This document shows positions 1-64,000 of a stretch of DNA of 64,000 bases, piece after piece (position 1 is the stretch's first letter; each line of letters opens with the position of its first letter). The stretch is from Tubulanus polymorphus (Eukaryota; Animalia; Nemertea). Below the pieces are notes generated by a model, which did no database searches, was not told the origin of the DNA, and saw only the letters and a list, made by a program, of their open reading frames with translations. The position numbers and the translations under genes are program-made. Location: the NCBI RefSeq assembly GCF_964204645.1, contig NC_134030.1, positions 12,793,947 through 12,857,946 on the forward strand, given 5' to 3'.

Positions 1-3
1 CAA

Positions 4-3000
4 ATGAGACATAAAATGGCGGACGTGTTAGAACGTATTAGATTACTATCACTAAATTGCAACGGCTTAGTTTACTCGAATGCTCGAATTTTTGGCATTT
101 TTGAAAGACTTAAAAACTATGATATCATTTTACTTCAAGAAACTCACATATCGAATGACTATGAAGTACAAAAAATATTTAAGCCCTTGAGGAAAGATTT
201 TGAAATTATATCTAATATTATAAACGAAATAAAATGTGGGGTAACCATTGGTATTCGAAAATCTTTAGACTATACAATTTTAAATAAGACTGTAGATAGA
301 CAAGGGAGATTGATATCCTTGAAAATATCCCTATTCAGCCAAATTTACAATATCGTTAACATATATGCCCCAAATAAGGAACGTGATAGGAAAATCTTCA
401 TAAGCTATATCAGTAATTATCTTAATATAAACCCTAATGAGCATACAATAATAGCCGGAGACTTTAATTGTATAGAAAGTCCCATAGATCGTGATTCAAC
501 ATCCGTCAAATCATCAATACGTAGTGGTTCAGAACAATTAGCTAATTTATGTCAACAAAACAGATTAACAGACGCTTACAGACTTAAAAACCCAGACACA
601 CCAGCTTTCTCTCGAGTAGCAAAACGCAATAACAACGTCATTAAAACAAGAATAGATCGATTCTATGTATCAGACACTTTACAGCCAGACATAGAACAGG
701 TGAAACATATCAACTCTATTCATTCCGATCACAAGATAGTCGAATTGACAATTAACACTTCTCAAGTCAAACGTGGCAAGGGATACTGGCATCTCAACAA
801 AGAACTACTTAAAAACCCTAATTACATCACTATGATAACAGAATTTTGGAATCAATGGCAAAATCACAAACAGTTTTATGAATCGATTATTGAATGGTGG
901 GAAGAGGGCAAAATTCAAATAAAACAAAGATCTATAAAATTTGCATTAGAACTCCGCAGAATTAAAAACAATCTTAAGAAATCATTAGAATCTGAATTAT
1001 TCATTCTCGAAAAACTTTCTGATTTAGGAGTAAACACTAACCAAAATCAAATTGAATATCTTACCAAGCGTATTCGTGACTTCGACATTGAAAAAGCAAA
1101 AAGTGCAATGATAAGATCTAAAATTGAGTGGAGAGAATTTCGGGAGAAAACAAGTACCTTCTTCGCAAATTATGAAAAACAACGCGCTAAAAAGAATCAC
1201 ATCAGGACTCTCAAAAATAATCTGGGTGAAATTAAAACTGGTCAAAAAGACATTGAAAAAATTCAAATAAAATTTTATAAAGACTTATATAGAAAAGAAG
1301 AAACGGATTTAGGAACCCAAAATCTATTCCTGAGTAATCTACCTAAAATTTCTAATCAAAAGAAACTCTAGCATGACTCCGTAATAGATATCGATGAATT
1401 AACAAATTCAGTCAAATCTTTCCAAAATAATAAATCCCCTGGTATAGACGGACTACCTATTGAATTTTATAGAATATTTTGGCATACTCTCCAAAATGAC
1501 TTTCTACAATTAGTACATGCGTGTATACAAGAAAATAGACTTTCTAAATCAATGCAAACTGGTATTATTTCATTAATTCATAAGAAAAATGACAAAACAG
1601 ACTTGAAAAATTGGAGACCAATCTCATTACTATGTACAGATTACAAAATATTCACAAAAGTTCTCGCTAACAGATTAATTAACTGTCTAACAGACATAAT
1701 ACACCCAGACCAGACATGTAGCGTAAAGGGACGTCGAATTCAAGACAATGGTCATATCATAAGAGACTTAATTGATTACGTTAATAATGATAATTTAGAA
1801 ACATTTTTAGTGACCATCGATCAAATGAAAGCTTTTGATCGTGTTGACTGGCAATATATGTTTAAAACTTTAGAATCTTTCGGTTTTGGAGGAAATCTAA
1901 TTCGGTACATCAAGACTTGCTATTCAAATCCAAAATCCAGAATTAAAAGTAACGGCTTCTTAACTAAACCCTTCACCTTAGAAAGAGGCGTAAGACAGGG
2001 ATGCCATATGAGCGCAATACTCTACATAATAGCAGCGGAACCATTAGCAATTAAAATACGCGAAAACAACAATATCAAAGGAGTAAAACTACCAGATGAC
2101 ACAGAAATTAAAATCAAACAATTTGCAGATGACACTACATTATGTCTAACCGACTTAGAATCATTGAATCAAGTCCTTACAACCTTAACTCTGTTTGAAA
2201 GAGCATCAGGTGCAAAAATTAATAAAGATAAAACTGAGTGTATGTGGATAGGATCTTGGAAAGCTAGAAACGATGAACCTTTAGACTTAAATTGGAAGAA
2301 ATCAATGAAAATTTATGGAATTCATTTCGGCAATGAAAATACTGATGATTTAAACTGGAATCCGAAAATAAATAAAATTCAAAATATCATAAATCTTTGG
2401 CGCCAAACTAAATGATCTTTACATGGCAAAAAGGTTGTCATAAACTCTTTTATACTACCTATATTATGGTACACTTCCGAGATTTTTCCAATTCCAGATA
2501 AATATATCAAAATCTTTGAACCAAAAATCATCAATTTCCTATGGGATAATGGAAAACGCCTTGTCAGTAAAGACATAATACATAAAAAGATCGAACACGG
2601 AGGTCTCGACTTACAAAACATTAAATACAGACAACAAACACAGGCAACTAATTCTGTCTGACCAAAATTTAGATCCCGATGAATTACCAAAAATCTATGT
2701 ACAATTTGGTAATATAGTGTGTACTATAGGAAAACTTTTATCATCTCAAATTTATCGAATTCTATTATTAAAAAATCTCCATCAAATCACACCGATAGGG
2801 CAAACCAAAATTACTGAAATGTTAAATGCTGATCTGAACTGGCCGGAAATTTGGAATGAAGTTTATAATAAACATATTGATAGACGATTTAGTGATATTC
2901 ATTGGAAATTACTGCATAACACTCTGGCAACAGCTTCAAAACTAGTACTTTGGAAAATAAAAACTGATCCAAATTGTAAAATTTGTGGACGCGCGGCAAC

Positions 3001-3817
3001 GAATGACCATGTAGTATTCTCATGCACAGAAGCACAGCAATTATATTCATCTATACAACCAATCATTCAACGCATACTAGACACACCAATAAATATCACT
3101 CAAGACATCGTCTACACAGGAATTACTAAAACAATAGAAAGAGATTTCTTCAAACGCACACTCGCGAAATACCTTTTGTTTCTCGCACAATCCATTTTAC
3201 GGAAGCCCCTAGCCTAGGTGACATACGAGAAAGTTTTTTCACAATTTCGACTTATTAAGTCGAATTTCGACATAATAAGTCGAATTTCGACATAATAAGT
3301 CGAATTTCGTGTTAATTAAGTCGAATTTTGACTTAATAAGTCGAAATTCGACATAACAAGTCGAATTTCGAGTTAATTAAGTCGAATTTCGAGTTTTATT
3401 TTCATGTCGATTTTCGACTTATTAAGTCGAAATTCGACTTAATTAACACGAAATTCGACTTATTATGTCGAAATTCGACTTATTAAGTCGAAATTCGACT
3501 TCTTAAGTCGAAATTCGACTTATTATGTCGAAATTCGACTTAATAAGTCGAAATTATAAAACAAATTATCTCATATGTCACCTAGGGGCTTCCGTACCAT
3601 TTTGTACAAAAATCACTACAATTTAGAACAAGGCTCTGGCCGCATGAACACAATAATTTATTTCAAAAACTCGCTAATAGATCGCCTAAACCAAGAAATC
3701 ATGCTTCAACAAAACCTTCATATTTGGACTCTTAACAATGTACTTATACACCTGGATGCAAACGGACTGAACGTAGTAAACAGAATCACAATCGACACCA
3801 TTAGCGTAGTCTATTAA
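4..3817 (+). pseudogene. Tx1/L1-clade non-LTR retrotransposon ORF2 (APE endonuclease, reverse transcriptase, C-terminal zf-RVT), disrupted
   Basis: APE motifs: SLNCNGL, LLQETH, NIYAPN, AGDFN, RIDRF, SDH. RT motifs: KSPGIDGLPIEFY (read through the TAG at 1369-1371), WRPISLLCTDYK, DQMKAFDRV, GVRQGC, FADD. C-terminal CKICG..NDHVVFSC. In-frame stops at 1369 and 2413, a frameshift or deletion near 2650-2717, and a MITE insertion at 3198-3596. Confidence 0.93.
3198..3596. mobile_element. Non-autonomous TIR element (IS3EU-like MITE)
   Basis: Termini TACGGAAGCCCCTAG...CTAGGGGCTTCCGTA with a perfect 6-bp TSD CCATTT (3192-3197 and 3597-3602). Removing it restores the LINE reading frame (..AQSILYKNHY..). 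The interior is ~20-bp AAGTCGAA(T/A)TTCGAC repeats. TAY..RTA termini with a 6-bp TSD match IS3EU. Confidence 0.8.
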
Positions 3818-4963
3818 TTAAACCCAACGCCTTTTTTTATTACTTACACCTACATATCCCGACTTTGACACTTGAGGTATGTTCTGATTTAGATCGAACA
3901 GGGATGACGGTCTATCAATACGCATAGAACTGTCTGACCACTTTTGCTCTATATCATCACATACGCATTAGTTTATTAGTTTACTGTTTCTGATGTTTTG
4001 ACTGTAAACTCAGTCTCATTGCCACGATAGCTGGAACGCTGCCTCCGTTTGTGACCTTAGGATAGCAAGCTCAGTCTATCTACGCGCAATGGTGACTGGA
4101 AAGTTGCCTCTTGACATCAGTCTCATTAAAAGCTACCAAAAACCTAATCGTGACAATGTAAATAAAACCCGATCAAGACTGTATATATGTAAGTGTACAA
4201 ACATGTATTCAATATTCACGTGTCTGTGCCGCTTTCTTACTGACGGTCTATCAATACGCATAGCACTGTCCGTTTGATTGCGATACATTCACGGACCTAA
4301 CTCACTGTATATTAGAAACACATAACTGCTCCCAGTGTAAAACTTATACTTTTAGGCAAATTCAGCACCAGATGTGAAGTACCAACTGCGCACCCCTTGA
4401 CGGAGAAACCCATCCTCATTGGAGCTGCACCGTCGATGTCATACAACTACACTTCGGATACCCCAGGGCCATACTCTCATCTGGAAAATTTGCGTTTCGA
4501 AATGTGCTTTCTTCCTATCTAGTCAACACGTGGGATCATCAACTTAGAGAACTTCTACATCAACATCTACCCGAGAAAAAAAAACCACAATAAACTATCG
4601 GACTATTTACACGTAGAAAACGACCAAAAAATATAAAAATGGACAAAATGATCTTGTAATATAGCTATTTCCAGAATCTCATTGTATTAAATTAGGCAGC
4701 CAGAAAAATTCATCCCAATCAGTCGCTTGCCGGTTCAGACTGAATGGAAGATTGTTTGGATGAACCGGAACCGAATTTCCAATTATGTACTTCGATTTTA
4801 GAATATTCTGTTAACTCGACCGCCGATCACACATCTATATCTGTACTTCGTTTTCCGATTTCAAAATCAAACCCCCTGTTTCGCTCCCGGCAGGTGTGGT
4901 GGGTCTGTAAGGGACACTCAATCGAAAAATCAAACAAAATTTACCTGCCAAATAAATAAATAA

Positions 4964-6525
4964 TGGGGACAATCCCTATTTTAAGATCAGAATGTCAATG
5001 GCATCATCTACTGCATGACGCAGAGATTCTTTGTCTGTTGCGTTAGCAAGCTACAAAATAGTAACATACCATCTTAAACTAATTTGTGAGAAGGAATTGG
5101 TTGGAACTCGCCAGCGACTCGTAAGCCAATGGCCACCACTATCGGGGCTTGAAAAACAATTCATTCAGTTTTGACACCCAAAGTAGTTTAGTCAACAGAT
5201 TTTATCAAATGGTAAGGCCAAAAAAATAATGCCTTGTTTCTCATCACACTTATGCTTTTTACCATGACGAGGGCGGGCGGTTTTTATTTTTATGTACTTT
5301 TTTTTTTAAAGTAGAAATAAAAAGAACTGTTTGAATGTTTTTGAGATGCGGGAGGTGTCTTTTTATTTTTATTATAACAATGAAAATATCCCTCTGACAT
5401 ATTCTCTTCAGATATGCGGGAGGTAGTGTTTTTATTTCTATTTCACTGGAAAATCACTGCTTTGAACAGATATCAACATCGTGCACGAAAAATAAAAGAG
5501 AAATCGCTTCGAAATGAGAATCACGCCAGAAATCAAACCCGGAAGGCATTTGACATAGGCCTACGGTAACCGACTCCATTGATATGGGTTCGAGTCACCA
5601 GTGGTGCCGATGATATTTATACGATCAACTTTTCTCGATACGTTCACAGAGAAATAAAATGATAAAAAGATGACGATATGCTTATTATATAGATGCGGGC
5701 GGGCGGATTTTAATGTTTATAAAAACACATTTATTTTCGAGCTATGATGCGGGAGGGAGGACTTTATTTTCATCGATAATTTGCCGATAATTTTTCCGAT
5801 GCGGGCGGGATTTCAAAATCATGAGAAACAAGGCATCATTTTTTTGGCCTAAAATATCAATGTAAAAACCTACCGCTTTCATTTTTGCTCTGACATCTGT
5901 GTCCGGTACATCGTCAATTTTAATCTTTGCATATCCTCCACTCACATGTTCATACATCTGTGGGTGGAGGAACTGGGGCAACGGCCCTCCATGTACCACA
6001 TAGTACAACGAGTTTACCAGCAATTATATAGCGTTCCTTATCAAGAGCTACAAAGATATTAACATTGATAGGAAACGACTTGTATATCACAAATCATTTT
6101 GCATATATAACACTAACTATTGGAATCGATCGAGATTGAAGCCACTGGCAAAAGTAATTTGTTTCTGGACAAATATATATTCTTACCTTTTGCATCAAGC
6201 TCTAAAAACTTCTTATTTTCTGAGCCCGTAAACAGATTGCTCCTTGATAACTGTATCAGGGCAAGCCGGAGGAACTCTCTGGAAAGACCACCCGTGTCTA
6301 TACCTTGCTCTCCATGGAATTTTACGCTCAGTAAATTATTAGCACTGAATGATTCACGGGAGAATCCTCTGTATGCCCCATCGAGCACCTTCTCTCGTGT
6401 CACGTTAATCACATTTTTTTGCCGTCTCGGTCAATTGGTGAAGAGAGTCCTCGGAGAACTTCTTCGATACTTGTTGGAATTTGATTTCTGAATAATATCG
6501 TAGGTGTGCCAGCTTGGACAAACCT
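4964..6525 (-). pseudogene. Spliced G2E3-like HECT E3 ubiquitin ligase fragment (3 exons: ~6525-6187, 6047-5874, 5050-~4964), frameshifted
   Basis: HECT N-lobe motifs INVTREKVLDGA..F, SVKFHGEQGIDTGGLSREF, Y.IAGK...VHGGPLP.FL, IDDVPD..V. GT-AG boundaries at 6186, 6048, 5873 and 5051. Frameshifts in exons 1 and 2; exon 3 has a stop and is cut by the Tx1 tail. Confidence 0.75.
5216..5849. mobile_element. Zator MITE, internal-deletion derivative of the 45594-52310 element
   Basis: TIR GGCCAAAAAAA(T)AATGCCTTGTTTCTCAT with TSD TAA (5213-5215, 5850-5852). The left ~245 bp match 45594-45840 and the remainder matches ~51880-52310. Confidence 0.9.
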
Positions 6526-6697
6526 ATGAAAAATGAAAAACGACTGAGAAATATAACGCAACTAGGGATGCACTTGGTGAAATGCTTGAAAATCTGACAA
6601 GTTTAATATATTCAACGCCCCCTGGTAAACAAATGCAGAAATCAATGATCTTTAAACTCACCAAAATCAATCTCAGTGATGTCATGAGCTACATGTA

Positions 6698-6765
6698 CAG
6701 TGGAACCTCGTTACAGCAAACTTCAGGAGACCAGAAAATATGTTCGTTATAACGAGGTTCCACTG
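6698..6765. mobile_element. Tiny Tc1/mariner(pogo)-like MITE
   Basis: TIR CAGTGGAACCTCGTTA...TAACGAGGTTCCACTG flanked by TA on both sides. Confidence 0.7.
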
Positions 6766-6876
6766 TACAATTGATTGTGGTGCCAAAATATGCATAGGCC
6801 TACCCTGGTAGGTACTAACTTGAATAGTCAAATTGTATATAATTTCATTTTCAATCATAATGAAACTTGTCAAACA

Positions 6877-7443
6877 TACGGAAGCCCCTAGGTGACAATT
6901 TTGACTTATTAAGTCGAATTTTGACATAATAAGTCGAATTTCGGGTTAATTAAGTCGAATTTCGAGTTTTATTTTCATGTCGAATTTCGACTTATTAAGT
7001 CGAATTTCGTGTTAATTAAGTCGAATTTCGAGTTTTATTTTCATGTCGAATTTCGACTTATTAAGTCGAAATTCGACTTAATTAACACGAAATTCGACTT
7101 ATTATGTCGAAATTCGACTTATTATGTCGAAATTCGACTTAATAAGTCGAAATTATGAAAGAAATTATCTCATATGTCACCTAGGTACGGAAGCCCCTAG
7201 TTAGTTACCTCATCGTTGGTGGTAAAGCTTTTTATAATCGGATGGGCTTATACCATCTGTGGTTTGTGAAAATATCCGATTGTGAAACTAAACCACAGAC
7301 AGGTTACTGACTAGGAAGCCCCTAGTTGACATATGAGATAATTTTTATAATAAGTCGAATTTCGACTTAATAAGTCGAAATTCGACTTAATATGTCGAAA
7401 TTATGAAAAAAATTATCTCGTATGTCACCTAGGGTCTTCCGTA
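6877..7443. mobile_element. Two adjacent or nested copies of the IS3EU-like MITE (6877-7185 and 7186-7443)
   Basis: TACGGAAGCCCCTAG starts at 6877 and 7186, a CTTCCGTA end at 7443, and the same AAGTCGAATTTCGAC repeat array as 3198-3596. No clean TSD. Confidence 0.75.
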
Positions 7444-7723
7444 TATAGGTGATTCAAAATTAGCGCCAAATTTCGACGAAACCGGAAATTTTTACTACAC
7501 TACTCCCAAGGTCGTTGAGCTTGTCAAAGAAATAAATTTTGTTGCTCAACTTGCAGCGCTCAACATGCGAACAAATTAATACAGGCAGTTCGATACGATT
7601 ATTAAACTTGGATTTGGTTGTTTCTTTTTGCGGTAGGTGCCGATCCGCAGCTTTTTGCTTATCCTGGCTTCAGATCTTCACAATTATTGTCCCATGATTG
7701 CGTAGGCCTAAGTTAGCTATATC

Positions 7724-8499
7724 CAAAGGGGTTTGGCGATGGGCTTGGATTTTATTTCCGGGTTGTTGATAATCTCGCGAGAATGGCGCTAAATATGAAC
7801 TGCGAATAGATTCAAAATATTATAGAAATACCTTGTGTTTATATTGTTTATTTATCCGCTATTAAGTTCCGATAAACAATTGGTCGTTAAGGATCATTAT
7901 CAGACGGTCGTCACGCTACTATATAAAATAACAAGGGATGAAACGCAGTTCAATTCGTGCCAGCCAGAAAGTTGGGACAGTCACGTGACAGTCGCGCTTC
8001 TTATTTGAATGAATGCAAACCCGAAGCATCTAAGATGGAAACTATGATACGAAAAATATTTGAGAATAACTTACATTCAAATGAATTGGTTTTCTATGAA
8101 TTATATATTTGATCACAATTTATTCTTTATAAATTATTAATTTCATATGAATCATAATCTGACAATTGATACCGGTCTGTGAATATGTTAACTTTTCATG
8201 TTAAAGTTTTAAATGTGATGACATCATCAGAATGTCACGTGACTGTCCCAACTTTCTGGCTGGCACAACTCTGAAGGCGTTTCATCCCTTGTTCTTTTAT
8301 ATAGTAGCGTGACGACCGTCTGATAATGATTCTTAACGACCAATTGTTTATCGAAACTTTATAGCGGATAAATAAACAATATAAACACAAGGTATTTCTG
8401 TGATATTTCGAATTTATTCGCAGTTCATATTTAGCGCCATTCTCGCGAGATTATCAATAACCCGGAAATAAAATCCAAGCCCATCGCCAAACCCCTGTG
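7724..8499. mobile_element. Foldback-type MITE with ~265-bp TIRs (P-element-like)
   Basis: Long inverted arms (~7724-7990 and ~8234-8499), CA(A/C)AGGGG termini and a perfect 8-bp TSD GCTATATC (7716-7723, 8500-8507). Confidence 0.75.
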
Positions 8500-8632
8500 G
8501 CTATATCCATAAAAAATTCAAATAGCTCCAATCTTACTGAAAGAAAGCTTGTTGGAATGGGGAGGGCTCAAATAACAAAATGCTTTTAAATTTTTGAATT
8601 ATCTTCAGTAGTTTTTGAGATATCGCAAATTG

Positions 8633-8833
8633 GGTGCGATTCAAGAATAGGGGACTATAGTAATATATGTAGTGATAGTTATCAATTAAGTAATAATATT
8701 AGTAATTGATAATGATGATATATAATGATAGTGATGTATATAGTAATTAATGATAATTAGGGAACTAAACCTAACCCTAACCCTAATCCTAACCCTAATC
8801 CTAACCACTAGTCCCCTATTCTTGAATCTTACC
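8633..8833. mobile_element. Merlin-like MITE containing (CCCTAA)n telomere-like repeats
   Basis: TIR GGT(GC/AA)GATTCAAGAATAGGGGACTA, 8-bp TSD GCAAATTG (8625-8632, 8834-8841), and a CCCTAA/TCCTAA array at ~8770-8805. Confidence 0.72.
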
Positions 8834-9157
8834 GCAAATTGAAGTTTGAAAATTTGAGCGAAAAGTGTCTTCATGTTTCAATACACAAGAAAAACTGTGA
8901 TCTAAGAAGGCAATATTATTATTATTATTAGTTTATTATATCAAAAAAATATAAATTTTTTTTATGATATGACACAATTACATGATAATGTATGGCGGGT
9001 AAATAATTCAAGTATATAAATGCATTGAATAAATAATAACTCAAGTATATAAATACATTGAATACATAATATATACCAAAGGCGATTGAAAGCCTTTCCA
9101 CATAGATTTATGACATACATGGCATATATCTATGTGGTCACACTGTACATAGTTGGA

Positions 9158-9880
9158 TTACCCATTTAATAGTTGAAGCCGAATATTAAAGGCTTTCCTA
9201 AGAAAAGTGGAAAGATTATATAATTTAGGCCTACTACTGCTGGAAATTAGGTGGATGAATTTTTCTATGTTCGGATTTGTCCAGTAAGATCTCGATATAT
9301 AACTTAGTCTTAAACCATAGTATGCAGGACATATTAAAACAAAATGGTACTCGTCCTCGATTTCATTCAGATTACAACATTTGCAAATACGATTATTATA
9401 AGGTATCTTAGGTCTGGCCCAGCGTCCAGTTTCGACTAACAGATCATGACTAGAACATCTAAGCCTTGCAATCTTTGTGCGTACCTCCTTAGGTAAATCT
9501 AGATATGATTCATAGATTACTCCCTTCTTGAATTCACGAAAGTATTTTGCTTTAGATGAGTTTTGTAAAAAAGTATGCCATTGCTGTTTGAACTGATCAA
9601 GCATTCTAACCTCGATTGAGTGCAGGAACCACTTTTTGTTGTCAACTTGCTGGTCTAACCAGAATTGACCATATCCTAGGCCATTTAATAGATCTCTAAC
9701 CAAAGAAGCCCAATTAATTACACGGTGATCACGTATGATATCATCTAACATTTGATTGTACATCAGCTTAGTTTCTCGGGTTTAGTTTTAAGTATATTAA
9801 GCCAATATTTCACAATTAGCATTCGATGCTGAATATGTATTGGATATTTACCAATTTCACTAAATACAAAGTTATCAGGT
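9158..9880 (-). pseudogene. C-terminal part of RTEX-like ORF2 (zinc-finger region)
   Basis: Continues the 16301 junction across the TSD; CxxC...HxxxxC motif; small lesion near 9765. Confidence 0.82.
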
Positions 9881-10972
9881 TAGTCAGCCAGCCAACCTTA
9901 AAAAACTATCCTAAAATTCGACGATCACGGCATTTTTTGTTACAGCTTGGCATCCGGGCTCATTTGATAGCAGAGCATGTGGGCTATCATGTGTGGTGGA
10001 TGCCTTTTACAATTTTTTCGTTTTTTGGCCTACAGGGGGCGTTAAAGTCAGACATTTTGAAATTAAAACATCTTCATTTTCATTCGTCAAGGAAATACAC
10101 TTTAAACTACTTTTGCTAAATAATTCGAATATCTCATCTTAGGTTTGGAGTAATTTTACAATCTAAACCTTTTCTGAGTTGGGGGATTGCAGCGCATATA
10201 GCACAACGTTAATTTTATGCATACGTTCATTTGTTACCTAGTTACAGCAGCAACAATCGTGTAATATTCACTTGAAAATAGCAATTTCATATGAAATATT
10301 CATTTTAAAGGTTATTAGCTCAAATAGTGATGTTGTTAATGTTTTTTGTTGATTATTTTGATATTTCTTTAAACTTACTTATAACTCGTATGTACTTGGT
10401 CAATATCGGGATTAACTGTTTATTGGTTTCTATGGTAACAGCAATTCAAATCTGCGTTCTTCATCCGTCAGGTACCGGTATTTTGGGCGTTGGGTCTTTC
10501 GTGACATTCCAAATGTTCTCAAACTTGCCTAAAGTCTTCGGCCATGTATTGGACCGCTTATTACTACGTCTTGCTAACAATTGAATTGCAACAATGGTAA
10601 CCATTGTTGCAATTGCAGAAAAATCGCGTAATTTGTCCACATTCTTAACGTCACCAATGGATTAATTGAGGATGTGTTAATATAAAACCATATCTAATCT
10701 CTTTTCTTTAAAATTTTGAAATCATTCCATATTCGTTCACGAGTAAATTATAACTAAACGTTGTCACCATGGTAACCATACATTATATGCGTTTATTTGA
10801 AAAAATTCTTTTTTTCCCATAAGATTTTCTCCCATATCTTTTGAACCCTTTCACCGAATTTGTCGAATGAAAGCTCATTTTTGAGGCAATTCCTTGAATT
10901 TTCCTTACTTCTAGGGGATGATACTAGTTAACCTTTAGTAAAACTAATATTCCCTTAACTGCAATTTACTTT

Positions 10973-12140
10973 TTAGCCCACTTGGGACTTTAGTCCCAGC
11001 GGGCTATTGCGTTCACTTTTCGTGACTACTTTTCAGCCGAAAAACTGGCCCTGTAAGAATCAAGATGGCCGACTGTCAGCCATTGTTGTTCGCTAAAATC
11101 AACACTTTTTACACATTTTTGAACTTATTGAGGGAAATTTTGAAGACGCTTTGATCAATTACCTTGATCTTTCGGATGTATGTGAATACCCCCCAGGGCC
11201 CATCAGCATAACAAAAATTGGGTCGATCGGACTCAAGATGACCGTCCTATGACCTTTTTAGTGCCCAAAAATGTCAATTTTGGCCTGAATTCTGAGTGCT
11301 GTAGCTCCCTACTGGTTTGCCATTTCTCATTGCAATTTGTGATGGGTATTCATTGAAAAGGGATGTTTTATACCTGAGACAGGTATTTTTTATCAGCCAA
11401 TTATGACGCAATTGGCGGCCATTTTGGTGTCATCACTACTCATTCGTAGGTGGGAAAAAGTTTTTCCACATTATATTGATACCTAAGCGTATTTTGTTAC
11501 CACAATCAATTAGTAACTTGTAGCTCATAACCATGAGCTCTATGTGTGTTCTATGATTGTGGTGAGTTTCAAGGTCATTGGTTTTTGTATATGGCCACCA
11601 GGGGGCGTTTATTAATACAATATCTTAGTATTTCTATATTATATTCGTATCAATGCATATTTTGTAACCACAATCAATTGCAAAGTTGTAGTTCATGACA
11701 TCATCTATGATTGTCGCAAGTTTTAAGGCCATTAGTTATTCTATATGGTCACCAGGGGGCGTTGAATAGTAGAATAACTTAGTATCTCCTTATTATATTG
11801 GTACCTAGGCATATTTTGTTACCATGATCAATTACCAAGTTATAGTTCGTGACGTGTTCTATGATTGTGGTGAGTTTCAAGGTCATTGGGTTTTGAATAT
11901 GGTCACCAGGGGGCGTTGAATAGTAGAATAACTTAGTATTTCCATATTAAATTGGTAACGAGGCATATTTTGTTATCACAATCAATTACAAAATCGTAGC
12001 TGCTGACATGTTTTATGATTGTATTGAGTTTCAAGGTCATTGGTTTTTGCATATGGTCACCAGGGGGAATATTGAAATTGTAGATTGTTGAGCATTTGGA
12101 ACCACTTCCCTAGTGGGCATGGTGTCCCTGGACCCCTAGT
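10973..12140 (+). mobile_element. HINE/DINE-1-like non-autonomous Helentron, family 1 (4 internal ~154-bp units)
   Basis: 5' TTAGCCCACTTGGGA sub-TIR plus short hairpin, internal ~154-bp tandem repeats, 3' sub-TIR TCCC(A/T)AGTGGG, GTCCCTGGAC hairpin, CTAGT end, inserted in a T-run. Confidence 0.78.
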
Positions 12141-12429
12141 TTATCATTATCTAGGCAGTTTTTGTGGCAACAGCCACATGCAGATGTACAAGTGACATAA
12201 TTCTTTCTGCATTTACAGTTGGCGCGGCTGCAATCAGTCTTGCATTTACAAGAAACCAATTCAGGACATGCTGAACATGCATTTTTGCTTGATAGTTTGC
12301 ACGGGCTATATGACGTTGTAATGCATCTTTCTACTTTTGATATTGATAGGGACTCAAAGTGCCCTTTCTTGCTTTTATGGAACTAGGAACGACTGAATGT
12401 ACCATTTTGTACAAAATTATCTACCTCCT

Positions 12430-14428
12430 CTTGTAAAAATACTTTAGCCCGAAATTTTCCATACTGCCAAATTGCATTATAATAATCTTATAAAGCATTC
12501 CAAGACGCAGTACTACAATACCAGGATTAGTGATGCAGGGTTCGGATGGAAAAGCTATGCAGAAAGTGTTTGATGAACTTCTTCTGAAAGATGTTAGTAG
12601 AAAGCTGCCAGATAGTGATGATTGGGAAGAACTTGCAAATAGATTTGCAACTTTCTTTGCTGACAAAATTGAGAGGATTAAACTATCTTTCTCAGACTCG
12701 TGTTTGGGTCCTGAAACGATGCATTTCGGAGATTGTGAGTTAGCGGAATTTGAGCCAGTCTTGGAGAAAGAGCTTGTATCAATAATAGGGTGATCGCCAA
12801 GTAAGTCATGTGAGCTTGATGCTTTGCCTACTTGGATGCTGAGAGCCATCCTACCTGCTGTCATTCCTCTCTATTTGGACATTATTAACAGACCGTTGTT
12901 GGAAGGATACGTTTCCGTGTCTATGAAGACTGTGTTGATAACCCCGCTCATTAAAAAACAGAGCTTAGATACTTCCGTTCTCAAAAACTACCGTCCAGTC
13001 AGTAACCCCCCGTTTATCTCCAAGGTACTGGAGCGTGTTGACGCTGCTCGTATAACCGCTTATATGGATGCTAACAATTTACATGATAATTACCAGTCTG
13101 TGTACAAAACCTGTCACAGCACCGAGGCAGCTCTTGTCAAGGTTCAGAGTGACATTCGTAACATGGTTGACGCTGATGGTGCTGCCATACTTTTCCTTTT
13201 AGACCTGAGTGCTGCCTTCGATACTGTGGACCATCTCATCCTTGTAAATCGACTTCAGGTAGTGCTCGGTATTCGTGGTTCAGCACTTCAGTGGTTAATA
13301 TCGTACCTTGAGAATCGAACGCATCGTGTCGTTATCAACGGACATTACTCTGATTTCTGTAAAGTTGAGTATGGTGTGCCCCAAGGCTCCGTGCTGGGGC
13401 CACTATTGTTCCTCATTTATATATTGCCCTTAGTGCAGTTATTTGAGGATAGCAAAGTTTCACGTCATGGTTTTGTGGACGATGGTCAACTGTATATGGC
13501 AATCAAATGCAAATCATTGGACATCAGTAGACAAGTAAATGTTATCGAGCTTACATGTTCTCAAGTCAACAAGTGGCTTATTGACAATAAGTTGATGTGC
13601 AATGTGGATAAGTTCGAGGCAATGTTGTTTGGAACAATGCATATACTGCGTTCAATCAACATACGTAGTATTCGCGACTGACGACTTTGAGATTCCGTTA
13701 TCGAATAAACCTATCCGAAATCTTGGAGTAATTTTTGATCCTCAGCTCAATATGGAGGCACATGTTAGTAGTGTTGTCTGTGCTACGTCCTATTATCTTA
13801 GGGCGATAGGTAGCATCCGGGACTACTTGTCTGATGCGGCTGCGAAACTGTTGATGCAGTCCCTAGTTTGGTAGAGGATTGACTACTGTATGCTTGGCAG
13901 GATCGTCTTTTTCTTCTCTTCATAGACTGCAATTAATACAGAACTGTGCCGCTCGTATTGTCACCAAAACAAAGAAATATGAGCATATAATACCTGTGCT
14001 TAGGTCCCTTCACTGGTTGCCTGTGAAACAGCGCAAAGAGTTCAAAGTTATTCTCCTTGTTTTTAAGTGCCTCCACTTGTTGGCTCCAGTCTACTTGAAA
14101 GATCTACTCGTTCAGTACAATCCAGTTCGTGCACTAAGATCATCATCTCAAAATTTACTGTCTCCAGCCCATTACAACCTAAGTACTTTTAGTGGACGTT
14201 CATTTACTGTAGTTGCTGCCTCCCTTTGGAATAACATTGATAACCACCTGCGTAATATTCACGATGTCAACCAGTTTAAACGTTCACTAAAACATCTACT
14301 CTTTCAACGTGCCTATATTTAGTGACTATGAACCATTGCAGTGCGCCTGTGAGCTTATCTTTTAAGAAACAGGCGCCTTATAAATGTTTATTATTATTAT
14401 TATTATTATTATAATTATTATTATTATT
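12430..14428 (+). mobile_element. 5'-truncated L2-clade LINE (degraded RT) with (TTA)n tail
   Basis: NYRPVSNPPFISKVLE, HSTEAALVKV, LLDLSAAFDTVDH, GVPQGSVLGPLLF, FVDD, NLGVIFD, LHWLPVKQRKEFK. Stops and frameshifts at ~12791, 13679 and 13872. Confidence 0.9.
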
Positions 14429-16300
14429 AGCCCGAAGACCTTTTTAGTCTGCTATTGTGCCCTATATACCACTTTGACAACATTTTAATTGATTCTGGTT
14501 ATTAAAACTACGTCAACGAACTTAGTAATGTGAATGGTATACGGATCACATGTCGGACACGGAATGTGGAAGGTTTTTTGAACGTTGAAAATTTGAAATG
14601 GGCAAGTTCACCTATAAGGGGGTTCCTCCAAACCCATGTACAGGCCTAAGTCTGCAGATTTAAACACGGGTCCACCGACTATCAGTCAGTGAAGAAACAT
14701 GACTTTAGACAAAAAGACAAAGGAATTAGTGCAAGCTGCTTACGCTGTATAATTAAAGGTTTTCTAGAGATCGAGCAAATTATTCAAACCCTACCGCCTC
14801 AACTGCGTCATTTCGCTTATGATTTAGAAACTATTGCTGGCCAGGCCCGGGCCGTGCTTGGTCTATATAACATAGTGATAATGATTTGGGGTTTTCAGCA
14901 ACAAAAATGTCCATACATTGACAAAATCAAATAGTATTATATATAAGTATTATATGAGGCCTGCCTACCTATTAGTTATAAGGCCTATTATCCACTCAAA
15001 TATCTTAGAATTCCACCCTTCCTCAACTATTGAATCCCATCTTTTCCTAATCATAGAGTCTCATTCCTTCTTCATGACATTTTCAAGCCAACTCTGACAA
15101 TTATTGAAGCTGTTGCAATTTCTTCATCAAAAATTGATCAGTCAAGCTACAACTATGAAATATTTCATTGACACAAGTTTTGGTGATAATGAAGTGTCTA
15201 TTATTCGAAAGACAATCATTTTCACTGAACAGCATATATCCTGACAAAAATCATTCAAGACACTCCAACGTTAGAATCATTAATGTCATGCCCTAGAAGT
15301 AAAGAAAATTCAAGAAATTGCCTCAAAAATGAGCTTTCATTCGACAAATTTGGTGAAAGGGTTCAAAAGATATGGGAAAAAAAGAATTTTTTCAAATAAA
15401 CGCATATAATGTATGGTTTCCATGGTGACAACGTTTAGTTATAATTTACTCGTGAACGAATATGGAATGATTTTAAAATTATAAAGAAAAAAGATTAGAT
15501 ATGGTTTTAGATAAACACATCCTCAATTAATCCATTGGTTACGTCAAGAATGTGGACAAATTACCCGATATTTCTGCAATTGCAACAATGGTTACCATTG
15601 TTGCAATTCAATTGTTAGCAAGACGTAGTAATAAGCGGTCCAATACATGGCCGAAGACTTTAGGCAAGTTTGAGAACATTTGGAATGTCACGAAAGACCC
15701 AACGCCCAAAATACCGGTACCTGACGGATGAAGAACGCAGATTTGAATTGCTGTTACCATAGAAACCAATAAATAGTTAATCCCGATATTGACCAAGTAC
15801 ATACGAGTTATAAGTAAGTTTAAAGAAATATCAAAATAATCAACAAAAAACATTAACAACATCACTATTTGAGCTAATAACCTTTAAAATGAATATTTCA
15901 TATGAAATTGCTATTTTCAAGTGAATATTACACGATTGTTGCTGCTGTAACTAGGTAACAAATGAATGTATGCATAAAATTAACGTTGCGCTATATGCGC
16001 TGCAATCCCCCAACTCAGAAAAGGTTTAGATTGTAAAATTACTCCAAACCTAAGATGAGATATTCGAATTATTTAGCAAAAGTAGTTTAAAGTGTATTTC
16101 CTTGACGAATGAAAATGAAGATGTTTTAATTTCAAAATGTCTGACTTTAACGCCCCCTGTAGGCCAAAAAACGAAAAAATTGTAAAAGGCATCCACCACA
16201 CATGAGAGCCCACATACTCTGCTATCAAATGAGCTCTGATGCCAAGCTGTAACAAAAAATTCTGTGATTGTCGAATTTTCCATGATTGGCTGGCTGACTA

Positions 16301-19030
16301 GGTGTTGAGTTTTTAACTCCCAGGAGGTATTTATAAAATTTGAGAGGGATTCTCTCTAGTTTTCTTTGTTCTTTGAAACCCCATATTTGGCAGCCATAAG
16401 TTAAGACAGGTACCACGAGGCTGTCAAAAAATTTAATGGCTAGCCTGGGTGTGACTTTTGGATACTGCAGAAGGTATTTTCTGAAATTATAGTATGCTGA
16501 TACTCCCCGAGACGCCAGACTGTTGATAGTTACATTATGTTTTCCATTGAAATTGAAATCCATACCTAAGTATGTAAAACAGTTTACACTTTCTATTACT
16601 TGTCCATCAATCTTCCAAACAAAGTTTCTTACATTGACAGCTTTTCTAAAGACGACAATTTTCGTTTTTTCATAATTAATTCCGATATGCATTACATGAC
16701 AGTAATTAGAAATATTATCAAGGGCACATTGAAGTCCTTCTGGCGTCTCGGCGAGTATAACCGTATCATCAGCATATAAAAATAATAAGAGTTTGAATGT
16801 ACCTAAGTCGATTCCATCATAATCATTGCTTTTAACATGTTCTTCCATGTCATTGATAAAAAGATTAAAAAGAAGAGGAGATAAACACTCTCCCTGTCTT
16901 ACTCCAATGTTACATACAAAGTACTCAGTGAAATTGTTATACTGCTTTACACACGATTTCGTTGTTCTATACATAGAATGTATTATTCTAAGGATTTTAC
17001 CGGATAGCCCGTTACTTTGGAGTTGGTTCATCAGAATTGACCGATCAACTAAGTCAAAAGCTTTAGAAAAATCTATGAAAGCAGCATAGACTTGGTTACC
17101 CTTACTAATAAAATGATTTATAACTGAATTTAGGACAAACATTTGGTCTATGGTGCTGTATGATGGTCTAAAACCTGCTTGTGATTCTGAGAGAACTGAG
17201 AAAGCCTCACACCAGGAAGTTAATCTTGTATTTAGTATGGTTGAGAACAACTTTCCAAAAACAGACAGTATAGTAATACCTCTAAAGTTATTCGCATTAG
17301 AAGTGGGCCCCTTCTTATGGACTGGTACTATATATCCCATACTCCAACTTTCAGGGTATATGCCACTCTCAAAAATTAAATTAAATAGAATAGTTAATTG
17401 ACTTAAAATCGATTCACCTGCTACAATAAATAGTTCCCCTTTCAATCCATCAATCCCAGATGACTTATTTCTTTTTAATTTCTTAATTGCACGTTGAACT
17501 TCCTCAGCACTAATTGGGCCATCCAATATATGGGCAGTCTGATCGATATTGGCATCATGTTCAACTGGGTTGTCTGCAGAGGAGAGGTTTTTGAAAGGAT
17601 TAAATAAACTGTTTAAATCAGGTAGTTTACATTCAGGTGTAGAACCTTTAAATTTTGTCCACAGATCTCTATGATTATTGTTGTCTAATGAATCTAACAA
17701 ATCTTGTAAATTATTGTTATCAAAATTTTCTTTCGCTTTACTTATAGATGTCTTATAGTTTATTCGAGCTTCTCTTAAAAGGATACGATTTACATTTGAT
17801 GCATGCAGACGAAAGCGGCGGGATGCCCGACTAAATTGGTTTCTGGCTCTTTTACATGAGTCGTCATACCAGGATGACTTATTTTTTCTGTTGACCCTAT
17901 ACGAGGTGACAGAGCCATGTACATTATTCACTATTTCTTGTAGGTATTGAGAGAACTTGTCAACTGCCTTATTAATTGACTCATTACTATCAGCATGCAA
18001 GATAGCATCATTTAGTACATCAAATAATCTCTGTTGAGTATCATTAGTCTCGAGCTGTTCAACAACTACGCCTTCTCGTTGTTTACGCCACCGAAATTTC
18101 AGACATGTTGTTTGGTTTGGGCTATTATTTTGTCCGGCTGCCTCATTGGTTACTGTGTTATCATACTGTGATAACAAATTGATAGATACATGTAGCATGG
18201 CGTGATCAGAAAAAGGGAGTTCCTCCGATATATGGAAATCACATAGTTGTGAAAGTATATCATAATCACATAGTATGTAGTCAACCACACTTTTACCTAG
18301 AGGGTGATGACACGTAAATTTACCAAGGGTTTTATCACCAAATGCTCTACCATTGAGAATTAACAGACTACATCCAGCACAAAGCTCAATCAAATTTTGA
18401 CCTCTTACATCCAGTCTAACTACATTATCTTGTGACACTCGTTCTACATTATAATAAGTACTATATTCAAGTAAGTTGTATACATCAAGATCGATATTGA
18501 GGTCAGGGATGTTCCCATTTTGAGGAGGGGTCAAACCAGGATGAGCATTTGTTCTTCCATTGAGGTCACCAATAATCATGACGTGACTATCTAATTGATG
18601 TGTAAGTATATTACAAGTAAGATCGTTAAAGAAATCCACTGTATTATGGTTATCACATGAGATATATATTAAACAGATTATCATATCTTTTTCAAGAGAG
18701 AAATAATTTTTACACAATTTGATCCACATGATATCAGGATGATTACTAGGGAGGGATGCTATTCCATCAGTGAATTCGCTTTTAAAGAAAAATAAAAGTC
18801 CGCCAGAATTTCGCCGTGCACGCGGACTCTTTTTCCTAACCCTTTGCAAATATGAAAAACCGTGGGGCACTGGAAAAATATTATCAGATGAATTCCAGGT
18901 CTCAGCTAACAGGATAAAATCTGATTTATTAAAGACCTGTTTCATTTCAGGTGTATCAAGTTTACATACTCTAATGCTCCTATTTCTACTAAATAAACCT
19001 TTGATATTTAAGAAACATAAGTTAAGTGAA
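16301..19030 (-). pseudogene. RTEX-like ORF2 N-terminal ~900 aa (APE endonuclease and RT), interrupted by an insertion
   Basis: LLAETW, SGGL, IGDLNGR, SVVDY, SDH; KSSGIDG, FRGITILS, QAGFR, FIDFSKAFD, GVRQGECLSPLLFNLFIND, LYADD, YLG. Confidence 0.9.
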
Positions 19031-19115
19031 TTGTATTTGCTATCGCTACGTAAATCTACAGAATTATTTACATTACTACATTACTTGGTCGCCTCATTTA
19101 TTCCGCTGTCCGTAT

Positions 19116-19889
19116 CTAATGTAACCCGCGCATTACGCAGTTTCGAATTTCCAATGGGAAGTCTTCAATAATACGGTAACGTTTGTTTATGTCGTTGAAA
19201 CGTGCGCGATGTACCATTTCTCGATCTTTGTAGTCTCGAAACGCTACAGTTATTGTTCGCTGATAATTACGATTTCCGTTCGGGTTTCTATGCGCCCGTT
19301 GAAACACCATTCTATCGACGTGTTCGCTATTAATATGTAGTGTATGCTTGAGTATATTTTTGATAACCAATTCACAGTCCTCGTTTTGTTCTTCAGGAAC
19401 CCTTAGGAACACTAGATTATTTCTCCGTGACCTTGCTTCCAGTTCGATCGCTCGTTCCTCTAATTGATTAAACTGACAGTTCTCCTTAATTTGCTGAGGG
19501 ATTGATGACCTTACGCTGTCTATTTCGGACATTAATTTCTTTTCGGCGTTTTCGATTTCCCTGTTAAAATCGGCACGTAATTCGCCCTTGAGTGCAGTAA
19601 TCTGATGTTCCATAAATACTTGCAACTCGTTTTTCAATGAGTCTATTTTGGAGTCAATTTTGTATTCTAGCGAGGTTTTTAGGCCTCTGAATTCGCAAAG
19701 TAAAGTATTCATGGGTACCTCCGTGCTGTTCTCCGATTCAAAGCTGTTTTCATCCACTTCAGCTGGTGCTGCATCACTCGCTTCAATTGATTTCCTGACC
19801 GGGGTGTTAGTATTGGTGTCTGAGCCACTCGACCGGCCACGTTTACCTTTATTGGAGTTCTTCCCCGGTGGATTATTACCTGCCGGCAT
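19116..19889 (-). CDS. LINE ORF1 (coiled coil plus RRM of L1-ORF1/transposase_22 type), probably frameshifted at the 3' end
   Basis: Coiled coil followed by LEARSRRNNLVFLRVPE, FQRAHR, ITVAFRDYKDRE and IIEDFP; lies directly upstream of ORF2. Confidence 0.8.
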   Translation of the reverse strand: MPAGNNPPGKNSNKGKRGRSSGSDTNTNTPVRKSIEASDAAPAEVDENSFESENSTEVPMNTLLCEFRGLKTSLEYKIDSKIDSLKNELQVFMEHQITALKGELRADFNREIENAEKKLMSEIDSVRSSIPQQIKENCQFNQLEERAIELEARSRRNNLVFLRVPEEQNEDCELVIKNILKHTLHINSEHVDRMVFQRAHRNPNGNRNYQRTITVAFRDYKDREMVHRARFNDINKRYRIIEDFPLEIRNCVMRGLH

Positions 19890-20403
19890 GTTGTATTCGA
19901 CTCTTAAAAATCAATATGGCCGCCACTACGAGATGCTAACTGCTTCGAAATTATCGAAATTATCCTGTTATGTCCTAGTACAGACTGCCTGTTATCTCCA
20001 ATGTTATCAGCGACATGACAGAGATGCTATTACATAAGTTAGTGTTAATACCTTCACTCGTGGGTTGAAGAATGCTGTTCCTAGTTGAATATAAACGGAG
20101 CGCTAACTCGCACGTCCTACATGGTCGCCGCCATTTTGTATTATATATATATTTCCTGTAAACAAACTTCAATATCTCTTAAACTAAAAGAGATAGACTA
20201 GAAATTTAAAGAGCAATACACTCATAGCACTTTCAGGTGACAGTTGAAAGACCCAAAATTTTTATCTGATCCCAAATGCCTACGGTTTCCATGGAAACCA
20301 GCCGAAAAATGGTAAAATAATGAAAATATCAATGTTTTATCAAAAGTTATCATGTATAAAGGGGATAGAATAACTAGTTATCAATAGTTTATGTTTGCCC
20401 TAA

Positions 20404-20894
20404 GGCCAAATAAAAAAAATTAGTTGTTTATCGTCCCCGCCCGACCCTACGAAAAATACCCGACCAAATTTTTATTTTTTTATTTTTGTGTTCTATTTTG
20501 GTTCCAATCGAAAATATTTGCCATAGCTACCGTTTCATGTCGATTGTAGGACAGTATAGCAGCAAACGAAACGATTCATCGATCGACGAAGTACGTTCAC
20601 TGAATAACAAATTGAAGTCAATATTCGGTTATGGAGCGTACACAGCGTGGATTTCCGGTTGTGGAGCATATTTAGATCGATTTTAAAATCTAAGTTAATA
20701 AAGTTCTATGAATTGAATTGTATTTCTATCGCTTGTGGCGCCACACATCCAGTCGATGGAAAACATGCTTTATTTTATCAATCGTATATCATTTTCAACA
20801 CTCGATCTAAAATAAAAAAAAAAAAAAAACCTCCCGGCCGACCCAAGCTTTTTGGAAAAAAGGACGATAAACAACTAATTTTTTTTATTTGGCC
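20404..20894. mobile_element. Zator-type MITE (second family)
   Basis: 33-bp TIR GGCCAAATAAAAAAAATTAGTTGTTTATCGTCC with TSD TAA on both sides. Confidence 0.82.
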
Positions 20895-22689
20895 TAAGTT
20901 TATCTAGGAATATCTTTTATTATATAGATTATTATTATTATTAGGTTTCCATGGTAACGGCAAGAAAAAATGTGAAATATTGAGAAATATTGATATGATT
21001 TCAGATGAAATTATTTTTTTAACTTCATAATTTTTGAAATGAATAAACATGATTATCAAGGCCTGTCAGTTAGGTCTATAGCCATAGGCTCCTATTGCAA
21101 ATTGATTTAAATATACCAATTTTATATATATTTGTTAAATGTATTTTAGTTAAGAAAAGCAGAAAATTAGGCTTGGCCTAGCTCAAAACGCTGAAATTTG
21201 AAATATATTCATGATATCATAGTAAAATCAATCAGGTTAGAAACATAAACCAAGCAATAGTAATAATACTACTAATAATAACTAAATAATAATCCATTTG
21301 TTTTGTTTTGAGCTAAATTTCAACAATATTTTATATATATTTCAATTTTGCTGCGTTTGGAAAATCCCCTCGGGAGCCTCACTGTTCCATCATGTGCCTC
21401 TATTTTTGCCCATCACAAGCCTCAATTCATCCCATTAGACGCCACCCTCTTTCAACAGCCGCTTTACTCACGGGAGCGTAGTGGCGGTCCGCGCGCGCAA
21501 AAAAAATTTTTTTACCCATCATTTCGCTTAATCTGTCCTAATATTCAGAAATATAGTGATGAATAATTATGAATCGGAAAATAAATACAATAATTCACCG
21601 GTAGACCGATGAATAATTGTTACATATTGATCTCATCACGAGCAACGCGGCCCATCGTCATTCAATAACAAGTGCCGGCCGCCATTTTGTATCGCTCGCT
21701 TCAACGCAAAACTTAGACATCGACTTTTCCGGCAGCGATCGCTCAGCCCTGACACGAAATAAAATCATACGGTCTTCAGTATTTGAATTTTAAGATCCTA
21801 AACCTTCCGATTCCTGATGATTCGTCGCTTATTCCAGGTCCAAAGCTGACGAATTTTGCACTTGAAAAAGGGTATTTTTCGATTTCTATTTTCTTCGACT
21901 AAAATGCGGATTTATACACTAAACCAACCCCCAAGTGATAAAGATCGAGCTTATTGGTTGATTCCGAAAGATTTCAGCTCATTTGCATTGATAGACATCT
22001 TTTATGAATGATTTTACTACGCGATATCAAAACGCGTAGTAAAAACGCGCATCACACTTTTCCTAATCAATAATGGTTGTCACAATCGATAAAGGCGCCC
22101 CGCGCGGACATGAACATACCTACCTAAGTAGGGTAAGATTCAAGAATAGGGGACTAGGTTGTAAACACAACTTATATCAACCCGCCATCTAAATAGTTAC
22201 CTCCACTGTAATTTGCATTAATTACTACAACAGCCGACGATTTTTGGTCAAAGTAATAGACTACCGTTACTTAGAAACCAAAACAACCCAAACTAATCCG
22301 TCAATATACTCACAAATAAACGAACACGGCCCACCATGATGTCACACTAATTACCACCAAAAACCGTCTGACTACCATCATGTGAAGCGGGGTGTTCAGC
22401 GGGCGCAACAGAAAAACAGCCAATGATACAATTTCAACCTGTAATTTAACACCTGTTCTTTCGATAAATGGAAAACAGCATTACGGTGACAAAATCAGAC
22501 ACCACACAAAAATGAAGAGACAACAAATAAGGGGGCACCGCCACATTCCCAATTCACATCCCAAAGAACAAGGACTTGGTGTAGATATTCCCAACCCCCC
22601 CCCCCCCCCCCCGTACGGTACATAAAACACAATTAATACAATCATCAAATTTAATGCATCAGATTAAATAAGCAATCAAACCTACGATC

Positions 22690-23010
22690 ATAACACACAC
22701 TCCAGTACCGTACACACTCACAGTACACACTTACACTCACACTAGACACTCTCATTCTCACTCGCACTCAAACTATACACTCACTCTCACAGTACACTCA
22801 CTCTCACAGTAACGTACACGCTTACAGTCACTGACACTCACAGTACACTCTCACTCAAACACTCTCACTCACTGACACTCACAGTACACACTCACCGTAC
22901 ACGCTCACAGTCACTCACACTCAAACACTGTCACTCACAGTACACGCCCACTCTCACCGTACACACTCACTCACAGTACACAGTACACTGTATACTGTAC
23001 ACTCACTCAT
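22690..23010. repeat. Degenerate CA/CT-rich microsatellite (ACAC/ACTC/CAGT)
   Basis: Direct inspection of the sequence. Confidence 0.9.
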
Positions 23011-23099
23011 CTTTTATCTTAATCTGTTCAACATTTTTTGAGGTGTAGTCGTAGAGCTGTAGAGTTGTCTGTACATGTACCACGTGTACCTCGACTATA

Positions 23100-23430
23100 T
23101 ATTTATATTTGCCAGTTGTTGATGTGTATAGCTGTAGAGTTGTCTGTACCAAAGCCACGTTCTCTCTTTATATTTGCCAGTTGTGGAGGTGTATAGCTGT
23201 AGAGTTGTATGTACCAAAGCCACGTTCTCTCTTTATATTTGCCAGTTGTTGAGGTGTATAGCTGTAGAGTTGTCTGTGCCAAAGCCACGTTCTCTCTTTA
23301 TATTTGCCTGTTGTGGAGGTGTAGAACTGTAGAGTTGTCCGCCCCAAAGCCACGTTCTCTCTTTATATTTGCCTGTTGTGGAGGTGTAGAACTGTAGAGT
23401 TGTCCGCCCCAAAGCCACGTTCTCTCTTTC
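23100..23430. repeat. 65-bp tandem repeat, ~5 copies
   Basis: The unit TTTATATTTGCC(A/T)GTTG...AAAGCCACGTTCTCTC recurs at 65-bp spacing and explains the staggered ORFs at 23103-23480. Confidence 0.95.
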
Positions 23431-24399
23431 CCTTTTTGATTGCTAAGTATCGCCAGGTACCATCTATAGGGAGCTACCACCCTCTATAGTCCCCTATTCT
23501 TAAATTGCACCGTAGCGAGTTACCTTATCGTTGCTGGTAAGCTTTTAATAATCGGAAGGGCTTATACCAACGTTAGGGATGACAAGGGCCAAAACACGGT
23601 TGAAAAAAGAAACACTTCAAAAATATACTTTCTATTCACATCAGTCCACAATTAATGGCTTTATTCACAAACTAACACAGTTAACTTTCGAAATAATCCA
23701 ATTTTATGTATGTTTCAAGCGATTAATCAACATTATTTTGAGAAATTAATTAATTTCTCCATTAATTTTGCCATTGGCCGCCATTTCTCTGTATTGCATT
23801 CATGTGGCATGATAGACAACGTGACCTACAAGGATTTATATAAAACTTCCAAGACGAAACGACAATTTTTATTTTTGATGGTTTTCCAACTTATATTTCA
23901 AATCTTCGTGTTTTCCATAATAAATAATGCAAAAATAAATTCTGGTTAAAGAAAAATGTGAATAAGTGTTGATTTCTTAATTTTTTGAATTTCGTCGTTT
24001 CGTTTCGTTAGTTTGTGTTGTGGTCCTGGCCTCAGTCCACAGGTGCCAGCACCCTCCACACATTTTCAAAATGGCCGCCGTTGAATCGACGTTAATTTAT
24101 GGCCGATTTGCACGTGGATTAAGATAGTCAGGTGAGGTGTTATCGGTATCAAACAAACTACGAATCTGTTGTGCGTTGATTACAACAAAAATTAGACGGA
24201 TATCTCAAAAAACCAGAAAATGCCAGGCAAATTACTCATGAGTCAAATTGACTCAATACGATTTCATTGAAAAATGACCTTCCCATTCCTGACTGTGGTT
24301 TGTGAAAATATCCGATCGTGAAACTAAACCACAGTCAGGTTACTGACTAAGGCCTAAGTATTTCACGTGATATCTCCATAATTAATATCGGGGACTTGA

Positions 24400-26240
24400 G
24401 TAGTCTAGTAAGTACCTAAAGCCGGGTAAAAGTGCAGATCCGCACTTAAACGCCTTCCTTACCCACGGGCTTTAGTTTTAAGGTTTGAGCTAGTAGTAAA
24501 CATATATAAGTACGTTGTGATCCTTCGTCGAACATAATATGGCCGGGTGTGATTTCCCCTGACTCATGGTTACATCCATCAGCGACTGCAGTTTTTAGGA
24601 GGGTTTGTCTCAGTTTATCCCTGCAAAAACAGAATACTGGCCAGTAACTGATTCCCATTGTACATTAGAGTTGTGGACCGTCCCTTGAGGTGTCTCCTTA
24701 GTATTCAAGGATTTTACAGTTGTTGATGGATTCGTGGATGGATTAGTCACTTAACAATAAGCACAAATGCTCGTGTGGTGTTTTCTATGACATTTGAGGC
24801 ACCTCTTGGGAGACCGGCAATCAGCAACTACATGTGATTTTTGTAAACAATTATAACACAGACGATTCTGTTCCACAATTTTACACCTTGATTCTACATC
24901 TTTAACGGTAGGTTAATCAGTAGAGTAATGCTTATTGGAACAAAAAAATATTTAATTGTAAAAGTGCTTCCTTTGTGTTGCCTGTTTTTGCCGATGACGG
25001 TACTAGATACCAATTGCAAAGCAGTACCAATACTCGTGGTATTGAGTCTATATAACATACCAGCCTCCATCACCATTACTTCTCATAGAATTGAAGCCAT
25101 GAGATTCTCAATATCCCATTCACAGTCACCATGGGTTCTAGCCAAATCACGTTTAATTTCTATAGACAACTAGCAATATTGGAACTAGCATAGTGCCTTT
25201 AGAATCTGGTGATTTATTGAGGGACTCTAGACCCCTGATATATGATTCAAACTTATCATAAAACCTACGCATTGACATAACATTATAACTAGGTTCTGGA
25301 ATCTCAACTAGAGAATCTATGAGCTTTTGAACAATTTTTATGTTCTTGTCCAAAACGAGCTTTGAGCAAATCGATAGCCTTTTGATAGTTTAAACCTGTA
25401 AGAAGTAAGCCTTCAACAGTTAACTTGGCGGCTCCTTGGAGAACGGATTTCAAATGAGAGAACTTCTGAATGGGACTCAGCTTATTATTGTTATGTATGC
25501 ACGCTTTGAAAAGATCCCAAAATGTTTTCCATTCTAAGATATCTCCATTGAATTTCACTAAATCGATTTTCGGTAGTATAATACCCCGTTCGGCATAACC
25601 AGTGTTCTCGGCATCGAATAATTCATCTTTTCCACTATTGATACTCAATTGTTTTACAGCCAAATCTGATTCATATATCCCACAATTCAGCTTCGAAAGA
25701 TATTCGTCTGATTCCATGATATACGCTTCTAACGCATCAGTTGAAGAAATGTGGCATTGTTTATCACATTCTGATCTAACTGTTGTAAGTATTGATACTT
25801 ACTTACTAAATTCTCGAAAGTTGCATTTGCCTTCACAGCTGCATTTCCTCGAACATGGGCATCGCATTCTTTGAGTAAAACAGTTGCCCTTCCTCTGTTG
25901 GCTCGTCTGACGACCTTCACTTTCTCGATATCGACGTCGCTCATTTTGACTCTCGTCTCCCCGTTGCTTCTCTACTGCTTCGACTTCTATCTTCTAATGC
26001 ACCAGTTTCTATCTCCATCCTAATACATTCTCATCTCGGCTGCATATCGGTTCTCTACTAATTTTGGCATTCGAGGGACCATGTCTTCACTTCATACGGC
26101 AGAGACCTAGAGAGGACTCAACACATCGTATGCTATTACAGAACTGAACTTTATTTGCATTCTGGACAAGTTTTATACAGAATATGTCACATGAGTGAAC
26201 ACAGTAAGCAAAGGCTTGACTTCAAATATAATAGTAGCAA
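24400..26240 (-). mobile_element. BEL/Pao LTR retrotransposon remnant (5' LTR part, PBS, gag, protease), 3'-truncated
   Basis: DUF1759-type gag LPKIDLVKFNGDILEWKTFWDLFKACIH..QKFSHLKSVL..AIDLLKARFG; Cys-His knuckles CYNCLQKSHVVADC..RCLKCHRKHHTSIC (~24765-24860); protease IMFDEGSQRTYI; PBS TGGTCCCTCGA (tRNA-Tyr-like) at ~26071-26081 next to an ..ACA LTR end. Confidence 0.85.
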
Positions 26241-26248
26241 CAACCCTT

Positions 26249-26587
26249 CAGGGGCGGATCTAGAGGCAGACAATGACAAGAGCACAGAATTAAAAAAGGG
26301 CAATTCATTAGAAAAGGCACTATCCATGACAGGCGACGGCGCGAAGCGTTCGCGAGGCGTCTGAATTTTTGAATTTCAACCCATTTTAATGCAATTTCCA
26401 GGCACCTGAGACATAGAAATGACATTCTGCAACAATTCTTTAAGAGATGGGAATTTATTGATATGGAAACAATGTGATAATGAACTTTATAGAATGAAAA
26501 ATTTTTTTCGCACTTTTTTCAAAGAGGGCACTCAGAGTTTGCGACAGGAGCACGTGCCCCGCTTGCTCCCGTCTAGATCCGCCCCTG
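26249..26587. mobile_element. hAT-like MITE with 5-bp TSD
   Basis: TIR CAGGGGCGGATCTAGA...TCTAGATCCGCCCCTG; CCCTT on both flanks. Confidence 0.7.
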
Positions 26588-27861
26588 CCCTTTATATCCA
26601 TAACAACTGACATGAATATGTAGATAAATATATTTCATGACAGAGATACTGGGGAGATTGTTGAAGGTAGTTAAAATAAGAAGGTTGCTACACTGGATTT
26701 AGAAATCTATAGACACAAAACCGGCTTTTTAATATAGTAATGAAACAATGTGCAAGATTGGGATATGCTAATTTGAAATATCGTAAATAGGATTATCTTG
26801 AGCTGCTATATTATGGAAATACTACATAGTTTATAATATCAGAAATATACCAATGAAACGTGAAACTATGAAACACACTTTTACAATCAGTATTAACAAT
26901 GAGAGATAACTGTAAATTACTCAGACTACTGAATGATATTGCCAATGACCAAAGTTTAAAGTTTAAGAAATTTTGAAACACCATTGGCAAAATTATATCC
27001 GCCGGCCCTCTTGAAAGTAGATTTTTAGCCTGGATATTGTCTCGAGATCGTCACGATTTTTGAACCAGACGCCATATTGGATGGGTAAATCTAAAGTGAA
27101 GATTTGTTTAGAATATTTGCCGTGGCAAGTTTATGAGAACTAATGACAATGTTAATAAACATTAGGCTTTCAATTAAATGATATCATTTATTTTTAATGG
27201 GGCTAAAAGCAATTAGAATCGGTATAATGAGTTCAGAAATTTGATGAACTTACATTTAATTTCATTACATATGATGAATATATCAAGAACTATCATGAAA
27301 GAACTATCATGCAAGTGGGCAATGGATAAACTTAATAGTGATAAACTTAAACTTAATAAATCAACTAAATTAATATTTCAAAACATCTTGGTAAGCTATT
27401 GTAGCCCACCTAAGTGAACGTGTATCGAATCAGACGTAGAAGCATTTTGGAGGTTTATTGAGCATCCTGTAGTCGTGTCCTCTGTGTCTTTATTTTTTAG
27501 ATTAGCAATTTTATACGTATATTTACATCATCTTTATACGTATTTAGTTATAGTAATGTTTCCTAGCGCAAACTATGCTACACGCCATATATGTATCACC
27601 AGTCACGCATTGACCTTAGTTGGGAGTGCTTTCCAGCTGAAATGAGCAAACTTTGATTAATGGTTTCATTGTTTTTCTGAAAAGTTGAAAGATCAATTCT
27701 ACTACAAGGGTAACATTAACTTGTTTGCAAAAATTGTTCTATTAAAATATTGAATTTCTTTCTATTTTGAATATTGGTTCAATATTCCAGTGTTGCAGAA
27801 TATTTTTACTATAAGTTTGCAGTCTATGCATTTGTAAAGTTTTCTGTAGCATCAGTACTTT

Positions 27862-29304
27862 TAAGCCCACTTGGGACTTAGTCCCAGCGGGCTATTGCGT
27901 TCACTTTTCGTCCGTCCGTCCGTAGACGGAATCGAGTTATTTTGGGAAGTTTTGAAGACGCTTCAAGGTAACGTCTTGATATTTGGGTTACACATGTATC
28001 TACCCTAGACACATCTTCAGCCCAAAAACTGGCCCTGTCAGAATCAAGATGGCCGTCTGGCAGCCATTGTTGTTCGCCAAAATCAGCACTTTTTACACAT
28101 ATTTGAACTTTTTGAGGGTAATAAGATAAAATCCCACTATTTACAGATTAAAAGAATTTAAAAACAAGAATTATTTTAGATATTTTAATATTTTAGATTT
28201 AATAAATAAATTCTTGTTTTTAGATTCTTTTAATCTGTAAATAGTGGGATTTTATCTTATTATCCGTTCACCACGTTCGAGTGTGGTCATCGTTCTATTT
28301 TTTTAGGGTAATTTTGAAGACGCTTCAATCAATTACCTTGATCTTTCAGATATATGTGAATCCCCCCAGGGTTCATCAGCATAACAAAAATTAGGTCGAT
28401 CGGACTCAAGATGGCCGTCCTATGACCCTTTTAGTGCCCAAAAATGTTAATTTTGGCCCGAATTCTGAGTCCTGTAGCTTCCTACTGATATGCCATTTCT
28501 CATTGCAATTTGTGATGGGTATTCTTTGGAAAGGGATGTTTTATACCTGAGACAGGTATTTTTCATCAGCCAATTATGACGCAATTGGCGGCCATTTTGG
28601 TGTCACCAGTAGTCATTCGTAAGTGGGAAAAAGTTTTTCCACATTATATTGATACCTAAGCGTATTTTGCTACCACAATCGATTAGAAAGTTGTAGCTCA
28701 ATGTTTTCTATGATCGTTATGAGTTTCAAGGTAATTGGATTTCGTATATGGCCACCAGGGGAGCGTTGAATAATACAATATCTTCGCATTTCTTTATTAT
28801 ATTCGTACCTATGCATATTTTGTAACCACAATCAATTGGAAAGTTGTAGCTCATGACATCATCTATGATTGTTGCGAGTTTTAAGGACATTAGTTTTTCT
28901 ATATGGTCACCAGGGGGCGTTGAATAGTAGAATAACTTAGTATTTCCTTATTATATTGGTACCTAGGCATATTTTGTTACCATGATCAATTGCAAAGTTG
29001 TAGTTCATGGCATGTTCTATGATTGTGGTGAGTTTAGAGGTCATTGGGTTTTGAATATGGTCACCAGGGGGCGTTGAATAGTATAATAACTTAGTATTGC
29101 CATATTAAATTGGTAACGAGGCATATTTTGTTATCACAATCCATTACAAAATCGTAGCTGCTGACATTTTCTATGACTGTGGTGAGTTCCAAGGTCATTG
29201 GTTTTTGTATATGGTCACCAGGGGGCGTTGAATATTGAAATTGTTAGATTGTTGAGCATTTGGAACCACTTCCCAAGTGGGCATGGTGTCCCTGGACCCC
29301 TAGT
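27862..29304 (+). mobile_element. HINE family 1 copy, with an inverted-repeat insertion at ~28123-28304
   Basis: Same termini, (TCCG)n microsatellite and ~154-bp units as the other copies. Confidence 0.78.
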
Positions 29305-29330
29305 TGGAAAATAGGAACTTTTATTTGGCT

Positions 29331-29672
29331 ATCTGAGGGTGAACTCCAGGGAGGTACTGGGTGCGGTAGGAGTCGGGGAGTTGTTATCAAGATTTCAGAG
29401 AGGAAGGTCCTCAAGAGGCTTCCCGAAATCTTAACGAAAATTACTTGCAGAAAGCAGGAATTATTATATTGTTAAAGTTAAAATTACTGAAACTATTTTG
29501 GATCTGAGGTTAAACTCGAGGGAGGTACTGGGTGCGGCAGGAGTCGGGGAGTTGTTATCAAAATTTCAGAGAGGAAGGTCCTCAAGAGGCTTCCCAAAAT
29601 CTTAACGAAAATTACTTGCAGAGCAGGAATTATTATATTATCAAAGTTAAAATTACTGAAACTATTTTGGAG
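29331..29672. repeat. ~170-bp tandem duplication
   Basis: TCTGAGG..GGAGGTACTGGGTGCGG...TTACTGAAACTATTTTGG occurs twice in tandem. Confidence 0.85.
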
Positions 29673-29964
29673 ATGTTCAACTATAACTCTACATCAATTA
29701 GAGGAATATTGGAAGATATTTATTAGGCCTATCTATGATTGGATCGAGGTAGCTGACAAGAACTGGTTTGCGCAGCTGTATGTAACTTTATTTTAATTCC
29801 TAGTTATGGTAACTAAAAGTTAAGAATAACTTTTTTACATACTGTTAACCAACATGAGAGTTAACAAATATTTTTGCGCTGCGTAGTCACGCAAAGTAAA
29901 AGATGCTAAAGTACTGCGGTTATCAGTCTGAGAACTGATGAATCGTTAATTTCGCTTGGAGGAG

Positions 29965-30075
29965 TGACTTCACTTCCAGATTCAACTGAATGCAAAACTT
30001 CATTTCGAGATTCAACGGAATGCAAAACTTCACTTCAAAATTCAACTGAATGCAAAACTTCAGTGAGATTCAACA
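29965..30075. repeat. 30-bp tandem repeat, ~3 copies
   Basis: ATTCAAC(T/G)GAATGCAAAACTTCA at 30-bp spacing. Confidence 0.85.
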
Positions 30076-31231
30076 TCGCCGGGACTTGACGCGGAATCAA
30101 CTTTGATTTCAGTTAAGTGCGTTAACCGTCTGTTTGTTCGCGAGCGTTGAGCGTGGAAACTCTGCCGTAGTTAATAACTTTTTATCGCGCATTGGAGACA
30201 ACGAATTCAATCGTATCGTTCACGAGGACCGTTAATTTTTATTCGACAATTGCGTGCGTACCGTATGTATTGAACTTTGAACTCTCAATCTGACTTTTCA
30301 ATTTAGACTTCGCTTTAAGTTCGATATTAATCTTAATTGATTTTTTTGGGTTTCTTATTTCATTTAATTTCTAAATTCTGCAAATTACTGTTATATTTGT
30401 GCATGCTTCACTGAAAATATATATTGTTCATATCCATAGTTCAAATACTATTACATTGTCAGTGTGTCATTTAGGGATTTATTATTCGAACTCACCCGCA
30501 CAGTGGCTATCTTTGGCAAGTGCGGTTACACTATTGGGGCACAGGCTATCTTAAATCATCAAAGGTAAATGCATTGAAATTGTGTGGTAATTTATATAGC
30601 AAACTGGTATAGTGTCTGATAACATCGAAGTGAGATATGCTCATCATAAATTTACCTAACTAATCCAGAAATAGATCTAATAATCTCAAAAAGTGACATA
30701 TCAAAACATCAATGCATTTGATTTCTATTTAGTCAATGAAATGATGGTTAGTTTTCTATTTAATCTTCCTTGGCCTTTTTTTTCCGTAGCCATTTTTTCC
30801 TTGTCCATTTTTTCCGTTCACCATTGAAGAGTTTTTTTAGCATCTTCAGTTGATTGTTTTAATTCGTAAATCGTCGTCTGACGACAAGCTAGATTTCCTT
30901 CATTCTGATTGGCTAATTTATATTGCACATGCGCACTTAGGTGCATGACTAATTCTATAGGGTTATATCCCTGATGATATCTATGTCTCGCACGGGCATT
31001 GACAACCGTCATAAATATAAAATTGAAGACTGCTTAATGGCGTAAAAATAGCCTATTCATTGATTTTTGGCTCGCGTTAGCGAACCTATGTCAACGCTCT
31101 GGCCGATCGATAATCATGCGTACGCTAAAAGCTATTTTTAACACTCTTAAACGCAAGTTCATTAGCCTCTAATTTCACTACTAATGGGTGAATTGAACGG
31201 ATTAAGCAAAAATGTATTTCGTAATTGGTTT

Positions 31232-33287
31232 TTAGCCCACTTGGGACTTTAGTCCCAGCGGGCTATTGCGTTCACTTTTCGTCCGTCCGTCCGTAGGCAG
31301 CTATTGTTGTTCGGCAAATTCAGCACTTTTTACACATTTTTGAATTTTTTGAGGGAAATTTTAAAGACGCTTTGATCAATTACCTTGATCTTTCATATAT
31401 ATTTGAATCCCCAAAGGGCCCATCTGCATAAGAAAAATTGGGTCGATCGGCTTATAACGTGTTCTATGATTTGTTGAGTTTCAAGGTCATTGGTTTTTGG
31501 TTTACCTTTGTCAGCTCTCGCGTATAAAATTGCAATGACCTCGATTGGGGGTGTCGTCTCTACGAGCGAATGGGATTGGCTGTTTTTGGGATATACGGGG
31601 AATTCCGGCGCTACTGAAATAATTATGGGAGAGCCATAGAATGGCGTACGTTTCATTGGAATAGGTGCCGTATACGTGCGAATTTCAAATGCTCATTGCA
31701 CAGGGGCTTGTCACAATTTGATAATGAATGGATGATACCAGTATCCCTATATAAAAAAGAGCTAACTAAATCAACTATCTGTACATTACTTTCCCAATTC
31801 AATCGACTGTCATTTCCCGAATTTTCAACCGATTTACACGAAATAAACTCTTATACAAACTAGAAGACTTACTTTTTTCAATGAGCCTATGACTATCGCT
31901 CTACGATGAATATTTCACGTCGAAATCGCCGTTTTCCTCCAGAAAATCTGCCAAAATAACCCAGCACGGCAAATGGTTTCGACGCGGTTTACAGGCGAAT
32001 GCGCGCATTAAAGTGAGGAGACCTTGTCCGTTTCAGGTATTAAACACCACAAACTATACATCAAACAACGCACAACAGTCTTATCTTTCAACTTGATGAT
32101 GATTCCAGGATATTTCTAAACATTTGGAGGCGTTACAAGCACAAATTCTCGAGAAACTCTGGTAACGTAAAAGCGTGCACATATTCAATGTACTGTTTCA
32201 TTTTTAACACAGAGATGATGCTCTGGACGAAGTAATAATTTTAGAATAATTCCCGAAATCTACGCTATTAGACAAATTTCCCGTCCACAACGTAGATGAT
32301 TTTTACCATATTGTTTCCATGTAAAAAAGGTGATAAATTTTTTTTTTGCCCAAAAATTTTGCTAAAAAAAATTTCTACCTACTTACCGACTCATCCTGAA
32401 AAGTTGAGTCGGTGTTACAACAAACAGACAATTATTTTGGGATGGCCTTATTTGAATATTTTTTTCATATTGAGAAACATATTTTTTTTGAAAATATAAA
32501 ATAGTTTCCCTGCCGCGCCTACCTGTACCCTACAAAATTTTGGACGTGGACCGTATTCAAATGTATATCTTTGGTCTTATTTGACTACAAAATAATTCTT
32601 TAAGAAAGATAAAATACAATATAAACTTGTGGAACTTTGAAGTCACGAATTAAAAAGATTTTTCAAGCAATGCCCTTATTCCAAACAACCTCTAGCTTTC
32701 AAGGTAAACCACACTTTGCCCATGGGCAGTTTATTGTATATAGCCACCAGGGGCGTTGAATAATACAATAACTTAGTATTTCTATATTATATTTGTACCT
32801 ATGCATAATTTGTCACCACAATCGATTGCAAAGCTCACAATCGATTGTAGCTCATGACATGTTCTATAATTGTGGTGAGTTTTAAGGACATTAGTTATTC
32901 TATGTGGTCACCAGGGGGCGTTAAATAGTATAATAATTTAGTATTTCCTTATTAGATTGGTACACCTAGGCTATGATCAATTGCAAAGTTGTAGTTCATG
33001 ACATGTTCTTTGATTTTGGTTAGTATCAAGGTCATTGGGTTTTGCATATGGTCACCAGGGGGCATTGAATAGTAGAATTACTTAGTATTTCCATATTAAA
33101 TTGTTAACGAAGTATGTTTTTTTATCGCAATCAATTACAAAATCGTAGCTGCTGACATATGCTATGATTGTGGTGAGTTTCAAGGTCATTGGTTTTTATA
33201 TATGGTCACCAGGGGGCGTTGAATATTGAAATTGTTAGATTGTTGAGCGTTTGAAACCACTTTCCAAGGTGTCCCTGGACCCCTAGT
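31232..33287 (+). mobile_element. Fragmented HINE family 1 (5' part 31232-31500, 3' part ~32730-33287) separated by other repeat-like DNA
   Basis: 5' TTAGCCCACTTGGGAC terminus; 154-bp units and GTCCCTGGACCCCTAGT end. Confidence 0.65.
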
Positions 33288-33477
33288 TTATATATTTTTT
33301 TCTTGTTTAATTTTCAGTGAAATGATTTTTTGCATACCGGTAGCCTACGTGACAAATTTTTTACTTCACACCAGTTTGGCGAGCCATTGGACCATTGGTC
33401 CTTTATTAGATATTAGTTCTGTAATTGTTATTTTTATGATACACACAGACATTACTGGGTTTGGTACTGGATAGCGC

Positions 33478-34459
33478 CAGTGCTTCATCTAGCCAAAAAT
33501 GGAGGGGCGGTCCGCCCCGCCACCGAAAATAGCTGCCCTTGTGCCCTCCAGATGTGTCCCATGCTCGCCCTTGTGCCCTCATCACTTGCGGTAGGTCTGC
33601 CCTCCTGTCCTCGTCAGTCACGAGTAATGAGTCAGGGCTTTCAAAATAAGCCGTCGCATCCGACTGTTAGTAAGAATCCTGCGACGGCTATGAAATATCT
33701 CGCATGATATCAATGATAGTGGCTCATGTGGTCAGTGGTCATATTTAAATGTACTGTAGTCAGTGTGCATCGTGTGAAAACGTGCCTCAGACGCGTGGCC
33801 TAGATTGTTTCATTTTGAACACATCGTGATGCTCTGGATCTTCTTATCTAGACTATTAGACAAATTTTATATACACAAGGTGAAAAACTTTGTTCGGTGA
33901 ACTCACAGAGAGACTTGCAGAGACAATTAGTTTGTGTAGCCTAATAGCAATAATGTGTTCTTAAGCTGGCTGCTTACCAATTACAACAGTTACTTGCCAA
34001 TCACTAACACTATCGATTTAAATCAATTAATTTGATATTTCTAAGATTAAAAATATGCAATTTCATTTAGCCCTATACACTATACAGCTGGCTATTTTCG
34101 TCGATCATTTGCTTTTTGAGATTGCTTTTTTCTGCCATTTTTTGTCTGCAACTGGTTTTCCAAATAATTTTGAAAGCCCTATCTATCATTGATTCACTTT
34201 TGTTCATTGACAGGCATAGGTGTAAGGATGTACTGTGGTCAAGTGTATCACTCATGGCAAAATCAGAGTGAAACATAATATCTAGTCCTCAATTGTAGTA
34301 GGGGGTACCTCGATTCTATGCAATAGGGAACATTGCAGGTTGCCCCTAAAACGGACGTGAGTGCATTATTATATGCCCTTGCTCGAATGGAATCACGGGC
34401 ACAAATGCCCTTATTTGAAATCAGCACCCTGCCCTTTTTTAATGATAGATGAAGCACTG
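33478..34459. mobile_element. hAT-like non-autonomous element (982 bp) with 5-bp TSD
   Basis: TIR CAGTGCTTCATCTA...TAGATGAAGCACTG, TSD AGCGC; second copy at 42856-45477. Confidence 0.82.
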
Positions 34460-35322
34460 AGCGCTGATAATGACATAAGGGTTACATGCTGAATTCAAGC
34501 CAGCGCAAATTTCTCATTTCAAGTTGATATACATGGTATTCGAAATGTTAGTTATCCCTCTTTATCTTATATGACTGTCTTTGCTGTATGGTACATTCAT
34601 CAGCATGTGGTCTATGCCTTATAGGGGTTTAGGAAACACTACTGATGATCGTAGTAGTTGTGTTTTCCTTGTTGGCTAGGCCTACCGCGCTGTACTGCGC
34701 TGATTGTTTATAATTTAAGGCAAGTGTTCACTGTGGCATTAGCAGTCAGTACTCTAGCATTATATAATAAGGCAAGTGAACATTGTGGCGTTAGCAGACG
34801 GTACTTAGGAATGATTTAATACGTCAAGTGAACACTGGAGCAAGTAGTCAGTACTTAACTTTCCCATGCATTGAGTTAGATTTCCTGTCTGTGAATTTTA
34901 AGAAACATTCATTCAGGATTCAGCTCTCCTCACCTGAGCACAAGATAAGTGCTTGATTTTAAGCTGAGATGCTAAAACTTTTGCATGTCCCTTAAAAAAA
35001 ACTGATCGCTGTCCTGAAAAATACAGATCTCTGTCCCTCAAAACAATTGTCAGGGGTTGGCTGCTCTGCTAAATGATTACAGTTCTGATGAAAATAATGA
35101 TAACGCATAGCAAGTAGTCAGAGTGTGTTCAGAAAATGCGTGCACCTGTTATTCACTGGGTTAGTTATCTATTCAGTGAGATTATAATTAGAATTTTGAT
35201 GAATTAGCACACTTGATCTTTAACTACATATGCACTTATTGAAGAAATCATGAAGGTGCCCACAGCACCATGCATCCATCTAATATGTATGTTGTTTTTA
35301 TATTTAAGAGACGTACCAGAAT

Positions 35323-35489
35323 ATGGAAGGAACATCTGTCCTATCAAGACACACATTTATTCGCAATCTAAGTCCGGCTACTAAACAGCAATTGGAGACT
35401 TTTTTAGATCCCAATGATTTATGGAAAAAATTGATAATAGAAATCAAGCTTCCTGGTGGAGGGAACAAATATTCAAGTAATCATGTCAA
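35323..35489 (+). CDS. IRAK4: IRAK4/Tube/Pelle-like death-domain protein, first coding exon
   Basis: MEGTSVLSRHTFIRNLSPATKQQLETFLDPNDLWKKLIIEIKLPGGGNKYSSNHV resembles the IRAK4 death-domain N-half (TYVRCLN..LSDFIDPQEGWKKLAVAIKKPSGDDRY..HI). Acceptor ttaag near 35308; phase-2 donor GTAAGC at 35490. The symbol denotes family resemblance only. Confidence 0.85.
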
Positions 35490-35574
35490 GTAAGCGCAAG
35501 CTAATTATAATTAACCCCTATCATTCACTAAACTGCTCCTATAAGCCCTGAGGAAGTATAAGCTTAAGGAATTT

Positions 35575-36806
35575 TTAGCCCACTTGGGACTTAAGTCCCA
35601 GCGGGCTATTGCGTTCACTTTTCGTTCATCCATTCGTCCTGTCCGCCCTTAGACAAAATCCAGTTATTTTGGGAAGTTTTGAAGACGCTTCAATTCTTGA
35701 TATTTAGGTTGAAAACGCATCTACCCTTGAAACATCTTGAGCTCCAAAACTGGCCCTGTCAGAATCAAGATGACGGACAAGCAGCCATTGTTGTTCCCCA
35801 AAATAAGCACTTTTTACACATGTTTGAACTTTTTTCGTCTTTCGTATATATTTGATTCCATCAAGGGCACATCAGCTTGAGAAATATTGGGTCGATCGGA
35901 CTTAAGATGGCCGTCCTATGACCTTTTTAGTGCTCAAAAATGTCAATTTTGGCCCGAGTTCTGAGTCCTGTAGCTTCCTACTGGTTTGCCATTTCCATTG
36001 GAATTTGATGATGAGTATTCTTTAGAAAGGGATGGGATGTTTTATACCTAAGACAGGTATTTTTGATCGGCCAATTATGGCACGATTGGCAGCCATCTTG
36101 GTGTCATCAGTACTCATTCGTAGGTGGGAAAAAGTTTTTCCACATAATATTGATACCTAAGCATATTGTGTTACCACAATCAATTGGAAAGTTGTAGCTC
36201 ATAACGTGTTCTATGATATTGGTGAGTTCTAAGGTGATTGTATTTTGTATATGGCCACCAGGGTGCGTTGAATAATACAATAACTTAGTATTTCTATATT
36301 ATATTTGTACCTATACATATTTTGTTACCACAATCAATTGCAAAGTTGTAGCTCATGACATTGTCTATGATTTTGGTCAGTTTTAAGGACATTAGTTATT
36401 CTATATGGTTACCAGGGGTCACCATGCATTGAATAGTAGAATAACTCAGTATTTCCTTAAAAGATTGTTACCTAGGCATATTTTGTTACCATGATCAATT
36501 GCAATGTTGTAGTTCATGACATGTTCTATGATTGTGGCAAGATTCAAGGTCATTGTGTTTTGCATATGGTCACCAGGGGGTGTTGAATAATAGAATAACT
36601 TAGTATTTCCAAATTAAATTGATATTATTAAAGTTATCACAATCAATAACAAATCGTAGCTGCTGACATGTTCTATGATTGTGGTGGGTTTCAAGGTCAT
36701 TGGTTTCTGTATATGGTCACCGGAGGGCATTGAATATTGAAATCTTTAGATTGTTGAGCGTTTAAAACCACTTCCCAAGTGGGCATGGTGTCCCTGGACC
36801 CCTAGT
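35575..36806 (+). mobile_element. HINE family 1 copy (intronic in the death-domain gene)
   Basis: Same termini and ~154-bp units as the other copies. Confidence 0.78.
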
Positions 36807-36904
36807 TCTATATGTCCACTCAGGGGAATGAAATTTTGAAATTTTCAGATTGTTGAGCATTTGAAAACACTTCCTAAGTGGGCATGGTGTCCCTGGACCC
36901 CTAG

Positions 36905-37816
36905 TTAGCTCTCGAGGAACGAGAGAGCTATTATGACGATGCCTCGAAATCGGTTGTGTATGTTGCCTGTCGTGCGAAGCACACACGTGTATGCATGCGC
37001 GCTGAACAAATAGTTCCATAATTTTAAGGCTAATATACATTTTGGTAGTAATGATTCCGGAGTGATTACGATGTATTATGAATAAATGAATTGTCATGAT
37101 TAAACTATTTTTCGATTAGTGAGTTGTTTATGCATTCGTGTCTGTGCGGATGAATATAACAACAATGTAGTCAGCCGTAAGCATTCCACTTTTTTTGCTG
37201 TGTGAACGATACAGCACGTGTCGCCGGTAAGTGATCCTTTTTAGCTCTATATCACTTAGAGGCACGAAAACAGCAAAATCGTTTCTAGAGAAATAACATT
37301 GTCCTTGTGGAAAAAATAAGTTTAAAGAACCAATCAGAGCCAAGCAGCAGCTGTTCATGTTCACGTGAAACCGGTGGTCGCGGTGTCATCGTCTTAATAT
37401 AATACACTATTTTACTTTCGGGTTCGTTTTACGTCTAAAATTAGCATTTCAAGTTTGATTTTTGTAAAATCTTGAATTGACTTAGTTTATGGAAGGACTT
37501 TTCAAATGCACAACAGAAAATTGATCTTTGACGATTGTGTAAGGGTTGGGTAAAATAGCGTTTTCTCAAGTCGCTGCCCTAGGCGTATATGTTGTGATAT
37601 GCTAATTAGCTATGTGCTTACGAACATATTCAATTTGATTTTATTCAGCAAAAAATTATCAAACTAATTTAAGCTTTGTTCAGTATAAATCAATCTTTGA
37701 GAGGAAAAATAATTGATTTAAAGCATATGCTACTTCTTGTGTTACTTAAAAAGTCAAATTTGTACTGTGTTAATAAAACAGGAGCTCGAGAGCACTGGAC
37801 CTTTGGTCCTCTAGTT
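36905..37816 (+). mobile_element. HINE-like element, family 2
   Basis: 5' TTAGCTCTCGAG..GAGAGCT hairpin, 3' CTCGAGAGC sub-TIR, GGACC-TTT-GGTCC hairpin and CTAGTT end; a related 5' end occurs at ~55373. Confidence 0.65.
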
Positions 37817-37922
37817 CTATATGTCCACTCAGGGGAATGAAATTTTGAAATTGTCAGATTGTTGAGCATTTGAAACCACTTCCCAAGTGGGCACGAATTC
37901 CCTGGTCTACTTTGTTTTTTAG

Positions 37923-38083
37923 TGTTATCGAGTGTGAAGGAAACAAGAAAGAACAAAGTCCCACTAGAATTTTACTGATGGACTGGGGTACTACTAATGC
38001 AACTCTTGGGCAGCTTATCACAGCATTGGCCCACGCTAAAATTTACAGCGCTGCAGACTTCCTAAATGAAGAAGTATTACAAT
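37923..38083 (+). CDS. IRAK4: IRAK4/Tube/Pelle-like death-domain protein, second coding exon
   Basis: Acceptor ttttttag at 37922, in phase with the previous exon; VIECEGNKKEQSPTRILLMDWGTTNATLGQLITALAHAKIYSAADFL matches IRAK4 SPTSELLFDWGTTNCTVGDLVDLL; phase-1 donor GTACGT at 38084. Confidence 0.88.
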
Positions 38084-38149
38084 GTACGTATGTATCTTGT
38101 TGCAACATGCCCATGTGCCTAATACATGTTTTTATCTCAATAATGTGCT

Positions 38150-39770
38150 TACAATTTGTGTAAACGTATTGTGTGTTTTACTTTCACCAAGATTTGTTCA
38201 TACCGGTTTAGCAAAGTATATTTAGGTGCTATCACTTTCTCTACTAAACAAATGAGAAATTTCCTAGTATTCATTCTCAAATCTACCAACTGTCTGCAAA
38301 AGCTTGTTTTTTTCTTAACATCGATTTTTATCAATTTTGCAAGGGTATCCGCTTCATGCTGAAACAAAATCTTTCATCAATTGATACAGAACCTAATGAT
38401 TATCATCAGCCAAAAATGGCAGCAGTAGCTCATCTGTCTGGTACACTGTCAAGAACGGTGCGATAGATTTTGCCATTGAAACATAAGTGTGTAGCCTCGG
38501 TATCACCATGCTGGATACAGCTAGGTCTTTGTACGATACGGTTTGGATGTTGGTATATCTGCTTTCTTTGATGTCTGTAAGTGTTCCAAAAACATAACAA
38601 TGAACGGTAAAATTTCAATAGCATGTTCTGCTGCTTGTGGATTGCATAGCCTCCTGAATAGATAATCATTCATGGAATTCATTTGTTCGATTTAAAGTGC
38701 TTATTTCACCACGGATTGTTTTAAAGCTAATAAAGCTAAGTTCATTGTTTTAAATCAAATCTATTGGTTGGCTTCGCTATTCATACAGCACAAAAGTTTA
38801 TTATTCTTCAGTGGAACGACGCACGTGGAAATGTGTGTTTGACTACAATGACATCAGCAATCGTGGGTTTTTCACAGCAAACGCGCACCTGCTGTGTATG
38901 GTAAACTGGTGAAAATAGCCGACTTAAAAGTCTTATTTCTCAGTAATGGCTTTACTTAAATCAAAATTAGTATCACACTTATCATTTATACATATATCAC
39001 ATTTAGAAGTTTTACACAATATTCTATTTAGAGGGGACTTGACCTTTAAGGAAACACATTTGTAAATGTGACGGAAAATGTATCAAAAACTTAGTTATGT
39101 TTACTTATGTTTTCTTTGCATATTCTAGGCTGTGTATCTCTTATGATGATGCTATAACCTGTCAATCGAAATTACCTCAGCATGGAGCCATATTGGCTGT
39201 TTCTAAGGGTATACTAGCTGATATACTACCCTGATATACTAGCACATGGTCTTGTGGGTGTTACATATGTTGGCTATTTCATCTTGCAATAGTTCATAAA
39301 ATTTCTAATTTACATTGGGTCCATCTATAGATAATTGAAGAAGTTTTGATAAGTCAAGATCACTGACAAACACTCAGTAATGGATCGAAGCATATCTTCC
39401 ACTTAAGCTTGGCCAATAATGTTTGATCCATAATATGAAAACCGAATTTGGTCATAGACTCGGCATCTTACCAACATATCTGATTGTTTTGTTTGAGCCT
39501 GTTGGATTGGATAAGTTAAGACATATTCTTGGTCCTTGATATTTTTTCGCATAAGGCCTTTTATATGAGGCAAAATCCCAAAACGCAGAAGGTACGAGAT
39601 TTTACGTTCACTAAATGAAAATAGTGCTCTTCTACTGTCCGGTAAACATTCCTTGACTATGTTGTTGAATCCAGAACAAGAGTTGTCGCTGCGGTAACTA
39701 TTTATCAAATTTAAAGCAAACAAAATTTCCGATTTCAAGACAGCATCTTTCGAAACACATGAATCCATTG
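38150..39770 (-). pseudogene. Heavily decayed hAT-type transposase
   Basis: SEILFALNLINSYRSDNSC..F...PDS..FSFSERKISYLLRFGILP and TKQSDMLVR resemble the N-terminal core of hAT-family transposases; many lesions. Confidence 0.5.
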
Positions 39771-41146
39771 AGTGATGAAATAAAATAATATCAAGATTTC
39801 ATATTTTCTTTTTGCAAACTAAACCCTTTTAATTTGGAATAAAGGTCCAATGGCCCTGTGGCTCACCATTAAATCATTTAGTGCATATATTGTCAAAAAT
39901 ATTATACTAAATATAAATTAATTTGGATTGAAGATGTATGAGGCTGACAATATATGCGCCTGCAGATGTGTTAGAGTTCTGTGTATACTATCATTGCCGA
40001 GTCACTGTGCTATATATAGACTCACTCAGGTGATTACTAACACCCACACCCATATACTGTAACCTATATTCGCAGGCGGCTGACTGCGGACGCGGGTATA
40101 TACAAATGTACTAGCGACACAGTATAAGATTGGCCGCAATTTCACAAGTCAGAATACATCCATCCACAGAATGTCAAAAATATACAAACATATACAGACT
40201 TTTTTTTCTAGAAATAAAAAAATACCGGCTATGATTGGAAGACCCACTACGAACCCTGTCATTGGTATCGTCATACTTGCTAGTTCAGAATTGCAACTGA
40301 ATTGAATAGCCTACTCGCTTATATTCGTGTCAACAAACAAATTATAAGCAAACGTACGATACCTAATCGAATAAAATGTTCGCCATTTTGTGTTGGGTTT
40401 CACATTAGGCTTTCCAATTACATCAGAGACGCTGAAATTCCTGGAATTTCCCGTATATCCCACAAACAGGCAATCACATTCATTGTAGCTCAGGTTACAA
40501 GGTCAACTCAAATAAATAGAAGCGAGGAAATTTAGGGGGTTTATAAAGTGAGGGCCTGTAGGTCGAAAAGTACCTTGATATCAGTCGAACTAAAAACGGC
40601 GACACTTCCAGGAAGGATTGAACTTTTATATATTTCAATTTCAAGCATGCAAATTGTCATATATAAAAACGTGCCATTATTAAGTGCTAAAAAGCAGGGT
40701 TTTTGCGTGTTTTTCAAGAATAAGTCCCCTAAAAATAACTCGATCACTATGAAATTTTTGTGGGCTCGAGAACTCATTAAGCCAAACCATGAAACCAAAA
40801 ATCAACACAATCGGTTCAACAGCCAATGTTTGTGCCTTGTTGACACACTGGTACTCAATTCATTTTCAATGAAAACTGCTTCATCAGACCGTTTGCATAG
40901 GCAAACCTATGGTTCGCCAAAAATTATATGAAGCATATGTAGATACATTTAACTTGATGATAGTTTAGGGTAACATGCAATTGCTGTCAAAACTGTATGG
41001 TTACTACTCGTAGAACTTGAAAGCATGTTATTCAATGATGTCGTAGATTTTGTAAATTCAATCGATGCCAAATGTCATTTCCTTTTCATGTGGCTTTTTA
41101 AAGCAGCTTCTTCCATGTTACTTATACTGAAACTTTGCTGGCATTT

Positions 41147-41670
41147 TTAGCCCACTTGGGACTTTAGTCCCGGCGGGCTATTGTGTCCACTTTTCGTCTG
41201 TCTGTAGTCTGAAACCAATTATTTTGGGAAATATTTTGTTCATACATGTGTCTATCCAAGATACATCGTCAATTATTTTGGGAAATATTTTGTTCATACA
41301 TGTGTCTATCCAAGATACATCGTCAACCCAAAAAATGGGCCATTGAGAATCAAAATAGCAGACTGGTGGCTTTTACATATGTTTGTGTCCCCCAGAGGCC
41401 CATCTGCACGAGGAAAGTTGGGTTAATCAGACTCAAGATGGCCCTCCTGTGACCTTTTTTGTGCCCGAAATGTCAATTTTGGCACAAAGTTTTTGAGGAA
41501 AATATCAGCAGGTGTTAACTTGTAGTCTCTTCACTTGAAATTGGGATCACCCGATTTTTTTTCCTGCCACCAAGGCGAGAGAAATATTGAATAATATACA
41601 ATTTGTCTATTGGCACCTATGCATATTTCATAACCATGATCAATGGCAATGTTGTAGCTCATGACATGTT
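41147..41670 (+). mobile_element. Partial, diverged HINE family 1 copy with an internal 54-bp duplication
   Basis: TTAGCCCACTTGGGACTTTAGTCCC start; 41218-41325 duplicated unit. Confidence 0.6.
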
Positions 41671-42855
41671 CAGAATCCCACAATGTACAAAGAATTTTAA
41701 AATCGAGAATTTATTTCTAAAATGAAAAATACACGACGTTTCGATCTCACATTAGAGACCATCGTCATTTTGACGATTTCGATGCCAGGGCACTTGAGAA
41801 TGATATCGATGATCACGAATTACGTAGCTTCCTCGATAACCATGTCACACATTATAAACCACAGACTATAGACCACAGCACCATTTACTGAAGAATGCCT
41901 ACCAAATAAAAGCATTACCACTCACACATAGATGTCAATGAATAAATAACTAAATAAATCAATGAATAAAGAAAACACTGAAACCATCACAGTCAGGTTT
42001 GAGATTATCACTAAAAACACAGGCCGAGGGTATATATACAGGGGAAAACAGGTTAATTGAGTAAAATAGTGAGTGAGTAAATAATAAGTGTTTGGCAAGG
42101 CATGAAGTAATATACTTAGAAGGACTATGACGTCATGCCAATGCTAGTAAAATGGATCGAAAGTCGAAAGAAAGCGCTGACTCTTTTCATTTTCATAGTA
42201 ACTTCAAATTGTAACTCTGTTCTTGTAAAACAGTGGACTCAGCTGAAAAAAATGTGACTCAAAAATGTTTCAATACGCGTTATAGGCCTCACTTTCATTA
42301 CCGGAAGTATGTATCAGTTTTCAGAACCTGTCAATTACAATCCAATAAAAATCTGTCGCTTCAAAGGTTCAGTAAGCATTTTCTTATAGATTATACACTC
42401 ACTCACCTTTTCCAAGATATGCCAATAACAACAATGTGTAAAAGATTTTCAAATAGCGATTGGTTCCGTCAAACACACCTAACATATAAACCAGAGCCAA
42501 AAACAAATGAAACGTCAGTCGATTTCGATCGTCGCTTCATCTTGGTTTAATTGTGTATTGTAGGGTTGTTGCCGCTACGTGTGTTTTAAAGAAGGACAGT
42601 GAAGTTGGGAAAGGGCCAGTGAATCTTGGAAATTGTTCAATTAACTTCAAACAGTTTAGCCTAGGCGTAAATGAAATCATGCAGCATCCAGGTTTACACC
42701 ATGCATGTGGAGAGGGTCAATTTGAGTAATTGGGGAAAACCCACTACCGTGTGTATTCGTGGTGATCATCATTTTGCAGTTGCGTGTGAATACTACATGT
42801 TTAGGGCTTCAAGGAGATCATGGCAGTATATTTGCCATTACATGGGCAGTGCATG

Positions 42856-45477
42856 CAGTGCTTCATCTAGCCAAAAATAGAGGGGCGGTCCGCCCCGCCC
42901 CCAAAAATAGCCGCCCTGGTGTCCCATACTTGCCCTTGTGCCCTCATCACTTGCCGTAGGTCCGCCCTCCTGCCCTTGTCAGTCGGCTTTCAAAATGAGC
43001 CGTCGCATCCGACTGTTAGTAAGTATCCTGCGACGGCTATGAAATATCTCGTATGATATCAACGATAGTAGCTCATGTGATCAGTGGTTATATTTAAATG
43101 TACTGCAGTCAGTGTGCATCGTGTGAAAACGTGCCTCAGACGCGTGGCCTAGTTTAAGTTTCCAGGAAAATGGCTGACTTCCAAACTACTGCCAATCATT
43201 CTAGCGACTGCCGCTGTAAACCTGGTAGTGTATATTCGATGGATTGTTTCGTTTTGAACACATCGTGATGCTCTGGATATTTTTATCTAGACTATTAGAC
43301 AAATTTTACATATACAAGGTGAAAAACTCGCAGAGACAATTAGTTTGAGTAGCCTAATAGCAATAATGTGTTCTTAAGCTGGCTGCTTACCAATTATCAA
43401 CAGTTACTTGCCAATCACTAACACTATCAATTTAAATCAATTAATTTGATATTTCTAAGATTAAAAATATGCAATTTCATGTGGGCCTATACACTATTGC
43501 TGGCTCTTTTTCGCTGTATCATTTGCTTTTGAGATTGCTTTTTCTACTATTTTTTGTCTGCAACTGGTTTTCCAAACTGGTTTTCCAAATCATTTTGAAA
43601 GCCCTATCAATATTGATTAACTTTTGTTCATTGACAGGCATAGGTGTAAGGATGTACTGTGGTCTAGTGTGTCACTCATGGCAAAATCAGAGTTAAACAT
43701 AGCTTTAAGTCCTCAATCGTAGTAGGGGGTACCTCAATTCTATGCAATAGGGAACATTGCAGGTTGCCCCTAATACAGACATGAGTGCGTTATTATGTGC
43801 CCTTGCTCCAATGGAATCACGCACAAAAATGCTCTTATTTGAAATCAGCACCCTGCCCCTTTTTAGCCCACTTGGGATTTTAGTCCCAGCGGGCTATTGC
43901 GTTCACTTTTCGTCCGTTGTCCGTCCGTCCGTCCGTCGTCCGTCCGTCCGTACGTCCGTAGACGGAATCCAGTTATTTTGGGAAGTTTTGAAGACCCTTT
44001 AAGGTAATGTCTTGATATTTGTGTTACACATGTATCTACCCTAGACACATCTTCAGCCCAAAAACTGGCCCTGTCAGATTCAAGATGGCCGACTGGCAGC
44101 CATTGTTGTTCGCCAAAATCAGCACTTTTTACACATTTTTGAACTTTTTGAGGGAAATTTTGAAGACGCTTTTATCAATTACCTTGATCTTTCGGATATA
44201 TGTGAATTCCCCCAGGGCCCATCAGCATAACAAAAATTGGGTCGATCGGACTCAAGATGGCCGTCCTATGACCTTTTTAGTGCCCAAAAATGTTATTTTT
44301 GGCCCAAATTCTGAGTCCTGTAGCTTCCTACTGGTTTATCATTTCTCATTGCAATTTGTGATGGGTATTCTTTGGAAAGGGATGTTTTATACCTGAGATA
44401 GGTATTTTTCATCAGCCTATTATGACGCAATTGGCGGCCATCTTGGTGTCAGCAGTACTCATTCTAATGGGAAAAAGTTTTTCCACATTATATTGATACC
44501 TAAGCGTATTTTGTTACCACAATCAATTATAAAGTTGTAGCTCATAACGTGTTCTATGATTGTGGTGAGTTTGAAGGTCATTGGTTTTTGTATATGGCCA
44601 CCAGGGGGCGTTGAATAATACAATATCTTAGTATTTCTATATTATATTCGTATCAATGCATATTTTGTAACCACAATCAATTGCAAAGTTGTAGCTCATG
44701 ACATCATCTATGATTGTGGCAAGTTTTAAGGCCATTAGTTATTCTATATGGTCACCAGGGGGCGTTGAATAGTAGAATAACTTAGTATTTCCTTATTGTA
44801 TTGGTACCTAGGCATATTTTGTTACCACAATCAATTAGAAAGTTGTAGCTCATAACGTGTTCTATGATTGTGGTGAGTTTGAAGGTCATTGGTTTTTGTA
44901 TATGGCCACCAGGGGGCGTTGAATAATACAATATCTTAGTATTTCTATATATTATTCGTATCAATGCATATTTTGTAACCACAATCAATTGCAAAGTTGT
45001 AGCTCATGACATCATCTATGATTGTGGCAAGTTTTAAGGCCATTAGTTATTCTATATGGTCACCAGGGGGCGTTGAATAGTAGAATAACTTAGTATTTAC
45101 TTATTGTATTGGTACCTAGGCATATTTTGTTACCATGATCAATTACTAAGTTATAGGTCGTGACGTGTTCTATGATTGTGGTGAGTTTCAAGGTCATTGG
45201 GTTTTGAATATGGTCACCAGGGGGCGTTGAATAGTAGAATAACTTAGTATTTCCATATTAAAGTGGTAACGAGGCATATTTTGTTATCACAATCAATTAC
45301 AAAATCGTAGCTGCTGACATGTTCTATGATTGTGGTGAGTTTCAAGGTCATTGAATTCTGTATATGGTCACCAGGGGGCGTTGAATATTGAAATTGTTAG
45401 ATTGTTGAGCATTTGGAACCACTTCCCAAGTGGGCATGGTGTCCCTGGACCCCTAGTTAATGCTAGATGAAGCCCTG
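42856..45477. mobile_element. Second copy of the 33478-34459 hAT-like element, interrupted near its right end by a HINE
   Basis: Colinear with 33478-34440 up to 43862, resuming as AATGCTAGATGAAGCCCTG at 45459-45477; flanks GCATG/GGATG. Confidence 0.8.
43863..45457 (+). mobile_element. HINE family 1, longest copy (6 internal ~154-bp units)
   Basis: Complete termini, long (TCCG)n, and GG(C/T)CACCAGGGGGCG at ~44597, 44751, 44904, 45059, 45213 and 45368. Confidence 0.82.
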
Positions 45478-48400
45478 GGATGAGATTGAATTTGGGTCAG
45501 TTGGCACAACGAACCCTGAACTGTGCGCGCCGCCGTGGTAAACAATAAGGGCAAGCTCTCATTCTAAATCTTTAGAATATGGAGTAGGTCTAAGGCCAAA
45601 AAAAAAGATGCCTTGTTTCTCATCACACTTTTGTTTTTTACCATGACGAGGGCGGGCGGTTTTTATTTTTATGTACTTTTAAAAAAAAAAAAGTAGAAAT
45701 AAAAAGAACTGTTTGAATTTTTTTTGGGGATGCGGGAGGTGTCTTTTTATTTTTATTATATCAATAAAAATATCCCTCTGACATATTTTCTTCAGATGCG
45801 GGAGGTAGTTTTTTATTTTTATTTAACTGGAAAATCACTGCTTAATCCTGAAAATGATTGGTGAATCCTGAAAATCCATTGCAACACCTCAAATAAAAAA
45901 AAGAGTAAACTTCAAAATTAAACAATAAAAACATTATATTAACCATAAAATGTTACAAAACTTAATTGAATGATTAACAAACTTGATTTATAAAATGAAA
46001 TTACAAACTTAATAAAAATGAATTACAGTTTTAACATAATAATATAGATACGATTTGAGACCATCGAGAAGCAACGCCCAATATTGATGGAAAACATACA
46101 ATTTGGCCTAACACTAAAGGGACATTGTCGGAATTTATGCTAGACATTGGCTTGGTTTATAAAATGAAATTACAAACTTGATAAAAATGAATTACAGAAT
46201 TTTAACATAATAATGTACATATGATTTGAGACCATCTAGAGCCAAAGCCCAATATGGATGGAAAACACACATATTGGCCTAACACCTAACCCTTGTCGAA
46301 ATTTATACTGGACATTGGCTCTAAATAGCTGTATATCCAGTATAAACTTTTCAACCAACAAAAATGTATAAAAATATAATATGTAAAAATGCAAATTTAC
46401 TTGAAGCCCAATGTTCTACAGGCTGCAAATTAGAATCTAATTCAAGGCAATGCGTACATATAGTGTGCCAAAATTTACTTGTCAAATACTTTCCTTTTAC
46501 GCTTGAGAACACGACCTAATTTTGTGTCAAAGCAGGGTTCACAGATGGGGTACAAGTCAACCGAACCAGCTGCAGTGGTGAAATCCTCCTGACCCCCACA
46601 ATTGGTGCAGATATTGACAAACTGTTGACTGGAGTAATACGGGACTTCAATAGGCGATAAGCAGTTTAGATTTTTGCGTATGTATACCTTATCGCCTAAC
46701 AACTTCTCATCTTCATTTTCAGATTCAAACACTATTTCTTTTATAGTGGTACCACATACATAGAGCACAGACTCCATCAACACCATAAGATTTTCCCGTT
46801 CTTTAGGCGATAGCTTTTTAGCCGAATATAAAACACGGGATTTGTCACACTCGCTACAAATAGCAATTTCACCAACATTTTTAGCAGTTTGTGCTGTAGG
46901 ATTGAAGGGAATTTCATGCCCACCAGTTTTCTGGGTGCTAGATGGGGGCTTGTCGGTGGTTTTTGTACCATAAACCTCAGTAAATGGTTTGTAATGTTCC
47001 CCAGAATCATCTACCACAGGGAATGGGAGGAAATGTATTTCCTTGAAGTCGTCTGCCGGTATAGTTGAAAGGGAGCAGAGCTGGCAATCGAATGCACCAC
47101 ATTTTTTAAGGCAGAAACTGTATTGACCAGTCTGCCCACAGTGTTTAAGGAGATTCTTAATGACCTGGCTTTTATGTACATCCCGAGATTTAGAGTAAGG
47201 GTCTAGTTGTTCATCTAAGTCATTTACAGTTTCGAAAAATTCTCTGATTTCTTCTTCCGTAGCTGATTCCATGCATGTGAAACTCTCACCTTTAAGTTCT
47301 AATTTTTCAATGAGGGAATTCAGTAACTGCTTTGCAGGGCGGGTTGAATCTAAGAGAGCAGGGCCCATCCCATCATTTTTCTCAACAGCAGCTCTTATCT
47401 CTTTCATATTACTACACCCAGAGAGAATGTTTTCGAAACTGTCAGTAGACTCCTGCCGCATAAGACCAACACATTGTAGGGCAATATTGATAATTGACAT
47501 TATGCGCTCAACTGGGTTTAACCAGCTATTATATGGTGGTGTTCTTACAGCAACCAAGAGATCAAGCTGAAATCTCAAGAAAATACACAGATACGACAAC
47601 TGTACAGTTATAAAATTAAGCCTGTGGTCAGGGCCACCATCCGAATAAATAAACAGAATTGGCTTTCTAACCTGAGTATCCAATATCTTGATAATTTCAG
47701 TGGCATGTCGAATTGGGCTAGACGGTTCTAATATACTATCTTTGAGATTCACAAAGACTTGCCCAGAATAGAAACTCCCAGTGATTGAGTCTGGCACATC
47801 AATCAGCAATGTCACACTTGGAGTCAACCCAAACTTTGTGAAATCATGATCACCAACTGAAAATAGCTTATCCTTGTCTACAATTACCTGCTTACCACGA
47901 TCACACGCTGCCACAGGATATCCCGGTTCACCTAATTTGATTTTATGTTTATCATCTATTGAAATAAAGACACATTTATCTCTAAACCTAATGGCCATCT
48001 CACGTTCGTATTTGTACAATGCTGATGCATAGTGAGAATCAATGTGTGAGTGCCTCACCTGCCTTTTCTGCACCATATACTTCAATTTTAACCTACCCGT
48101 GTATTGGTAGGCAGATTTTGAATATGGGTCCTTCGGCCAAAATTGAAGTCTAAGCCATTGTTCAGAAGGTATAGGTGTACCTTCTGGACAATGGCTGGAG
48201 ACTTCTTTGTGTAGGTGGTGGATGGACATTGCTGTGGCAATATGGCACACAGCATCATGGCGACGATCATCTGTAACCTCGCCACAAATTTCATTTATAT
48301 ACTTCTCCACCTCAACCCAAAACGGCTAAAACTTGGCTTCCCGGCCTTGATTTAAGGTTCTCATATCTGCCACCAGATCTACATCCCCAGATTCCATAAT

Positions 48401-49807
48401 AAGCCTGACACGTGAATCAATTATGGCCTGCTCTGCAGTTTCTCCAACAGACATATCACCCGAAATAAGTTTATAGATATTTCTGAATACCAGAGGTTTT
48501 AATTTTACTACAGACCCGACCATTTTTTCAACAACTTTGCGCATTTCACGTGTATGGAATTTTGGCATGTCGGCCGACAGTTTAAGGATAATATGGCTAT
48601 TTGAATCTATTGTATCTTCATTTTCTGAGCATTTCCATACAAAATGCAAGGAACCAAGATTGTTTCCAGTACTGTAAGTGTACAAGACAGACCTAAATCC
48701 AACACCATACATTTTTATGCTTTTTATAACTTTGTACCTTTCTTGAGGATTTTCAGGTAGGTATTGGTTCAGAAATAGAGGTTCATTGTCACCCAATACA
48801 GTTAAAGCTTCATAAATGTCTGTCATATATTCAGCATGAATTTTGGGAAATGGCATACCATATGGCAAGTCTATAGTACTATAAGCGTCATCAACACTCC
48901 GTACTGGTTCCTGTAAACTGTGTATCCGATTCATTTCTGCTGTTCTCTTATTCAGATAATCGATATACTTGTCTAATGCCATAGCTAGGTTCTCTACCAT
49001 CTCCTTCATGTGCTTCCATTGGTCATCTGTAGAAATCCATTTCTAGAATACAAAAATATTTGAATTTTGATAATCCCTTGTCAAAATTTTGTTTGTGGAA
49101 TACATGACTTGCCCACAGATTTTTACATTTAATACCATGGCCCTAAAAACAGAGCAGTTTGAAATGCAATGACATAAGCCTGAAGCATCACTGAGCAAGC
49201 TGAAATAAAGGCTTGTATGTAATAAACAGGAAGTGGATAAGTCCGTCAAAGTAATACATAGAAATATAAAGTCTGCTGTCCACCATTGAATTTTAACTAT
49301 TGATATAGTTCATAGTCAGTTAAAGAAAATAAAAATGCAATACAGACATCCTTGAAATAATGCCCATGACGTGTTCTTGTGTAGGAAATATTTTACATTT
49401 ACAATCTTGTTTGTGAATATATTCGCTAAAGTATAATTAATTTTCTCTAACTCGGTTTTCAAATATAATTTTAAAGTATGAAAATTCAAGGGGGTTTACC
49501 TGTTGTAAAACAGTAAATAACATATCTCTAAATGATGACATCTCCGTTTCAGATAGTTGCGTACGTTTATGTTTGTGGAGCTCCGGGCGATTATACCCAT
49601 TTAGTGGCTTGAGTGCTGTTGGGATTTCGCAGCTCCGAGAAGCTAATTTATCCTGAAAATAGATATAAAACATTTTAAACGTGCATATAGCTTCCATTCA
49701 AAGTCTTGTGCGAAAAGTTAGTGGACATTTTATGCTTTCCGGAAAAAACGCATTAAAACATTTTCCGCAAATTGATCACAATGAATTTTAATGTCCGAAG
49801 AGAAACA

Positions 49808-50154
49808 AATAGGGGTCCAGGGACACCATGCCCTCTTGGGATAAGTATAATTATACTTCAATGAAAAATGGCAAACCAGTAGGAAGCTACAGGACTCGGC
49901 TACCAGTAGGAAGCTACAGGAAAATTGACATTTTTGGGCACAAAAAAGGTCACAGGACGGCCATCTTGAGTGTGATCGACCCAATTTTTCTCATGCTGAT
50001 AGGCCCTTGGGGATACAAATACATACGAAAGATCAAGATAATTGATCAAAGCATCTTCAAAATTTCCCTTGAAAACTTCAAAAATGTGTAAGTGCTGATT
50101 TTGGTGAACAATAAACGCAATAGCCCGCTGGGACTAAAGTCCCAAGTGGGCTAA
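49808..50154 (-). mobile_element. Internally deleted HINE family 1 copy in Zator intron 1
   Basis: Reverse-complement termini TAGGGGTCCAGGGACACCATGCCC ... GTCCCAAGTGGGCTAA. Confidence 0.72.
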
Positions 50155-50326
50155 AAATGAGAAGCTGGAAGACGATTTAATACAATTTCTCGTTGATTTG
50201 AAAATTTCTAAAATGGGGAGGGGGTACTGGGCAGACAGCCGTCAATTCTAAATTGAGCAACATTTTGGTTAATAGGCATATAACAACATGTATTCTCTGA
50301 CCTTGTAGAATTTTATGTATAGCTTA

Positions 50327-51293
50327 GGCCAAAACAAAATATATGTGTGGATACTATCGCCTCCAATTTTTTTGGGGAAGGTAGGTAGGAAAATTGTTTT
50401 ATTTTTTCAAAAACCTTTTATTTGAAAATGAATGGGGAACGCGCTAATGGGATAAACTTACGACATACTATAGCAAGAAAATTAACTTGCAAGTACCACT
50501 ATGACTAACTTCCAAGTATATGGCCTATGGAAGTAATGTATCAGTAATACCATCACCTCAAAAGTCAAAGAATGCGAAGGGTTTTTTTCATTGCTTATTC
50601 ATTATTTTCAGTCACAAAATAAGCAACGCTTAAAAACCTAAGAACCTTTACCAACAAATAAACAACATACATATTAATTCAAGAATTTTTTGATGTGTTA
50701 CTTGGTAATTATAAATCATCATCACCCTTGTTTACCTTTCATCAGTATCAAAATTTTGAAGCTGAAGAAATGTGTAAAACTACGATGTATTGTACCTAGG
50801 TCTCCAAACGTTAACAAAAAAAATATCTCTTAGTTATCAATAGGACTATTTATGGCCTGTTGAATCAGAGACTACGACACTGTAAAAAATATAAGCCTTA
50901 TTACAATTCAACAGAGACTAGACATAACAGACTGTCCAATGATTTATGATAGCATTTGGAGTGAAATTGGGCAACAGGTTCAATTTATGTTCGATAGATG
51001 GCGCTAGTAGTAGCTCAGCTGTCAAAATATGTGAGCTCACATGGCAGTCACATTCCGGTAATAATCCCTAAATTTCAAGACATAAAGATTGCAATCCCGG
51101 TCGATTTTGAAAAAGTTTTATCGATGACTTTTATATGTGTTGTGCATTTTCCGGATGTTTGAACATGAACAATGAAAAATGGTTACTCCAAAATTTTAGA
51201 TGACGAAAATTAAGCCAATAAAATAAAATGACTCGGCGTAATTCATTTAAATCGGTGGGGAGACCGTAACCACACATACATTTTGTTTTGGCC
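50327..51293. mobile_element. Zator-type MITE (third family) nested in Zator intron 1
   Basis: TIR GGCCAAAACAAAAT(A/G)TATGTGTGG with TSD TTA on both sides. Confidence 0.8.
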
Positions 51294-53769
51294 TTAAATA
51301 AAAATCAGCAAGTTTTAAGGAAAAACAGACAGGTATAAGTCAGCTACTTACATGATTGCCGTCTAACATCCACATGACATCGGTCAATAATGTGACGAAG
51401 TTATTCCCAATCGTCAATGATGATGCTGGCCAGCCTGGTCCACCCATGGTTTTAAAGACTAGCAACACATGATTAAACAGTTCATCTTTTTTGTTTCTTA
51501 TTGGATCAATCATCGGGGGCCAGGATTTTCTTGCAGCTGCAGCCATTAATGTCTGGAATGCATTCCGCTCTGCTGTACTGCTACTGGCCTTTTTTGTCTC
51601 CAAAGTATATTTTACATATATACCAAAGTCTTTTAAATCACTGATTACAGATGTCACAGGTATTGACTGGAAGTGACCTTCTAAGGTCCTAGAAATATCG
51701 GCTTTCAGTAAATCTGGACACTCTCTCTCTATATACTTCTCGTGAACGTCACGCATTTCTTCACTAACTGTCAAGTTTGAGTAAGGACCGGCCAACGCAT
51801 TTTCGAAAAGTTCCATCACTGTTGACTCTGGAGATACTTGTAGAATTGGCCAACGTAGTATTGGCTTCTTTTGGAATATTATTTGAACAGATAGCAACAT
51901 CTTGGACGCTATTACCACCACATTTTACCAAGAGAAATCGCTTCGAATAAGAATCACGCCAGAAATCAAGCTCCACAGCGACCTTGGCATTTGACATTTA
52001 GGCCTACGGTAACCGACTCCGTTGATATGGGTTCGAGTCACCAGTGTGGTGCCGATGATATTTATGATATTTATATTTATATATCAACTTTTCTCGATAC
52101 GTTCATAGAGATATAAAATGATAAAAAGATGACGATATGCGTAATATAACGATGCGGGCGGGCGGATTTTAATTTTTATAAAAAACAAATTTATTTTCGA
52201 GCTATGATGCGGGAGGGCGGACTTTATTTTTATCGCTAATTTGCCGATGATTTTTCCGATGCGGGCGGGATTTCAAAATCATGAGAAACAAGACATCTTT
52301 TTTTTTGGCCTAAAATGAAATCTCCAAAATGCCGGTTTATGTCGTAATTATTTTTGTCTCAGGACCCAAAATAATGGCCTCGATTCAAATAGAGCACAAT
52401 TTCGATTCACCAATTAGCGCTTAGGAATTTCACTATGTAGTGTCAATTACTCCTCAAAAATTTCAAGGTAAAATCCAAGTTCATCACAATACCAAATAGC
52501 TCATTTGCTGTTTATTTCCATGCATTAAATGTTGTGTTATTCTGTAGTCAAGGCTTTCATATGATGTAAGATTTGATAAGGTGGGCCACCAAAATGGTGT
52601 CCTTTTGGCCCTCCTGAAATTAATCCGAACTTACTTGGATTTGAAGTGAGCGCTCAGATCTGTCATGTTCAAACTCGATATACTCGAGAAATGGAAATAG
52701 GAGGATGTTGATTTCTGTTTGGTATTTGAGGACTTAAGTGTGTAGTTTATTGTAAGCTATTGGGTTCAAATCCCACTATAACCGTTTTCGTGCAACATAC
52801 GAAAAAAGTGCCGGGCTCCTGAACAAGCTGCAACGCTCAATACATGTACTTAGCATGTAATTTACATACATAACTCAATCATTACTTAATTTGTTATGGA
52901 TCAGATATTAATAAGCTGTACAGGTAATAAGCCTAAAAACCCTTGAAAGCTCATGCATGTTAATCTTACAATATGTACAGATCAGTGAAATCATTCAGCT
53001 CATGAATAATCTGTATAGTTCATGAGTAGGAAGGAGTGTATCGGGAGTTAATCCAATAATTCAATACTCAGTTGATCCGAATCTGGGTGAAAGCTATTAG
53101 AGGGGTCATCTCTATTATGTTGCCAAGTATAATTTATTGGACATCATTCTTAGATACCTTAGGAAGTGTTCATAAATGTTGTACAAAAAGTATAAAGGGG
53201 GCATCGATCTTAATCACCCTCACTATATGTACCGGAATATCGATTGTGTATATCATCTAACTTAAACAATGGTTACCATAAAACTTATTACAGCCAACTG
53301 GTTAATCGGGTCAAGGTCTGTGTGTATATTGGTAAAATTATCGTTCGAAACCTCGTAGTCTTCCATGATATCGTGATATGAACGTAATCAAGACTAAGCT
53401 ATGCTAGCAATACCCCTCGGCCAAAGTATGAAGGCTCAACATATTTGAATTGAGACAATCCAATTGTAGGCTTAAGAGGAACAAGGTTCAAAATACCTAT
53501 TCCACACACAAATATTCCTTTGGTGGCTATCATTTATGACCTGAGCTTGAGTGCTAATGGGTTAAGAAACATCTTTGGAACTTAAATATTTAATGGGGAT
53601 TTCTGATGAATACAAAATAGAAAATAGTCAATCGATTGACAGGATCTAAGAAAATGTCATTTTTGGCATCAATCCAACATGCCACAAAAGGGAATATCTT
53701 TTTGGGATAAGAAATATGTTGGATGACAGCTGGTTACCAATGAAACATTTTCTAGATTGCTCAAGGTTG

Positions 53770-54090
53770 AATTAATATGTGTCTTATATAGCGCTAAATC
53801 CAGCCAGGCTGCTCAGAGCGCTTTACATTTTTCGGTATTATTACCCCGGCCAATTTTATACTCTTACATGTATCATCTTTCATGTCATCTCTCCCTGGGG
53901 AGAAGTAACACCGAGCTGCTAACAAACGCTCAGGAGTCATCTATCAGGCCAGATACCCATTTACTCCTGGGTGGAGAGAGGCAATGAGGATGAGTGTCTT
54001 GCCCGAGGACACTACGGCAATGTACGGGGTTCGAACCCACGACCTGGCTTCCCAGAGCCGAACGTTCTAACCGCTCGGCCAGACCGCTCC
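53770..54090 (-). mobile_element. tRNA-derived CORE-type SINE with L2-like 3' tail
   Basis: A box TGGCCGAGCGG, B box GGTTCGAACCC, CORE-like GTGTCCTCGGGCAAGACACT..GTAAATGGGTA, and 3' AAAGCGCTCTGAG..AGCGCTATATAAG. Confidence 0.85.
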
Positions 54091-55826
54091 TTAATCTGGA
54101 AGCGCACTTAATCTGGAAGCGCGAGGTGTGCACATTCATTACAATTTGCGTAGGGTTAATCATTCAGAAAAATAGAATTCATATTCAGCATGAATGAAAA
54201 TCGCGCCGGTACGTTAAAACAAATTGACCTAAAGTCTATGGCTCTACCAACTACTGTTTGCGCATTTACCACTAACTACCCTACCACGGTGTAATCTACC
54301 TATGCATCAAGGCCAATGGGTCTTTTGTTCATATAACCTATTTTATTTTTTAGGTGGACCTGTGGAAAGATAAATCGAATTGCGGCATCATTGTCAGTTT
54401 ATCGAACCCATGTGCAATTCCATTCAAGTAGGGAACTAGCTTTTGTAAGCTTTAAAGCGTCTTCACATTTGAATAAAGAAAATAATTATTTGGTGCATTT
54501 GTCTCAGATTTTATGCTGTTCGTATTGGACATATCTGAGATTAAGGTGGACCCAACTCAGCTATAAAGATACTGATTATTTTGTAAGATATCTTGTGTTG
54601 TCAGGCAACTGACATTTGATCTGTGTCAAGACATAATGGTAATGTAGATGCATAGCAGATTCTTGACACCATTGACTGTTCATATATCCCATGACAATGT
54701 TAACAAAACTTTATTGCATAGAGGTACTGGAATTGACAATCGCAAGGAGTTGGACGTCGAGTGCCGGAGGGGTGGGGCACAGACAGTAGAATAATTGCTG
54801 CATTGATATTCAGTTCAGAGAATATAACCTGGATGCCACCAGGGGCCATGGACAGAATGAATGAATGAATGAATGAATGAAAACTGCATACCGGTATATA
54901 CTGAAAAGGGGAAGTTTAGTAATGCAGGTGTCAATGAATGACCTGTCTGACCAGTAAGCCCTGTGAATCCGTCGCGAGGATACGTGAATCCTTCTTGTAT
55001 GCCTGTCATATTGAAAATAGAAATAATCGAATGCCTCACCCAGGGTCATTCAGTGACACCTGCAGGAGTCTGACAATAATATCATTGTATCCTTGTTACC
55101 AAAGTGTGATGTACAATTCAAAGCAAATAAATTCTGAAGAAATGTGTTTGTTTTATTTTTATCTATCCATATGCCACCAGGGGCTGTGAATAACATGGTT
55201 ATATACATATGCTTCATAATGATAGAGAGTTTCAAGGTCAATGGTTCTGTATATGTTCACCAGGGGGTGTTGAATATTGTATTTGCAGGCAGTCGCCAAG
55301 TGAGCATTGTACAATACTCCTGACAGTTTGCCATGGATTACTATCTTTGCAAAAACCTGAATTTATATGTTTTTAGCTCTCAAGCAGTGAGAGAGCTATT
55401 ACAAGCTTGTCGGCATTGTGTCGTGTGTGTTTACCGCAAAGCAAAGCGCACGAATTTTACTGTAATTGAATTAACGAAAGATCCGGGGGTTAAATACGCT
55501 GCAAAAATTGATCCGGCAATTTTGTATTCGAGATTATTTCACATTATATTGAGTTGATAGTGATAGAAGTTGATCACAATAATATTAAAAAGATTTTTGA
55601 ATAATGTTTTATTAATAAGTCGTACGGATAAATTTATTTTCCAAGGTGAATTGATATGCGGATGACTACATCAGTTGGTGTGAACGGGCACCTTTCACCC
55701 AAGGTAGTACCTTAGCGGTCTTAAATTCCTTGTTTTGTGCTAGGAAAGTCAGTGGAAGTCTTTAAATTTGAAAGGTATGCAGACAATGTCCTTGGGAGCC
55801 TTTAATTTTTCAGAGCCAACTGAAGG

Positions 55827-57244
55827 CAGGGTCTGAAACACGACCCCGGCCGCGGCCGCGGCCACACGTCTGAAACACGGTCCCGGCCGCGGCCGCACAC
55901 GTCTTAAACACGGCCGCGGCCGCTCTTTTTTTCGTTTAAATGGTCAAATGAAAGAAAAAAGAGATTTTCTACTATCTATCTCTCTCTATATAGACTATTT
56001 CACTTTTGAACGGTTAAGCTTCAATCGACTCAACCAAACCAGATGCCTATCTATCTACCCTTTTGCTTTGCGAGGAGCTATAATCAAATTTTGATAAAAT
56101 AATACATTTAGTTAGTATGAGTTTTTTTTATGTAGTGGCTATAAAATCAGTGGGAAGGCAGGAATCTGGGCCCCAGGACCACCCCCTAAATCTGCCACTG
56201 GAAAAAAGGCTTCATGGAGAATCAGATGACACTATAGACAAGAGGCTATATATTGACATAACATGCTAAACCTAAGATCCATAAACTTGAGATCCCCAAA
56301 TAGGGCCTATAGTTATTTTATCATACTTGAATGAATCCTTAATATTACGTTTGCCAGACTGGCGGAGATGTTTTACAGTCTTTTGGGTTTGTTTGCGTGA
56401 AAGTAAGATTTAAGCAAAATCACCCTAAAAGGTTTGAATGCGTTTCTATGAAATGTTTCATAGTTTACAAATTAGCAAGTCGCCTTAAAATCAAGATTGT
56501 CGATTTTCTCTAAAGTTAGTTTTATCTATCTCCAGGTGACCACTCTTGATTCGCCAAGACAACAGTCTCTTTTAATCGATTTTATTCAACTAAGAAACCC
56601 CTGAGATAACGCTCCGCGTTATAGCATTACAAGTTCCACACGTAATTTACAGGCTCCTTTCATTAATTTTTCAAATTTTTTATGCATACATGCAGTATTT
56701 ATGTTAATCTGACCATGGTAGTTGACAGACCGCACGAAGAAGCGGCTCAATATTTCAGGGGCCTTAGGCTTTTTTTTTGGTTCTCAGGTTAAGTAAAGAC
56801 CTGCATTGAGAGTGCATTACTTTGTGCCAACAAATCAACTTTTCTACCTTAAATGTATCACCCACACAATACCCGAAAAGCTCGTATGGATAATTTACTT
56901 TGGGGAAACTGAGTTATTTACCTCCTTCGACTGGTGATTCTAATTTGGGTGAGAGTATGTTGTTGAATATTATGTATTGATCACTAGTTGATCATTGTGG
57001 GATAAAATGAACACTATTGTTTGTTTGTCCATTTTCTTAAAATCATAGCAGATAGGCATCTGGTTTGGGGCAAAATGACAGAGTCGATTGAAGCTTAAAC
57101 CGTTCAAAGTCTATATTTGGACTTTTGATAGATAGTAGAAAATCTCTTTTTTCTTTCATTTGACCATTTAAATGAAAACAAAGAGCGGCCGCGGCCGTGT
57201 TTAAGACGTGTGCGGCCGCGGCCGGGACCGTGTTTCAGACCCTA
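55827..57244. mobile_element. hAT-like non-autonomous element with ~200-bp imperfect TIRs and GGCCGC subterminal repeats
   Basis: CAGGGTCTGAAACACG...CGTGTTTCAGACCCTA with inverted arms; no TSD seen. Confidence 0.65.
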
Positions 57245-58795
57245 CCATCGGAAGGAATTTTTCAGTGGCTAGGCTTACGTCTTAAGGGTGGTCTGGGGCC
57301 CTCCCTTAGAAAAATTTTGAAAATTCAATCACCGGAGATGCGTTTTGGGACCATTTCACGGTCTCATTCACAGAAGCACGAGAAGTCGTGAGCCAACCAC
57401 CTAGTACAGAGAACGACGAGCTGCTACGCGGTACAGCGTGCTTTAAAAAAAATTTTTGTTAAGCAAAAAAGTGGCCAAGGCCGCCCCTGCCGCCCCTGTT
57501 CCGACGGCCCTGTTTTTACAGTTAGACCAAAATAATTGCCAAGTTGTATGGCAGTGTGGTGTGCGTTTATTCATTTACTGCAGACGTATTGCGTGGCAAC
57601 AGTCGGCGTCTTAGCCATACTATGCGAAGCACGCAAGCGTTGTCAGAACTCAGTCAGTGTCTCACACTGCACACACTACAGTAACAGCATAGGCTCGTAT
57701 TGCCGTGAATACGCTTGTTTTTCATACAGTGAAATAGGTTTTTTTTGAATGAAATAAACTTTATCATAGATTTTCATCTAAGTTATTATCAGTCCAATTG
57801 CTTTTAAAAAGTCCTTGAAAGTTATATACATTGGTCTGTCCATCTTTTTGTAATATAACAGGCCATAACAAATTGATCTGACGTATTCGCCTGTTGTGAT
57901 ATTTTTGCTATTTTATACGATTCGGGACAAAACATTTGGTAGTAGCCCAATTTGATCTTGTCTAGCTGTTTGCCTGTGTATATAGTTTGCACTGCGATAC
58001 GTGAATGGCTACTACCTTGTAAAATGAGAGCATCAATGGGCTAGGAAGGCCTCAGTTCTCTGGCTTGAATTCACGCCCAGCACGACTGTAGAATTGATGT
58101 ATCTTGTGTGTACCTGTAACTCTGCCACTCATAAAGGATCGAAAAATTAATTGTTGAATTCTATAAAAAGTGTTATGGTCGATAAACCAAATTAAATCAA
58201 ATGCTTTTTTTTCCGTGCCTGGATTACTCGGCAGATGCCTATCCCCATTCCAAGTGCCCCCATCCGCCATAGCTGTCCCCCATCATATCAAGAGCCTATT
58301 GCGACTCGTGCCAGATCTGTCATACTAGTCATACACGAGTGTCGTCAGTAACAAAGGTCAATAGGGGCGATCCTCGCATTTAGTTAAATGGGTTTGATAC
58401 AGCAGAAAAACTTGAGAAGAGTGTTCGGGCACCAATGACCCGAGCCAGATCATCTTTTTGTCGACCGAATATTGCGGTGGCCTGGTAAACTCCGACGTCT
58501 AATCTTTAATAAAGTGGACATAAAGTGAAGAGCGTTGACAATAACAACACAAGAGCTAGGAAGAGTGAGTGATATAGAAGTCTGAGACATAGTGTCAAAT
58601 GATACACGATGAATGATGTCGTTTATTTACGACAGCGCGCCAAATTGAAAATGTTGGTGTTTTCAGATACGAGATTGGTGATGTTGCGCAGGAGTGGCAA
58701 CAACTACTTGTTGGGCTTTGAAATCTTTGCCGCTTCACAACAATTTGGCGCGGGATGGTCTCAGCTTGAATGGCGAGCCATCATATTCCATGGTT

Positions 58796-58863
58796 TTTAT
58801 AAAAAACATTTTTAACCCTCAACCCAGTGACCCGCGGCTTAAACCACTCGGCCACTGCGCCTC
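58796..58863 (-). mobile_element. 68-bp retroposed tRNA/SINE 5' fragment
   Basis: GCGCAGTGGCCGAGTGGTTTAAG (A box) plus an A-rich tail, flanked by a 15-bp TSD TCATATTCCATGGTT. Confidence 0.65.
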
Positions 58864-59411
58864 TCATATTCCATGGTTGGCTGCATACACTCTACACGCG
58901 GCGCAAACATACAATTCTGTAGGAGTATCGCAGTATTGGAAGGCAGTGCCATGCTCCCTCCAATGGTATTGGAGGGTCACATTGTAAACTGCAGGTTGAG
59001 GCGGAGCCTTCCTCTTCATGTCGCACTTGCAACACATGTTGACCGAAACCGATGCTCACCAGGTCATTTGTACTGATGATCAGGGAGGCCATTGGCTAGG
59101 TCGAAGAGCCATTGTTGCTGTTGCATTGTCTTTGGTGCTGGCCTCACCACTGGTGATCCGGAGGAGTACCCCTCACAACGAAATCAAAGTTTTCCGGTAT
59201 ATCCAGCCCGGCAGCCAGCGGCGACCTTGATCGTATCTTACGAGCGAGCTCGTTCTGTTGTTCGATATTCCTGCGGATCTCCATCCTGATATTCGCTTGT
59301 TGCGCGAGAAAACTTTCATCCAGGTTCTACTCTCCTGGAGGCGGTCCTTTTTCTCGACATTGGCATTGACTGATCTGCCTCTGGGTGGGTGCGTCGATTT
59401 TTCTCCTCGGT

Positions 59412-59496
59412 AGTAATAGGGAATATGTTGTTTCAGGCCAAAGGTCGAAAGGTCGACCTTCAACCTTTAACCTGAAACAACATATTCCCTATTACT
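59412..59496. repeat. 85-bp near-perfect palindrome (hairpin/cruciform)
   Basis: Perfect 26-bp arms at 59412-59437 and 59471-59496, an imperfect inner stem, and centre GGTCGACC. Confidence 0.95.
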
Positions 59497-59798
59497 CTTA
59501 AAATACTCATCTAATAACTTCTAAAATCAATTTTGATAGAAAATATGTTATTAAAATGGAGAGTAAACAAATACACACTGAATTCTTAGATAGAATTAAA
59601 GATAATACATATGTAAAATCTGTAGATTATAAATTTAAGAAGTTAGCAGAATTAACAATTCATAAGAAATATCTAATTACAAATATTGATACAGTTACTA
59701 ACCAATAAGGCTAAAAAAATATTTTGAAGCATAAGGTTTCCGCGAACTCTAACTCTTTTTCAAATTTAAATTTATTTTAATAAAAATTTAATATATAA

Positions 59799-62098
59799 AT
59801 GTGCTCAAGATTAATTAAAGTTACCGCGAAAGACATGAGTAATAAATATATAAATTCAATATTATATTATTTAACTGCTAATAATAATTTAGCTGATATT
59901 TCAGGGGTAAACATAAATATTATACATAAGTATTATAAATCGGATAATAATGAATTAATTGAAATGTCAGATATATTTTGCGATAATACATGTATAATGC
60001 TATATAAAATCATGTTAGAAAAGGAAATTATTAAAGGAAATAGGACAACTTTTCTTAACGTTAATCAGAGAAAGATAACACATTATGAAATTAAGGAATG
60101 TTTTAATCAAGGAAATATCATATTGGATAACTTAGCTTTAAAAATTACACGTGTTTTAACAATTCATGATGATAATTCAAAGTCATATATCTTAAGTAGA
60201 ATTAATCAAGAATTAAAATTAACAGATTATATAGCAGTATTTAAAATTTCATTATGCAATCAAAATTTAAATGAATTAATTCAGAAAATGGATACTATTG
60301 AAAAATTATTGAATGGAAAAATTACAATATATTAGATGTAGATGTTACACAAGATTTTAAAGGATCCTTTAATTCAGATGAAATAAAATCAATGTTCGAA
60401 AATAGAAAATATAAAGTTCTAAAAGAATTCTCCAATAGTTGTGTTTCAGCATTACATAAGGATGATAAAATAAAGATTTATAATAAAACAGCATGTCAAT
60501 TCAAATCTCCTGGTGTAAATATAAATTTCGGTTCAAATTTAATGAGTTACATAAATTGCTATCAAGAAAGGTAGAAAGAATCATTTGAAAAATCAATTGA
60601 AACAGGATTAATTAGAATTGAAATAAGAAGTATTTCATTTGAAAAAGGATTAAAAATGATGGAGAAAAATTAAACAATACTTAAAAAAAGAAAATATTTA
60701 CTATTCACCTGCATATTTACAACTTAAATGATTATTTGATGAGGTTCAACAGACTGTATGCATTTATGATTTGACTGAAAAATGCTTTTATTTCTGTTAT
60801 TACGGCGATTTATTAGCAAGAAAATTTATAGGATATAAATCTAGGATTAGTAAAAATATTGAAGAGTCCTCCTTTTTACTCATTTTATCAATGTTTACAA
60901 TCAAGAATATCCCATGTTTATACCTCACAATTAATCAAAATGATGATAAATCAGAATTCATTATTGAAGCAAAAAAATATATTAAAACTGAAGGAGCCTG
61001 TTATATCTTCAACTAATTCAATGTTTACAGTATTAAATAAATTAATATTTAGATTTAAATTACATGAAACAGGAATTAGATTTACAACTTTAAAAAAGAG
61101 GTACAATATCAAATCTAAACAATATCTAAATCCTTTTTATAAATTAGATGCACTTGATATTGAAGAAGATTTTGATATAAAATTATTATCTAAAAGTGAA
61201 TTTAAAAGATTAGAAGAAATGAAAGAAATTAAACAATTTCAAGAAGATATCGATGAAAATAGAAATAAAATTTGTTATGAATTCAAGCAACAATTAGGTC
61301 TCGATAATGAATTATTTGAGACAGAATTTAAAAAACTTGAAATAATTCCTGAAGTAAAATTAAATGATAATTCTCCTAAAATATCTGGAATTGAAAATAA
61401 TACAATTTTCGAAATTAGAGGCTTTTCAACTTAATGTAAATGTTTAACAGATCTTTATTTCAATTATATTTTAACAGATCAAGGCTTATTTGAAACTACT
61501 ACTGATTTAAGAATTACTGATTAAAACATTACAATTAGATGTATTAAATGGTATTTATTTTGAATTGTCTTCGATAGAAAACACAATAAGAAAGTTACAA
61601 ATAGGTGTTCATAGCCCTGATAAACACTTTATTTTATCAAAATTAGAAAAAACTATTTTCCAAGTTAAGAAAATAACACACAATCATTTTGAAATAATTG
61701 ATAAAATGGATTTTGAATTGATGAAAAAGTATACTGAATATTTAAAGATTAATTCAAATGATTTCATTAATGTATGTGATATACGTAAAGAATCTGATTA
61801 TTCAAGAAAAATGAAACTTAACAATATGAAAATTAAGCAATGCGAATGCTTAGAACTGTTGAAAGATAATTCTGAATATAATATTGATTTCATTAATCCT
61901 AGATATTTTAGAAATAAATTACACCATCTAATTTTAATTCATAATGATGAAAATATTTACATATCAAATGAATTTTTCGATAAAGAAATGATAAAGAATA
62001 ATACTACAGAATATCAGGTGATAAAATTGATAACACACAAGCAAAAATATAATTCTCGGCGGCATAGAGAATTAGTAGTGAGTTTAATTGTTATTTGA
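59799..62098 (+). pseudogene. Decayed intronless AT-rich gene with a Rep_trans-like rolling-circle initiator core (candidate endogenous viral or plasmid-like element)
   Basis: Joining frames across a 2-nt slip at ~60330 and a TAG at 60572 gives KITILDVDVTQDFKGSF...KIKIYNK...GLIRIEIR; further co-oriented ORF fragments run to 62098. Confidence 0.55.
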
Positions 62099-62231
62099 TT
62101 TGAAACATATAAAAGTTTAATATTTTAAAAATGATTATAAAATATTAAATATTTATCAATTTTTTAGTTTTTTTCTTAAATTATAAATGGATGGTTTTAT
62201 TTTCAACTGGGAAAAGTGATTTGAAACATTA

Positions 62232-64000
62232 TTGGTACACGAATTTGGTACATTTAGTCTTCCGACATTAAGTCTTTGTACATTTAGTTTCCATCCAATT
62301 AGTCTTCTGACAATTAGTCTTCCAAATTGGGACATTTAGTCTTCCTTCGTAGGTACGGTAGGTACAGTAGGGAGGTACAGTTAGTGGAAGCCTGAAACCT
62401 GGGGTTTATTATCTTAAAATACTGATAATATGGCTGAATTCTCTTCACATTTTCTTGTTACCAAAAATATATCTGAGGACAACAATAGATTAGTTGCTCT
62501 TTAGGAACTGCATAATTTGATAAGCTAGCGGGAACAAATGATTTCAGTTCACAATCATGTAGGGTTATTGTTAAATGATGCTAGATTAAAGGGAACTGTT
62601 TAATCAATTGATTAGTTATTCTTTAATCTAAGGAAACAATACATATAGCCTAAACAGGCCAATGAGTACTAATGATTTCAGTTCACATGTAGGGTTATTG
62701 TTAAAAGAGGCTAGATTAAAGGGAACTAATTAATTAGTTATTCTTTAATCTAATGAAACAATACATATAGCCTAAGCAGGCTAATGAGTACCAATGATTT
62801 CAGTTCACGTGTAGGGTTATTGTTAAAAGAGGCTAGATTAAAGGGAACTAATTAATTAATTAATTATTAAGAAGATTTTAATTCTGGAACCCCAAAAAAT
62901 AAACTTAGGAAAACTCAATTTCATTTCTTACTTTTTCCCTTTTGCTCTTTAAAAATTTACTTTACATGTTATTGCTTCGCGGATGATAGCACAATATGCA
63001 AGCGCAAAGACTGTTCATGCATTATAATCAATTGATCGACTAATTAACTATTGGATAGGCTTAAATCAATAATTGTGATAAGATGTTCACGCAACTAATT
63101 GATAACTAATGAAGTGACGATATAGTCATAACTCAGACAATTTTTTTGCTTTTGATCATCATTCAATCAGTAATTTATCAGCAATTAGGCCCTACTGAAT
63201 CATATATAAGGGGCTATTTTCAAATGTCATTTAGTCCAATATTTAACCCCATGCTTAAAGCACAGCTCTCAGAAGATGGAAATAATTGAAAGTACCCGAG
63301 GTGGCCAGGAGTTGTGTTACAGTGGTTACATGTATACAAAGCAATACACCAAAAAAGAAAGTATTCGCTGGGTGTGTGAAAAAGAAATGATTAATGACGA
63401 GTAAAGAAATCACTGGACCTAGAGAAACCGCAGAACATAGTCATTGTAGAGATATGACTGAAATTGAAGTAACTAAAGCAAGATTTCAAACGAAGAAACG
63501 AGCTGAAAATACGAGAGAAATTCCAATTCAAATACATTCAGAAATAATTTCAAGACTTAACAACCCAGATGTACAAAGCCGATTACCTCACGCTGATACA
63601 TGCAAGAAAGTAATGCAAAGAGTTCGACGCAAGAAATATCAAAAAGATCCTGCAACCCATGATGAGCTGTTCATTACAGATACATGGTCTCTAACCCGAG
63701 AGGATGGAGAAGAGTTCCTGATGTACGATAACGCGAGCACAACATCAAGAATCATGATTTTGGCAACAGACATATGTTTGAAAAAACACTGTGAACCTGA
63801 TACGTGGTTCATGGACGGAAATTTCCAGATGGCACCAACTTTGTTCGAACAGTTGTATGTAATCCATGTCCCTCTGGCTAATTCTGCTATTTCAACCGTT
63901 TATGCATTCCTTCAAAGGAAAACTCAGGAAACTTATGAAGAATTTCTCACCGTATTATGTGAAAAGTGCGATGACAAGGGACTATTTCTCTCGCCGAAAA
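62232..64000 (+). mobile_element. Mutator-like (FLYWCH-MULE) transposon, left part
   Basis: Subterminal (A)TTAGTCTTCC repeats at 62250-62345 and ~130-bp tandem repeats at 62538-62855 upstream of a MULE transposase; left end approximate. Confidence 0.65.
63276..64000 (+). pseudogene. FLYWCH-MULE transposase, 5' part, disrupted, runs off the window
   Basis: MEIIESTRGGQELCYSGYMY..IRWVC (FLYWCH-like), a lesion near 63400, then GEEFLMYDN..RIMILAT..WFMDGNFQMAPTLFEQLYVIH..VYAFLQRKTQETYEEF. Confidence 0.88.

Follow-up and report, generated by a model that had tools for sequence, protein, structure and literature searches.

The Rep_trans initiators (Pfam family PF02486) include RepC and RepD of the pT181-family plasmids, RepSTK1, and the relaxases of ICEBs1 and Tn916. 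Their motifs are named N' and I to IV (PMC5714925). The sections of PMC4797284 that deal with the active site of RepD single out D46; R140, D142, A144, and D146; T176, Y178, and G180; R189, Y191, K193, and E196; and R212 and E214, with the metal ligands D46, D142, and E214 each coming from its own strand. This placement of the Tyr and the metal ligands on separate strands sets Rep_trans apart from the HUH enzymes (PMC4797284, PMC5714925). The origin of the pT181-family plasmids is a hairpin (PMC4797284). Phage_CRI (PF05144), the family of filamentous-phage gene II, has motifs similar to those of Rep_trans (PMC5714925).

Rep_trans enzymes appeared to be restricted to bacteria, and an archaeal sister family has been added (PMC13107129, April 2026). 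Rep-Arvir (DUF7845), found in archaeal viruses and plasmids, is a TBP-fold initiator that is tied to Rep_trans by structure alone. As described in that source, it replicates circles, its Tyr lies in a KHYYM motif and proved essential, and a hairpin downstream of the gene is its cis element (PMC13107129). As far as the relevant parts of PMC5714925 and PMC10288648 go, the rolling-circle transposons described all use HUH enzymes.

Here we describe a locus of the nemertean Tubulanus polymorphus, located in a window of 64,000 nucleotides, i.e., the whole stretch of DNA that was analysed (contig NC_134030.1, positions 12,793,947 to 12,857,946). This locus is a decayed copy of a repeated, multicopy element, which is probably a rolling-circle transposon whose mobility depends on a tyrosine nickase of a Rep_trans-like, TBP-fold, non-HUH type. 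A Rep_trans-like reading had been proposed from the sequence ahead of any search. The features of the element are as follows, with residues numbered as in the family member P0005.

59412-62233, plus strand: complete element, with a sharp left end and an approximate right end (62204-62258)
59412-59496, no strand assigned: terminal hairpin with 38-bp arms, whose first base is also that of the element; the loops differ in length between copies
59497-59733, no strand assigned: left subterminal region, common to very many short relatives; read depth 535-750
59799-62098, plus strand: one broken gene of ~770 codons, delineated by tblastn with the homologues P0002 to P0005
59976-59987, plus strand: FCDN, whose Asp at 59982 is the first predicted metal ligand (family D65, likely RepD D46)
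60341-60355, plus strand: DVTQD (family D191-x-T-x-D195, likely RepD D142-x-A-x-D146)
60473-60487, plus strand: KIYNK, with the predicted catalytic Tyr at 60479 (family K234-x-Y236-x-K238)
60614-60622, plus strand: RIE (family R281-x-E283, likely RepD R212-x-E214)
61380-62098, plus strand: C-terminal part, predicted to form two small β-rich modules after a long helix
62057-62233, no strand assigned: region of the right end, containing a direct repeat of 13 bp (62096 and 62217)

The AT-rich block of about 2.7 kb that was noticed in the original prediction is real. Its GC content is 22.1% over positions 59500-62220, versus 37.2% in the rest of the window; other 2.7-kb windows have a mean of 37.1% (standard deviation, 2.0) and a minimum of 31.5%. 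A value of ~21% is reached at 59501 and held through to 62200. The coordinates proposed for the element, 59799-62098, cover the gene, but the element itself begins upstream, at 59412, with a 38-bp inverted repeat that is an addition to the earlier description. The arms of this repeat are 92% complementary, and as single-stranded DNA the hairpin folds with -33.1 kcal/mol (z, -11.9), a value equalled by none of 200 shuffles. Longer loops are present in some reads. The sole Rfam match of the hairpin is a miRNA precursor, below the gathering score, as for a generic stem.

At the right end, read depth climbs from 12 to 81 across positions 62057-62233, is 97 at 62203, and stands at 40 in the bin 62259-62330. 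A repeat of at least 13 bp, such as the one found here, occurs in 22 of 2000 shuffles; it has a 7-mer in common with the hairpin arms, which by itself is at chance level. There are no terminal inverted repeats, the longest inverted match between the left and right ends being 7 bp, and the search for a target-site duplication gave a match of 3 bp for 2 of the 55 candidate right ends, again at chance level.

The matches of intact relatives in tblastn run from 59814 to 62086 across five frames, with four frame changes (at ~60300-60317, 60665, 61000-61030, and 61510) and three internal stops (at 60572, 60729, and 61432). The two frames recognized previously (59799-~61016 and 61021-62098) thus belong to one gene that tblastn spans as a whole, which rules out a two-ORF reading. 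The 2-nt slip that had been placed at ~60327-60332 moves upstream, to ~60300-60317, because homologues match the second frame already from 60302-60317. The three motifs that had been read from the sequence are indeed present in order in a single frame (from 60302) once the TAG at 60572 is translated as X. Their key residues are encoded at 60341 and 60353 (D), 60479 (Y), 60485 (K), 60614 (R), and 60620 (E), and the spacers are 31 and 34 aa long. A family profile compared with 1524 pieces of the window matches six of them, all parts of the broken gene; Pfam searches match none of seven window pieces to Rep_trans. No second gene, capsid gene, or ATPase gene was seen in the block. The two C-terminal modules (model strands 539-611 and 655-720, of mixed pLDDT) resemble each other weakly (E value, 0.004; probability, 9%) and might be involved in DNA binding. 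They may be OB-fold-like.

With the frame piece from 60302 as a query, four homologues were found (51 to 61% identity). A profile built from these matched 273 clusters (at 50% identity) with E ≤0.001, and 118 with 1e-10. Of the 273 clusters, 150 were listed; 153 proteins were collected, of which the 103 covering more than 75% of the core were aligned; their median length is 764 aa. Among 30 members looked up, 26 are on contigs of 2 to 9 kb and one is without a contig; the other three are from the mealybug Planococcus citri, encoded at two loci (LOC135836840 and LOC135836843) on a chromosome represented by an 84-Mb contig. No Pfam family covers the core of the members (52 plus 4 scanned): Rep_trans or Phage_CRI is found in none of 52 at E ≤0.05 and in none of 4 at E ≤5. 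A Walker A pattern occurs in 2 of the 103 members, and a helicase match in Pfam in none of the 52.

Five protein scans and one DNA scan of viral contigs gave no relative, a weak negative because only exact patterns were used. No relative was found in phage records, and plasmid records gave one chance-level row. Metagenomes yielded nothing in a first scan and three loci (L001 to L003) among 171 candidates in the second. The only relative in prokaryote genomes, one of 66 candidates, is L004 from a Terracidiphilus metagenome-assembled genome (MAG), which is 100% identical over 3575 bp to L003 and is likely a mis-binned contig. L003 itself, 3.6 kb in length, carries a single long ORF, of 1049 aa. 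A hairpin pair of more than 35 bp is absent from L003 and from the partial loci L001 and L002.

Some relatives show features of their own. L003 contains, at 256-3624 (= L004), about a dozen dispersed 20- to 26-bp repeats in both orientations, many within the ORF, and terminates in TTTTGGG repeats resembling those of telomeres. P0046 has ~370 extra residues (360-729) directly after RxE and a weak match to a PHROG partition ATPase (E value, 1.8e-4); scans of 10 and 8 members against PHROGs gave no family common to two members. P0076 carries an N-terminal Rho_N domain (residues 7-44) that scores above the Pfam cut-off. A shorter clade of 505 to 559 aa (P0093, P0094, P0095, P0097, P0122, P0127, P0136, P0142, and P0154) is without most of the C-terminal part.

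The alignment of the 103 members (counts are over aligned rows with a residue) shows D, DxTxD, KxYNK, and RxE to be near-invariant. The acidic pair, the Tyr, and the RxE residues first picked out in the window are thus conserved among homologues. In FCDN, F is found in 82/82 and D65 in 82/83 rows, on model strand 63-73. In the D-x-T-x-D motif (strand 186-197), D191 is conserved in 96/97, T193 in 91/97, and D195 in 97/97 rows. KIYNK, which likely corresponds to R189-x-Y191-x-K193 of RepD, has K234 in 100/103, Y236 in 103/103, and K238 in 103/103 members (strand 231-237), and R281 and E283 are found in 101/103 and 100/103 members, respectively (strand 279-286). The window copy retains all of these residues. 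Thirteen columns are at least 90% identical in the 103 members, and 7 of the 13 match positions conserved in RepD, as given in PMC4797284.

In terms of the Rep_trans motifs, D65, on the first core strand, would correspond by its order to the Asp of motif N'; D191 and D195 likely correspond to the Asp pair of motif I (D142 and D146 of RepD); Y236 and K238 provide the Y-x-K of motif III with its Tyr on a strand; and R281 and E283 form the R-x-E of motif IV. At the position of the motif III Glu (+5), the family has Q (44 members), C (32), or S (20); RepSTK1 carries Gln there (PMC4797284). The Arg of motif I (R140) is absent, position 189 being occupied by D in 63, S in 13, C in 8, and E in 6 of 96 rows, and no conserved columns of the T/S-x-Y/E-x-G type of motif II are seen at 209-232, where the alignment is gappy. 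Judged from the alignment, the family retains N', both Asp residues of motif I, Y-x-K, and R-x-E in the exact local spacing of RepD. A relaxed RepD pattern, whose relaxations were picked after viewing the family, is found in 91/103 members (which are not independent), 13/5150 shuffles, and 5/6 Rep controls; the strict pattern is found in 0/103 members. There is no conserved His pair of the HUH type, the only His columns being 255 (72/103) and 208 (36/100).

Structure prediction is consistent with this assignment. The model of P0005, with a mean pLDDT of 80.8 and values mainly over 90 in the core, places D65, D191/D195, Y236, and R281/E283 on four strands; a model made from the four-sequence alignment was uninformative (pLDDT, 33). 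The predicted active-site residues would be arranged along the sheet of a TBP-like domain (residues 57-310), in agreement with the fold anticipated for a Rep_trans-like enzyme. Specifically, the stretch 58-310 aligns with TBP at a Z of 7.9 (149 of 180 residues; rmsd, 3.9). The comparison tool rates such a score as common, and phosphoglucomutases, which are unrelated, do as well as TBP over 82 residues. Rep_trans itself compares with TBP at a Z of 5.4 (PMC4797284). Foldseek searches of the PDB with the P0005 model gave nothing at E ≤0.001, and RepDE and RepSTK1 were absent from the 50 matches listed, in a comparison that spanned the top 1000 chains. Many of the matches among viral models (rmsd, 10 to 19 Å) are TBP or early transcription factor subunits; the eight at E ≤0.001 include a viral TBP and, as the third-best match, the Inoviridae replication protein G2P (2.1e-4). 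A like mixture of TBP and inovirus matches was obtained for Rep-Arvir (PMC13107129).

Sequence-profile similarity to Rep_trans or Phage_CRI, which had been suggested as a check, was not found. Profile comparison with RepC, M13 gII (L007), and a six-sequence Rep profile gave no signal, the best Rep-control score (17.4) being lower than the best of 60 column shuffles (21.0) for a control profile that is shallow (Neff, 2.6). RepC as a query found no phage record, and a search for Rep_trans controls in 301 genomes of one phylum gave none above the cut-off. In the Atlas, the three best clusters for P0012 residues 30-420 hold Rep_trans/Phage_CRI members (10 to 34%) at scores of 0.82 to 0.83, a lead only, as a third of shuffled proteins attain the same score and family agreement; P0002 residues 60-470 had no usable match. 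PDB sequence matches were coiled-coil and poly-Q artefacts only, with the TBP row reflecting a poly-Q tract, and were set aside.

The family protein is thus predicted to be a Rep_trans-like tyrosine nickase. Residues, strand placement, fold, and Atlas features point the same way, with no single line being decisive. Like the Rep_trans initiators, the family has D, D-x-x-x-D, [R/K]-x-Y-x-K, and R-x-E in the same order and spacing, likewise predicted to lie on separate strands of a TBP-like sheet, with a hairpin close by. In contrast to them, it has no detectable sequence similarity to Rep_trans and is without the motif I Arg and motif II; members are ~760 aa long, with extra middle and C-terminal parts, versus ~300 to 340 aa for the controls (n = 6), and the family element is eukaryotic, chromosomal, and multicopy. 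Since the profile match, the motif I Arg, and motif II are all lacking, we regard the family as a sister of Pfam Rep_trans rather than a member, and with these three tested features missing it is not filed in PF02486. The original prediction of a Rep_trans-type, non-HUH initiator therefore agrees with the residues and the fold but not with the Pfam search or these two motifs. As for Phage_CRI, an Inoviridae G2P model is among the viral fold matches, but M13 gII has no profile match to the family and the element has no virion genes. Rep-Arvir has the TBP fold that is predicted for the family and, likewise, a hairpin, which is located upstream of the gene here; it differs in being archaeal, in its Tyr motif, and in replicating circles (PMC13107129).

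Raw reads from a second sample and study, filed under the same species, extend over all 30 bins. Exactly before position 59412, 555 reads depart from the sequence, and their flanks agree at only 0.36, which identifies 59412 as a true element end. In the gene (23 bins), depth averages 33; the hairpin reaches 993 and the right end 70 to 81, compared with 4.1, 8.5, and 4.1 in the three bins of the broader region that have the lowest coverage. This corresponds to ~4- to 8-fold over the baseline for the gene, ~120- to 240-fold for the hairpin, and ~8- to 20-fold for the right end, ratios that are rough because the baseline bins were chosen as the lowest and held to a stricter likeness cut-off (85, versus 80 for the element). 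The left end is ~30 times deeper than the gene, and most left-end reads diverge at 59456, 59510, 59560, or 59707, indicating that it is common to many short relatives. This large excess of left ends would reflect either short non-autonomous elements or IS91-like one-ended events, moved in trans. An internal skip of 1501 bases is seen in 5 reads and one of 1699 bases in a contig of sample X1; both take out the middle of the gene and retain its start and the right end. No reads join the hairpin to the gene in other copies, so that their adjacency is known from this copy alone, and no right-to-left joints are found among 15 of 20 joints listed. A fixed end and varied flanks in many dispersed copies mark a transposable element, and this is what the left end shows. 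The hundreds of differing left flanks in raw reads identify the block as a host repeat, in keeping with the genuine integration proposed earlier.

Ordinary transposable elements had been reported on both sides of the block, which is borne out in part. At 63210-63999, to the right, a FLYWCH domain (E value, 9e-8) is followed by an ORF with no Pfam match, which presumably resembles a Mutator-type transposase; the 400 bp to the left, which have the lowest read depth, contain six ORF pieces with no Pfam match below an E value of 0.04. Tandem repeats of 15 bp are found at 62231-62356 and of 122 bp at 62524-62866. Elsewhere in the window, positions 55822-57249 hold an element with long, internally repeated terminal inverted repeats and ends at high read depth. 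On the minus strand, two ORFs, 238 and 616 aa long, lie in line at 46475-49042 and probably make up a transposon gene; the 616-aa ORF has only a faint DDE_3 match (E value, 0.04). Also on this strand, 16225-19910 has LINE-type ORFs recognized by inspection. LINE-type ORFs are also found at 1-3217 on the plus strand (RVT_1 at 1372-2412; E value, 1e-37). The LINE reverse transcriptase and the FLYWCH domain suggest a host genome of animal type.

Several other readings have to be weighed against a transposon with its own nickase. The same enzyme could belong to an extrachromosomal rolling-circle replicon, either a circle with no capsid or the Rep gene of an unknown virus, that integrates occasionally and uses the hairpin as its origin, a role that hairpins have in Rep-Arvir (PMC13107129) and the pT181-family plasmids (PMC4797284). 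The gene is intronless and far AT-richer than the host, 26 of 30 members are on contigs of 2 to 9 kb, and the 3.6-kb L003 has one 1049-aa ORF. However, collapsed repeats also yield short contigs; there is no second gene in the block and no second long ORF in L003; viral contigs (in weak scans) and phage records gave no relative, and the plasmid row was at chance level. An exact end at more than 100-fold depth, varied flanks, and deleted forms are the pattern of a transposon, and we consider this reading unlikely. Of the virus, plasmid, and transposon options left open by the original prediction, the reads favor the last, and neither a capsid nor an ATPase gene was seen. The possibility that the TBP-like fold serves another chemistry, in a nuclease, a cut-and-paste enzyme, or a DNA-binding protein derived from a viral TBP or early transcription factor, appears quite improbable. 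It draws on TBPs being the best solved-structure matches, with RepDE and RepSTK1 not among the 50 listed, on the many viral TBP and early transcription factor matches, and on the lack of a sequence signal to Rep_trans. Against it stand the invariant Tyr with Lys at -2 and +2, D-x-x-x-D, and R-x-E at exact RepD spacing. TBP is not known to have a role for such residues. There are also no terminal inverted repeats (longest inverted match, 7 bp), and Rep-Arvir gave the same TBP/inovirus mixture, yet its Tyr is essential (PMC13107129).

We give little credence to the gene being a passenger, amplified by another transposase in or beside a separate, abundant small element formed by the hairpin and the high-copy left region. 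The ~30-fold excess of left ends, the divergence of most reads at 59456, 59510, 59560, and 59707, the hairpin-gene adjacency in this copy only, and the absence of a hairpin pair of more than 35 bp in L001 to L003 would fit such an arrangement. Nevertheless, GC remains at ~21% from 59501 unbroken to 62200, depth is continuous into the gene, deleted forms retain the gene start together with the right end, and the gene's family has a nickase-like active site of its own. An assembly chimera or a microbial contaminant can be given hardly any weight. The left junction is crossed by a single contig, which extends 30 bases into the element, one fewer than the tool requires, and comes from sample X1, possibly the source sample; the right junction is not bridged, and one relative is in a bacterial MAG. 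This MAG contig, however, stands alone, is 3.6 kb long, and has an identical counterpart in a metagenome, and reads of the second sample cover all 30 bins and have hundreds of differing left flanks.

The decayed repeat element, with its nicking-enzyme-like gene, is likely a new kind of rolling-circle transposon, and the element likely spreads in this copy-and-paste manner. By analogy with RepD, the three acidic residues would bind a metal, and the Tyr would nick one strand at or beside the hairpin, which may be the start or stop signal, and stay bound to the 5' end. The strand would then be displaced by a host helicase and polymerase, the family itself being without a helicase. As in RepD and IS91, a second nick-and-join at the other end might release a single-stranded copy, to be inserted at a new site.

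Such a rolling-circle transposon would resemble Replitrons, Helitrons, and IS91 in its single Rep-like transposase, an end hairpin, non-autonomous derivatives, and having no terminal inverted repeats. Replitrons are likewise without a helicase (PMC10288648); the fused helicase of Helitrons is not found in the family. These elements use an HUH enzyme with its Tyr in a helix, whereas here the Tyr is on a strand and there is no His pair. Cut-and-paste transposons differ in carrying terminal inverted repeats at both ends, and, unlike in an endogenous virus, the block has no virion or packaging genes and L003 has one long ORF.

Searches of the open literature, at the level of listings and abstracts, turned up no eukaryotic element that uses an enzyme of this kind; Repbase or Dfam may contain these elements as unclassified entries. 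On balance, the family seems to represent a widespread, undescribed class of eukaryotic transposons with the first non-HUH rolling-circle transposase, a eukaryotic branch of a bacterial and archaeal enzyme superfamily. If so, a second, unrelated nicking fold would likewise have given rise to a transposase and entered eukaryotes; the family, with its 273 or more clusters, is invisible to Pfam. Abundant hairpin-ended repeats that are unclassified would gain an owner, and a compact enzyme for the joining of single strands would become available for study. Even as an extrachromosomal replicon, the element would be a new kind of eukaryotic replicon.
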